Positions 1 through 64,000 of a DNA stretch of 64,000 nucleotides are shown here, piece by piece. The notes under the pieces are model-generated. The model was not told where the DNA came from. It did no database searches and saw only the letters and a program-made list of their open reading frames with translations. The position numbers and the translations under genes are program-made. The stretch is taken from the NCBI GenBank assembly GCA_002189035.1, contig NEEC01000019.1:868001-932000 (forward strand). Direction: 5' to 3'. Numbering within the stretch: the first letter of the stretch is position 1; every line of letters starts with the position of its first letter. Origin of the DNA: Utricularia gibba. Taxonomy: Eukaryota; Plantae; Magnoliophyta.

Positions 1-132
1 TGTGGTGGCGGCAGAGCAGCGGGGCTGCTCCGGCGGCACCATGACGCCGGAGCTGAATTGTAGGGCACCGGAAAGGATCCAATAGCACTTGCCAAAGGTC
101 AAAACTTGTTTATATGCAGGTTTGCCGGTTGA
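1..132 (+). pseudogene. Degenerate plantacyanin exon-2 remnant (5' part lies outside the window)
   Basis: Frame 2 from base 2 reads VVAAEQRGCS. Frame 1 from base 70 reads GKDPIALAKGQNLFICRFAG-stop (TGA 130-132). These align to NVVAV..YYGCS..GRDQITLARGQNFFICSIPGHC of the intact copy at 2074-2273. The two pieces are in different frames and the stop falls before the His and Met ligands. Confidence 0.7.
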
Positions 133-1732
133 TGATGTTTGAAAACATCAATCTAAAATTAATTTCAATATAGTTAAATATTTTTAAGAATTATTATTGT
201 ATAACTGATTCATATTTGAAATTTAAAAAATGATAATTTTTTTGTAATTAAATGAATTTATTTATAAATATTCATATTTTATAAATAATTTATATAACAA
301 AATATTATAATATAACATTTTAAAAATAGATTTATAAATTATTTTAAATAGATTTATATTAAAACTATAGTTATATAAATAATTTATATAATAATTTAAA
401 TAGGTTTATATTAAAATTATAATACTTTAATAACTTATTTAAATAAAAAATCATTATAAAATTATTCATTTTAAAAGTTAATAATTGTAATAGAGGTATA
501 TTTGTAAATTTGTATTCCAAATTAATTATGTTGAGGGCAAGAATCGTTATCCGAGAGGAAGCCGATTTTTGGGTTATGGGTGCATCCGGATATGCCGCGC
601 CTGGTTAAGTTTGTGGTGTTTCGCTCGGTTCGTTTTAGCATAAATAAAGATAGACGGAGATTTTTACATGAAAATCATCGAGAAATGGAAAAATCACAGA
701 GCTGTCGAGACTCGTCGGAGAAATGGTTTTCACTAGACGAAAGTGAGGAAAAATACAAGTCGGAAGGGGTAGAGTCGAACCTTTTTATCTTCAATGTTTT
801 TCATACTTATAGGAGAGACCGATCTGATCGAATCCTGAGTTTTGCAGATATCGACCGCTTTCTGTACCTGTAATATGTATTGTGATTTTACTTTTCAGAT
901 TATCGTCGCCTGCTCTATTGTAATTCAGCCACTTTTCAGACTGTGCAAAATGGACACTACTGTCTAATCTCTGACAAATATTGGTCTATCGATCGGTACC
1001 AGGTTGTTATGACACATTTTGGCTCTTTTTCAGAGACTGATTATTCACATCCGATTTGTACCCCATCAAATTATAAAAAATTAATTCTCACATAAAATTT
1101 ATAAGTCTTTAAATTATAATAGAATTATTTTAAATCATTTACGAAATAAGATAATTGAGTAAATATTTGAAAAAGAAAATTAGTTCATACACAAATTCAT
1201 TAATTCTTTGAAAAGATATGATTGTTGTGTCAAATGTGTATGCGTTGACTTATGGGTAACTTATTATTATTGAAGGAAAAATTAATTATAACGTGTGTCT
1301 GATGTGTAATTTTATTTGTACAGAATATTATCAAATAATGATAATTACTTGAAATATTTTAAATAATTAACAAAGATAATTTATATAAAATATTATAATT
1401 CGAAATTGATGGTGAATTAATTTACAAAAAATAAAACTTTGGCGTCACTTTTTAGGAGAGGAGAAGGCTTTTGGACAAAATGAGCGTCGGTAAAGACAGG
1501 GATGGCCGGCCGCGCCTTAAAGGCACCAAACCAAAAGTCCAATTCCGCAGAAGCGCTTTCTTCACTGGGACCCACTTCTGCATTTCTTTTCCGCGCCATT
1601 GTATTATTTATTATTAAAATAATAGAATAATTTGATCCCAGACCGGCCGAGTCACTCTTTCTCGGACGGGTTTCATGGAGTAACTCGGTTTCCCGGTTCG
1701 CAATTAAATGCCATGAGGAGGAATATTTTCTC

Positions 1733-1740
1733 TATAAATA
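1733..1740 (+). promoter_or_regulatory. TATA box of plantacyanin 1
   Basis: TATAAATA about 65 nt upstream of the ATG. The paralogue has TATAAAT at 6651-6657 in an equivalent position. Confidence 0.6.
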
Positions 1741-1801
1741 CGACTGGAGTGGTAGTGGGAGTGGCAGAGGGAGTTGCAGGGAGGACTGAGAGAGCTTACA
1801 G

Positions 1802-2273
1802 ATGATGAAGACCGAGGGAAGAGGCAGTGCAGCGGTGGTTTCCGTGGTCATGCTGGTGGCCATGGCGGTGGTGCTTCATTCCGGCACAGCGGAAGCCGCC
1901 ACGTATGTCGTCGGAGATCGCAGGGGCTGGACTTTCAATGTCGCCAGTTGGACTAATGGCAAGCCGTTCAGAGCCGGCGACACTCTCGGTAAGTTTTTTT
2001 TTTTTTTTTTTTACTGGGTTACTGGAAAGACAGACCTTTTTACAAACTCTGAGGGGAAAACTTTTTTCAACAGTTTTCAACTACAACCCTTTGTTCCACA
2101 ATGTGGTGGCGGTGAACAGAGGGGGTTATTACGGCTGCTCTGCTCCACGGGGATCCCGTTTTTATACCAGCGGAAGAGATCAGATCACGCTTGCCAGAGG
2201 CCAAAACTTTTTCATCTGTAGTATTCCCGGGCACTGCTCTGGCGGGATGAAGATTGCTCTTAATGCTGTGTAA
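1802..2273 (+). CDS. Plantacyanin / basic blue copper protein (phytocyanin), 2 exons: 1802-1988, 2074-2273; 128 aa
   Basis: Signal peptide, then ATYVVGDRRGWTF and FRAGDTL|VFNY. Type-1 Cu ligands His (HNV) and Cys/His/Met (FICSIPGHCSGGMK) are present. GT-AG intron 1989-2073 restores the frame. Confidence 0.95.
1812..1832 (+). promoter_or_regulatory. miR408 target site in plantacyanin 1 mRNA
   Basis: CCGAGGGAAGAGGCAGTGCAG versus the reverse complement of miR408-3p, GCCAGGGAAGAGGCAGTGCAT. The 17-nt core 1815-1831 is perfect. Confidence 0.9.
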
Positions 2274-2533
2274 CGAGCGTGCCAAGCTCTGTGTGTCTCT
2301 CCCGGTCATCTTTCAGTAATAAAAATGTGTTTCCGACCAGATTGTGTGACAAAGGACATGAACCAGTGAACACAAAATAATGAACTAACATCGTTGAGTC
2401 CAAACCTCGAAGAAGAGAACTGAATGGATAAAAGGCCCAATCCGTCGACTTTTAGCCCGGACCGTTACGAATCCCTCTGTCTTAAAACGTCTAGAGAAAG
2501 GAATAACAACGGAAAATTGAAAAGTTGCTAGAG

Positions 2534-5500
2534 ATGTCGAGTAGTGCAGAGAGGACGAGGCCCTTCGCCTTGTTCATGGCTTTCGGCACCAAGGGCGACG
2601 CTTACCCCATTGCTGTGTGCTTCTTTGCTTATTTCGTTTAGCGTTTCAACATTGAGTGCCTAGTTTCATTTCGCGGGCTTCTTCTTTTTTCTTTTAAACT
2701 GCAGGCCTTAGCTGCGGCCTTCGCTTGCGATCATCCAGATTATGACGTGCAATTTGTAACTCATTCTGCTCACGACGTATGATGTCATCTATGAGGCTCT
2801 TCTTGGGATTGGGATTGTGCTTGTTCACAAATGTTGGTCTCTCGTTTGCAGAATCTTGAAGTTCGGCTGCGCAAAAAAGGCGTTTCATTTTTTCCGGTTT
2901 CCTCCCTACCCGTTTTCTCTGTGGAGCAACACAAAGATACTGGAGATTCTGAAGGTGCTTTTCGGTATATGATTGTTGAAATTTATAAAGCATGTCCTTA
3001 TGCCAGTTCAGAGTTCTGTAATCAAAATTTATCTGTGCTTATTGCTTTCCTCGTTTAGACTTTCATCTAAATGGCCAGGATGTATCAAGGTCTCTTTTTC
3101 ACAGAAGAAGAAAGAGATCACTAGAAAACACCGGCAGGAGTGCCTCTCAATAGTTGACAAAATGTATGGGAATGGGGCAATCTTAGACGGCGATCTCATA
3201 GTCATAAATTTCTTTGCACTGGTATGTTCTCTATAATGGATCGTTTTAAAGTACTCCGCACGGCAAAGCAGCAGTAAATTTTCATAATTTTATCCATCGT
3301 TATATCCTTTCAGGAAGGTTGGAGTCTTGCTGAACTTTTTCGTGTTCGGTGTATGGTTGCAGCTCCTTATGTTGTTCCATACAGGTATCTTTTTTTTCTG
3401 AAGTTGCAAAGTCCTTCTTAGGTATGATAAACTTGAAGTGAGGCAAGTGAATGGAACTGAAAAGTTTTCGGCCTTTTCTTTTATGAGCATTCTATGATAT
3501 TGAATAGTTTTCACTTTCAATGACTATTTTCACTCACCCTGTGACTAGTGCCCCCTCGTCTTTTGAGCGCCAATTCAAGAATGAACATCCTCTTTTATAC
3601 CAATATCTTCGAGAAGCTCCAAGTGGTAAGGTATATCTTGTCTCTACTTTCTTCTGCATGCATTGATATCTTTTTGTTTCGTTAGCTACATATAATCTAC
3701 TTTTTTCCCCATCTCCCAATGAGTATTTGATTGATAATTCCAATTGAACCAGACCCGCGTGCATGTTACATGTGTCTATCGAACCATTTTACCAGCCTGT
3801 CGCTTCTGGCTTTGATTGTAACTCTTACTTTCCCTGGAATTTATTGAAAATATAATTCTTGGTTAACTCAGCAATTACACTTGATTTTTCAGATTTGTTG
3901 GGGAGATGTTATGCACTGGATGTGGCCCTTATTCACTGATGACTGGGGGATATGGAGAAGCTTTGATCTTCACTTGAGCTTTTGGCCCTTTATGGTCACA
4001 GCCGCTTCCATTAGATAATATTTTGCCTTTTTTTTCTCATTTCTAGAAATAAACAAAAAATGTTTGATGTGTATACAAGTATTTCTTTTTGTTGATCTAA
4101 ACCAGGACCCAGTTACGTCCCTCCCAACATGGCATGATAGGCCTGCATCTCCCCTGCTTCTGTATGATTTTTTTTTTTTTTTTCTGAAAGGGATTGGTTT
4201 TTGTGCTTTAAAATTCTGCAATATCCACAAGGAAAAGTGCACTTCTGTTGAAGAACACATTTGTCTCTTGTAAACTTATTCTATGCTGCCTCATTTATTC
4301 CTTGTAATGGCCTGGTGCCTTTGTTGAACAGATACGGGTTTAGTAGAGAAATTGTTGACTACCCTGGTAAATTTTATTAGCTACTTTGTGGTTTACATGC
4401 TCGCTTTTGGCTTACTATTCATTATAGTTGTACTAGCAGACTTTTGTATATACCTCCCTTTTTTGATGTTGCACATTCTAGGTTACTGGCCATCTTCGGT
4501 ACGGGTTTGTGGGTTTTGGTTTCTCCCACCGGATTGGCAATTCTCTTGTCCCAATTGTTCAGAAATGTCATCTTTGTGTCCGTCAAGTAAACCAAACCCC
4601 ATAAATGAGCTGTGTTCGACTCATACAAAGTTTAAGCACTTTCTGGATTCTTCAGATGAGCAACCTATTTTCATTGGTCTCAGTTCCATTGGTAGGTGAG
4701 TCCATTTTAAGTTTTGACATGGCCTATCAAACTCTTGAGGGTTTTTCATTCTAATATCTCTCTATTGGAATTTTCATCTTTAGATGATACTTAGACAATG
4801 CAGAAGTATACATGTTGAGCTTATAGCACAGTTCAAGTCTTGTGTAACTTTTCTATGCCGGACTGTTGATAAGAAGATGTAATCGTAGAAATTTTTAACT
4901 TGGATTTTGTAACAGAAGAATATTAGATATTTCTATGGCCTCCATATCTTCTATCACCTTTAGAGAAATTAAATTCTTTTATATATGTAGCTGTATCATT
5001 CTCACTGTAGCCCCCTTCTGCAGCATGGGTTACCTTGGGGATCCAAAGGCGTTCCTTTTGGTCCTGGAAATGGCTCTTAGAATGTCGAGTTACAGATTTA
5101 TTTTGTTTTCAGCTGGTTATGGGCCCTTAGATACTGCTATTGAAATCTTTTCTAATATGCCCTCAACTTCCAAGAACATGCAACTTGGTGAAGCATTGAA
5201 CCACCTGTTTGAAGGTCGACTCCTTTGCTATTCGGGGTTAGTTCTACCAACAAAACTAAGATTTTCTAGTCTTGATACAATTAAATCTACTATCCTGGTT
5301 CTCCTATTACTAAAGATACTCTTTACTAGGTGCAAATTCAGCTTAATTGTCTACTATATGATTTTTTTAATAATTATTTTTCTTGAGCAGTGATATGCCA
5401 TACAGGTGGCTGTTTCCTCAGTGCGCTGCTGTTGTCCACCATGGAGGAAGGTATCTTTCCTTTCCACCTTCTCCCATTTCCCAGATTGTTTTCTGTGTAT

Positions 5501-6082
5501 TGAAGCTCTGAAAGAGTTCATCTTTTGAATGTCACTCATTGCCAGCGGATCCACTGCAGCCGCTCTTCATGCTGGAGTTCCTCAGGTTTAGTTTATCTTA
5601 TCTAGCATTTGTATTGTTGTTCAGAGTTTTAAATGATATCCCAGTTGAACAAGAACAAGTAATTGCTCGCTAGTCATCAACTTATGTTTTTTTTTTTTTT
5701 CACGGACACACCCCTTATCTGTAAAATGTGTCAGGTTATTTGTCCTTTTATCCTGGACCAGTTTTACTGGGCAGAGAGGATGCATTGGCTTGGTGTTGCC
5801 TCAGAGCCATTAAAAAGTAGTCAACTGTTTCCATCCGGAGAAGATGGCAACTCCCTACTAGAAGCTGCAACTATGCTTGTAAGGGCAATCAATCATGCCT
5901 TATCCACTGACATCAAGACGAATGCAGCAAGACTGTCAACTAGGCTAGCAGCGGAGGTAATGCTTACTGGATCCGAGGCTCAACTAGTTGCATTTTATCC
6001 TGCCAACTGACCTTCATTCGTCCCTCAGGATGGTGTTGCAGTGGCCATGGAGATAATCAAGAAGGAAATTCTTCACATGTGA
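2534..6082 (+). CDS. UDP-glycosyltransferase, sterol 3-beta-glucosyltransferase (UGT80)-like; about 15 exons
   Basis: The N-terminal FMAFGTKGDAYP and the spliced C-terminal [51 protein letters not shown] nucleotide-sugar binding signature are present. The exons join in frame with GT-AG introns. Stop TGA 6080-6082. Confidence 0.88.
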
Positions 6083-6711
6083 GGCTTCAAGTTTCAATCA
6101 GATATCTGAGGCACTTCACATTACATCTGATGCTAACATACTTCACTAAACTGCTAAGCAACTTGTCAACCACTGCTTTAGCCAACTGTTTCAATCTGTA
6201 GACATTGATTAGCCGACATTTATCAGTTGCCTTATTTTGGGGTGGGGGTCCAGGAAATAAATTCAGAAATAGACCAATGATGAATCATCGACCAATGGTC
6301 CAAAGAAGAACAAGAAGGTTCAAGTTGGTTGGATGTATTTTTCTTCACCCTACATACTTTCTACTTAAGGTCTGTTATTTTATCTTTCATTTGAAAATTG
6401 AAAAATTTCACGTGAAAGTTAAGTACTCTGGGAAAATTTTCATAAAGGCTATTCCTTACTTTACTCTTATGGGCCAAGTTCATTATTATTCTTTGGATTG
6501 TCTATTGATTCATGGGCGATGCAGGTTACACTTTATTTGCAGCTTAATCATTCTAGAAATTGAGAGTAAAATAAATGGAGCAGGTAGGATGCCGCTATAG
6601 CATTATAATTAAAATAAATCTATGATTTCAGTTCCTTTGGTTTCTTTTTCTATAAATCCAACAAGGAACATGGAGAGTAGTTCGAGAGTAGCAGGTGGCA
6701 GAAAGGGATTG

Positions 6712-7176
6712 ATGGCCAAGGGAAGAGGCAGTGCAGCGGTGGCTTCCATAGCCCTGGTGGTGGTTGCGGTGCTGCTGCTCCATTCCGGGATGACTGAAGC
6801 TCTAACCTCCTACACCGTTGGAGGCAGGGATGGCTGGTCTTTCGGTGTCAGCAGTTGGCCTAGAGGCAAGCGGTTCCTAGCCGGCGACACTCTTGGTAAC
6901 AGATAATCTCCTGCATTATGCACATGGCTCACCCTGTCTTCTCTTTATCATGGCTTTCTTTTCCACCACCATACAGTGTTCAACTACGACCCTTCATTCC
7001 ATAATGTAGCTGCTGTGGATGGACTCAGCTACGCCAGATGCTCGGCGCCACCCAGAGCCCGCGCGCTTGGTAGTGGAAGAGATCAGGTGAAGCTCGTCAA
7101 GGGTGCAAATTTCTTCATCTGCACCGTGCCTGGACACTGTCAGTCTGGACTGAAGATGGCTCTTGTGGCTCTGTGA
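6712..7176 (+). CDS. Plantacyanin 2, 2 exons: 6712-6895, 6977-7176; 127 aa
   Basis: Starts MAKGRGSA, then signal peptide, YTVGGRDGW, GDTL|VFNYDPSFHNV and FICTVPGHCQSGLK. The intron is at the same position as in copy 1. The residue matching copy 1's axial Met (GGMK) reads Leu (SGLK), with Met two residues later. Confidence 0.93.
6716..6736 (+). promoter_or_regulatory. miR408 target site in plantacyanin 2 mRNA
   Basis: CCAAGGGAAGAGGCAGTGCAG. The 17-nt core 6719-6735 is perfectly complementary to miR408-3p. Confidence 0.9.
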
Positions 7177-7450
7177 TGAACATGAACTCCTCCCCTGTGT
7201 ACTTTAATAATATCGTGGTTCTGCTTCCTAACGAGGCATCCCTTTTTCTGAAACACTTACAAGAAAATGATTGTATCCTGGTTTGTCCTTGTGGAGAAGC
7301 TTAAGCTTGAAACTAAGTTGATTCCTTTCCCAATCCCCTGGAATCTCCTGCACAAGCCATTCCATGGGCGATCTCCTCTCCCCACAAGCCATCGTGCTTC
7401 CATTAAGAAGCACCTTCTCCCTCGCTATAAGTGCTGATTCTGAGTTTTCT

Positions 7451-8259
7451 ATGATTCGTTGTCCCCGGGTCGTCTTCCACGGCGTTGCGAGGGCCAGAAC
7501 GTATCATTACTATTGGTGTCGTCATTGCAGCCGAGCCGTCCGGACCAGGGCCTCGGACCCTGGCGCAGGGATATGTCCGCACTGTTCGTCTCAATTGAGC
7601 CTCGAGCTCGACGTCTCTAGGCCGACGCGCCGTCTCCTGGATCCGGCACCGGGGCCCGTCTGCTCGAATCCCTGGCAGGAGCCCTGGATTCTCCGGTCAG
7701 GCCACGAGAACGACAGAATCAGGATCATGGTGATCTAGGGCCTGGAAACATGTTAACTCCGATTCATAACTTCGATTTCGATCAATGCGATCCCGTATCC
7801 AGCGAATCAACGATTCAGGGCCTGGTGGAGACCCAACTGAGCGACGAGCATCTGCAATCCGACGAATGCTGCCCTGTCTGCAAAGACGAATTCCTTGTTG
7901 GGCATAGGGTAATGGAGCTTCCTTGCAGACATTTCTACCACCGTGACTGCATTCTTCCATGGCTCCAAATTCGAGACACCTGCCCCGTATGCCGGTTCAG
8001 GGTCCCCGGATTATCCCATGACGACGACGACAACAACCGCAGCTTCCACGACACTTTTAGCAACTTCATCCCAGAGAATCTTGAACAACAAGGCTATGAC
8101 AGATACCATGAAAACTGGAGATGGATGACTGCTCTTACCACAACCCCATTCAGCTTGTTGGGAAGCTTGGGTCAACTCCTCCTCGACTTCCTCGACGGTC
8201 GGATCCATGTTTCCGGTGGAGACAACCCGTGGTGGCATTCCTGGGGCCTCCATTTCTAG
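7451..8259 (+). CDS. RING-H2 E3 ubiquitin ligase with N-terminal zinc ribbon (RZF1/RHC-like), intronless, apparent -1 frameshift at GGGG 7651-7654
   Basis: The N-part has YWCRHC...CPHC. The C-part has the RING-H2 CPVCKDEF...LPCRHFYHRDCILPWLQIRDTCPVCR. The RING frame is open back to 7654 (ARLLESLA). Adding one G joins both parts. Confidence 0.8.
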
Positions 8260-10077
8260 GAACTAGAGAGGAGCAGGTAAGCTTCCTGAAATCATATGAT
8301 CCCATCCCATCGGCAACGAAGCCGGTTTAGTCTCTACTGGTTGCTCGACAGGCGCACATGGAGACGATGAAGGATTCTCTCGGAACTGTAAAAAAGACGC
8401 ATCCATCACCTGCGTAAAAGCATCTAGAAGAATGTCCATGAAATGGAAGCAGTTGTTTATAACACTACATCTAAAAAATAAAAATACATGTACGGATCTG
8501 CATTCTGTAATTTCAAAAAATAAGATTGTTCCTTTTTAATTAAGATTAAAATAATTTATTACAAGTAACTCCTTTTTTTTTATCAAAATGACACTTTTAG
8601 TCTTTAATACTTGGTTAAAGTGCCGTGTTTAATAATTATTAGCATAATTGATCCCAAATTTGTAGCATTTTCAACATGTTTATTGAGAAAATATCACAAC
8701 TCATGATATTTTTCATTCTAAGTACTTAATTCATACGATTTTATATTTTTTTGAAAACATATCTCATACAAGATTAGTAAAATTATTCTATTTAAACTTA
8801 TCATTTATTGCCTGGTTTATAATCAATATGAGATATCATCAATACTCTATATACATTGTAAAATTAATTTTTAATATTGTTTAGTTTTAGCATAATTATT
8901 TATATTATTTGAAAACATTACATGATCCATATTATTAAAAAAAAAGACATGCTTAGTTTATATTTTTTTTACTATATGATAAAATTGATTATCAAATTAA
9001 ATCAATATCACATATCTCTAATGTTTTCCAAAATAAAAAAAAATTCATCTTTATGATCAAACCTTAATTTTTATCTCAAATTTCATTATTAATAGTCAAC
9101 AGATGATAGTGAAAATTATGATCAATTTTATCATTTTGAAAAACATTGAAAATTATTTTCTTATGAAATTCTTTATCGAAAAAAAGATGACTAATTTTAT
9201 GGAAACCAATTCTGTTCAATTTTGAAATATTAAAAACTGATTTTATCTTATTTTTAAATAATGAAAATGAATATTAATATTGTGAATATTGATTATATAA
9301 TTTGGGTAAATAGGATGGACTATTGGCTATTGCGCAATTATTCATTCTCTAAACGACAAAAGACAAAAAAAGAAAAAGAAATAACATAAATAGAATGGGT
9401 GTGGGCCATGGCCCAGGATCGAAATTGCGTACCAACGATGTTCCCAGAAGCCCAACAAGATGACATATTCGTTATCCATTACACGTGGATCCAGCGCTCC
9501 CCGGCCCACCCCAATTGCACTTCACATGTATTTACACGTAGGCGGATGCCTACGTTCCCGGTCTCCCCCTTCTTCTTTCTTTTTCGTTTTTTTTCCTTTT
9601 TTGTTGAGGACAAAATAATTGCTAAAAAGCCAATAAAAACCCGGAAATTAGTTAAAAACAGTCCGAAATTCGAAAAAAATCGACAAAAAAATCGTAATTT
9701 TAGATTAAATTATGTAAATTTTATGATTATGTGATATGAAATTTTTATATTACTATTACAATGAATGTTGAAAATAACCATTAATTTGTACAAATAGTAA
9801 AAATTATTTTACTAATATTTTGAAAAAAAGTGTGTAAATTGTTTGTTTACTTACCCCACGCGGTGAGAGGGCGCGTGACCGGAGGTAGCCCATGGCTTCG
9901 TCCACCCACAGATACGGAGCCCACCATAACTCGCCGTTAATTATTCTGTTACCGAAGTCTGCGAGCTCGGATTCTCGGAACCGAATGCCTCTTCTTCTTC
10001 TATAAAGTCCCTCATTTCTTGTTACGCATCTGGTTTTGCCAAAAAACCAGAAGAGTAAGTCCCCTGGTTTCACCGTC

Positions 10078-10545
10078 ATGACAACCAGATCACACCAAGC
10101 TCCCACTGCTTTCACTTCCCGATCACTCTCGCCGGTCAGCCGGTTCTCCTCCGGCCGGTACCTCCTGAGAAACGATTCCAGACCCAACACGACCATCTCA
10201 CGCGCCGCCACTCTCGGCCGATCCGCCCTTCATCATTCCGGCGCCAAGAAAACCTGCATGTGCTCGCCGACGATGCATCCGGGGTCGTTCAGGTGCAGCC
10301 TCCACAAGGGGCGTCGCGAAACGCCGTCGTATCGGCCCAGCGGTCAGTTGAATTGCACGCGGCGATCGGCGATGACGAATTCTCTGGTTCGCATCGGGAC
10401 CGTGGAGGGGGATTTGGTTAAGAGGGCACTCGCCGCGCTGATCAGACCGTCTTCGAATAGCCTACACCGCCGCGCCGACTTTCAGCCGCGCCCCAGCCGC
10501 CTCTCGGTAATGCTGACCGCCGGCGATTCCCTAAGCCGAGCCTGA
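10078..10545 (+). CDS. Plant serine-rich protein-related family, intronless
   Basis: Motifs TCMCSPTMHPGSFRCSLHK, RRSAMTNSLVRIGTVEGDLVKRALAALIRPSS and RRADFQPRPSRLSVM are typical of this uncharacterised plant family. Confidence 0.88.
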   Translation: MTTRSHQAPTAFTSRSLSPVSRFSSGRYLLRNDSRPNTTISRAATLGRSALHHSGAKKTCMCSPTMHPGSFRCSLHKGRRETPSYRPSGQLNCTRRSAMTNSLVRIGTVEGDLVKRALAALIRPSSNSLHRRADFQPRPSRLSVMLTAGDSLSRA

Positions 10546-11522
10546 GTTTTTTTTTTAGGTTTCGGAAAACCCTTCCGGTGGCTTATCTGGGGTCGATTTT
10601 GTTTTTTTTTTTCTTGAATAACATATGATACGAGAGCTCTGCACGTTTTTTGGAGTCTCTCGTTTCCATTTTCGATGACTTATTTGGAAATTGAACCATA
10701 AATTAAGTGTATTAAATTATAATACAAAATATATTGCCATAATTTGTTGGGGATGAATTCCTTTTATTTTAGAGAGGAGTAGCTGGAGCCACGAGTTCTA
10801 ATTCACCCGATTACACATGCACTTGAACTGTAAATGAGTACGAGTGATTTGCATTCGTATTCAACAAACACGAATTTCATTGGCATGTGACTTTAATTTA
10901 TATTTTTTATTTTAACTCATTCAATTTAACTTGTGACTCGACCAATGATGACCTGTGACTAGGTCTAAAAATGACTGTAAAATAATATTAATACATAAAA
11001 CACAATCATTTTGGCTTCAAAATTAAAGATACAAAATAAAAAGCTTTGACGTCAGCTTCTCCTTTTTTTAAGAATTTTTTTTGAGAAATAAAACTCGATT
11101 TATTGTCGCACGGAACCAAGGTAGGACAATAGTATAGTTAAAATATTTTTGTTTCCAAATACTTTCGCGAGCTTGTCTTCGCCTATTTTAAATTTAATTA
11201 AAGAATATAAATGAAATTACGGAATAAATAATATAAAATTGTAAAATGGTTGGAGCCCCACGCCTCTTAAAAATGCACTTTTCAAAAGCCGGGTATTAAA
11301 TTCATCGTCGCTTATCATTTATTACACAACCCCACGGTTAAATTATCCTATATTAAATAATATATATTAATATATGTTTTACTATATATTGAATATTTAA
11401 CAATTTTTTGATGAAATACAAATTTATCTATCAGATTCATTTATTTTAATCTTATAATAATACAGTATAATATTATCTTTTATATTCTAAAATAATTATC
11501 TATTGTAGATATGTTAGTAATA

Positions 11523-11538
11523 ATATATATATATATAT
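11523..11538. repeat. (AT)n microsatellite
   Basis: Perfect AT dinucleotide run of about 8 units. Confidence 0.75.
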
Positions 11539-11729
11539 AATATTCAATCAAATACGTGATAATAGTAATTTTCTTTATAAAAAAACATTCATGTTTTTTA
11601 ATTCAATTATTTTTATATAAATTAATCTCATCAATATTTAATATTGAATAGAAAAACAAATGAACTCTAATATTTAATGAAATCTTGCAAGTCTCACTTC
11701 TGCGGTTTGCTGAATTAGGGTATGTTTTG

Positions 11730-12063
11730 TAATTTAAATTCGTGCTTAAATTTTGTAAAATGGAATCAGTTTTAAGATTATTTGAAATAGAATCAATTTA
11801 AAATTGTAAAATTATTTATGCGATAATATAAAATTATATTATAATACTTAATAAAATAAAAATATATAATAAAATATAATATAATAAATTAGTATATAAT
11901 TTAATATTATGATATAAATATATTTTTAAAATAAAAAGTAAATATTATAATTTTTTGAAGTTACTCACACAATCTGAATTTATGATTTTAATACACAATA
12001 TTTAAATATTAAAATCTTCAAAAATTAAATAAAATCATTTCAATAAATTATAAACCAGAGCAG
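11730..12063 (+). repeat. Dispersed AT-rich repeat family A, copy 1 (probable degenerate non-autonomous DNA transposon)
   Basis: Shares colinear blocks (GAATCA.TTTAAAATT, ATAA.ATAAAATTATATT, TATAATTTAAT.T.ATGA.ATAAAT.TATTTTTA, AAAATTAAATAAAATCATTT) with 15961-16349 and 18040-18385. Ends in AACCAGAGC. Confidence 0.6.
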
Positions 12064-13243
12064 ACTTTTGGAATCCGAAAATGTGATAGATTCAAGGCAA
12101 TCGGGTGTGTTACAATGTAAGAAAATGGGAGTGTGTTGTAACAACCCAAGTCCTTGTAATTTATTGCAACAGAACCCGACCCAGATGCATTACCATGTGC
12201 GTGTTGTCCGAAAAAAGAAACGATCTTTGAGATATTTTTTGAGTAATGAAGAAGATTTGTTAGTTACCAGAAGCACAAGGCGAGCTACTCACTTTCCTAC
12301 TGTTAAAAAGCAGAGTCTCCTTTTTAAGGGTCATGAGCTTCCTTCTAAAACCGTCGCCTAGAAAAAAACCGACACCCCTCATCGGTGGGTGCCCATTCCG
12401 ACCAACCACAGCAGCAACGTGGTAGCAAAGCCCCTCATAGAAAAATTACAAAAAGTACGCAACATATTTAAATTCATTTGACAAAATATATTTACTCATT
12501 TGCAAAATATCTCAATTTTCAACATTATCGTAAATTAATATTAATACATTTGCAACTTTTAATAAGCATATTAATATGTCTTTTTATTTAGAAAAAACAA
12601 ATATTTCATTCTCAAATTTAGAAATCCTGGTATGAATAATTATGTATTTTTATCAATTAAATAAATGCTTAATCAATTAAGTTAATTTTTCTTGTTTTTA
12701 TAATAAAAGTAATTAATTTTATTAAATTAAATATTCGCATAAAATAATAAACTCAATTACGTAAGATTTTGATTTTTTTAATTAAATACCAATCAATAGA
12801 TATAATATTTTATTTTGTACGTTTAGAATGGATATAAATATTTTATAAAAAAACACTCTAATTCCATAAATAAAATATATAATTCATTTGATTATATATG
12901 TTTAATATAATCAAAGTTCGAAAAGGAAGAAAAATATAAATATATATTTTTTGAAACTTAAGAATGAATTATTGTTAATGAAATCATGAGTTATTTTTAT
13001 TGATATTTAAAAGATTAATTTCTTTGAAAAATATAGTATAATGTATTTATTATCGATACTAAATGTAATATAAAGTTAATTTATAAATAAATTTAAAATT
13101 AATGTATATTACAAGGATCTGAATAAATATTAAAGTAAATTACCAATATATTAAAAAGTGAGGTATTTTGCAAATCGCAAGCCCTCCTGTTGCTATATAT
13201 ATGTGTGTGGAGATCGAAGAGACGAATCACAGTTACTGCCAAC

Positions 13244-13546
13244 ATGGGTCTGAGCGGCAAAGCTACGATTCTGGGCCTTGTTCTTTTGGTCGCCATCGCC
13301 GGGGTCGCCGATGCGCAGGTGGTGTGCAAGCTGACCATACCGGAGCTGCTGGAGTGCAGGCCTGCGGCCACCCCTCCCAATCCCCCGCCACCGTCGGCGG
13401 CCTGCTGCTCCGCCCTGGGCCACGCCGACTTCGGCTGCCTCTGCGGCTACAGAACCTCTCCCATCCTGCCGGGCCTCAACATCGATCCCGATCTCGCCCT
13501 CCAGCTTCCGGGCAAGTGTAAGATACCCAACGCACCTAAATGCTAA
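13244..13546 (+). CDS. DIR1-like non-specific lipid transfer protein, 100 aa, intronless
   Basis: Signal peptide plus the eight-cysteine motif VCKL..LLECRPA..PPPPSAACCSALGHADFGCLCGY..IDPDLALQLPGKC..PKC. The likely start is ATG 13244. Confidence 0.92.
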   Translation: MGLSGKATILGLVLLVAIAGVADAQVVCKLTIPELLECRPAATPPNPPPPSAACCSALGHADFGCLCGYRTSPILPGLNIDPDLALQLPGKCKIPNAPKC

Positions 13547-15960
13547 GATGCGCGTTGGACGAGGAGAATGAGAATAACAAGTGTGTTCAATGTCAGTCGG
13601 GTACTAAACTAAACTACTATTGCCACCCTGCCCAAAATCTCATGCTTTTCTGTCTGATCAAGCATCAACTATGCGAGTAATGAAGATTATCTTATGTGGG
13701 AAAATTTAGGTTATTAATGATTAAATAAATTATTATTTATATATTTATCATAAAAATTTGATAGGTGATTTTGATTTATCGAAAACATTATATTTGGTTG
13801 ATGGATATTAAGAGATTAAATAGAATTATAAAATGTTATTAGAATTGATTTTCAACAAAAAGAACGAAACAAAAACCATTAATTATATGAACGGGTGATT
13901 TAGAAAAATGAACACGATGACTCTATTTCTCACATATCAATTTTTTATGCATACGATGGTAAAATTTCTGATAAATCCTAGATGAGTCAGTTGTTATGAC
14001 TCTATTTTATGTTGTACTTTTTCCATCGTCTCGCAATGTACTGCATGTGGCTCCGGGACTGGTTCAGAGTGTATACGCAAAGCCCATCTTCTGGGATGAC
14101 AACCAATCTTGGATCGGTGGAGGTTGGCACCCGCTTCAAGTCTCCTGTCTTTCTGCCGGTGGATGCATCCCCGGTAATGCGAGGTATGATGGGACGACGG
14201 CAAAAATCCGACAAGGAAGGAGAGTTGGGCGCGGAAGCTTTTTGTACAAGCGAGCAGCCAGCCCATGGGTTGTCGTCCAGTGACTCCCAGCATCGAGGTG
14301 TAGTACCATCCCTGTCACTGATTCCATTCCCATACCAGATACCCATTTGGCTTTCCTGCGAGTAAGCTGCCGGCCGTTTCGGACATTCACCGGACGGGCC
14401 ACCCTCCCAGCCACAGGCCTCTTCCTTCCGGCAATCCCGGAGAAGGGGATTCGAAGCGCCACCGCTACTTGGTTAACAGACGAAGGTTGACAATTTGAAG
14501 AATTTTCCCATGTCATTTTCTGGAATAGTGGGAGAGCAACAAGCACAGATTTTCACGCGAATAAAGAATCCCGATTTTCCCAAGTACCTCATCGGTTTTT
14601 ACTAAATTAATTTTATTTAATATTGGCAAGCTTTAATGAAACATGAAATTAAAATTTAAAAATTAACTTTATAATTGATTTAATGTATTAAATTAACGGT
14701 TTAATTATTTTTAAATAAAAATAACTAAAAAATTATAAAAATATATTTTGTGTTTGAGATCTATATTACATATAATATAAAATAAAATTGGGTAATTAAT
14801 CATATTTATTAAATTAGAAATAAATATTAAAATCTACATAAATGTAATATAATCATTTTAATAAATTTATGGAACAGAATATACTCATAATATTCACCTT
14901 TTGCATGTTCTAAAAATATATTTATATTATCACATTAAATTCAATAATAATTTAATTTTTTTAATTATATAATAAAAAATTGATCATTATCTTATAATTT
15001 ACTTGTATAATCTCAGAACTATTTTTATTTAAAAAAATATAATTGAATTATTTTGAACCACGAATCATATTTCAGATAACCATCAATATATATTCAACAG
15101 AATTACAATTGTATCGTAATTAAATTTGTTATGTGTCAATCATTTATTATAAATATTGAATTAAATTCGATAAAACTATCGTATAATTGATTTGGATCCT
15201 GAATAATTCATGAAATTAGTTCACGGTTTTTTTGATTATTTAAAATGTTGATGGACCGTGAGATTCAAAATTCGAATTTTGGGGATGTCGCCGATTTTCT
15301 TCATATATATATACAATCTAAGATTCTTTTACAGGTATTTTTTAAAGCAAAAAAATTGTTAAAAATAGTATTTATTAAAACCCAACGAGGGAGATTATTG
15401 AAAGTACCGGAAACAGGTACCAATAATAATTGAGCATAGCTCGGCGCGGCTCGGCTAGCTGCGGCGACTGCTCCGCTGGGCAGGGCAGCAGCATTTTATT
15501 GATCAGCGGGCCCACAGTCAATTAAAGAAACTTTCCATGTCACAATCATTTTAATTGACACCACCCCACACATGTCCAAAAGCTTTTTTTGAATTTCCAT
15601 TAATTGCAACGTAATTAAGGAACCGTTTTATGCGAATTTTTAAGAAAACAAATTATTAAATCAACGGAAAATAACAAATTGTGGTCACTGTGTCACTTTA
15701 CTTGAAAGTGGTCCCTGGCGCATGGGGTTTTGGGACTGGTGGACTGCGAGGCAGGGAATCAAAACCCGAGTGCACAATTTTCGAAGCCCTTGTACCTCTT
15801 CCATTATTACTACGACTACTTTTTCACTGTTCATGACGTCACCAGTTGTGTTCGGGATTCTCACTTCCCATTCCGGTAAAAATGGGGGGACTTCTTAATA
15901 AAAATAAATTTAAAAACAATTAAATTTTACAAGATTCAAGTGAAAGATGGGATTTTATTC

Positions 15961-16349
15961 AGTTTAAGGTCGCGCTTAATATTACGTAGAATAAAAATTA
16001 ATTTTAAGATTTTATAAATAGAATCAGTTTAAAATTATAAAACTATTTTATGGAATAACATAAAATTATATTAATAAATTAATAAAATAATGTATATTAT
16101 AAATTTTAATACATTAAATTATTGTATAATTTAATGTGATGATATAAATATATTTTTAGAGTATACAGAAATGAATATGATAATTTTCTAATTAATCTAT
16201 TATTTAATCTCTAAACATAGATTTACGAAATTCATAATTTATGAGTTTAATCACATAATATGAATTTTTAATTTATTGCAAATGACTAAAATTTAGAATT
16301 CTCAAAATTAAATAAAATCATTTTAAAAAAAATATTAAAACAGAGCAGG
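15961..16349 (+). repeat. Dispersed AT-rich repeat family A, copy 2
   Basis: Colinear with the 11730 copy. Ends in AAACAGAGC. Confidence 0.6.
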
Positions 16350-18039
16350 CGCATTTTGATTTCGAAGGTGATTGAATTAAAAAAAGCAAATGAACAGTGA
16401 AAAAAACATTTATCAAAATATTTATAATTAAGAATTCGGACACGATTCGATCATGATTTAATATCGTTTGACCATATTTTAATATTTTTATAATAAATTG
16501 TTTTGAAATGATTCAACCATGATGTAAGTCGATTGACCCTATCAAATTATAAACTATTTATAGAATTATTTCATTTATTTTTTTTACAATTTAAAATACT
16601 ATTTATCGGTCATGTTCTTGCACACGAAAAGTCCCCTCGAGTCACGGGTAAAGTAAAACCCGGGAAGAAACCGTGACCGGGAAATCCCCTGAGATCTTGT
16701 GGCCCAACGCGAGCTGAGTCCTCGCAATCACCGGCTTCGTCGGTGGCCACGGCGGAGAGCACGCACCTGCGCAAACTTGTCTTATTGACCTTTTTTTCAT
16801 CTAGCGTAATTTGTAAGAATGTCGAATTTAAAAATAATTTATTTTATTTATAAAATACCGGTAGCGGACGTCGTTGTGTCGAGCTGGCAGAGTAAGAACG
16901 AGAAGCTGAAGACAACATGGGGCGCCTGTATGGTGGTGTGGCCATGGCCATGAACATGGTCATGGTCATGATGTTACATGCCACATTTGCGTGCCGGTGA
17001 ATGGGAATTGAAGGAGACGTGACACCCAACATAAATTCTACCATGATTTACTTTATTTATTTTTACTGGCTTTCCGTGAAGCTCATCCACAACCACAACC
17101 TCATGCATATGTTGATGATGTACCATGCTTTTACCATTCAATGGCCATGTCATGTCGGTCGCACAAGGATCAAATGTGTGGTGGCCCACTCTTTCCATAG
17201 AATATACATATTTGAAGTGGGCCGAAGTCCCCTTGACTGCGGTGGGCCAGGGTCAACCCTTTTGACTGGCTCGGCTCATGGATGACGGGTGGGTTTGTCC
17301 CGTTTCTATTTTGATTAAAAAAATTATCCTTGTAATTAAAAAAATATATATCTGATTTAGGAATTGGAGGGACACGATTATTAGAATTTACCATTTTTAA
17401 AAAACATGAGAAGAACAACAACCAACGAGGGCCGTTAGATCTCCCCTTCGATCGTCGTGGGGCCTACTGCTTTCAAAACCCTAGTCCTCCGCAGCCGACA
17501 CCGACACCGACACGCCCTTCTTGATTAGGTTTTATTTATTTATTTTTTATTTTGATTTAATGAGGGATTTTTGAAAGGGTCAATTTATTGGTACAAAAAA
17601 AAACAATATTTCACATCAATAAATAAAAATACAACAAGAATCTATGTTTATAACCTAATATGGTTCGATGGGTTCGAGCCACTGGAATAATGAATACAAC
17701 AATTATTTTTTATTATAATTTATAAATATATTTGTTTATTTCTTGTTTTATCTATTATTTTATTATAAAAGTATCAATCGGATAGATAGATAAGTTTTTC
17801 AATTAAAAAAACAGATGTCAAGTAAGAAAAATAAGAATAAATAAGTAAATCCTAAATAGTGTGCGAAGTGATGTAAATTGGTATTTTTAAACAATTATAT
17901 AAGTTAATTATCATTTTTTAATTCTGTATTTAAAAGTAGTAATTTTTTACTATTTTTCATCAAAGAAATAAAAAAATGGTAAATGAATGATATCTTAAAT
18001 GGGAAGAACAATGATTGGCCTATTCTTTAATTTAAAACT

Positions 18040-18385
18040 TTATTTTAAATTATATAGAATAGACATAGTTTTAAAATTATGTAAGTAGAATTATTTTTAG
18101 ATCGCAAAACTATTTGTGAGATAACATAATATTATATTATAAATTTAATAAAATAAAATAATTATTATAAAGTTTAATATATTATATTATTATATAATTT
18201 AATGTTATGACATAAATGTATTTTTAGAATAGTTAACAATTTAATATAATTTTTATAATTAATATTTTATTTAATCCTTATGAAGTTTATTATGTAATTT
18301 CAATATATAATTTTACTATGTAACGTTTAAAGATTAAATTTTAAAAAATTAAACATAATCAATTCAATAAAAAATATAAAAACAT
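18040..18385 (+). repeat. Dispersed AT-rich repeat family A, copy 3
   Basis: Contains the same core (TATATAATTTAATGTTATGACATAAATGTATTTTTAGAATA) and the same block order. Confidence 0.55.
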
Positions 18386-19575
18386 CACCGATGACGTGGG
18401 GAATAAAAGATTGGGGTGATTATTAAAAAAACAGTTTTTTTAGTGAAAGACGGTCTGATTTGACTGGGGGCGATTCTTGCATTATAAAGAATAGTTGGAC
18501 TTGGCCCATTAATTTAATTATTTTAAAAATGGTGAGGTTACGTGTATCGTACAGCTAGCGGAAGCCGAGGCCTGGGAATCCCTAGCCGATAAGCCCGCCA
18601 TATCTGCACGGGGCCCGGGCTATCATGCACGTTATCGCGATGATAAGAAGCTGTACGTCTCTGGTGATAAGTAGGGTGGCTTATCTCCGTCTCTGAGTTG
18701 CCTGCTCCGAAAAAAATCTCCTATTATCTGCGGAGTAGTGTCGGTGTTTTAAGACATTTTCTTTCTTCCCAACCATAAATAGAGAGACGCTCTTGAGGTA
18801 TATATACAGAGAGTGTGTTTCGCACCTCTCCCTCTGTTCTGTTCAATTGGGTCGTGGTCGCTCTCCCTCCACGGATCTCCCTCGGCTGTACTTTTTCTTC
18901 ACTTATTTCTTCCGCTACAGGGAAATACTTGCATCTTGGGATGTTTCAGTTCAAACTGGGTTTGAAAAAGTTGTTTTCTTTTCTTTTGTGTAATTGGAAA
19001 TTTTGATAGGCCTTCTTTGTTTTTACTCTATGAGTGTTAGTTAATACGCCAACAAATTATTGACTTTGCTTTTTTTTTTTTTTTGTTGGGTTACTTTTTC
19101 TCTTGTTTCCCCTTTTCTCGCATCTGGGATTCTTTCGGAAGCTCCTTTCGCCGTCCTGATACGTTGAATTTGGGATTTTTCCGTTCTTTTTGAACCTTTG
19201 AAATCTGTATTTTCTGTGGTGGGCGTGTGCTCATCTGTTGCCAAGCCTGGAGTTTCTCTGTTATGAGATTAATTCCCATTATCCTGTGTTTGTGTATGAT
19301 GTTTTCCCCTCTTTTCCCAGTTCTTGTCTGATTTTGTTTTGCTATAAATGTTAAGTGGTTGGTGTTTGTCGGAATTTAATCTATTAGCGAGTTGCTTCAT
19401 CGATTTTTTTTAAAGAATGGCATGTTTGCAATTAAATAAGACCACTAGTAGCTGACCGTTTCATTAATTGTTTTTTTTTCTCTGTTCCTCTCTTCCCTTA
19501 TAATAGTTTTCTTCTGGGTCTTCGCAGATCTGTTACTGAACGTATTTTCTGAAGTTTGAACAAGATTTTGCTGGA

Positions 19576-22500
19576 ATGTCTTCTCTCAGTAGGGAGCTCG
19601 TTTTCTTGATCTTACAGTTTCTCGATGAAGAGAAGTTTAAAGAGACTGTTCACAAGTAGGGACTTCTATTATGTAGCTTTGAAAGTCGTTAGGATACAGT
19701 AATGATTATGCCATTGTTCTACCAGGCTTGAACAAGAATCTGGGTTCTATTTTAACATGAAGTATTTCGAAGATGAAGTGCAAAATGGTAACTGGGAGGA
19801 GGTGGAGAGATACCTCTCTGGATTCACTAAAGTGGATGATAATCGTTACTCGATGAAGATATTTTTCGAGATTAGGAAACAGAAGTATCTTGAGGCTTTG
19901 GACAGGTAAAAGTAGAATTGGGCTATCAAAACTGTGTCTTGTTATTTAATCAACCTTATTGTACATAGGCATGATCGTTCCAAAGCCGTTGACATCCTTG
20001 TGAAGGATCTTAAAGTTTTTGCATCTTTTAATGAGGACCTCTTTAAAGAGATTACGCAGCTTCTGACCTTAGAGAACTTCAGGTATTTTTGAAATATCAT
20101 GTATAGTCAAAAGTATTTGGAAGAGAGGATTCATTTGAGATAAGTATGCTGTTGCAGAGAAAATGAACAGCTTTCCAAGTATGGGGATACCAAATCTGCA
20201 CGCTCTATGATGCTTGTTGAATTGAAGAAGTTGATTGAGGCAAACCCATTATTTCGTGAAAAGTTACAGTTTCCAAACCTCAGAAGTTCGAGATTGAGAA
20301 CCCTGATAAATCAAAGGTGCGTGCCAATCAGTTGCATGTTCTTTCTAATGCTTTTGAAAAGTGTACTGAAAATGATTTAAGATACTTTTTGGTGGTGTGA
20401 CTTATCTCCAATAAAAAAGATGAAGTTTGTTTAACATGTCATGGATCTTCTGAACCCTTTGTTAAGATACTACCTCCTACTGTTGTGCTTCGTATACTAA
20501 CCTCATGTTTATCCATTTTCAGCTTAAACTGGCAGCACCAACTGTGCAAGAATCCTAGGCCAAATCCAGATATTAAAACTCTTTTTGTTGACCATTCCTG
20601 CGGGCAACCAAATGGTGCACATGCACCGTCCCCGGCAAACAATCCCTTATTTGGAGGAGCTGTGCCAAAACCTGGTGGTTTCCCTTCTTTGGGTGCTCAT
20701 GTGGTTGGTGTACGCTATTCTAGAACCTGTTTCTTTTTCTAATATCCTTGTGGTACATAATTGATGTCACCAATTCTTGATTACATGGCAGCCGTTCCAG
20801 CCTGGTCTGGCACCAATTCCAACTCCTCTAGCTGGTTGGATGTCTGCTCCACCTGCAGGAACTCACCCTTCTGTTTCTGGTGGGCCTATAGCTCTCGGTG
20901 CACCACCGATACCTGGTACATATTCTTCAACAGAATTCATATGTGATGCTGGTTGTCTTTGTAACAATTCTTTTCTGCTTCTTGCTATATGCAGCCGTCC
21001 TCAAGCATCCTAGGACTCCACCAGCAAATTTATCTGTTGATTTTCCATCTGCTGATTCAGAACATTCAAGTAAAAGGGCTAGGCCATTAGGAATCTCTGA
21101 TGAGGTAATTAACTGCTTTCTGTTTCTGAACTTCTATTGGATTGTAAAAACTTGGGAAAGTTTCTGTTCCTGAACGTAAATGGGGTTATGCAGGTGAATC
21201 TTCCTTTTCCTGGACATGTCACCCACAGTCTGGGCTCCAATACCCCAGATGAATTGCCTAAGACGGTAGCACGCACATTGAATCAAGGATCGTCTCCAAT
21301 GAGCATGGATTTTCATCCTGTCCAACAGACTCTGCTTCTAGGTTGAACTTTAGCTCTCAGTTGAAAGTTTTGATTTTTTTTGGGTGGTTATTAACTTGTT
21401 ACACTTCGTGGGACGCAGTTGGCACCGATGTGGGTGATATTGGGTTGTGGGAAGTTGGCTTGCGTGAGAGGCTAGTTCATAAGAACTTTAAAGTTCGGGA
21501 TCTGAGTGCTTGTTCAATGCCTTTACAGGTAACATTGGTGTTGATCATCATTTGCTCTGATCCTTTTTTTTTTTGACTTTGAACTTAGCTTGGAGATGTA
21601 TGTTTTGCTATTGTGCAGACTGCCCTGGTGAAAGATCCAGGTGTTTCAGTGAATCGTGTGATATGGAGTCCTGATGGGTCTTTGTTTGGTTGGGATTTTT
21701 TTTTGTACTTAAATAGTATTTCTTTTAATGAAGTCATCAAAATCTTAATGTTTTATCTTAATTCAACAGGAGTTGCGTACTCAAGGCATCTCGTACAGGT
21801 TTTCTCTTATCATGGAAATGATGATGTCCGTCATCATCTGGAGGTATATACATATTTTTTTCTATAGCGAATAGTAAGAAGCATTCTAATATTTTATCTG
21901 ATTCTGGCAGATTGATGCACATGTGGGTGGTGTCAATGATATCGCATTTTCAGTCCCCAATAAGCAACTTTGTGTTGTAACCTGCGGAGATGACAAGCTT
22001 ATCAAGGTTTGTTGAATATACTTAATAATATTTGTGACTGCATGTTACCAAATGGAAATATGTTAATGTGAGTGTCTGTGCCTAGGTGTGGGATGCCTCT
22101 AATGGTGCTAAACTATATACATTTGAAGGCCACGAGCACTCTGTGTATTCAGTCTGCCCACACCACAAAGAGAATATTCAGGTGAATTGAGTGATTCAAC
22201 AACTTTTTTTTTCCTCTAATGATATGAAGTTTCAAGAGAGATCCTTTTTTTTACTGATTATCGCTTCTTTATTACCTTAATTAATCATGTATTTGCTTGG
22301 TTCGTAGTTCATATTTTCTACAGCATTAGATGGGAAGATTAAGGCCTGGTTATATGACAACCAAGGATCTCGAGTGGACTATGATGCGCCAGGTCGGTGG
22401 TGCACAACAATGGCATACAGTACTGATGGGACAAGGTAGGGATGATCTGAAGGGAAAATGTTCAGTGTTGCTGTCAGCGTATTCAACCAAGTTTCAAACT

Positions 22501-25028
22501 GAAATTTTCTTGCTTAGGCTTTTCTCTTGTGGGACAAGCAAAGATGGAGAGTCACACATTGTTGAGTGGAATGAAAGTGAAGGAGCTGTGAAAAGGACAT
22601 ATCAAGGTTTCAGGAAGAGGTCTTTGGGGGTTGTGCAGTTCGATACATCTAAAAATAGGTACTTGGCTGCGGGTGATGACTTCTCCATCAAATTCTGGGA
22701 CATGGACAATACTCAGCTTCTGATCAGTAGTGATGCAGATGGAGGTCTTCCAGTGAGTTCTTATAAATATATTGCGGGCGCCTGCTCATTAATGTATTAT
22801 GCAGCAGAAGTTTCTCATTTGCTATAACAATTTTCAGGCCAGTCCACGTATACGTTTCAACAAAGATGGCAACCTCCTGGCTGTTTCTGCCAATGAAAAT
22901 GGAATCAAGATATTAGCAAATACTGATGGTTTTCGGATGCTACGGACGTTTGAAAATATCACATTTGATGCCCGGTCTGAAGCAGTAAAGGTATTTGCTT
23001 CTTTTTTGTGTTGTTTCTCAGTGTTGCATGATGAACTTTTTTTCATTTTCTCAGCCTGCTGTGAACCCAGCATCTGCAACAACTGCAAACAGCACAGGAC
23101 TTGCAGAGCGGTTATCTTCAGCTGCTATCTCTGCAGTGGTTGGCATTGTTTCCTTTTCCATCGATTATTATTCTTTACCTTTCAAATGTCTCATGTTCTG
23201 TGTGTTCTATCTTTTAAGAAGGTGGAGTCCAGAAATCTTGCAGATCTAAAGCCTAGAATGTCTGAAGAAACTAGTGATAAACCAAAGATCTGGAAGCTGA
23301 CTGAAATTACTGAACAATCTCAGCTCCGTTCCTTGAAGCTTCCTGAAAATCTAAGAGTAACAAAGGCATGCATGCACCATTCACGCCAACATTTCATTTT
23401 TCCCATTTGAAACCCTTCTGTTTTAGTAGGATCGGTCTAACAAGCTGCTGCTTTGTTTGCTGCTGTAGCAGATATCAAGATTGATATACACAAATTCTGG
23501 AAATGCTATACTTGCATTAGCTTCAAATGCAATCCATTTACTCTGGAAATGGCAGCGAACTGATCCCAAGTCAAGTGGGAAGGTTAGTTGTGATATATCT
23601 GCCTTTTGAATGCTCCTGTTTATGAAAAAAATTAAAATAGTGTCGGCTTTTCAGGCAACTGCCAGCGTGCTCCCGCAACTATGGCAACCATCGAGCGGAA
23701 ACTTGATGACCAATGATACGGCGGATTCAAACCCAGAGGAAGCTGTTCATTGCTTTGCTTTGTCCAAAAATGACTCGTACGTAATGTCAGCATCTGGAGG
23801 AAAGATTTCTTTGTTCAACATGATGACTTTCAAGGTGATACATAGAGTAGATCGTTGGCAGCTTCCTTCGTTTTGCCGATGACATCTCATGTTTCTTTTA
23901 TGATTCAGACAATGACCACGTTCATGCCTCCGCCACCAGCTGCAACATTTTTGGCATTCCATCCGCAAGATAACAACATTATAGCAATTGGAATGGATGA
24001 TTCCTCTATTCAGATATACAATGTTCGAATTGATGAGGTAGGGACTATCTCTTGAAAAAAATATGGGTAGTAGAAAGCAAGCACCTTAAGCTGTTTTTTT
24101 ATTGCAAAATCGCTCCTTTTCAGGTTAAATGTAAGCTGAAAGGTCACTCTAAAAGAATCACTGGTCTTGCTTTCTCACATGTACTAAGTGTCCTGGTTTC
24201 ATCGGGTGCTGATGCTCAGGTGAGAAGCTTATTCATAACGTGTTTGTGATGTTTGAAGAATGCATCGATTGAATATTTCCTGGTTTCAAATTTTCTCACA
24301 GATTTGCATATGGAATTGTGACGGATGGGAGAAGCAAAGATCAAGAGCCTTGCAACTCCCACCCGGAAGATCACCAATTGTGCAGTCTGAAACTCGTGTT
24401 CAGTTTCACCAAGATCAAATTCACTTTCTAGTTGTGCACGAGACACAGCTTGCTATATATGAAGCCTCCAAGTTGGAATGCATAAAGCAGGTAACTCTTC
24501 TGTTTCCTAGTGGGATAAGTTCATTTCCTCCCGTTCATCCCTCATGAATTCTGTTTCTTTGTCAGTGGACCTCTCATGAATCCTATGTCCCAATATCGCA
24601 TGCGGCGTTCTCATGCGACAGCCAGCTTATATATGCAAGTTTTCTTGATGCTAGTGTTTGCATTTTCACTGGCATACATCTCCGACTACAATGCCGTATC
24701 AGTCCAGCTGCTTATCTGCCTTCTAGTCCCAGGCAAGTCTCCTGAATCTTGTTTAACTGCACAATGCGTGGTAATGAAGCTTCTATCTCCCTTGTTTTTA
24801 TCCCACAGTTCCAGTGTGCACCCTCTTGTGATAGCATCTCATCCACATGAGCCGAATCAGTTTGCGTTAGGCCTTTCTGATGGTTCAGTCCAAGTCATCG
24901 AGCCCCTGGAGTCAGAAGGCAAATGGGGTCAGCCACCACCCCTTGAAAACGGCAGCTCCACCATCGTTATTCCTTCAAGCTCTCCTTTAGTTGGAGTAGG
25001 TTCCACGTCAGATCAACCGCATCGATGA
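19576..25028 (+). CDS. TPL: TOPLESS / TOPLESS-related transcriptional co-repressor (LisH-CTLH-WD40), multi-exon
   Basis: Starts MSSLSRELVFLILQFLDEEKFKETVHK|LEQESGFYFNMKYFEDEV. Contains SLNWQHQLCKNPRPNPDIKTLFVDHSC and WD40 repeats through HPLVIASHPHEPNQFALGLSDG. The exons inspected join in frame. The exact paralogue (TPL vs TPR1) is not resolved. Confidence 0.95.
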
Positions 25029-25577
25029 TTAACCATCCATGAACCTGGTAGCCATTCCATCTACACCTGGAATCAGCAGCTTCCACGGCAGCACTGCAAA
25101 GCAGAAACGTGAATCAACACTTGGGCGGTGAGTGTAAGCTTTCTTTCAAGCATTTTGTGAGTTTTCGCAAGCTTGTGCTGAAGATAGATACATGCATACA
25201 TATTGTATGTACATTAATCCTTTTGGTATCGTCCATCCGCTATTCTTCTTTCAGTCTGCAATCAATCCTTTTTTCTTTTTCAAGAACTCTCTAACATCTT
25301 GGTTTGTGGTAAGTCTTTTGAAGTAGTAGATACTTTGATAAAGAAAAATACAGCATTTTTCTGAGCAGTCCTTTCTGTTGGAGGATCAAAGTGGTTCGAC
25401 GGATATGGAGATGAATATTGAACCTCTGGGCACGGTTCCTAACCATTGAGCATCTTTCCAACCTCATGCCGGTACTGTACAAGTAAACTACAGTGCTGAG
25501 GTGCACTGACAATGCTGCACATGTATATAATGATGGAGATGCTGAAGAATACAGAGTTTTGTGGTCACATGCTAATC

Positions 25578-27024
25578 TTAGGAATCCTCAAGAGGGCAGG
25601 AGCCGTCATCGAAGGTGGCTAGCGGATTGTACATCGGTGAACTTGGATCAGTGCATCCTGGAACCAGGTCGAGGCTGCAGCGATCGCCCTGCATTCCAAT
25701 GAAGGGAGCCATAACTAAGTCCATGGATGGTCCCCAATCGACTGTTCGAAAGATTCCCATAGTGACATATTCTTACTCACCCCTTCTAGTGACAAGTTTC
25801 CCATGATTGTGCATCTGTCAACTACAACTTCGGTATCTGGGAATATGGCTCCTTCACAAGCACCCTCTTCGCTCAGCTCCGCTGCTAGACCCTGTGAGAC
25901 AGGAGCATTCAAACAAACTGTATCATGCCAGCAGGAGTTCATTCTTCCCTTACTACATATCTGCTGGTTCTTTGAAGCATATAATGTTGGGATGGAAATG
26001 GATAATGCAGAAGAAATGCAAAGACCAAGCTGATAATAGTCTCACCTCTACGAAGAACGAAGGTGGTTTGTTTCGCCAAGCATTCGGCACTTGAAGCTGG
26101 AGTCGATAAGGGCCATCCCATTCAGTGCCGTTGGTGAATGAGAATAGCAAACTCAAAGCTGGAATTCATTGCCCAATGCCATCATCAAATTTTTTTTAAA
26201 AAACTGTGTAATCTTCAAGCGAACAAGCCTAGATGAGACAATAGTATTACTGTACCATGTTTCGGGATGCATATCTGGATTGTGTAAATGGGAGGATCAG
26301 CTATGCCTCTCACTTTCTGAAGCATAGCCCTTGGTTGGCCTCCACACATAATAGGCTGATTGAATCCTCCTGTCACTAAAAACCTTGAGAATCGGAACAC
26401 AACAAGTTTTTTATTGTCAACAAATTGCAGGTACCATTGAATGCTATTCCATAATCTTCATTAGGAACAAGGTTCTTAGCGGCTGGATTGTAGAAAAGCT
26501 TCAGTCTTTCTCCCTTGCAGAGTTGGTGTACCATGAATCAGACAGAGATTCCATTCATTTACAGGAGTATTTTTTTTCCATTAAAAGATGCTTGCTTACA
26601 GAGGTAGGAGGAAGCCCGTTCGTAGTTTTCCAATACACTGGAGCTCGTCCGAGTTCAAATTCAGCCCATTTCGGAAGTTTGCATCTGAAACAAAAACAAA
26701 AAGCCTCCAATAAAAGTTCAAACATAAAAAGAGAAACAGAGGACTCACTCTTGTACTTCCTCCACAGCAGGCGCAGGCGCTGAAACAGCAGCGATCACTA
26801 TACCATTGATTTTTCCTGGTTTTATTTTGCTAGGAAAGTTTCTCCTCAAGGGAGAACCCAAAAAGCCGACCCCTGTAGTTCAATTAGCAGAATCAGAAAG
26901 CTTGGGAAAGATTGTTCTTGATGAAGAAATGGGTATTACCAGGGGCAAGGATTCTGGTTGGAGCAGATGAGATTTGCTTCACGTGAGTGAGAAGAGAAGA
27001 ACTTGTGGCTGTTGCTGCAGCCAT
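25578..27024 (-). CDS. PIFI: POST-ILLUMINATION CHLOROPHYLL FLUORESCENCE INCREASE protein, chloroplastic; 8 exons
   Basis: Transit peptide, then [61 protein letters not shown] and [32 protein letters not shown]. The exons join in frame. Confidence 0.92.
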
Positions 27025-27180
27025 CTTTGTGAGGGAGCAAGGAGGATTGAATGTTACTGAGATATTTAAAGACAATCTTTTCAAATATCTAAAATATCCT
27101 CACTCTGTTCATTTTCTTCATTTTTTGGTCATGACTATAACAAAAACTGAAGGGAGCGAGGGTACTTTAGACATTTATAA

Positions 27181-27300
27181 AGATTGACAATAAATATCTT
27201 AATAACATCCAATCTTCCCTCCCTCATGGCTGCAGCAACATCCACAAGTTCTTCTCTTCTCACTCCCTAGAAGCAAATCTCATCTGCTACTACAAGAACA
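27181..27300 (+). repeat. Inverted duplicate of the PIFI 5'UTR and exon 1 (pairs with about 26950-27078)
   Basis: ATGGCTGCAGCAACATCCACAAGTTCTTCTCTTCTCACTCCCTAGAAGCAAATCTCATCTGCT from 27226 matches the PIFI start on the minus strand at 59 of 63 positions. The flanking 5'UTR also aligns. The copy carries an in-frame TAG. Confidence 0.92.
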
Positions 27301-27719
27301 GAATGAAATTCCTCTGAAAGATGTAGAGTGTCCAAGAGCTCCTCCATTCTCTGTTGTTCTTTCAGTTAGGCCTGAAAGTGAAATTGAGAATTCTTGGTGG
27401 CAAAAGGATTGAATTGACTGAATGCGTCGCTGCCGGAGTTCCATTTATAACACAGTTCTTGTTCGAAGTTCCTGAGACAAAAACATGGTCTTGATAAGCG
27501 ATGTTTGGAAGTTACTGTCTGGTTAATGCAACACAAGCAAAGTATACCTTAGAGCATAATTCCGTTCATGAATGAATGAAGACTTCACAGCTCAACGAAC
27601 AACTGAAACCAACATTGAGAAAATGCACAGTGTACACTCATGTACAGAATCCATGCCAAAGGAAGCAAATGTTTACGAATCTCCAACGCAATGCAAAGAG
27701 CCAGAGGCCCAGAGAGCTT

Positions 27720-27739
27720 CACACACACACACACACACA
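27720..27739. repeat. (CA)10 microsatellite
   Basis: Perfect CA dinucleotide run. Confidence 0.85.
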
Positions 27740-28545
27740 TATAGTAATATTACACTGGACCACCGTTTTACTCAGGCCTGAAACTCACCAGAGAATAGAG
27801 ACAAGTGGTGCGGTGCTACTTTATGGTGTTGGCGGTCACCTTGCATGATTCCACTGTAGGAGATTTCACGTCCTTGAGGCAGATGCAATAAACCAGCGCA
27901 TGTTACAGGGGGGTGAAGTAGTCCTGTGCTTCCATAGAACTTGACATTATGCAGAGAGAGTTGAACGCCATTATGGCAATGGGATGCATACATGTGACTC
28001 GAAGTATACCTGAAATGGATCTAAGATATCTGTCAAGCGGCTGTTATGAGATAGGATTCAGGAGTGTCAGGTCAGGGATGCAAGACTGAGAATTACTTTA
28101 CATCGAAAATTCCTAACAAACAAAGCGAGAACATATTGGACAAAAACATGTCCAGGATTTACCTCACCGCAAATGGGTGTAATCCAGATGCATCAGTCAA
28201 ATCAAATCTGCAAATGAAGATCAGAGGGAAGTGTACATGTAGCATAGCAACATAGTTTACCTGCAAGAGCAGTGAAGTCAAGCATCTGAACTGAGGGTCT
28301 TGAGAAATGATACAGAATTCAAAGTCTCCAGATTAGTTTTACAGTCTAAATTCAGCATTTATATTTATCGATATACCGTTCTAGAATTTAATCTACTTTC
28401 GATCCATTTGCCAATCCAACCATCAATATTCACACCCCTATGTGAAATCAGACATTCAGAATCAATGTCCTCGTAGTAGTTTTTACAAGATGGGAATAAG
28501 AAAGAAGAGATAAGTTGAAAAGAACTCGAAGAAAAAGTGTGAAAC

Positions 28546-31500
28546 TCAGAAGTGAATCTTGAAGAGTAGGCCGCCATGAGTGGCAAAAAAAGGAGCAAAA
28601 ACGAGTGATTCAACAGCCATGAGCTTGATGAGGATGTTGAGTGAAGGGCCTGACGTGTCTTTCAGAGGGTCCCCAATTGTGTCCCCAATCACAGCTGCCT
28701 TGTGCGGATCCGATCCCTTTGGCCCAAGGCTTCGAGCGTGCTCTGATGCACCAGCCTACAACAAAGAGCAAGTAGTATCGCAGCAAATCCAGGCATCCAA
28801 TCATGCTCTGATACATAGTGTATGCCATCAATATTTGAGTTAGCAGCTTTACCTCAATGTACTTCTTTGCATTGTCCCATGCACCGCCGGTGTTGGAAGC
28901 AGAGATGGCAATCTGTGGGGAAAAGGCAGGACACATGAGGAGGACAAGAGTTAAATCTGGATACAGCAGAAAAGAAGCATGATTTGCAGACCTGAACTCC
29001 GGAGACAAGTGCTCCAGCGAGAACTCCAGAAAGGGTCTCAACACCGAAGAAGATGCCAACAATCAAAGGGGTAAGCATGACAAGGGCCCCTGGTGGAATC
29101 ATCTCCTTAATAGATGCATCAGTAGAAATCTTGACGCATGTTGCATAGTCAGGCTTGGCAGTGCCATCCATGAGTCCAGGGATGGTGTTGAACTGTCGGC
29201 GGACTTCCTCCACCATCTTAAGTGCGGCGCTCCCCACGCTCTTCATGGTCATGGCAGAGAACCAGTAGGGAAGCATGGCACCAACGATTAGGCCGATGAA
29301 AACCTTGGGGTCAGCACGTCGACCTTGGAAATCGATGCACGACTCACAAAGGCACCAAAAAGTGCTAGTGAAACAAGTGCAGCTGATCCAATGGCAAAGC
29401 CCTTTACACAATAAAATGCATTGTGAATGACATAGGGAAAAGGATTCGTTGTCGCAATAGAGAAGGTAAAATACAGAAAACAGGTACCTTTCCAATTGCA
29501 GCAGTAGTGTTCCCAGCAGCATCAAGTGCGTCAGTTCTCTCGCGGATCCTGTGGGGCATTCCAGCCATCTCAGCAATACCCCCAGCATTGTCACTGATAG
29601 GACCATAAGCATCTATAGCTAAGCCTGTTGCGATGGTGCTCAACATCCCCAGGGCAGCAACAGCAATACCATACATGGCAGCTAAAGAGAAGCTAACGAA
29701 AATGCTAACAGCAATTGCAAATATTGGAATAATGACGGATTTATATCCTAAGGCGAGGCCAAATATGACATTGGTAGCAGCACCAGTTCTGCAGGAATCA
29801 GCCACATCTTGCACGGGGCTAGAGAAAGAAAGCCACCCACCAGAGATTAGTGTTGAATGAAACCAAATAAAAGAGAGTAAAATGCGCATACATATATCAT
29901 GTGCACCTGTAAGCATTACTGGTATAATACTCTGTTACAAAGCCAATTATGAGTCCAGACCAAAGTCCAACGCAGACGCAGAAAGCAAGGTGCCTAAATC
30001 CATTGAAAACGGAGAGCTAATGAGATAAGAGTTCTAATACCAAGTTCTCAACTTGATCACTAAACGGATACCTACCAATTCTTGACAACCTTTTGAGCAC
30101 CAAAATTGAAAATAGTGAAGGAAGATGGCAGGCAAGTGAACGTGACAATGAAAATTCCGATTGTCATAAGAACAGTGGAGATAACCAGCTGCATCTTTAG
30201 GGCTGGTTCGATTTCTTTGACAGCCTTGATCTCAAAAAAATCAGTAGCGAAAAGGGTGGTGATTAAACAAACGAGGATTCCCATGGAACTAATGAGTAAG
30301 GGATAACACATAGCAGTGAGGTCATGATTCAAGCCAAAGGAGGATATGGAAGCTACAACAAGTGCTGCGCAGGATGATTCAGCATATGATCCAAAAAGAT
30401 CTGACCCCATTCCAGCAATGTCTCCAACGTTGTCACCAACATTGTCAGCAATCACCTGTAAACATAAAGATTATGAACGAATCTAATTCCGTTTAGAGAG
30501 TTTTAAAAGGTGAGTTCATTAGCGTACAGCAGGGTTTCTAGGGTCATCTTCAGGGATGTTCCTTTCAACCTTCCCGACAAGATCCGCACCAACATCAGCA
30601 GCTTTGGTGTAAATACCGCCTCCAACTCTTCCAAACAAAGCCATAGAAGACCCACCAAGACCATAGCCTGTAATCGCCTCAAATAAGCCTTCCCAATCAT
30701 CTCCATAATAGCTCTTGAACAGATTGATGGCTATGTAGAGAACCAAAAGGCCATTTGCAGCAAGAAGAAAGCCCATGACTGCACCCGACCTAAACGCAGT
30801 GATAAAAGCTTTCCCAACGCTTTTTCTAGCTTCTAGTGTTGTCCTAGCATTGGCATATGTCGCAATTTTCATTCCCAGGAAACCAGAGACGACAGAAGTG
30901 AAAGCTCCAAGCAAGAAAGATAGAGTGCTGAAGACTGCAGTGGCAAGAGCAGGTTTGCACAGCTTTTCCTTGTCGTAAGTGCAAGGTTGGTCCTTTGTGC
31001 TGAACCCGTTCACTGAGCCCAGGAAAACGAATATGAGGGCAGCGAATATAACCATGAAACCCCCCACATATTGGTACTCGGTATACAGAAATGATGTGGC
31101 ACCTGTAAACCAAAATCCATGAAGCAAACAATGAATCGTTGCATCAGCAAAATAAGCAAAGATATAAACTAGTCCATATTGCCCATTACACGGTTGGACA
31201 GAAAACGAGACATAAAACGATACAAAGATGATGACAGGGGCAGCTTCTTCCTGATTGTACAGGAACAAGTTCCAAGCAGAGAAGATAAAAACAAGCAATC
31301 CACCCACAACAAAGTCACCAAGAAAAGCATCGTAACTGCAAAATGAAAGCGACCCCTGTGAGTGATGAAGGCAGGCAAACAAAATGACCCTGCCTTGTGG
31401 AACTGTCTCACTCACGTAGTTTTACACAATTACACAAATCCAAACGCAGCCTGTTTTAATGACAGTAAACAATAATAATAATAACGAAAGTAAAGAGTGC

Positions 31501-32091
31501 AGAAAACAAGCGCAAAATTCAAGGGTGTCAGGGGCAGAAGAATATGAAAACGGCGTCCCTTAGTTCTCCTTTACCGTTTCTCCAAAAAAAAACTGAACAT
31601 TGACACCTTTCTTATACCTCAGACACGAGCCAACAAAACAAAAAACTTCCCTGTTTGTAAAGCTTTAGCTTGTTATAGCTATCGCCTTCGACATGTCAAA
31701 TAGCAACATAAAAAAACCCCCAAAGGAAAACTCAATCCGGGCACCTAAAACGAAACCAGACACTTAAACAGAAACGGGGTCCCAGTCACGCAAAGAAAAA
31801 AATATCAGATCTCCGGTAAACGAAGCAAAATGAAGATTAATGACCCTCAGAGATAGCACTCTGAATCTCCGCACACTTCGCGACAACATTTTCGCCATTA
31901 TCACCATCCTCCTCGTCAATAAGGTACTCGGTGTAAGCATTCTTCCCGTTGTTGGCCACCGACGCACCACCGCGGTCCGATGTGACCTTAACTTTGGAAA
32001 CTATAACCCACTGCACAAGCGAAAAGATTATGCCGATCACCGCACACAATGGGATCAAGATCTCGGTTCCAATATCTGGCACCAACCCCAT
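28546..32091 (-). CDS. AVP1: Type I (K+-stimulated) vacuolar H+-translocating pyrophosphatase; apparent -1 frameshift at GGGG 29307-29310
   Basis: Contains [40 protein letters not shown] (the Ala form linked to K+ dependence) and [16 protein letters not shown]. The frame breaks at VDVLT/PKVFIG. Confidence 0.95.
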
Positions 32092-33942
32092 TATCACCAG
32101 ACAGAAGAAGGAGAAGACGAAGAAGAAGCCGCGTGTTTTCCGGGTGGTGAGACACAGAGAGCAAGCAAAATGCGTGCGGGTAAGAGCCACCGGCGCGCGC
32201 CCATTTATAGCATGAAGTGCGATTGCGAAGTAGTGGAGGAAAAATAGCATGCGGTGATGTCCACCGAATTAGGCATGGACTTAAAACCATTTCAAAATAT
32301 TTTCTTAAAAAAGGGTGAAAAAAAAAGGTGTGAAGGAATCTTCCATAGAATAACAATAATGGAAAAATATCATTGCCTATACTTCCCTTGTATTATGATC
32401 CATATCACCACATTTGCTATGTTATATTACCAAATATTGTTTGATATTATCCGTTTTGAATTACATTAGCATGTAACCAATGATTCCTCACTATTTTGAT
32501 GGATGCCCTTGTGATTCCATTTGCTTTATTTCAAAATCACCAAGAAGCTTTGATCATCTTTATTCCCTCACCATGGAATCCCTAGATAAGATTGAATCCA
32601 CCACTAGTAAGAGATAGATGAGTAAGAGATGTATGGATGACATATGAAACATGATTGTTTTTTTTTTTTTTCACTTTTTTTATTTTAGTAATATATCATA
32701 AAATCAATTTAAGTATAATTGACATAACATTTTAATTTATTTAAGATTATATGTGAATATGATAAATTTACATAAAAACGAAAGATTTGGTAAAAATTTT
32801 AATTTTTTATCAAATTAATCAATAGAAAAGTGTTATATTGAATTAGAATAAACAAAAAATGTCTCTACATATTTTCTAAATAAATTTTTAACATAGTTTG
32901 TGCTCAGCTTTCATTTGAAACCTAAAAGTAAAAGTTAATTTTTAATTATACGTTAAAAAATCAAGAAACTTTTTATGGGAATTTGAAAATACACCACCAA
33001 GTTATTAAAAAAAGAGATGATTGGTGGAAAACTTTTTTGGAGTAAAGAGGATTATCAAAAATTATTTAAAAAATAAGTTTAAATTTGAATTGTATATTAA
33101 ATATTCAAAATATAGAATGTGCTTTGGTCATAGAAAAATATTTAATAAGTAATTTAGTTATTAAATATAAGTTAAGAAAAAAAATTAAAAAAAATCTTCT
33201 ATGTTTTTTTAAAAAATTGTTTGTATAGAAGCAAAGCCAACGATGATCTTAACTAAACCTGATAATTATTATCTTATTTAATACAAATTAACTTTGTATT
33301 TAACATCCTACCACTTTAGTGACACTTGAGCTTGAATTTGAGAACTGGTCTGCACACGAAACATTTATGCGTCATCTTCCTGATTGGTTGAAATCTCGGT
33401 GTCGGAGTTGGCTTAGAGCCACCTAAACAGGAGTGTGATGCATTTGTTAATTGATTATTCATGAAGTGGTTATTACATGTCTGGGGATGATAATCATTTC
33501 CATGTTAGAAGTGGGTAGGGGTTGACAAGCGTCAAATCTCTGGGAAATCAAGAAATCACTCCCAAAAGTTTGGTGGCTTTTATCGGACGCAGGGAATGTT
33601 AAAATCGATCAAGCTCGAGTAGGTTGGAAAAGGTGGCCCAATCATCTTCGATCATATATGGGCCTTTGATTTTTCAAACTCGCCCTGCTCAGGTTGTACG
33701 AGCACTGTACAGATTGTTTTGTGGTAATGCATTTCCTACATTCCTAAAAAAGTGTCTTCATCAAATGGGAGTTGGGTGAGCGATTCGTGGGAGCACCCCT
33801 ATTGTCAAATGTAGAGTCCCTTTACATTAAAAAAATTTTTTTTCTTTGGATTATCCATTTTGGTGTTCCGTGCCGTGAAGTTCGGCCGAGTTTAAGTATA
33901 TATAGATGGTTGGTTTCAGATTTCAGGAACCCTGAATCTGAA

Positions 33943-35882
33943 ATGGGGAATGAAGATGTGTTTGTGGCGTCGATTGATCAGGGAACAACCAGCACAAGGT
34001 TCATCATCTATGACCGCTCAGCTAACCCAATCGGGTCCCATCAAGTAGAATTCACTCAATTCTATCCACAGTCGGGGTATTGATGCTTTCATATTTTGTG
34101 GATACTGTCTCTTTCGTCGTATTTGATCACTGGGTGCTGTTTCCTTTTATTAATCTTTGTGAAAAAGCTCATCTTTTTACAAGGTTACTGCGATCGCTGA
34201 TGCGTTTCACTTGCGCATTTCTGGTTTTGATACGTGTATTCGATTTTTTGATTGATGTGATACATAGATGGGTTGAGCATGATCCAATGGAGATTCTCGA
34301 GAGTGTGAAATTATGCATTGCCAAGGCTATCGATAAGGCGACTGCAGAAGGGTACAATGTTGATAGTGGATTGAAATCTATTGGGATAACCAACCAGAGA
34401 GAAACCACTGTTATTTGGAGCAAATCCACTGGCTCCCCTCTTTACAATGCCATCGTTTGGATGGATGCTCGTACAAGCTCTATTTGCAGGTTAAAACATC
34501 TTTTGCAGTTCCATAAACCTTTTGATATGATTGCTATTGGTGCCATGCATTCTTTATTTGTTCCTTTGTTCTTCATTTGTTGATTGTTGGCATTGCATAG
34601 GAAACTTGAGAAAGAGCTACCAGGAGGGAGGACTCATTTTGTTGAGTCATGTGGTTTGCCGATCAGCACTTACTTCAGTGCTATGAAAGTGATTTGGTTG
34701 CTGGAAAACGTGGAGTCTGTGAAACAAGCTGTGGAGAAAGGAGATGCAATGTTTGGAACCATAGATACATGGCTGATTTGGAACATGACCGGGGAAAAGA
34801 TAACGGAATACATGTTACTGATGTGTCGAATGCTTCAAGAACAATGCTGATGAACCTCAAAACGCTCAACTGGGATAAAGCAACACTTAACACTCTTGGA
34901 ATTCCTGAAAACATTCTGCCCAAAATCGTTAGCAATGCTGAGATAATCGGGAACATCACCAAAGGTTGGCCAGTTACTGGAATTCCCATTGCAGGGTGTC
35001 TTGGTGATCAGCATGCTGCAATGTTAGGCCAATCTTGCGGCAAAGGTGAAGCTAAGAGCACATACGGGACTGGAGCATTCATTCTTCTCAACACAGGTGC
35101 AGAGATAATAAAATCGAATCATGGACTTCTGAGTACTTTGGCATACAAGCTTGGGCCAAATGCTCCTACAAACTATGCTCTCGAGGGTTCCATTGCTATA
35201 GCTGGTGCAGCGGTTCAGTGGCTCCGTGACAGCCTTGGCATAATCAATACAGCCAGTGAGATTGAGGAGTTGGCACTGAAGGTTGAAACCTCCGGCGGAG
35301 TATACTTTGTCCCAGCATTCAATGGATTGTTTGCACCATGGTGGCGGGAGGATGCTCGTGGAGTTTGCATTGGTATCACAAGATTCACGAACAAATCCCA
35401 CATTGCCCGAGCTGTGCTCGAGAGCATTTGCTTTCAAGTCAAGGATGTACTAGAATCAATGCACAAGGATGCAGGGGAGAAAGGGGAGGCCAAAAACGAA
35501 AAGGGCGAATTTGTGCTAAGAGTCGATGGAGGTGCTACAGTCAACAACCTTCTAATGCAAATTCAGGTAAAGACTGCTCCTTTTTCAATGTGGTCATCAA
35601 TTTCTGCTTTATGATAGCACAATCTTTCCCCATGATTAGGCTGACTTGCTGGGCAGCCCTGTGGTGAGACCGCCTGACATCGAAACAACGGCTCTGGGAG
35701 CTGCGTACGCTGCTGGATTAGCAGTCGGAGTATGGTCTGAAAACGAGATATTTTCTTCAGGGAAGGAGAAGAAACTCACCACCTTTAAACCACTGATTGA
35801 CGAAGCTTTGAGGAAGCAGAAGGAGGATTCATGGTGCAAAGCAATTTCAAGGACTTTCGATTTGGCTGATCTATCTCTTTGA
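33943..35882 (+). CDS. GLI1: Glycerol kinase (NHO1/GLI1-type), 4 exons; apparent -1 frameshift at GGGG 34791-34794
   Basis: Contains [51 protein letters not shown] and RVDGGAT. The frame breaks between WNMTG and [10 protein letters not shown]. Confidence 0.93.
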
Positions 35883-36111
35883 TATGCATTCAAACTCTTC
35901 TGGTTTGCTTCAATTCAGTTGTTGAATAAGTTACAGGAGGAAATGTCTCGTATTCTCTATTGATTATACAAATATCACCATCGGTAAATAAAGAAAAGTT
36001 GCATATAAATCTCCGTTTCCGATCCCACTGGAAGCAACTGCTGTCCGTCAAGTCCGAGCAATTCAACGCTGTAACACAACACCTGGGCAAGTTTTTCCGA
36101 CAGCTACGGCG

Positions 36112-38287
36112 ATGGATTTCCACGGAATTGATTATTCGCTCTTCGATTACTCTGGTCTCATTCCAGATCCTGAATCCATGATCATCGATAGAAGGTACTG
36201 GGAAGAGGAGGAGAGGGATCTTCTGAGGCTCTCAGATTCACTCTTGAAAAGCACTAAGATGAGGAGCAGCAGTCCGCCCACGTCTCGTCACGATGGGACC
36301 TCACCTCTGCCTCTCGGAATGGATTGTAGCCCCCCTCCTCGTTGTTGGGTATTTTTGCGAAAGAACTCTTTTTTCCTTGGATTTTCTGGTTTGTTCGACT
36401 CTAGCATTTTATGGGTAGAAAACACTTGATTTGATGTTATTGAGAAATGATTCTCCAAAAGTGACTTGCAATCTCTTCAGGGTTTATACATATTTCTGCA
36501 CCGTTGTATATCTTATTTATCATCTGCATTTTCCTCATTGTGGAGATCTCAAAAAGATAAGTTCTTCATAATACAGGATGGCCCGAACACCATTTGGCCT
36601 TATGATGATCGGGCAAAATGGAGGTATTGTGTTACTATTCCTTCTTGGAGCATCTTATTTGAACCAGGAAGCTCAAAACCTGTTGTGGTATGAATCATTG
36701 TTAATTTATGTTTTTTTCATGTACAGTAATCAGTCAAATCTGATGATTAAATCCAGTGATCTGTTCATCCAGTTTTACAGGGTTCAAGTTGGTTTGCAGT
36801 CTCCCCAAAAGATTACTACAACACGTGAGGTGCTTAGAAGATTCAGTCATTTCTTAAAGCTTTCATCTGAGGTCAGTGGTCTCTATTGCATCTGGACTCA
36901 GTTATTTCAACGAATCTTTTGTTGAATCTTGTCTTGATCACAGAGAGCGCACATTAGTACAGCTTGCTGCCTGGCTCTTTTGTTCAGCCTTGTCTATGAT
37001 ACTCTTCCTATTACATCCTTAATTTTTCCAAAGTTGTTAAATATCTTGTCTGGCCTTATTTTCAATAGAAATAGGTAGAAATCTATTGGACCGTGACATG
37101 TTTACTTGATATTGGCAGCTCAAGCAGACCTTTAGCCGTAAAATCTTGCCTCCCGCTCCTCCAAAGGATCGTCTGAGCATGAAAAATGGACCACATGTAG
37201 AAAAAGTTCGTTACTTTGGGATGCGTTTCATGAAATTTTGCTTTGACAATGAGGAAGTATTGGTTGGTTTTGTGGCATTTGTTGTTCTAACTTACACTGA
37301 TCCATCTCAGCGTAGGCGTGCTCTACAGGATTGGATGGCTGAGGTCCTTTCAGACATCGACATCTCAAGAAGCGCTGCTATAGCATGCTTCCTTGAGTTA
37401 GAGGCTGCCGCACGATTGTGTATTTCTCTGATTCCTTATAATGTGAAAAAAGTTCTCCATGTTCATATATGATGCACACTCTTTATGGTGTGATCCCATC
37501 TACGTAACACGTTGAAATCTTCATTTATCTCACTAGCAAATTCTCCACTTCCAGCATTTCAGGAGCACAGTGATGCTGAGCCTTCTGCAAATTTGGATAG
37601 TAGCACCGGGCATTCATCAGGTGCAGCGTCGAGCATCCTTGATGACAGTGTGCTTGCTGAGGCTTCAAACTCACATATAAATAATGATATTGCTTCTACC
37701 GATGTTTCTGGGATTGCATCACCAGCAACCCACTTGGCAGAGGAGCCTGTAACTGAAACATTTTATGAGAGTGATGGGAATGCCAGCGAACCAACGCCAC
37801 ATGGAGTGACTGATTTGGATGAGGCACATGCGGTTTCTTCACATTCTTTTTCTCTTGGGGATCGAGAAGCTCAGTCAAAGGAAGCAGTAAATGTTAGGGA
37901 GAATGAAGCAATGCAGCAGGAGTTGGGTTTTACGAGAAAGAAGCTTGAGAGTTTGCAGAAACGCCATGCGCAGGCAGCATTGAAATCTAAGGCAGACATA
38001 AAACTTCTCGTAAAAGAGATCAAAGCACTTAGAAGTTCTGAGATGGAGTTACAACAGCAGCTTAACACAGAAAGGGCTGAATTCGAGGTAAACTTGTCTT
38101 CCTTGTCATCTGGAATATTGACCTCCAAATAATATGCACTACTTCCATACAGAGAAGGTTAGCAGAGGAAAGGATGGAAAAGGAACGACTTTGTGCTGCC
38201 AATCTAAAGCTGCTTCAGGAATGTGAAAGTCTCCGTCTTCGGCTCGAAGGACGTACATCAACTGTAGACGATGCCCACCCCCAATAG
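36112..38287 (+). CDS. PX (phox) domain protein with coiled coil, EREX/EREL-like; 3' end uncertain
   Basis: Contains [80 protein letters not shown] and [17 protein letters not shown]. First in-frame stop TAG 38285-38287. Confidence 0.78.
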
Positions 38288-39173
38288 ATTGTAACGTAAG
38301 CAACATCTTTGATAACTGCCTGCATTGTATTCCTGATTGTAAAGATAATATTCATATCTCTATAGTTCCAAGAAACTACACCAAAGACTGGATGGCTCCA
38401 TAACAGGCACCCATTTTGCTCAGCTACTTCGCTAGATAATTGGAAACGAATGCAAAGAACAAGGGTTTAACCTAGCCTGAAGTTGGCATCTTTCGCCAAT
38501 GATATGAATGAAACTGCAGCCAAAATGAAATCCCATTGGGAATCATCTTCTTAGCAGGTAGATTTTAGTAAAGCTTTAGTCTTTCTGTGTTTGAGAGCTT
38601 GCTGTATCATGAAAATGAAACTAGGTTTACCAGTGATTAGCACAAGGGAGAATCACAAGGGCTGGCCCCTGTTGTTCATTTACCATAAATAAGATGAGGG
38701 AAAATGTAAGAAGTGAAAGGGATTTCCGCTGTTGAGTGTTGGCAAGGGGATGAGCATTTCATAGCACCAGGATTTCTGGGTGAAGGGGCTGAGATTTGCT
38801 CCAAGGGATTGAAAAGGGGAGCATCCACTGCAGACATTTTGCTAGAGATATCTTTGCAAGGGCAAAATGGATAGAGCGATCCTGGGAGATTTAAAGGGAA
38901 CCACACAAGTACAATCTGCGTATCCCAGGAAATCTGGGTAGCGAAACACAAAAAATGTAACTTTCCGATGGAATTTATATACCCATCGCCTTATCGAAAT
39001 TATTCAATTTCACTCGAGACCCACAAATTCTCCACCGCCTATCAACCCCAGCACCCGACCCCGCCTGTCATTTTCCATTCCGTCGCAGCAGTGAGTCGGC
39101 ATGACGAATCCTGCGTGAAGTATAGAGATTTCTCGATATCCTTGTTACCAGCAGAGGTAAAGCATCACCGGAA

Positions 39174-40642
39174 ATGGCCCTCCTGGCGCCGCCGCCGACG
39201 AGCAGTCATTTTCCAACCTTGGAAACCAAGAAATTGAGACCAGGTTCTTCCATTGCCGCTCAAAATTGCAAAGAGTCATCCTTTTGCGCTGCGAGTTTTG
39301 GCCCAAAAAGGAGCTCGGCCAGTAAGTTCCTCCAGAATGGCTCATTATTCCGAAGGAACGAGTGGGGTATCAAAAGAGAGATACCCAGAGTGAGCTTCGG
39401 TTCAGCACCTTCGTCAGCAATGTCTTTTGGGAAAATATTGCTTTCTGATGTAGTTGTGCAGAGGAAGAGGAATGTTTACTGGGGGAGAAAATGGGATGCT
39501 TTAGAAGTAGCCATATTGGCGGTGGTGCTGGCTATGCACGTGTTATGCTTTTTTGCTCCTTTTACTTTCAGTTTTGGCGCCCTTTATGTTGCTATTGGTT
39601 TGTATGTGATCACCGGTCTTCTTGGTATCACGCTCTCCTTCCATAGAAACCTTTCTCACAGGAGCTTCAAGCTTCCCAAATGGCTTGAGTATTTCTTTGC
39701 TTACTGTGGAGTTCAAGCTCTACAGGTTCAAACTTGATTCTTTTTATCCTCTCGAAATTGACACATACCTTATCTCTTGACTGGTGATGCGATGATGCAA
39801 CAGGGAAATCCCATCGACTGGGTAAGCACACACAGATATCACCACCAGTTCTGTGATACAGACAAGGATCCTCACAGCCCTCTTGAAGGATTTTGGTTCA
39901 GTCACATGAGCTGGCTTTTTGACAAGTCATCTGTTGTTCAAAGGGTACCAACCTACTACTAGATGTTAAGTCTCTTCTCTTTCCCTGTTATCAGTGTGTT
40001 ACTAGTAGAGAGAGCATGATATATTGCAGTGTGGAGCGCCCAACAACGTTGGAGATCTGGAAAAGCAGCCCTTTTACAAGTTTCTTCGTAGTACTTACAT
40101 TTTTCACCCCATCTTGCTGGCTGCACTTCTTTATGCCATTGGCGGATTTCCCTACATTGTTTGGGGAATGGTAAGCTACAAAAGCATCAATCGAAATCAC
40201 CTATTCATATCAGTCCCAACTCCTGTTGGCTAAGATGCATCCTTCATTTTGCCTCACAGGGTGTGAGAACAGTGTGGGTGTACCACATCACTTGGCTAGT
40301 GAACTCAGCTTGCCATGTCTGGGGAAACCAAGCTTGGAACACCGGTGACTTATCACGAAACAACTGGTAAATCCACTACTCCACCGCATTGTATTTTCAC
40401 CAAACTGGTACCAGTTATTGAACTACTGATGAACCTGAAGGTGGGTAGCTTTGCTTGCATTTGGAGAGGGGTGGCATAATAACCACCATGCTTTTGAGTA
40501 TTCAGCGAGGCATGGATTGGAGTGGTGGCAATTCGACATGACTTGGTACGTGGTCAGGCTCCTTCAGGCCATTGGTTTGGCCTCCGATGTCAAACTTCCC
40601 ACTGCTGCACACAAGGAGAGGGCCAGGTTTAGTGTAGAATGA
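39174..40642 (+). CDS. FAD5: Acyl-lipid desaturase of the ADS family with plastid transit peptide (FAD5/ADS3-like, 16:0-MGDG delta-7), 5 exons
   Basis: Has His boxes HRNLSH, HRYHH and HNNHH, plus QGNPIDWVSTHR and AFGEGWHNNHH, and a long Ser-rich N-terminal extension. Regiospecificity is inferred. Confidence 0.85.
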
Positions 40643-40829
40643 GATGCTGGTTTTCAAAAGGGGAGATTGTTGTGTCTCCTCAGTCTTCACAAACCCCAAT
40701 GTGCATTTCTTGGATACTGTCTAAAAAGAATTTTGCAACTCATATTCCTTTTTACTTTTATAAAAATAAAAAATAATAATATAAATCTTTTAAAAAATCC
40801 AAAAAAATGCTGGGTTGCGCCTCGAAATG

Positions 40830-41260
40830 TTCTGGGCCAAATGGGTCAGTGTCAATAATGGGTTGAGCCTAGTTAATTAAAGAATGAGATCTAGCCCATC
40901 ACGTTTTAATATGTGAACTAGCCCATTCATTGATTCCAGCCCATCCTGTAAATTAACAATGCCCCGAGCCATACTTAATTGACGGATTGAGTCATAATTA
41001 ATTAATGGGCTGGACTACATATTAAATTACGGGCATGGGCCCAAAAGTGATAATTGGGCTGGTACACAAGATATATGGATTGGGCCGAAATTAATAATGG
41101 AAATTAAATACATTCACATAATCAAATCAGACCATGAATCGTTTGTGCAAGTGATTCATGATTTTTTGATGATTTAAAACACCAACTAAAAATAATGGGT
41201 AATATATTTTTATAATGAGGTTTTATTATCATTGTTGGGCTGACCGTTAGTGGGCCTTAA
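40830..41260. promoter_or_regulatory. Cluster of site II elements (TGGGCY / RGCCCA) upstream of mitochondrial uS15
   Basis: Ten copies counted, near 40833, 40893, 40920, 40938, 41006, 41036, 41055, 41081, 41236 and 41251. Site II motifs are established TCP-binding elements of ribosomal and mitochondrial protein genes. Confidence 0.7.
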
Positions 41261-41802
41261 GCTCTATGGTTCTCGCGATATAAAAAAGCTACAATCGTTC
41301 TTCTCTCGCCGAACTGCCACGTTATTTCTCTATTTGGAAGTGCCGTTGATACTCCGTACGCCATTTTTTGGCGAGGCAGAAGGGGGCGCGGGTAAGTGTT
41401 CGTATTTCAGGTGTGCGATTTATGTGCGGGTTAGGCTTTCTTCCTTTTCGAATCGTATATTTCAATGTTGTGGGGAGTTATGGTGAGAGGCAAAGGGGAT
41501 TTTGTTGTCTGTTAGGTGTTCGATGAAATGCCTAATCTAAAAGTGTGTCTGGAGTAATTGGGATTAAGAAGGTTTTTAAGGTTATTCTTGGAGAATTCTT
41601 AGTCGGTGGTGATTTCTTCTTTCCTTCAATTTCTCATATTTTTTCAATGATTAAGCATTCGCGATAAGAAAATGTTGATTCCAATTATGAATGGTTGGTT
41701 TATGCGCCATGAATTCCTGCAATTTTATTGCTTTTCCAGGACATCGTTCACCTGCATGCTTGTGTGACAATATTCCGAAGCATTGCCTCAGCCCGGTGGC
41801 CT

Positions 41803-43829
41803 ATGGCAGCGACTATTCACATTCACTGCCGCCGGTACGTACGGCCTATGCGCTGCAATTTTTGGTACTCCATCCGGGCGTTTTCATCTGGAGACGAACT
41901 ACCACCTTCCTTTACCGATAATGTGCCACCAGAGCAAGGGACGAAACAATCTTTTGCATCATATGTGAAGGAGGTTAAGGCAAGTCTCAAGTCAGGGTCG
42001 CCGCCGCAAACTCGTCAAACGGCTTTTAGGCTTTCCACCCCATCTGAGGCTCCAGAGCCTAATCCGGTTCCCTCTATTGAAGAACTCCGCCGCAATCTTT
42101 CTGGGTTCCGCCGCAGTTCTGCCTCACAACCGCCATCATCTGATTCAGACCAGTTCGTGTCATTCCAGGAACTCTACAGAAGAAGTGTCATGCCAAACCC
42201 CGATGCCTCTGCTGCCCCTCCATCCACTGCAGCGAAACCTTCATTTGATGCCATTCGCGAAAGCCTCAAACGTTTAAGAGAAAAAACTCCTCCCAGCACT
42301 CAGGGTGGTTATGGTGCAAGTACAATTGACCCGTCATCTCTTGAGCGGTTGAAAGAATCTTTGAAGACAAGACCTGGTCAGACTACTGGTCCTGAATCGC
42401 CTGGAATCAGCTTTTCATTCTCCCCTGCTGACAGGAGCAAGAAAGAAGGTGACGAAGATGCTACGGATCATTCTAGTGAATCAAAAACCATGTATATGAG
42501 GACTTATGGGTATCCAGAACTTGGCACAGAGTTGAAGAAGTTGAGACCAGAAAATAAAAAGGGAAAATGGTTTTCATTGCATGAATTGAACGAGAGGCTC
42601 GTCAAGTTGAAGAAGATTGAGGCAAAGAAGAGGCACAGTCTTCTTGGTGGAGAAATTAGAGAGTGTTTGGAGAAGTTGCGTGATTCTGAAATTGAGACTA
42701 AAAGGGTGCAGAAAGGTGAGTTTTATTTTTCTAAAATTATTTGTTACATATGCTTTGGGGCAAAGAGGTGGAAATTATGGCTGAAAAGCTAATACAACTC
42801 ATGAGAAATAATTGAACCTCTAATGTTTACTGTCGAGGCCATGTGCTGGGTAGTTGCATCCCGAGTGTGGTTTTGATGCTGTTACGTGATTCATGTTTAT
42901 TCTCTCGTTCCCTGATTGTGAACACCATTCTTTATTCGGTCATATGAAATTTTGCTGCAATAAATGGTATTTACATCACTTATCATAATTGGTGTATTTT
43001 TGAATGATCGGCCATTACAGTGCAGAGGCTGGATCATCTTGCCGTGATCGGTGGAACTCCAAAGTACCTATTGTTGCCACCAAAGGAGCACTTATTTGAC
43101 AAGGTATATGTTTTTCTCCAGTTGCATTGATCGTTTATTGATTTCTTATCAACATCCTTGATATATCCATGTTATCATCTCCTCTCTGTACAAGACTTAT
43201 TTTGTTGGCTGGACACCTTGTAGGGAACGCTTTAAGCCTTGAGATTTCAAATTTCTATTATTCACGGCATTTGTTACTTGCTTATCCCATCCATCTGATT
43301 ATGCAGTATTTTCACCCGGACAACATGTCTTCTGCTGAAAAACTTAAGCTAGAGCTCAAGAAAGTAAGAGATGAATTTAAGATGTCGAAGTCTGATTGTG
43401 GATCTGCTCGTGTACAAGGTACAGCTTAGTTCTCGTTGATCATTCTAGATGGTGTTCTTATAATTGCTTTGGCTGACGAAACAAAGTTGCTGGCAATAAA
43501 TTGATACGATCTTCATTTTATGCGCAGTGGCACAGCTGACTACAAAGATTAAACATCTAGCAAAGGTTCTAGCAAAGAAGGTGAGTTTCTATATCACAAT
43601 CCATTCACTACGGGACTCAATTCAACTTATCAAAACATGCTGAATGAGATCTTCCTCTAAACAAAGTGTGCGGTGTTTGCAGGACAAGCATTCAAGAAAA
43701 GGGTTGCAGGATATGGTTCAGAGAAGAAAGAAACTCCTGAAATATCTCCGGCGTACGGACTGGGATTCCTACTGCCTGGTGCTTTCCAAGCTCGGTTTGC
43801 GCGATAACCCTGATCTCGTTAAAGCTTGA
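41803..43829 (+). CDS. Ribosomal protein S15 family with long N-terminal extension (mitochondrial uS15m-like)
   Basis: C-terminal S15 domain YFHPDNMSSAEKLK..DCGSARVQ|VAQLTTKIKHL..|DKHSRKGLQDMVQRRKKLLKYLRRTDWDSY. The N-terminus MAATIHIHCRR..RAFSS resembles a mitochondrial presequence. Confidence 0.88.
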
Positions 43830-43977
43830 AACTTTTAATTTTTATTCCTAGAGAAGAAACTTCTGGTTGAAAATGTATGCCGGAATGATTTTATTAGGAA
43901 ACAGACTGAATATTGCGATTTTATTACAACTATTTCGAGTTCTAAAACAACTCCATGATGCGGTTCACAAGTCTTAA

Positions 43978-45315
43978 TCATACACCAGTATCCTGGTCCG
44001 GCGGCGGTTGAAGCCGTATCTCTTCCACAAGCGGCGGCGGGTTTTCACCCAGAGTGGGTTGTGACAGGGTGTGGGGTGTATCTCCTGTCATCGGTGGTGG
44101 TAAGAAATCCGGTGCGGGAAATGTTGGAGTAGGTTGTGTTAGGATGTGCGGTGTATCTCCTGCCACCGGTGGCGGTATGAATTCCGGCACGGGAAATGTT
44201 GGAGTCTCGATGGCAGGAGGGATGGATGTGGAAATGGGCGGAGGAAAAAAAATGATCGGAATTTGAGCTGCGGTTGGCGGTTGAAATGGCTCAAAAATAG
44301 GTGGCACTGGTATGGTTGCCGGTGAAGGTGGCGGTAAGAGGAAGACATCTGGCGGGGCAAGAGAAAACGCTGGAATTGGGGAAAGAACTAAGGGTGGGGA
44401 TATTCCCGTTGATTCAGGCGGCAATGATGGTAGCGGGAATCCGGTAGCCGGCGGTGATAAAGGAACTAATGGGGGTGGGTATATTATTGGAATTATCTCC
44501 GGGGATGGAGGGAATGGTAGCGGCGGCGCTAATGAGACCAGTGGCGGTGGTAGCGATGGAGGTAGAGGGATTGCTGCCGGCGGGGCTAATGAGACTAATG
44601 GCGATGGAAGCGATGGAGGTAGGGGAATTGCTGCCGGTGGCGCTAATGAGACCGGTGGGGATGGAAGTGATGGAGGTACAAGGATTCCTGCAGGCGGAGA
44701 AGGAATAGGGACAGGTACAGAAGCAGGTGCTGGCAAAAGAACCGGCGCCGGTGGTGGCGGCAATATAATCGGAGGTGGCGGTGACAGGGGTGTGACCGGT
44801 GGCTGCGGCAACGGAACTTGAGGTGGTGGTGACAGGAGAGTGACCGGCGGCAGCGGCAACGGAATTTGAGGTGGTGGTGACAGGAGAGTGACCGGCGGCG
44901 GCGGCAACGGAATTTGAGGTGGTGGTGACAGGAGAGTGACCGGCGTTGGCGGCAACGGAACTTGAGGTGGCGGCAGCAGTGGCACCAAAGGCGGTGGAAA
45001 CACTATTCCCGGTGGAGAAACCTGCACAAAAGGAGGCGGCCGAATGACCGGCGGCCGCGATGGCACCACCGGCGCACGAAAAGGGTTGCTCCTAGAGTTA
45101 ATCGAGAAGGGCCACCGACCACAAGTCTCAAACAAGTACAGATACAAAGGATCACAACTTGATCGCCGCCCACCGCCGCTTCCCACTCTCCCAGCACTTC
45201 TTTTCTCCCGCTCGTGATGTCGCCTCCGGTGGCCAGCACTCCGAGGACCCCCGGCGACAGTCGAAGCAAACACAAGAAACGCAAAGAAAGCAACCAACAT
45301 TGCAGCGCTCCTCAT
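43978..45315 (-). CDS. Secreted proline-rich / extensin-like protein, 445 aa, intronless
   Basis: Signal peptide MRSAAMLVAFFAFLVFASTVAG, a basic segment, a short CDPLYLYLFETCGRWPF motif, then a Pro-rich repetitive body with SPPP motifs. Confidence 0.8.
   Translation of the reverse strand: MRSAAMLVAFFAFLVFASTVAGGPRSAGHRRRHHEREKRSAGRVGSGGGRRSSCDPLYLYLFETCGRWPFSINSRSNPFRAPVVPSRPPVIRPPPFVQVSPPGIVFPPPLVPLLPPPQVPLPPTPVTLLSPPPQIPLPPPPVTLLSPPPQIPLPLPPVTLLSPPPQVPLPQPPVTPLSPPPPIILPPPPAPVLLPAPASVPVPIPSPPAGILVPPSLPSPPVSLAPPAAIPLPPSLPSPLVSLAPPAAIPLPPSLPPPLVSLAPPLPFPPSPEIIPIIYPPPLVPLSPPATGFPLPSLPPESTGISPPLVLSPIPAFSLAPPDVFLLPPPSPATIPVPPIFEPFQPPTAAQIPIIFFPPPISTSIPPAIETPTFPVPEFIPPPVAGDTPHILTQPTPTFPAPDFLPPPMTGDTPHTLSQPTLGENPPPLVEEIRLQPPPDQDTGV
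44520..44685. repeat. Coding tandem repeat, 57-nt (19-aa) unit, about 3 copies
   Basis: PPSLPSPPVSLAPPAAIPL repeated in the minus-strand ORF. Confidence 0.8.
44771..44964. repeat. Coding tandem repeat, 48-nt (16-aa) unit, 4 copies
   Basis: AGGTGGTGGTGACAGGAGAGTGACCGGCGGCAGCGGCAACGGAATTTG at 44821, 44869 and 44917, plus a diverged copy ending at 44820. Encodes VTLLSPPPQIPLPPPP. Confidence 0.88.
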
Positions 45316-47559
45316 GTCAACCCTCTCTTCTCACGCCGGAAGCCGCTCCCATCCATCCCCTTGTACACAGTTGCAAATTTCCCATCGACGACACAATTTC
45401 CAACAATGCATGTAATTGGAGAACGTGACATGCACCAGCCCTCTCACATTTAAGATGGGGTTCACTAAATCAGTCCCCGATTTTATAATAAGATTATGGG
45501 CCTTCGACATGAAGTAAGCCCAAAAAACCCAGTAAGTCGACCTTCAGCCTGGCCCAATAATGATATAACGTAAGAAAATCTTGATTTAATAATGCTTCTA
45601 AAGACTGTTAGAATCGCTTGCTATTGTATGTAAACGACTTCGAGTACGAGTATTGTGCCAATGGTGGCCTAGACAGATGGGAGTTATTAGAACATGTAAT
45701 CTTACGTTGATATTTAAAAATGAAATAATTAAATATATAATAAATTACAAAATATTAGTAATTGATTAGATTTAATATTTTCTAATATAATTTATATTTT
45801 TTGTATTATTGGGCTTCATGTATGTCATTTAATCCATTAAATATTTTAATTTAAACATGATATTAGCGTGTTTGTCTAGTGATATGGCTTGGATAGTTAA
45901 TATGAGCTTGTATTAGTTCGAGTTTCGGTTTAAAAAAAGAAAAAAAAACAAATATGTCATTAGGCTTAGTTGAAAAAAATTAAATCAATCTATGACCTAT
46001 CGAGATTAAAAAACAAGTTTTAATCAAATTAAAGACTAATTCGATTTGAGGGTGATTATTAAAACAAATAATGTCATATCAAGATTTGAAAATATAATAA
46101 TAAATAATAAATAATAAATTATTAGTAATTGATTGAATATATTAATTTTTAATATAATCTACGTTTATTATATACTTAAATTTAAATATACTCGCTAGAT
46201 ACATCATATACTTAATTTCAACATGAGTATCATCCCACATGCCACCTCTACTAAGTATTCGAACATCATGCCCCATACCTTCAAAACCGCTTTCACAGAT
46301 ATCTTATCATCAAGAACACCCTCTGGTTCCCTGAATCCTCCCCCTGTGCGTCTCCCTTCTCTGGCTCGAGTGATGGGATGTACGGGGGCAGTGAAACATG
46401 GCGCCGTAAGCAGTGTGGCCGGAAAACAACAAAAGCAGGAGCATGTGCAGGCAATGAGAGGGAGATGGATTCAGCATCACATGACGCTACAGAAAGGGAG
46501 ATTTGTGGGCTAACTCTAACATGCCTCTGTACGTTGCACATGGAAGAAAACCTCAGTGTCTCGCTTCCAATTGCATTCAGCACATGCTCATGATCCACTT
46601 TCACGCCTCCTCCCGCATTCCTCCCTGACCCCATCTACATGTTTTTTCTTCCAACACACTCACATGTCATCACGCTCTATCTTGTAGTAAGAAAGCGTTT
46701 AAATTAATGATGTATTTGAATTATGTTATTTACAATAAAAATACCCATACAAGTTTTATGAACATGTATTTAAAGTATTATCGTGTTTATTTTGTATATT
46801 TATGATTGAAAAAACCAAAACCTTACTTGATTAAGAAAATTCATGTAGTACAAGGGTTTTGAAACATATATATTTTTTATTAGAACAAGCAATCTCGTAT
46901 TAGACTTGAAATTTCAATAATCAATTATATAATAAATTATAAATTAGTAATAATCTGTTGAATTTTATTTTTTTAATATGATTTATATTTTTATATATTT
47001 AAATTTTACGTATGTTCATAAAAATCATGACATCTTTCATTTCAACAATGATATAGTTTATTTGATATTTTTACTCTCTAATACATTCTTTTTTTATTTA
47101 CATTACGAATATATTATTATTAAAAAATATTTCAGTATATTTGAATCGAAATTAGAGACATTTGGATATGATGAGGGGACAAAATGAATTATGTGAGTGT
47201 AGTGGCAGCATTTTCATTTATTAAGAAAGGGACTCGATCCTTGTACCCTCCTACTCGTAGTTCTGGTTTTTGAGCCTTTGTTGTCTTAAAGATGTACTTC
47301 CAACATTCTTCTCCATATTTGTTGGGATGAAAAACGAAGACGAAGCAACCAGATCACAAGATCAAAAGCGTGAATGTATGCATGCAGCTTTGGCCGGAGC
47401 GGACAAGGATGATAGAGAAGACTCTGCTCCTATAACGACGGGGACTTCTGAAGGGCAGCAGAAGTTTCACACTGAACTCAACTGCACTGCTCCTTTCAGA
47501 ATCCACAACACAGGAACGACAAGAAAAAGATGTAAGCGTCGTGGGAATCCATCATTTCC

Positions 47560-48059
47560 CTAGTGAAGCAGCTCCTGAATCATCTGCTCAATCTGATCAT
47601 CATCAAGAGCACTGATCTGCTCTTCATTCTGGTAACCGCTGCTGGAGGAGCAACCGTTGTTTTCATCATCGATGTCAACAAGGGATGATGCACTGGCCCC
47701 CGCCTCAGCTGGTTTCTGAGCTAATTGCAGAGAAGCCAAGTGACACTTGTGCAGCTTCGCCAACAAGCTGGCGGACAAAAGAGAAGCTGGTGATTCTTGA
47801 GCGAAATTTGTCCGCGCTCTTGGACCGCACATTATCCGGGCAGCTTCATCGTAGGCTCTCGCCGCGTCCTCGGCAGTTTCGAACGTCCCCAGCCATATCC
47901 GCGTCTTCCTGAGAAGCGACAAAACAAAATTGAGAAACAGAGGCAAGTGAAATGGCGTGGGCTGAGTGCTGCATACAGCAAGGGGTGACGAATCTCGGAG
48001 ACCCATGAGCCCCAGTGGCGCTGGCGGACGCCGCGGTAGCGCTGGTGCGGTCTGGCCAT
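47560..48059 (-). CDS. AP2/ERF transcription factor, group V (ERF003/SHINE-related), 2 exons: 48059-47977, 47908-47560
   Basis: [28 protein letters not shown]|[35 protein letters not shown], then LLAKLHKC and a C-terminal [14 protein letters not shown]. 68-nt intron inside the AP2 domain. Confidence 0.93.
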
Positions 48060-48472
48060 CGGAGAAGAGAGTGAGTGAGTGAGTGAGGCGGAAGGCAGGG
48101 CAGGGGCGCAATGGAATTTATTCAAGCGCCAGAGGCGACGTTTTTCTGTTGGCATTAAATGAGATCCCATTAACTTCCTCTCGACTTGTCGGCGCGTGTG
48201 CGTCGTCGGTTGGGGTCCGGTCCTTTTTCTCAGACGTCATTCTGGATGAGTATTGCTGACTCTTTTAAATTCGGATTAAATATAATTAATTATTTTTTTA
48301 GAATAAAAAAGCATAAATTCAAATTAGAACAAATCTAATCTTGTATTTTGATTTTTTCTCTCTTATGTCGTAATTCATAAAATTTAATAATAAAGATAAT
48401 CAATGTTATCATATAGAAATAATCGAAAAAATCATGAATTTGCGATAAATCACAATTATAATTAACCCTAAA

Positions 48473-48520
48473 CTATAATACTCGTATTGAAATGTTCTAT
48501 AATACTCGTATTGAAATGTT
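48473..48520. repeat. Perfect 24-nt tandem duplication
   Basis: CTATAATACTCGTATTGAAATGTT twice (48473-48496, 48497-48520). Confidence 0.9.
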
Positions 48521-49841
48521 GAGTTAACAGGTGAATGCGCGTCAATCCGTGGCGTCCATCCGATAGACTTGTCCACAGAAATTACATGAAGTGTGAATTT
48601 GGGGGACATGAAGTAGTGTTTGTAGTTTTTGAGGATATTGCAGGCACCGCGTAACAGCCCGGCCCACCCTTTTTATGGCCTTACATCATGATGAATTAGG
48701 ACTAGGAGGGGCGGGGGTGGGGGTGGGGATGTCACCGACTATGCGCGGTCTCTGTCGTTGGAGGAGGACGACATATGCCTCCATTGCGCGTCCTTTTAAT
48801 CGCATTGTGGCTCCTGCCCCCAAGGGGCTATTAACAGGTTTTTTTGAAAAATATCTACTGTAATTTGAGGGTGTGATAAATCTATTCAATCTGTGTGTAT
48901 TTTTTTTTGTGTGACGTATGTAATAAAAATGAAGGATAAGTAGATTTCAAATACACACTTCACTCAACACACGCATGGACAGAATTAGTCAGACTTTGTT
49001 GGAGGAGGGAATGAGCCCGGCAAACAAGAAAGTGGAAGTCTTGAGTTCATTACAAGAGCCAACTGCATGGATCATATTGCTTTTGCACCCCTAACTAAGC
49101 CTACTGCTTGCTGGGCATGGGGCTGGGGGGGTTGCGGGTCGGACCCATGAGTGATCCCGGGTTATGACCCACGGGTATAACACAGTGTTTTGATATGCCC
49201 AGAGCAACATCACCGAGACCACATCACAGCTTTTAGGGGGGGGTGGCCTGTGGGTCCCACCTATACAAAAGCAACTCCGAATGCTATTGTCCTACCTCCC
49301 CAGGCCGGTTGCTTGCTTAGAAACAAAATATCCATTATCAAAAATTGCGTTTATATTTTTGTTATTACAATGAAATGTAAAGCATTACGAAAAATAAATT
49401 TATATAATTATAAAATAAAATTAATATTTTTACACATCAATCAATTCCAATAGACAAATACAATTTTGAATGCATCGCTAAGGCTTGTTATGTGAATTAA
49501 AATTTTAAATTATTTATCAATTTTTGTAGATTTCAATGTTATGAAAAATTAGAAATTTAAATTCTCAAATTAGTTCAATAAATAATTATTTTTTGAATTT
49601 TCAAAATTTAGTAAATAAATAAAATATTTATTTTTATCTATTTCAAATATATATTTATGTTTTCATATCAAATATATATAAATATATTAAAAAATAGTTA
49701 TTTAATGATTTTAGAATATTTTTGAAAGAACATTTCACATAAAAAAATATATATTATTTATCAAAATTAGGATAATAAATTTTATAATATGATTTTATGC
49801 TATTTCATAAAATAATTAAATAATCAAAAAGCTAAATATAT

Positions 49842-50593
49842 TCATAAAATATTAAAAGATCCTAATATGGTTTCGTCGGAAGATGGCGGTATACGTGGGA
49901 ATCTCTGCTTCCCCGATCGCTTGTTCGTCAACGCCTCTTCGCGTTCCTTCTCCTCTCGCTCTTCGACCAAGTTGCAGGCCGTCGCTGCGATGACGTTAAC
50001 GGCCATAATGGGATGGCAAGCCGCACCTTCAGTTCAGAAAATGGGATGACGTCCCTAAATTTCTACGGATATTCACAATCTAGGTTACCGAATCCGGCGA
50101 GTCGGTTGATCCATTTGGGAATTGGTTTTCCAGTGAGTTCGATGCACGCGTCGTGACAGAAGTGATTGCTGTTCTTGGAGATGAGATCGTATGCATTGCC
50201 TTTGAACGATTCCCCCAATTTCTTCATAACTACTCGCACATCGTCGGCGGATTTCGCCGTTCGGCCGATTAAAATAGATTTTCTGAAGCTGAGTCCTGGA
50301 AATTGCCTCGGTTCCCCAGAGAATATCCCCGTCGTTGATTTAACGTGAGCGCCAAACGCGTATTCTACTCCATGCACTGTAGAGAAATTCCAGAAACCTA
50401 ATTCCAGAAAATCGACGAAATTGGAGATTCCAGGGGGTTTTAGTTAGTGTACCTACCTACCTTCGACACCAGAGTGGTAGAATCCAATCCCAAACCAGTA
50501 GATGCAGCAATTGATGGGGGTAAGATCGTAGACATTGAGACGAACCGCCGTCGTGCCTGGGCGAATGCTGGCCCGAGGTTTCCAGAAGCTCAT
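49842..50593 (-). CDS. PPPDE / DeSI-like peptidase-family protein, 3 exons: 50593-50461, 50376-50089, 50026-49842; catalytic Cys replaced by Ser
   Basis: Contains VRLNVYDLTP, GFYHSGVE|VHGVEYAFGAH, FRKSILIG and YDLISKNSNHF..LTGKPIPKWINRLA. The last exon is inferred from a 62-nt GT-AG intron. Confidence 0.85.
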
Positions 50594-51468
50594 TGCCGGC
50601 GAATCCGATGGCAAAAACAGAAAACCACTGGAACAGTAAATCCCGAGTATAATTGTGAACAATTCAAAATCAGAACCTCAGAACTTTCCGGCAAGTCAAA
50701 GTTATCGCCGCGGAGGAATCGGGGCAAAACCTTCCAAAGAAAAGAAGCTATACCCCCAGGAAGAAATTGCCATTTATACCGAAATCAATACAGATATTTC
50801 TATACATATATTAATATTAATGTAATATCTTAAGATATTAAAATAAGATATCAATTATTCAATTTAATAATGACAATTAAAAGAGAATAATATAATAACA
50901 TAAAATATAATAAAAATACAAAAATTAGACAGAAAGAATATTAAATAAAATTTAATATATGTATATATATTGTTTTATTTAATTCGAAAACCCGAGTGTC
51001 GGACACGGGGTTACATTACGAAAGATGGACTGATTGGATTGAATAAGGATCGGTAATTAGGAGGAAGAATGCGAGGAGGACGTTCTCATCATGTGTCCTT
51101 TTAACCAGCCTTGAGTTATATTACAAAATTAATCACTCTATTTTGAATGTGTGAGAAAATTGATCTGATGTCCATTTTCTGAATGACCGAAATCAGGGAT
51201 TTCTGGTAAACTTACTGTGAGAAGAAGCTCGGTTTTTGAATTGGGAGGGAGGAAGTTGAGGAGAGGAAGGAAGCATCAAACGTGAAGTCTGTACCCCATC
51301 AGACTTCAACCTGAGCATCTTGAAAGAAGAAGGTTCATGCATACACGAAGATAAGGGTGATACAGTAGCAGCAACATCGCACCCATGTCGACAAATCTCG
51401 TCTGCTGGAAGATGAACAGAGCAGACGGATGAAATGAGAGACGGTTGCTGCTGAACTTGATCTTCGTC

Positions 51469-52145
51469 TCATGACAGTGGTGGTAGATTCTTCCCTGGTT
51501 CTGGTAAGGCTTTGGGATTGTTGGTCCATTGGAGCCTCCTTGAGAACCAGCTGCTGTCGCGGTTGCTTGGAAGGGTAACTGGATCATTCCTCCGAAGCAT
51601 TTCCCACATGGTCTGCACATCCTCATACCCACAGGTTTGCACATCATTGTGCAGCTTCACAAGGCCGCCTACTAAGAAAACAAGCCGACAGTGAGCGGTT
51701 ATAGTAATTACAGAACTGGGAAATGGCATCGGATTCCTGTGGCAAACACAAGGATTCCCTATTCTTCCACTCGGGTATAAACTTTAAGAACCATCAAGAG
51801 CTACTGGATGAGCGAATACATATTCCTCCTGATATAATATTCCCTTTAGAAAATGCAGTGCTACAGAAATGGAACAGTAACTACAGCTTAACTCCAAAGA
51901 GAGAAGAACGATGTAAATCCATGGCAACCAAATCAACACCAGAAGGGATTGATTATTCACAGGGACGATCAGGAAGAAAAAAACACGTCTTTATGCTAAA
52001 CAAAGTCTCCATCCCATACAAATCTGGATTACCCACATCAGAAGAAGAAAAAAAAAAGCTAACCATTTCTCCGAGGCTTGAAACGAGAGGAAACAGAGCA
52101 CCAAACTCTTCTAACAGGGAAAGCCAACTTGCTCCACCACTCCAT
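51469..52145 (-). CDS. Small conserved uncharacterised plant protein, 2 exons: 52145-52064, 51668-51469
   Basis: MEWWSKLAFPVRRVWCSVSSRFKPRRNG|GLVKLHNDVQTCGYEDVQTMWEML matches a known plant family motif. GT-AG sites join the exons in frame. Confidence 0.82.
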
Positions 52146-52719
52146 CACCACACTCCTCACGTTACACCGCCTGTTTCTCCCGCCGAGTCGGCCGAGAACC
52201 AACCGAATCCCGGCCAGCGCTGCGCCTTTGTATACAATCCGACAAAAAATAAAGCACTCCCCAATCCCCACCTCGTGTCTGAAACTGAATTATATATTGC
52301 AAGAAAAAGCCTTGGTAACCGTTGAGAGCGGCAGGATTAAGTGGCACGTGTCGCCTTTTTGCGAATTTAAAATCTTGAGTGGACTTTCCTTCTTTTTCTT
52401 GTGATTTAATTTTGGACCATTTATTTGAAATTCAAATTACCACAAACCCCCTTTTCCGTCCTCCGGCCTCCACCACTTTCTATTGAATTTAATCTTTTTA
52501 CCCACACCGACTTCCGACTTTTCAGTTTTATTACAAAAATAAAGAAAAAAATCCGTGAAATTTCGGGTTTATTAATAATTATGTTATTTTATTAAAATTT
52601 TACTCTCATAATATCTTTTTTATTCAATCTAGTTTTAATTCTTTTTTCTATATACTTTAAATACATATTCATAACACTTAACCATCAAATTTATAAAAAG
52701 AAAAGCAATACAATTCGTG

Positions 52720-53000
52720 TGAAAACAAAATTTTTGAAGTGATTATATTTAATTTTAACCATTGCATAATAAAATCAAAAATTCATATAATGTGATGAAT
52801 TTAAAAAATTATTAAATTTTTTGAATTTATGTTTTAATAATTAATAATAAATTCATTAAAATATTTTAATATTATTTTTATATATTTTAAAAATAAAATT
52901 TATGTCATAATATTAAATTATATAATAATTTAATACAATAAATTTTATAATAGATAATTTATTTTATTCCAGTTTATAATATTATATTATATTATACTAT
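52720..53000 (-). repeat. Dispersed AT-rich repeat family A, inverted copy (duplicated again at about 56950-57200)
   Basis: The reverse complement of TTTATGTCATAATATTAAATTATATAATAATTTAATACAATAAATTTTATAATAG matches the core of copies 2 and 3. Confidence 0.55.
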
Positions 53001-53715
53001 ATAACATTTTTATAATTTTAAACTGATTTCATTCAAAAATCAATTATATTCTATGTAATATGAATTGCAGATTCAAAATATAGAACCACTTTAATATATG
53101 TTTATCTGAATAAAATAATTTAAATATATCATTTATTAAACAATATCAAATCAATCTATTGTGTGGTATATAATATTTCTTTTGTTAAATTTTGATTTCT
53201 ATTGTTAAATAAATAATTATTTATTTATTCATTTATTTATATTTATGTAAATTGGGTTTTCGTTTGGCACGTGCTGGGGGTCACTAATCCACTTGGACGT
53301 TGAGACTTCAATTCAATCAGTAGCTTTTTGTGTGGGGAAACTTAAGAGTGAAGAAGCTAACGTCAACATAATTTGTATTATATTTTTTAAAAAAATAAGA
53401 ATAAATTAATTACAATACAAAAATGTGGATTTAGATATGAATGGAATATTCGGAAAAGGAGATGAGTGGAGGACATTCCTCAGCATCGAATATTCCAAAC
53501 TGTGCGTTACGTGTCCCATTCCTTCACGACTCGCTTTTAGTTTTTACCGTTCCTTTGCTAAAAAAAGGTGGGAAATATAATATCTTAAAATTATAGGTTT
53601 AATTTGAATTAAAGTAAATTAAATGATTAATTTGTCAATGAAAAAAAAAATCATCGTGGATTTGCAATTAATCATTCTTCCGCAATCATCTCTGCTAATC
53701 CTGTGTGATTAGTGC

Positions 53716-55693
53716 TTAATTAGCCGCAACGCTGGAAACGGGAGGCGTCTTGTAGGTGTACCATTTGGACAAGCCCAGAAACACGAGAAGATTCAGCAAG
53801 CTCAGCGCCGCCAGCGAATAGTAGTAGTAATCAAGGCGTCCCTGGTTCAAATCATCTCGGATCCATCCGGCATCCCCGCCCCGACCCGTCACACGCGTGA
53901 CGACGGTGACTATGAAGGTGCACAGGAAGTTCCCCATGGCCAGAGTTGTGAACCCGAGAGCCGAGCTTATGCTCCGCATCGAGTCTGGGGCCTGCTCGTA
54001 GAAGAACTCCAGCTGCCCGACCAGCACGAAGACCTCTGCGCACCCGAGTATGAAGTATTGGGGCACTTGCCAGAAGATGGATATGGGAGTTTTCTCCAAA
54101 TTATAGTAGTTGTGTTTTTTGACGTACTGCAGCCTGATGAACTCGAGCACGCCGGCGTAGACTACGGGGATGATGGAGATGAAGAGGCCGGCGCCCATCC
54201 GTTGGAGCTGCGTGAGGCCGTTTTTGTGGCCGGTGAGCCTGCTGGTCACAGGGACGACGATTGCGTCGTAGATGGGAGTGCAGATTATGACGCCCAGTGT
54301 GTTGAAGAAGGACAGGGAGGCTGCCGGGATTTGGAATTTCGTGTTTCCAATGCGCGCGTCCATGGCGAGACCTTGAAGCACGAAGAAGTTGTCGATTTGG
54401 CAGTAGACGCAGGCGAAGGTGATCCCCGTCGCCCAGATGGGAACCAAGCGTATCATGGCTTTCAGCTCCTCCACTTGAGTCACCGTACACAGCCGCCATG
54501 GATTACTGCGTGTCGCTCCTAGTTTTTCTTCTTCAAGCACCACAGCTGCCTTGTCGAAGAATCTGCAGGCGAGAAACAAAACAGAGCATCCCAGATCCAT
54601 AAATATTACAGAAAATTATGAGGACTCTGCATCTTCAGATAAGAAAAACAGACATACGAAAGGTCTTTGGTATGTGGAAGAAGCCTCCTGTTGCTTCCTT
54701 CGACATCAAGCGTTTCATGCAGTAAGCTGACATCTTCAGGAACTGGAACCCTGTACTTCCTCAATGACGCTACCAGCACCATACTAACTTGAGTCATGGA
54801 CTTCCATTCGGCTTCTGATATCGATAATATCGAGTTCCCAACACAAAAGGAGCAACCACAAGAATCATGAGAATGGCGGGTATCCCGAACCCCCATTGCC
54901 AATTAACATTCGTCTGCACCCAAACCAGAACTGTGCAAGCGACCATGGTGCCCACGTTTATCGAGAAGTATATCCAGTTAAAGAACGAGCTTCGACTCTC
55001 CATCTCGGCTCCATCGTTCTCGTCGAACTGGTCCGCCCCGAAGGACGCGATGCACGGATTGAGTCCGCCTTGTCCGAGCGCGATCACGTAAAGCGCAACG
55101 TAGAAAAACGTGGTCTGCATCCCGGTAGCACGGCAAAAGCCCGTCTCGGCTTCGCAGTCCGTCGGTTTGAGCCCCGGAATCGAGACGGACAGCACGAGTA
55201 ATACCATCCCCTGAACCAGAGCACGAAACTCATTACCAGACGGATGAATCGGATGCCCCCATGAATCAGCCAACTTACAAGGGCGTCGATGATCATAAAC
55301 ACGACTATGCTCCAGTATCTCCCGATGTATTCATCGGCCACGAACGCGCCGATCAGAGGAGTTATGTAACAGGTGCCGGTCCAATTTGTGACGCTTGTAG
55401 AAGCTCTGAAACTGCTCTGCCCGATCTTGTTCTTGAAGTAGACTACCAAATTACGGCCGATGCCGTCGAAGATCATTGCCTCGAAGAATGCATGCACTGA
55501 GTGAAAAAAAGAGAAAAACCCGAATTACAGAACAGTGAAAAACACAACACAGTTTCTTACTTTTCGGTCAACCACAAGCTGTTTTACCCAGAATGAAGGT
55601 GCAAGCCTTCGACGTCCCCGTTAAGCGCCTCTTCGCCGGGTTCCCCTGGAAATCCAATGTTCCATCTTTCGTATACAAATCCTCCTCAGACAT
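53716..55693 (-). CDS. NRT1/PTR family (NPF8/PTR-like) transporter, copy 1, 4 exons; apparent -1 frameshift at GG 54798-54799
   Basis: Starts MSEEDLYTKDGT. Contains GAFVADEYIGRY, FGADQFDE, FFNWIYFSINVG, WVQTNVNWQWGFGIP, NPWRLCTVTQVEELK and GQLEFFYEQAPDSMRS. The frame stops at KPNGSP where copy 2 reads KPNGSPMTQ. Confidence 0.85.
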
Positions 55694-56154
55694 GGCGCCG
55701 GCGACTCACCAACCGGAGATGTAATAACACTAGAAATACTGCAATAAGCTGCACGAGCGGGCGCACTATATAGACAGATATTTTAAAAAGTGAAATGCAT
55801 TTAAACCACAAATTTCCATATGGATAATGAGTTTTATTTCTTTTCTATCGCAATATGAAGGAATCTGGCGTACCCATGTGATACCTCCAAATTAATGAAC
55901 TCAATGGGTAGGTTGTAGGGCCTACTACGAAGGTGGATGATTCACAATTCTATTATACCGAGACCAGAATAAATCACGACATACTACCATTTAATATAGT
56001 GTGTGTGATAAATTTGGTCATCTATAACGTATTTTTTTATTTAAATGTATGTTTTCAACCTACCTATATGGTCCTGTGTTGGTTGAGTGCTGGCGTGTAA
56101 TATGGATATAAATTATTTCGGTATTCTCAAAACTATATTCAAAGGTTTTGTGTA

Positions 56155-56428
56155 GAAATGTGTTTGGTTCGTGGGTTAAAATTATTTAAGTTTATTATTA
56201 CATATGTTTCATATATTGATTTAAAAAAAAAGGTATTTAATATATTTAAGATGGACATACTTACACTCTCCCTCATGTTGGTTTATATAAATCTGTATCT
56301 ATGGGTTAATGATATATTTATTTAAACCTGTTGGATAAATTTATACTCAATAATAACATATATATCAAACATTGGTAAAAACTAAACATATGTATAAACT
56401 TGACTAAACCCACAAACCAAATGAGACC
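56155..56428. mobile_element. Degenerate Tourist-like MITE
   Basis: Inverted termini TGTTTGGTTCGTGGGTT (56161-56177) and AACCCACAAACCAAATG (56407-56423), an AT-rich non-coding interior, and TA outside both ends. It lies in a segment absent from the second duplication unit. Confidence 0.5.
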
Positions 56429-57986
56429 TACAGATTGAACAACGTGAACCATAATGAAAACACGCAAAATATGTAGATGAGCATCAAATGCAGCCACTGA
56501 TGACTTATATTCTTATTTTATTAGTTATTAATTATGAGTTATTTGTATAAATAGGACATAATAGATTTCCTTTATGTGTAAATACGAACCATCTTTCCAC
56601 TTTTATTGAACAATGATTTCCTTTAATGATTGCACATCAAACCTCCTTCAATAATTGCATAAACTAATATCCAGAAAAAAAAAACGAGTTGGATGACATA
56701 TAAAATTTAATAATAACTTCTTCCACTGTGTGACTCTTCAGTTTTATTACAAAAATGAAAAAAAAATCCATGAAATTTTGGATTTATTAATGACTATGTT
56801 ATTTTATTAAAAATTTACTCTCATAACAGTTTTTATTCAATATAATTTTAATTCTTTATATTCATAAAACTTACCTATCAAATTCACAAAAACAAATATT
56901 AATACAATTGGTATGTTATGTAAATATACTTTTTGAATTGTTTTTATTTAATTTTTAAAGATTATAATTTTTAATTCTTTGATATCAAAATTAAAAATTC
57001 AAATTATATGATTAATTTCACAAATTATTGAAATTCTGATTAAATAAAAATTAATTAATAATTATAATATTTATGTTCTATTTACGTTAAAATATATTTA
57101 TATCATAAATTTAAATTATATAATATTTTAATATAATAAACTTTAACATATATAAATATTGTATTAAATTTTATAATAAAATTTGATACTATTTTATAAA
57201 ATAATTTTATAATATTAAAATGATTATATTCATATAATTTAAACTCGATTTTATTCTATATAATTAGAATAAATTCTAAAACAGCTTAAATATATCATTA
57301 TCTAAATGAAATAATTCAGATATATCATTGATTAAATAATTTCAAATGCATCTATTGTTTCTTATTTACTATTTCTTTTTTCAATTATGATGTATATGTT
57401 TATTTATATTTGTAGATATTGGGGTTTTTGTTTGGCACATGCTGCGGGTCACTAATCCACTTGGACGCGGAGACTTCAATTCGCTTTTGTGTGGGGAAAA
57501 CTTAGGAGTGAAGAAGCTAACGCCAACATAATTTGATATTTTTTTTAAAAAAAAATTAATTAATTAAAATAAAAAATGTGGATTTAGCTATGAGATATTC
57601 GGGAAAGGAGATGAGTGGTGGACATTCCTCAGCATCGAATATTCCAACCTCTGCGTTACGTGTCCCATTTCCTTGAGACTCGCTTTTAGTTTCTACCCCT
57701 CCTTTGCTAAAAAGGTGGGAAATGTAATATCTTAAAATTATAGGTTTAATTTGAAATTAAATTTAAATTCATAATTAAATCTAAAAATATTTTTATTTGT
57801 GTTAAATATTTTTAAATAGAATTAAAATTATTGAGATTAATTATATTTATTATGAAAAATTGTTTCAAATTCATGATTAAATTATTATATATTGTCGGAA
57901 ATAAAGAAATTCATATTAATTATTTTTTTGATTTTTAATTAATAATAATTCGGTAATCATCTCTTCTAATCCTTTGTGATTAGTGC

Positions 57987-60123
57987 TTAATTAGGTGCAA
58001 CGCTGGAGGCGGGAGGCGTCTTGTAGGTGTACCATTTGGAAAAGCCCAGAAACACGACGAGATTCAGGAAGCTCAGCGCCGCCAGCGAATAGTAGTAGTA
58101 ATCAAGGCGTCCCTGGTTCAAATCATCCCGGATCCATCCGGCATCCCCGCCCCGACCCGTCACACGCGTGACGATGGTGACTATGAAGGTGCACAGGAAG
58201 TTCCCCATGGCCAGAGTGGTGAGCCCGAGAGCCGAGCATATGCTCCGCATCGAGTCGGGGGCCTGCTCGTAGAAGAACTCCAGCTGCCCGACCAGCACGA
58301 AGACCTCTGCGCACCCGAGTATGAAGTATTGGGGCACTTGCCAGAAGATGGATATGGGAGTTTTCTCCGAGTTATAGTAGTTGTGTTTTTTGACGAACTG
58401 CAGCCTGATGAACTCGAGGACTCCGGCGTAGACTACGGGGATGATGGAGATGAAGAGGCCGGCGCCCATCCGTTGGAGCTGCGTGAGGCCGTTCTTGTGG
58501 CCGGTGAGCCTGCTGGTTACAGGGACGACGATTGCGTCGTAGATGGGAGTGCAGATTATGACGCCCAGTGTGTTGAAGAAAGACAGGGAGGCCGCCGGGA
58601 TCTCGAATTTCGTGTTTCCAATGCGCGCGTCCATGGCGAGACCTTGAAGCACGAAGAAGTTGTCGATTTGGCAGTAGACGCAAGCGAAGGTGATCCCCGT
58701 CGCCCAGATGGGAACCAAGCGTATCATGGCTTTCAGCTCCTCCACTTGAGTCACTGTACACAGCCGCCATGGATTACTTCCTGTTTCTCCTGGTTTTTCT
58801 TCTTCAAGCACCACAGCGGCCTTGTCGAAGAATCTACAGGCGAGAGCATCGCAGAACTATAAGTATTGCAGAAAATTATGAGGACTTCAGATGTGAAAAA
58901 AAACATACGAAAGGTCTTTGGTATGTGGAAGAAGCCTCCTGTTGCTTCCTTCGACATCAAGCGTTTCATGCAGTAAGCTGACATCTTCAGGAACTGGAAC
59001 CCTGTACTTCCTCAATGACGCTACCAGCACCATACTAACTTGAGTCATGGGACTTCCATTCGGCTTCTGATATCGATAATATCGAGTTCCCAACACAAAA
59101 GGAGCAACCACAAGCATCATGAGAATGGCAGGGATCCCGAACCCCCATTGCCAATTAACATTCGTCTGCACCCAAACCAGAACTGTGCAAGCGACCATGG
59201 TGCCAACGTTCATGGAGAAGTACATCCAGTTAAAGAACGAGCTTCGACTCTTCTTCTCGGCTCCATCGTTCTCGTCGAACTGGTCCGCCCCGAAGGACGC
59301 GATGCACGGACGGTGTCCGCCTTGTCCGAGCGCGATCACGTAGAGTGCAACGTAGTAAAACGTTGTCTGCATCCCGGTAGCACGGCACAAGCCCGTCTCG
59401 GCTTCGCAGTCCGTCGGTTTAAGCCCCGGAATCGAGGCGGACAGCGCGAGTAATACCATCCCCTGAACCAGAGCACGAAACTCAGTACCAGATGGATGAA
59501 TCGGATGCCCCCATGAATCAGCCAACTTACAACGGCGCAGACGATCAGAGACACGATTATGCTCCAGTATCTCCCCATGTATTCATCGGCCACGAACGCG
59601 CCGATCAGAGGAGTAATGTAACAGGTGCCGGTCCAATTTGTGACGCTTGTAGAAGCTCTGAAACTGCTCTGCCCGATCTTGTTCTTGAAGTAGACTACCA
59701 AATTACGGTTGATGCCGTCGAAGACCATCTCATCGAAGCATGCATGCACTGAATGAAAAAGACAAAACTCAGAATTAGAGAAACAGTGAAAATTATGTTA
59801 AAATATATAATCTCATATAAAAAAATGAAATTAAAATAGTTTAGTATATAAGAATATACAAATAACAAGTAATCGAATCTAATCTTTTATATTGTGATTC
59901 ATATTTATTATGTACTTAAGCTTCACATTTGCACTTGCCACACCCATCCGATACTGAATTTCAACAGCACAGTTTCTTACTTCTCGGCTAACCACATGCA
60001 GCATGAAGCTGTTCTACCTAAAATGAAGGTGCAAGCCTTCCACGTCCCCGTTAACCGCCTCTTTGCTGGGTTGCCCTGGAAATCCAATGTTCCATCCTTC
60101 GTATACAAATCATTCTCAGACAT
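57987..60123 (-). CDS. NRT1/PTR family (NPF8/PTR-like) transporter, copy 2, 4 exons, intact frame
   Basis: Starts MSENDLYTKDGTLDFQGNPAKRRLTGTWKACTFIL. Has the same motifs as copy 1. The exons join in frame. Confidence 0.92.
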
Positions 60124-61949
60124 GGCGCCGGCGACTCACAAACCGGAGATGTAATAACACTAAAAAAACTGCAAGAAACTGCACGAACAGCGCACTACAT
60201 ATAGATAGATATTTAAAAAAATGAAATGCATTTAAACCACAAATTTCCATATGAGTATTGAGTTTTATTTCTTTTCTGTTTTCTAATTAAAGTCGCAATA
60301 TGAAGGAATCTGGCTTACCCATGTGACACCTCCAAATTAATGAAATCAATGGGTAGGTTGTTCGGCCTACTTCGAAGGTCGAAGATTCACTAGTCTCTTA
60401 TACCGACACTAAAATAAATCATGACATTTACCCTAATTCATCTAGAAATCTGACCATTTAATATAATATGAGTGATAAATTTGGTCATCTATAATGTATT
60501 TTTTTGTCCAAATATATATATTTTTTGTCTAAACCCTTGGTTAATCATGTGGATGAACATAGTTAATCAATATCTGATAAAAAAACGAGTCGGGTGACAT
60601 ATAAAATTATCAATCATTCTTATTATTTGTTTTATTTGCCTTTGATGTCATTTTTAATCATTTTTTATTATGTTTATTTTATTTTCATTAATTTTAATAA
60701 AAAAATCAATTCATATTATATTTTTTAACAAACGTATGAATGGATCCGGTGAACCGATTCATCTGGAATCGTCACAAAAACGATCCTGGTTATACATCAG
60801 AATTGAAAAGGTAGTTGTACGGTTGGCTAGATTTGTAAATGATTCGATATGTATGATGAATAAGAAATGATTATAGATTATGAAATCATGATCTAAAAAA
60901 AAATATAATAATTAATCTGGAAAACGAAACCCTCCACCACAAGCTAAATTGGAGAAAAAAGATTAAAAAAAGAACTATTTTTTTTTATTTTAGCATAATT
61001 AATTGCAGAATATACAATTTCTATTAAATAATCAATTCTGTCATTTTTTATTCCGCCAATAAGATACCCTTGTGAAAATAGCTTTTATTCTCTTCAAGGA
61101 AAATACATTTTTACCCCTATGTGGCGATTTATTTCAATGTTATTTTAAATTAAAAATTTGCACGCAAAAATTCATCCAGCCACTCAAATTTTTTATTATC
61201 ACGTATTTTTATATTATTAAAATATTAATTTCCGCGGAGCGTGTCTTTTGAATATATTTATTTTTATTAAAATAATTCAACGGTATTAAATGACGTCGTT
61301 GTGTATTTTAGGGTGACGTCGTCGCTATTTTTAGAAGATGTCATTCTTTTTATAGTAACGTAATTCAAAATAAGGGGAAGAGTAATGGTTGACCGCCGAC
61401 TTCTAAATCAGTAATTTGTTGAGGCATTAATTAAATCTTAGAAAATCAATATTAAAATTTACATTTAATTCATGATTTTGGATTAATTTGATTTAATCCA
61501 TTATAAAAATATTACGAAAATATTAATAATTATTTAAGTTTAATATTTATAAACTTGAGCATTTTTTTATAAAAATTATTGAGTTGATTTCAAAAAATCA
61601 TATGAATTCGGATTAATCGAATCGAATTTCATATTTTAAATTATTAATCGGAAAGTAGAAAATTTTTCTTAAAATAATAATATAATGTCAAATAATTTTG
61701 CTAAAAGATTGTTTTAAAATCAATTATTTATATTGGGAATAAATAAACATTTTTTATTTTGGAATTGTTAATTTGTTTTTGTAGGTATAGTTCATGGTCA
61801 TACCTTCGGCCCAGAATGAATAAGAAAGCTCATTAAGTGCAGTTCAGTAAGCCCAGAATTTACCAGGAGGCCCATAATATGCTAGGGCCCATTTATCTAA
61901 GCCACTCGGAAAGCCGAAATCGAACCTTGGGGTGTTTGAAGTTCCGGTG

Positions 61950-63373
61950 ATGGCGACGGCGAGCGGTGGGAAGGGGGAGGTCCTGCTACTGGAGGCACCG
62001 CCGCATCTCGCTGCTGCTCTAACGGATGAAGTGATTGACGCGCTTCCTTATATTGATGACGACTACGGCAATCCCGTGGTTAAGGAGGAGGTGGACCGGT
62101 TGGTGGAGGAAGAGATGCGCCGAAGCTCAAAGAAACCCTCTCACTTTCTCAAGGACCTTCCTCCACTCCCCAAATTCAGCTTTCAGGTACTTCGTCCTTT
62201 GAGCTTGTTGCGTTTGTCGAGATTTTCCTGGACGACTCTATCGTTTTGTACCTAGGGTTTAGGGTTGTAAGGATTTTGAATTCATGTTACAACTCAAACT
62301 ATGCAAATAGTAGGAATGGCTTACTCTTTTTGTCGTGATTTTCGTAAAACTAAATTCTATACATTGTTCACGCTGGGAATTGCATAAATTTGGGATGTTT
62401 GATTGAAATCCGTGAGCCAGAGAAATAGAAATGTTGCTGAGTCTTTATGTGATCTGTGTTTCAGGATCATCCAATGCTTGCCAGGGAATTTGAGAGAGTT
62501 CGAGCTGGGAAGCCCCCAGTGCAAATGGACACATCCAGGTACGGGCTTGAAGCACCACCTGTGAACAAACGAAATGATGAGTCTGCATGGCGGCAGTCAG
62601 TTCAGAAAGCCCAACGTTTGCTGCAGCACCAAGTAGTGAGGTGATGCGATGCTTCTTTTTCATCAATGTAATCTCTTTTCTTCATGCCAGTGTTTCTTAA
62701 TTTATCAATGAATGTTTCAACTCCGCGTTTAGGCTTGAAAATCTAGACTTAATGTCTGCTCATGGGCAAGAAGTTTGGAAGCTGTACAACAAGCAGTTGG
62801 AAGCATTTCTATCGAGGTATCACTCAGTTCAGGCGTGACCATGTTCTCTGGGACGCTATCTTTTTGTTGAAGTTTGTAAATTACGCGTTTACAAATCTCG
62901 TTTTTACAATATACATTTGCTTATAATTCTGGGCTCCTAGGTTACAAGCACAAGTCCAGAAGCTCAATGGGGAAATCGAATCAGTGAACCGGGAGAGAAA
63001 ATATCACCAGGTAGCCAGACGTATTTCTCTTTACCCTCTTTCCTGCTAGAAAAGTTGATGACATTTGTTAAGTCTGACGTCGTTCTTGTTACTGTTATAC
63101 CTACCATTCAGCAAACCACTGCCTATGAGCTGAATGCCCTGTCTGCACAATGGAGGGAACTTAGTTTGAAAAACATTGAAATCCAAGCGGCATGTTTTGA
63201 TATTGAAAACCATATTGAACGACTAAAAAGTGAAGCAGCAGAAAGGTACATTGTTACTGTGTAATATACCTTCTTCTTTTCCTGGCTTACTGCTTTGTTT
63301 CAAAAATGCACTTAGGGGCTGGAATTTAGAAGAGATTACCAACAATGGGCATACCCAGCATGCCCAAAATTAA
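61950..63373 (+). CDS. MOS4: Pre-mRNA splicing factor SPF27/BCAS2 homologue (MOS4), 6 exons
   Basis: Contains [55 protein letters not shown]|[16 protein letters not shown] and [14 protein letters not shown]. Stop TAA 63371-63373. Confidence 0.93.
62253..62266. promoter_or_regulatory. Telo-box (TAGGGTTTAGGGTT) in the first intron of MOS4
   Basis: Two plant telomere-type units. Site II-like AGCCCA and GGCCCA occur near 61850-61875 upstream, a common pairing in housekeeping genes. Confidence 0.6.
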
Positions 63374-64000
63374 GGTATGGACGAATTCCTTTTGAACCGT
63401 AGCTAAACTGCAATAGATGATAGATACTTCGAAATGCTCAGAATGGCACCTCTGTGATCATATAGTGCCTTTTTCCATACACAGAAATACTGGTTTCCTG
63501 GATGCATTCCCTGAAGAGCAAAGCTCATTGTTCCTTCTTAGCGAGCCTACTGGCTGGCCCCGCAGAGGTTTTAAGGAATTGTTAGGCGTGTACTTCCTAG
63601 TTTTCAAGAATCAAACATTACATTGAAATGCATCTATTTGTTTGTCAAGTAGTAGGAAGTAATGCAATTAAAAAGCTGTAGTCTGCCTTCCAGGAGCCTC
63701 TGAAAGTTGCATCCCGACCAGGCTCTATGTAATTCATCTTACTGTGCTTTACTCAGAGAGGACTACTGCGACCGGTTTCGCCTTACTTTTTGCCACCATA
63801 AAGTGTTTGTGTGTTCATTTTATTTTACCATGTTTTTACCTTTGTTGAATGGTTAGGAAACTCAAAAGAATTTTTAGAAATTATTTACTTTGCCTATTAA
63901 AATTTCTTTATCGGGACATAATTTGTCCATAACTAATGCTCTATTTGAAACCATTTTTATTTTTAAAAAAATTGTTTTAGAAATAAATTTGTTAGCAACC

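Follow-up and report, generated by a model that had tools for sequence, protein, structure and literature searches.

Results

In Utricularia gibba, the expressed PIFI gene is bordered on its 5′ side by an inverted copy of its own 5′ end, and on present evidence this inverted repeat is most likely a tolerated structural relic. We consider it probable that the repeat is a neutrally decaying by-product of rearrangement, acting at most as a weak source of hairpin siRNAs, and not as an established MIRNA or a strong silencer. The preliminary description of this DNA called it a candidate hairpin locus, which is a fair label. The features discussed below lie within the window, by which we mean the whole 64-kb stretch of DNA that was analysed (Table 1).

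Table 1. Coordinates of PIFI, its inverted repeat and the associated features in the window
Feature	Position	Strand	Description
PIFI gene	25578..27119	-	8 coding exons, 273 aa; ATG 27024-27022, stop 25580-25578; from RNA contig splice joints and spliced translation
PIFI introns	26873-26939, 26685-26748, 26514-26599, 26370-26434, 26159-26255, 25892-26045, 25689-25780	-	GT..AG
Left arm	26952..27115	-	PIFI 5′UTR (27025-27115) and first 73 nt of CDS (27024-26952); exon 1, expressed
Loop	27116..27143		28 nt; farthest 5′ end of the PIFI mRNA contig (27119) at its edge
Right arm	27144..27298	+	decayed inverted copy of the 5′UTR and first 24 codons
Low-level upstream transcript(s)	27163..28373	-	between the H+-PPase 3′ end and PIFI; word depth ~4-5
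Upstream RNA pieces	27760-28373; 27547-27687 spliced to 27316-27470; 27163-27349 (contig X13, 0 differences)	-	RNA contigs
PIFI pseudogene	38322..38896	-	exon-1, intron-1/exon-2, exon-4 and exon-6/7 remnants with stops; exons 3 and 5 missing
Fatty-acid desaturase gene	39423..40630	+	head-to-head with the pseudogene; tblastx against the FA_desaturase gene of L001, E 1.9e-153

The expressed PIFI gene

The PIFI gene model was derived from RNA contigs mapped on 24900-28700, with the intron cuts placed by their GT..AG ends. RNA runs were examined as 31-mer contigs, and abundance is given as word depth. Comparison of the exons with known domains gave matches above cut-off to PF25419 (PIFI-like Ig-like domain) at 26600-26683, 26257-26367 and 26046-26156, in agreement with the earlier naming of the gene. 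An exon query retrieved PIFI proteins from a library of 1.84 billion proteins, and the 273-aa product is ~71% identical over its full length to the named PIFI proteins of Paulownia, Salvia and Henckelia, in a comparison that used exon references and a mixed alignment with some exons poorly aligned. No protein nearer than ~71% identity was found in the protein searches. The domain matches, together with full-length similarity to named PIFI proteins, place the gene in the PIFI family. PIFI is reported to stabilise the chloroplast NDH-PSI supercomplex (bioRxiv 10.64898/2026.03.22.713156).

The seven introns of PIFI are all very short, at 64-154 nt, and neighbouring genes stand close together, which would fit a compact genome. 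The intron at 26873-26939 (67 nt) lies within the transit-peptide region. Downstream of the gene, the PIFI RNA contigs continue for at least 770 nt beyond the stop codon (24551-25578 of the window), into the last exon (ORF 24576-25028) of a convergent plus-strand gene, which we take to be TOPLESS-like. These convergent 3′ ends at 24551-25578 may represent a natural antisense overlap or transcripts merged by the assembler.

The PIFI mRNA contig is correctly spliced, with a mean word depth of ~105, compared with ~45-55 for the neighbouring H+-PPase gene. In run X1, an RNA contig covers 26939-27119 with 0 differences. The contigs have their 5′ ends at 27119 (X1, the farthest) and ~27029 (X13). 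Because the farthest 5′ end lies at the edge of the loop, the main PIFI mRNA carries the left arm without the right arm, and hence does not fold back. PIFI RNA is abundant, and strong silencing of PIFI is therefore excluded in the sampled tissues, where any silencing is partial at most. This expression contradicts a strong effect of the repeat on PIFI.

Geometry of the inverted repeat

An inverted-repeat search returned two adjoining pairs of arms, 26952-27024/27226-27298 (73 nt, 90% complementary) and 27041-27115/27144-27218 (75 nt, 79%). Gapped alignment showed that the two pairs are one, 26952-27115 versus 27144-27298, with 132/155 aligned bases identical (85%), mismatches at 23 sites, and two indels of 6 nt and 3 nt (arm-versus-arm blastn E = 1.9e-79). 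The arms are ~155-164 nt long and are separated by a spacer of 28 nt (27116-27143). The inverted copy of the PIFI 5′UTR and exon 1 proposed earlier is therefore present, but by gapped alignment its arms are longer than the ~120 nt first given and its loop is much shorter than the ~100 nt first given. A 63-nt core with 4 mismatches (27241, 27266, 27268 and 27269) was recovered as described. The arms also share a 40-nt stretch with one mismatch, consisting of exact runs of 15 and 24 nt. The right arm occupies the proximal upstream region of PIFI, where the proximal promoter is expected.

By self-blast, this is the sole local inverted repeat with E<1e-5 in the 64-kb window. The only other inverted match at this threshold pairs 18031-18370 with 56930-57280 (~360 nt, 73% identity); its copies are 38.6 kb apart and probably belong to a dispersed repeat, and the 56930-57280 copy lies inside a very AT-rich block (GC 0.23, 56-58 kb).

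RNA folding of 26940-27310, suggested as a check in the preliminary description, gave a strong hairpin on either strand (-192.6 kcal/mol for the plus strand and -203.4 kcal/mol for the minus strand). Shuffled sequences had a mean of ~-87 kcal/mol (z ~-20), and 0/100 shuffles folded as well. The minus-strand fold is on the PIFI-sense strand, with a hairpin of ~155 bp, and the whole foldback spans ~347 nt with roughly 155 paired positions. The arm alignment and the fold both uphold the earlier statement that any RNA with the two arms in it would pair back on itself across the start codon.

Authenticity of the structure

Palindromes with short spacers are a known class of assembly artefact, arising for example as palindromic chimeras during long-read library preparation. 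Palindromes made in this way carry identical arms, whereas the arms here have 23 differing sites and the two indels. Further, a short-read DNA contig from a second sample (X11, 26995-27459, 0 differences) leads out of the left arm, across the loop and over the whole right arm, and exact matches to 26939-27119 and 27163-27349 were obtained with RNA contigs of a separate study. DNA run X14, from another study, contributed no contigs here despite a 0.27 share of words in the index. Because the arms have diverged, X11 bridges the loop and the RNA contigs match both arms, a misassembly, which the preliminary description had asked to be checked, is ruled out, and we leave an artefact only a minimal chance. 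A MITE, or a foldback transposon of another type, inserted at the 5′ end of PIFI would account for the hairpin shape and short loop. However, the arms are PIFI's own 5′UTR and coding sequence, are homologous to the PIFI pseudogene and encode the same transit-peptide start, and the left arm belongs to a spliced mRNA. Self-blast of the 64-kb window revealed no further copies of the arms except the homologous exon 1 of the PIFI pseudogene. With genic arms and no other copies within the window, a transposon origin is likewise ruled out, and we hold it to be extremely improbable.

The right arm is a dead copy

The right arm contains a copy of the start codon (ATG at 27226-27228), followed at codon 15 by the TAG stop noted earlier (27268-27270). 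Its plus-strand translation, MAAATSTSSSLLTP*KQISSATTR, is 83% identical to PIFI residues 1-24. The 6-nt and 3-nt indels are deletions in the right arm, and its homology ends at 27298, 12 nt before the position equivalent to the end of exon 1 (26940). Using the pseudogene as an outgroup, ~4 changes in the CDS part were assigned to the right arm and ~2 to the left. Divergence between the arms is 7/73 in the CDS and 16/82 in the UTR, a difference that is not significant (Fisher p = 0.11). As judged from its sequence, the right arm is a dead copy, and its changes have the look of neutral decay. Between the arms, the Jukes-Cantor distance is 0.165, which at the rough neutral rates commonly quoted for plants corresponds to several million years. 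The survival of a closely spaced palindrome to 15% divergence could hint at retention.

Relocation of PIFI

A PIFI pseudogene lies 11.7 kb from the expressed gene, head-to-head with a fatty-acid desaturase gene (Table 1), which also gave a PF00487 fragment match under the family cut-off. Locus maps of Paulownia, Erythranthe and Henckelia show PIFI head-to-head with a fatty-acid desaturase gene. A PDCT-like gene, the other conserved neighbour of PIFI, was not found in the window (tblastx E<1e-6). Because the pseudogene holds the conserved place beside the desaturase, the arrangement indicates that the expressed PIFI is a relocated duplicate, and that the ancestral copy beside the desaturase died.

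The left arm is ~68% identical to the exon-1 region of the pseudogene, compared with 85% to the right arm. Since the left arm is nearer to the right arm than to the pseudogene, the inverted copy was made from the relocated gene, either after the relocation or with homogenisation of the arms since. Upstream of 27071, homology between the expressed PIFI and the pseudogene is not above the shuffled background. The comparison with related species proposed earlier showed that the exon-1 inverted repeat is absent from the PIFI loci of Paulownia, Erythranthe and Henckelia (3/3 Lamiales loci).

Transcription upstream of PIFI

A vacuolar H+-pyrophosphatase (H+-PPase) gene (PF03030) lies upstream of PIFI on the same strand, and its RNA contig ends at ~28475. 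Low-level RNA was detected between the two genes in several pieces, one of which is spliced. The splice joint 27470^27547 reads CT..AC on the plus strand, corresponding to GT..AG on the minus strand; the strand is known for this spliced piece only, and the other pieces were assigned by adjacency. The weak upstream RNA covers 136/155 right-arm bases and is antisense to PIFI there (27163-27349). Genomic DNA contamination is an unlikely source of this RNA, because the minus-strand contig is spliced at GT..AG ends and the PIFI intron bin 25916-26042 has a depth of 0 in the same runs.

No RNA contig crosses the loop, with 43 nt (27120-27162) unbridged at a patchy depth of ~5 and with two runs covering different pieces. 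Because only these 43 nt are unbridged in the union of the RNA contigs, RNAs containing the whole hairpin may well exist. The 27163-28373 transcript (intron about 27471-27547) has no obvious conserved ORF, and could be an alternative leader of PIFI, a lncRNA or a product of read-through. One gap in the RNA coverage is due to a short (CA)n microsatellite at 27710-27752, which was skipped as a repeat in the mapping.

Discussion

Origin and expected behaviour of the repeat

The repeat is a genuine inverted partial duplication, lineage-specific and aged, in which ~160 bp comprising the PIFI 5′UTR and first 24 codons were copied in inverted orientation directly upstream, leaving the 28-nt spacer. 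Its most likely origin is a fold-back event that accompanied the local rearrangements by which PIFI was also shifted by 11.7 kb. Both arms would be held only in rare RNAs that start upstream on the same strand, either as H+-PPase read-through or as the intergenic spliced RNA, and such RNAs would fold into an imperfect hairpin of ~155 bp over the start codon. Inverted-repeat RNA in plants is established to be diced into siRNAs (PMC1790633; also PAI1-PAI4, PMC3203196). The plant Dicer-like enzymes would be expected to cut the PIFI hairpin into heterogeneous siRNAs, and the exact runs of 15 and 24 nt, with one mismatch between them, would let siRNAs from the right arm pair efficiently with PIFI mRNA.

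A stronger version of this proposal is a working hairpin-RNA or young MIRNA-type locus, in which upstream or H+-PPase read-through RNAs fold and are diced to siRNAs or a miRNA that would direct cleavage in PIFI exon 1 or methylation of the promoter and first exon, and would thereby adjust the dose of this NDH-PSI regulator. The size and stability of the PIFI-sense hairpin (~155 bp, -203 kcal/mol), the spliced minus-strand transcript over 136/155 right-arm bases, and the near-perfect 15- and 24-nt stretches one mismatch apart are consistent with such a locus. The route from inverted duplication to MIRNA and hpRNA loci is itself established (PMC1790633, PMC3237417), and an upstream promoter is described as driving the endogenous inverted repeat PAI1-PAI4 and so signalling methylation (PMC3203196). 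Against it, the loop is crossed by no RNA contig, the PIFI contig ranks with the more abundant ones of those runs, and the pattern of divergence between the arms fits neutral decay. A known MIRNA family was rejected, as Rfam gave only sub-threshold, hairpin-shaped matches, the best being MIR3932 with 30.9 bits against a gathering score of 150. Typical MIRNA precursors are shorter than the ~347-nt foldback, which is more like an hpRNA than a canonical precursor. A literature search for a link between PIFI and miRNAs found none, and was dominated by unrelated papers on pifithrin. We regard a working locus of this kind as unlikely.

The inverted copy might instead have been recruited as a promoter, either the core promoter of the relocated PIFI or a bidirectional one, with transcription starting ~30 nt downstream, within the loop or next to it. 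On the minus strand, a canonical TATAAA occurs only within the right arm (27179-27174). It is 55-60 nt upstream of 27119, where the farthest contig ends, and contigs built from short reads usually end before the true 5′ ends. The left-arm counterpart of this motif reads TTTGAAAAG, and two adjacent differences between the arms (27082/27177 and 27081/27178) create the TATA box of the right arm. Moreover, because homology to the ancestral 5′ region is detectable only up to 27071, the relocated copy would have needed new upstream sequence. However, a TTTAAAT at 27070-27064, which the pseudogene shares, may represent the original TATA box, contig X13 stops at ~27029, and A/T-rich motifs are frequent by chance; promoter co-option accordingly seems to us rather doubtful. 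The two readings could also hold jointly, with read-through from the strongly expressed H+-PPase gene giving a self-targeting hairpin over the PIFI start codon while the inverted copy supplies the TATA box of the relocated PIFI. If this were true, siRNAs would couple PIFI dose to the transcription of its neighbour, and one small duplication would serve at once as promoter and as brake for a gene stripped of its ancestral regulatory context. To this combination we give little credence, and we retain a tolerated, decaying relic as the preferred explanation.

Comparison with known systems

Gene-derived inverted duplications are the accepted raw material of new MIRNA and hairpin-siRNA loci in plants, and to our knowledge most have been seen only once they were separate loci. 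The PIFI repeat would capture a very early, cis-linked stage, in which the first exon of the parent gene still works and itself forms the sense arm. It would make it possible to test directly if a structure of this kind is tolerated, silenced or co-opted, and any effect on PIFI dose could be read by chlorophyll fluorescence.

Both arms of the PIFI repeat are similar to a protein-coding gene, the left being PIFI exon 1 and the right its copy, as in an inverted-duplication progenitor, and the locus agrees with the model in which MIRNA and hpRNA loci are born by inverted duplication (PMC1790633, PMC3237417). Young loci formed by inverted duplication of a target gene, following the model of Allen et al. 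2004, include the MIR161, MIR163 and MIR822 class (PMC1790633, PMC3237417). Like the PIFI repeat, these have arms recognisably derived from a protein-coding gene, pair imperfectly after drift, and are lineage-specific. The PIFI repeat differs in that its sense arm is the first exon of a working gene and not a copy, its spacer coincides with the 5′ end of that gene, and its arms (~160 nt) are longer than those of typical precursors; it is a candidate, known from sequence and RNA contigs.

The PAI1-PAI4 inverted repeat of Arabidopsis Ws owes its transcription to a heterologous promoter that lies upstream (Melquist & Bender 2003, cited in PMC3203196). As described there, it is endogenous and gene-derived like the PIFI repeat, its potential to form dsRNA depends on an unrelated upstream promoter, and one repeat unit still supplies functional protein. 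PAI1-PAI4 consists of whole genes placed tail-to-tail with near-identical arms, and its methylation and siRNAs are demonstrated according to the same source, whereas the PIFI repeat is a head-to-head, partial duplication of 160 bp with 85% identity. Maize Mu killer, an inverted partial duplication that silences a transposon in trans (Slotkin et al. 2005, cited in PMC1790633), shares with the PIFI repeat the inversion of the 5′ end of a transcription unit, which yields a hairpin when read from a flanking promoter. The target of Mu killer in that account is a transposon in trans, with silencing demonstrated, whereas the target of the PIFI repeat would be a host photosynthesis gene in cis, where silencing was not seen.

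Mismatched hairpin-RNA transgenes offer a further comparison. In these, mismatches between the arms are reported to prevent DNA methylation of the inverted repeat and self-silencing, while RNAi persists (PMC9263138). These transgenes are engineered and driven by strong promoters, and the 85% identical PIFI repeat is likened to them by analogy only. By this analogy, the mismatches between its arms would be compatible with an expressed PIFI beside a diverged repeat.

Follow-up and report, generated by a model that had tools for sequence, protein, structure and literature searches.

Do two adjacent genes of the bladderwort Utricularia gibba, which encode carriers on the scaffold of the plant peptide importers with an altered first helix, still specify proton-driven peptide importers? 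The genes lie in a 64,000-nucleotide stretch of contig NEEC01000019.1 (GenBank assembly GCA_002189035.1, positions 868,001 to 932,000), which was analysed as a whole and is here called the window; all coordinates are counted from its first letter. In plant NPF transporters, the residues at issue belong to the helix-1 motif ExxER/K. It was reported that substrate accumulation by NPF2.11 needs both glutamates and the Lys/Arg of this motif (PMC4675897), and that in PepT2 the Arg of ExxER binds the C-terminus of the peptide while Y61 binds its backbone (PMC11265797). Judged by these residues, the pair probably no longer works as proton-driven peptide importers.

The two tandem NPF/PTR genes are located on the minus strand and are comprised of four exons each. 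Copy 2, an NPF8.1-type gene (57987..60123), is intact and encodes 574 amino acids in a spliced model with exons at 60123..60018, 59748..59531, 59462..58909, and 58833..57987. Copy 1 (53716..55693) has the same structure (exons 55693..55588, 55496..55279, 55210..54658, and 54562..53716), with all splice sites intact and one frameshift, and the two proteins are 93% identical. The Pfam PTR2 profile (PF00854) matches across the carrier body (copy 2, E 3.2e-46 in exon 3 and 3.8e-53 in exon 4; copy 1, E 9.4e-53 in exon 4), which places both in the POT/PTR/NPF family of the MFS fold, and the best PDB matches were the structures of NRT1.1 and GTR1. Duplication unit 1 (52516..56050) contains the gene, approximately 1.2 kb of 3′ flank, and approximately 0.36 kb of 5′ flank; its counterpart, unit 2, spans 56732..60517, and the genic parts are 93.7% identical and the flanks 75-82%. 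Database searches were run exon by exon or with an exon alignment on a scaffold protein, and the joined spliced protein was used only for local alignment, dN/dS, and trees.

The most deviant part of both proteins is helix 1, where copy 1 reads ILVHAFFEAMIFDG and copy 2 ILVHACFDEMVFDG at the positions of E..ER-LAYYG in their relatives. The letters spliced together in an earlier, sequence-only reading (ILVHAFFEAMIFDGIGRNLV for copy 1 and ILVHACFDEMVFDGINRNLV for copy 2) are exact, and its coordinates are approximately right: codons H37-D46 occupy 55465..55494 on the minus strand in copy 1 (HAFFEAMIFD) and 59717..59746 on the same strand in copy 2 (HACFDEMVFD, versus the canonical NECCERLAYY). 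As that reading had it, ExxER is lost in both copies with different residues, A-F-F-E-A in copy 1 and A-C-F-D-E in copy 2. The first Glu is replaced by Ala in both and the motif Arg by Glu (copy 2) or Ala (copy 1), and the E-x-x-E-[RK] signature of proton-coupled oligopeptide symporters is absent from either copy. The two tyrosines that extend it (ExxERFxYY) are likewise replaced in both copies (Y45F and Y46D), which includes the Asp already noticed at the YYG position; D46 aligns with PepT1 Y31 and NRT1.1 L49. The consensus used for comparison was correct, since E..ER is present in 112/112 nearest full-length relatives, GNECCERLA in 97 of these, and NECCERLAYYG in all exon-2-sized fragments spanning the motif. 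Nearly all of positions 37-46 are at least 97% conserved among 99 canonical proteins, and nine of the ten are changed in each copy. The 15-residue segment from residue 36 (36-50) deviates more than any other in the protein, with 13% identity to the consensus at a mean conservation of 96%, compared with 87% for the sister protein from Genlisea, and this deviation is far beyond chance. In addition, the copies differ at 5 of 15 helix-1 residues versus 39 of 573 overall (p = 0.0025), in agreement with the proposal that they are still diverging there.

With regard to the rest of the pocket, positions were assigned by sequence alignment to solved relatives. The canonical helix-4 Lys (GGIKPC; NRT1.1 K164) is the salt-bridge partner of the helix-10 Glu. 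Copy 2 has Arg in its place (R159 of GGHRPC, 59310..59312, minus strand), so that the bridge could still form there; copy 1 has Asn (N159 of GGLNPC, 55058..55060, minus strand) and so is without the Lys that makes the bridge and binds the carboxylate. On the opposite side, the residues for the peptide N-terminus are retained, namely the helix-10 Glu (E of GCAEVF, aligned with NRT1.1 E476) and the helix-5 Asn (N of the YFSMNVG block, mapped to PepT N171/N192 from the conserved block only), as is the helix-2 Tyr (Y of TCYITP, aligned with PepT1 Y64). With the Arg, Tyr, and Lys changed and the acidic side kept, the basic patch of the pocket is therefore now neutral or acidic. The earlier reading had overlooked both the helix-4 change and the loss of peptide-binding residues that comes with the replacement of Arg by an acid and of Tyr by Asp.

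In a quick IQ-TREE search with SH-aLRT support, in which the pair sits on a long branch, both copies fall inside the Lamiales clade of NPF8.1/8.2 (PTR1/PTR5-type; SH-aLRT 98) with Genlisea aurea as sister (SH-aLRT 89). Their named best database matches are NPF8.1, NPF8.2, and PTR1, and membership in the PTR1/PTR5-type NPF8 group follows from the tree and these nearest named relatives; the suggestion of a PTR-derived pair is thus supported. The pair is also lineage-specific as far as the databases reach: identities to database proteins do not exceed 66% in exon 4 and 61% across the whole sequence, and its helix 1 recurs in none of them. The best representative match (P0007) was rejected as an orthologue: it is a mis-modelled, decayed NPF8-like gene of another genome (locus L001), interrupted by a stop in its exon 2 and reading E..VR at the motif. 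The contigs of the nearest exon-4 fragments (L002-L004) hold exon 4 and part of exon 3 only, and helix 1 is therefore unseen there.

The closest known system is thus NPF8.1/NPF8.2 (the AtPTR1/AtPTR5-type plasma-membrane di/tripeptide proton symporters), with which the pair shares the four-exon structure, the intron phases, and the blocks YTKDGT..GNPA..TG.WKAC, GAFxAD, SFGADQFD, and FYxxxN, as well as the helix-10 Glu with QLEFFY. It differs from them in that ExxER-LAYYG has become A..DE-MVFDG or A..EA-MIFDG, in the Arg or Asn at the helix-4 Lys, and in its rate of change, detailed below. Like NAXT/NPF2a (such as NPF2.7) and NPF7 (NRT1.5/NPF7.3), it lacks a complete helix-1 charge motif; unlike them, it belongs to NPF8, which is unrelated at the subfamily level, so membership in NAXT/NPF2a or NPF7 was rejected on the tree and the best matches, and the pair lies outside any clade known to lack the motif, a point on which the earlier reading had asked for a check. 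In the motif, moreover, NPF2a and most NPF7 members are devoid of chargeable residues, whereas the pair has re-placed acidic ones, and all NPF7 members are without the helix 4-helix 10 salt bridge, of which copy 2 may keep an Arg-Glu version.

Motif loss is already common in the NPF family. In a survey of 42 plant genomes (Longo et al. 2018, PMC6288477), ExxER/K was missing in 38% of 2383 plant NPFs and in 22% of NPF8. The pair shares the subfamily and the kind of loss with these motif-less NPF8 members (PMC6288477), but all 112 of the nearest full-length relatives retrieved for it have the motif. The NAXT and NPF7 clades are without it, and among the motif-less NPF2a and NPF7 proteins are carriers for passive efflux of nitrate or chloride and one linked to protons and potassium, while electrogenic proton coupling independent of ExxER was reported for some NPF7 members (PMC6288477, PMC12780319). 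These clades are the functional analogues put forward for the pair. Because NPF4 and some NPF7 proteins still import or couple, absence of the motif does not prove uncoupling (PMC6288477, PMC12780319). The sequence-only reading was right about the absence of ExxER/K from the pair and overstated both the rarity of this state and its link to uncoupling (PMC6288477, PMC12780319). Motif biology suggests, on this background, that the transport mode of the pair may have changed.

The claim that the remainder of both proteins is PTR-like holds as to the strong PTR2 match, but of 245 sites conserved to 97% or more among 99 canonical relatives, 47 and 48 are changed in the two copies (19%, including the helix-4 Lys) and 3 in Genlisea. 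This fast evolution across the whole protein had escaped the earlier reading. The stem of the pair measures 1.34 in the tree, approximately 6-7 times the 0.20 of Genlisea, and its dN is approximately 0.20 versus 0.06 (about threefold), with an omega near 0.2 that is only rough because synonymous sites are saturated against Genlisea and Andrographis (pS 0.67-0.73). Copy 1 further carries a one-base deletion in exon 3 (54794..54799, minus strand), likewise unremarked before, in which CCC of copy 2 is CC at 54797-54799 with an in-frame TGA directly after, yielding NGSP-stop as assembled. This C-run deletion is probably an assembly artefact; otherwise, it would be a young disabling mutation and copy 1 a young pseudogene. 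Hence copy 2 is the safe functional candidate, and copy 1 is equivalent to it if the missing base is an assembly error. The long stem, the many altered near-invariant sites (also compatible with partial decay), the premature stop of copy 1, and the comparable decayed NPF8-like gene of another plant genome would fit a redundant NPF8.1 duplicate in slow decay, of which both copies are remnants without expression or function, with helix 1 as a mere loss of function. We regard this as unlikely, given that copy 2 holds a 574-codon frame over four exons with intact splice sites, that the lone lesion, in copy 1, fits a known type of assembly error, and that most substitutions at conserved positions beyond helix 1 are conservative (L>I, V>I, S>A, Y>F). 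The copies also evolve under constraint, with a dN/dS of 0.35 between them (below 1, Fisher p = 7.6e-6) and 0.22 in the C-terminal half.

The reading to which we give moderate preference is that the pair is a fast-evolving tandem offshoot of an NPF8.1/PTR1-type di/tripeptide importer, in which canonical proton-coupled peptide symport has probably been lost. Briefly, the helix-1 signature E-x-x-E-R-(L/F)-x-Y-Y would have been lost before the tandem duplication: its first Glu was exchanged for Ala, Glu or Ala took the place of the Arg that pairs with the two Glu residues and grips the peptide carboxylate, and Asp that of the second Tyr, a hydrogen-bond partner of the peptide backbone, with the helix-4 Lys turning into Arg or Asn. 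On its acidic side, the pocket has retained the residues for the peptide amino group (helix-10 Glu, helix-5 Asn, and helix-2 Tyr), and the 12-helix carrier body has stayed under purifying selection. The proteins would thus still fold as MFS carriers and may be facilitative or coupled through the new acids D41, E42, and D46, and their substrate may be one without a carboxylate or with a positive charge.

The acidic residues left in helix 1 could carry protons. In a further, distinctly unlikely alternative, both copies would still be proton-coupled importers, of peptides or of another nitrogen compound, with the coupling moved to D/E41, E42, and D46 as in the ExxER-independent NPF7 members, for which such electrogenic coupling was reported (PMC12780319). 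Both copies indeed keep an acid at one of the two motif Glu positions and share a new, fixed Asp, and the retained residues of helices 10, 5, and 2 agree with it. However, the first Glu and the Arg are both gone, and single mutations of these residues abolish accumulation by NPF2.11 and uptake by NRT1.1 (PMC4675897, PMC6288477); with the carboxylate-binding Arg and Lys lost or altered, canonical peptide binding is also unlikely (PMC11265797).

Within the preferred reading of a symporter that has lost canonical peptide symport, a bolder version is speculative and rather doubtful: the charge inversion (Arg to Glu, Tyr to Asp, and Lys to Arg or Asn) might have made a PTR1-type importer, in the genome of a carnivorous bladderwort-family plant, a carrier of another nitrogen compound or ion, probably cationic or free of carboxylate, after which the gene was duplicated in tandem and the copies have kept diverging in helices 1 and 2. 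If true, this would be a natural switch of specificity and coupling inside an NPF8.1 clade that is invariant apart from it, perhaps connected with nutrient uptake in the trap. Finally, a misplaced junction of exons 1 and 2 or an overlooked exon, such that the true mRNA restores ExxER, is extremely improbable and was rejected, because the junction drawn in the sequence-only reading is conserved in annotated orthologues (exons 1 and 2 of 106 and 218 nt with the same phase in Genlisea; 106/218/554 nt in copy 2 as in Andrographis), the deviant residues match NECCERLAYYG column for column, and E..E[RK] is absent from every frame of intron 1 and of 53000-60400.

Peptide transporter is the routine annotation for genes of the NPF8.1/PTR1 type, and gene-ontology enrichments count them under that function. 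An example is the enrichment of 'peptide transport' among trap-expressed tandem duplicates of Utricularia gibba, as cited at second hand in a preprint (10.1101/2025.04.05.646448). The present pair indicates that, in a member of the NPF8.1 clade, the carrier scaffold can persist although almost all helix-1 residues for proton coupling and peptide holding are lost, and its annotation by homology is therefore probably wrong. As NPFs without ExxER/K are already well documented, the pair adds an incremental instance rather than a new principle. Together with its canonical Genlisea orthologue (47 versus 3 of the 245 near-invariant sites changed), the pair provides a natural and closely bracketed comparison for probing which positions of helix 1 determine coupling and the preferred charge of the substrate in plant NPFs.

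The two tandem NPF8.1/PTR1-type genes lie on the minus strand of the window and are each composed of four exons with canonical GT/AG borders, located at 55693..55588, 55496..55279, 55210..54658, and 54562..53716 in copy 1 and at 60123..60018, 59748..59531, 59462..58909, and 58833..57987 in copy 2. Copy 2 encodes an uninterrupted protein of 574 aa. Exons 3 and 4 of the pair strongly match the PTR2 profile (Pfam PF00854), and no third copy of the gene was found within the window.

In both genes, the ExxER/K motif of helix 1 has been replaced. After splicing, the helix-1 sequence is ILVHAFFEAMIFDGIGRNLV for copy 1 and ILVHACFDEMVFDGINRNLV for copy 2, identical to what the sequence-only reading had given when it proposed loss of the motif in both copies. 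The consensus quoted there was also correct: E..ER occupies this site in 112/112 of the nearest full-length relatives, GNECCERLA is found in 97 of these 112, and all exon-2-sized fragments covering the motif carry NECCERLAYYG. The most deviant 15-residue window of the protein starts at residue 36, where identity to the consensus is 13%, while conservation in the canonical set is 96% and Genlisea retains 87% identity. The changes common to both copies (G36V, N37H, E38A, C40F, L43M, Y45F, and Y46D, together with the loss of R42) are older than the duplication. Asp at the YYG position is not unique to the pair, because LAFDG (Phe-Asp-Gly at that position) also occurs in P0076, an unrelated 581-aa NPF representative.

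The gene models were judged by homology, for which the annotated NPF8.1 coding sequences of Genlisea aurea and Andrographis paniculata were rebuilt from their loci and found to translate exactly to their database proteins. Exons 1 (106 nt) and 2 (218 nt) have identical lengths and phases in these two species and in copies 1 and 2, and exon 3 of Andrographis (554 nt) agrees in length and phase with that of the window genes. A different exon 1/2 junction that restores ExxER had been considered earlier; the junction is conserved with Genlisea and Andrographis, no E..E[RK] string is present in intron 1 of either copy in any frame, and no helix-1 motif of this type exists in any frame across 53000-60400. 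A splicing artefact is therefore a very unlikely source of the odd helix 1, given the conserved exon lengths and phases, the lack of any alternative E..E[RK], and an alignment in which the deviant residues of both copies match the canonical motif column by column. The Genlisea orthologue (2132-3520 of a locus taken from KE534927.1) has lost intron 3, which both window genes share with Andrographis; its residues 109-571 lie in a single uninterrupted exon.

Database searches were run exon by exon, and the joined spliced protein was used solely in local scripts. When exon 4 served as query, none of the top-ranked matches listed in the exhaustive representative search exceeded about 58% over a single stretch, and the best match of the word search reached 66%, all named top matches being NPF8.1, NPF8.2, or PTR1. 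A profile search with alignment A2, in which the exon sequences were placed on a Klebsormidium scaffold protein, yielded 112 full-length NPF8.1/8.2 proteins, among which those closest to copy 2 (61%) are from Lamiales (Andrographis, Genlisea, and Penstemon). In a quick maximum-likelihood tree (IQ-TREE, LG+C20), the pair falls inside the Lamiales NPF8.1 clade (SH-aLRT 98) and adjoins Genlisea aurea (SH-aLRT 89), on a long branch whose placement is never certain; this position is compatible with an origin in Lentibulariaceae. The stem branch of the pair measures 1.34 substitutions per site, compared with 0.20 for Genlisea and 0.10-0.25 for other Lamiales. By its placement in the tree, the pair does not belong to a motif-less clade; every retrieved relative carries the motif. 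The term "lineage-specific" here means that nothing closer was found, Genlisea being apparently the sole close relative in the databases. One protein from the representative search, P0007 (6001-8728 of a locus taken from GCA_020496765.1, CM035621.1), annotated as a 467-aa "PTR2", is a mis-modelled, decayed NPF8-like gene with an in-frame stop in exon 2, the motif E..VR, and a deletion in exon 3; the central portion of its annotated translation does not follow the reading frame.

Divergence was scored at the 245 sites showing at least 97% conservation across 99 canonical NPF8.1/8.2 proteins; of these sites, 47 are changed in copy 2, 48 in copy 1, and 3 in Genlisea. Outside helix 1, these changes are mostly conservative, with exceptions that include I158H/L, K159R/N, W387C, R400S, and P528R. 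Since the duplication, the copies have come to differ in helix 1 at residues 39, 41, 42, 44, and 49, that is, at 5/15 residues versus 39/573 overall (p = 0.0025); divergence is even higher over residues 100-108, which close helix 2, with 6 of these 9 differing. Derived residue changes number nine, plus the frameshift site, in copy 1 and five in copy 2; with W28S and K159N among its changes, copy 1 has moved slightly further from the ancestral state at conserved sites.

Comparison of the two copies gave a dN of 0.033 and a dS of 0.096; the resulting omega of 0.35 differs from neutrality (Fisher p = 7.6e-6), and omega is 0.22 in the C-terminal half. A four-taxon distance decomposition gave a stem dN of about 0.20 for the pair versus 0.06 for Genlisea; because dS is saturated, the value of about 0.2 obtained for the stem omega is no more than indicative. 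Protein change in this lineage is therefore about three-fold accelerated, yet its evolution is not neutral.

At 54797-54799, copy 1 has CC where copy 2 has CCC, and this one-base loss places a TGA directly after NGSP (54794-54799, minus strand). This is the sole coding-sequence indel of copy 1, and every splice site is intact. The missing base is probably an assembly artefact; a young pseudogene mutation is the less favoured reading, at roughly half that likelihood. The duplication units extend over about 52516-56050 (copy 1) and 56732-60517 (copy 2). Their genic part (exons and introns 2-3) is 93.7% identical versus 75-82% in both flanks, with the high-identity boundary just upstream of exon 2, so gene conversion over the gene body may have held the coding parts alike. 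The spacer between the units (56050-57400) is extremely AT-rich and of low complexity, with about 23% G+C over 56001-58000. Elsewhere on the minus strand, a 445-aa open frame (43978-45315) begins in the manner of a signal peptide, contains long proline-rich repeats (PPPQ[IV]PLP... / SLPSP...), and resembles a cell-wall protein of the extensin-like or proline-rich kind; an identical product had no entry in the contig collection. Another open frame (47560-48170), with an AP2/ERF-type DNA-binding segment (WLGTF.T.E.AA.AYD.AA), is probably an ERF transcription factor gene.

With regard to function, NPF2.11 requires the two Glu residues of the motif and its Lys/Arg to accumulate substrate (PMC4675897), and NPF6.3 requires them to take up nitrate (PMC6288477). 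The peptide C-terminus is bound in PepT2 by the Arg of the motif and the backbone by the adjacent Tyr (Y61), while the N-terminus is bound by a helix-10 Glu and by Asn of helices 5 and 8 (PMC11265797). Alignment with GTR1 places residues 41 and 42 at the second Glu and the Arg/Lys positions of the motif; D46 aligns with PepT1 Y31 and NRT1.1 L49, and residue 159 occupies the NRT1.1 K164 position. The helix-2 Tyr (PepT1 Y64) and the helix-10 Glu (NRT1.1 E476) are retained. By these alignments and reported roles, the acidic half of the pocket has thus been kept, and the basic half has turned neutral or acidic. We infer from the residues that canonical proton-coupled peptide symport has been lost in the pair. 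Proton coupling in the absence of ExxER occurs in some NPF7 members (PMC12780319), and the full motif is missing from all NPF4 members (PMC6288477). If active, the proteins would carry other cargo or transport differently.

Loss of ExxER/K is already common in plant NPFs, the motif being kept in just 62% of 2383 plant NPFs and 78% of NPF8 (PMC6288477). What is particular to this pair is an independent loss within a PTR1/PTR5-type clade whose retrieved members all keep the motif, the replacement of almost all of ten invariant residues in a row, the inversion of charge, and a sister gene of canonical type that brackets the pair.
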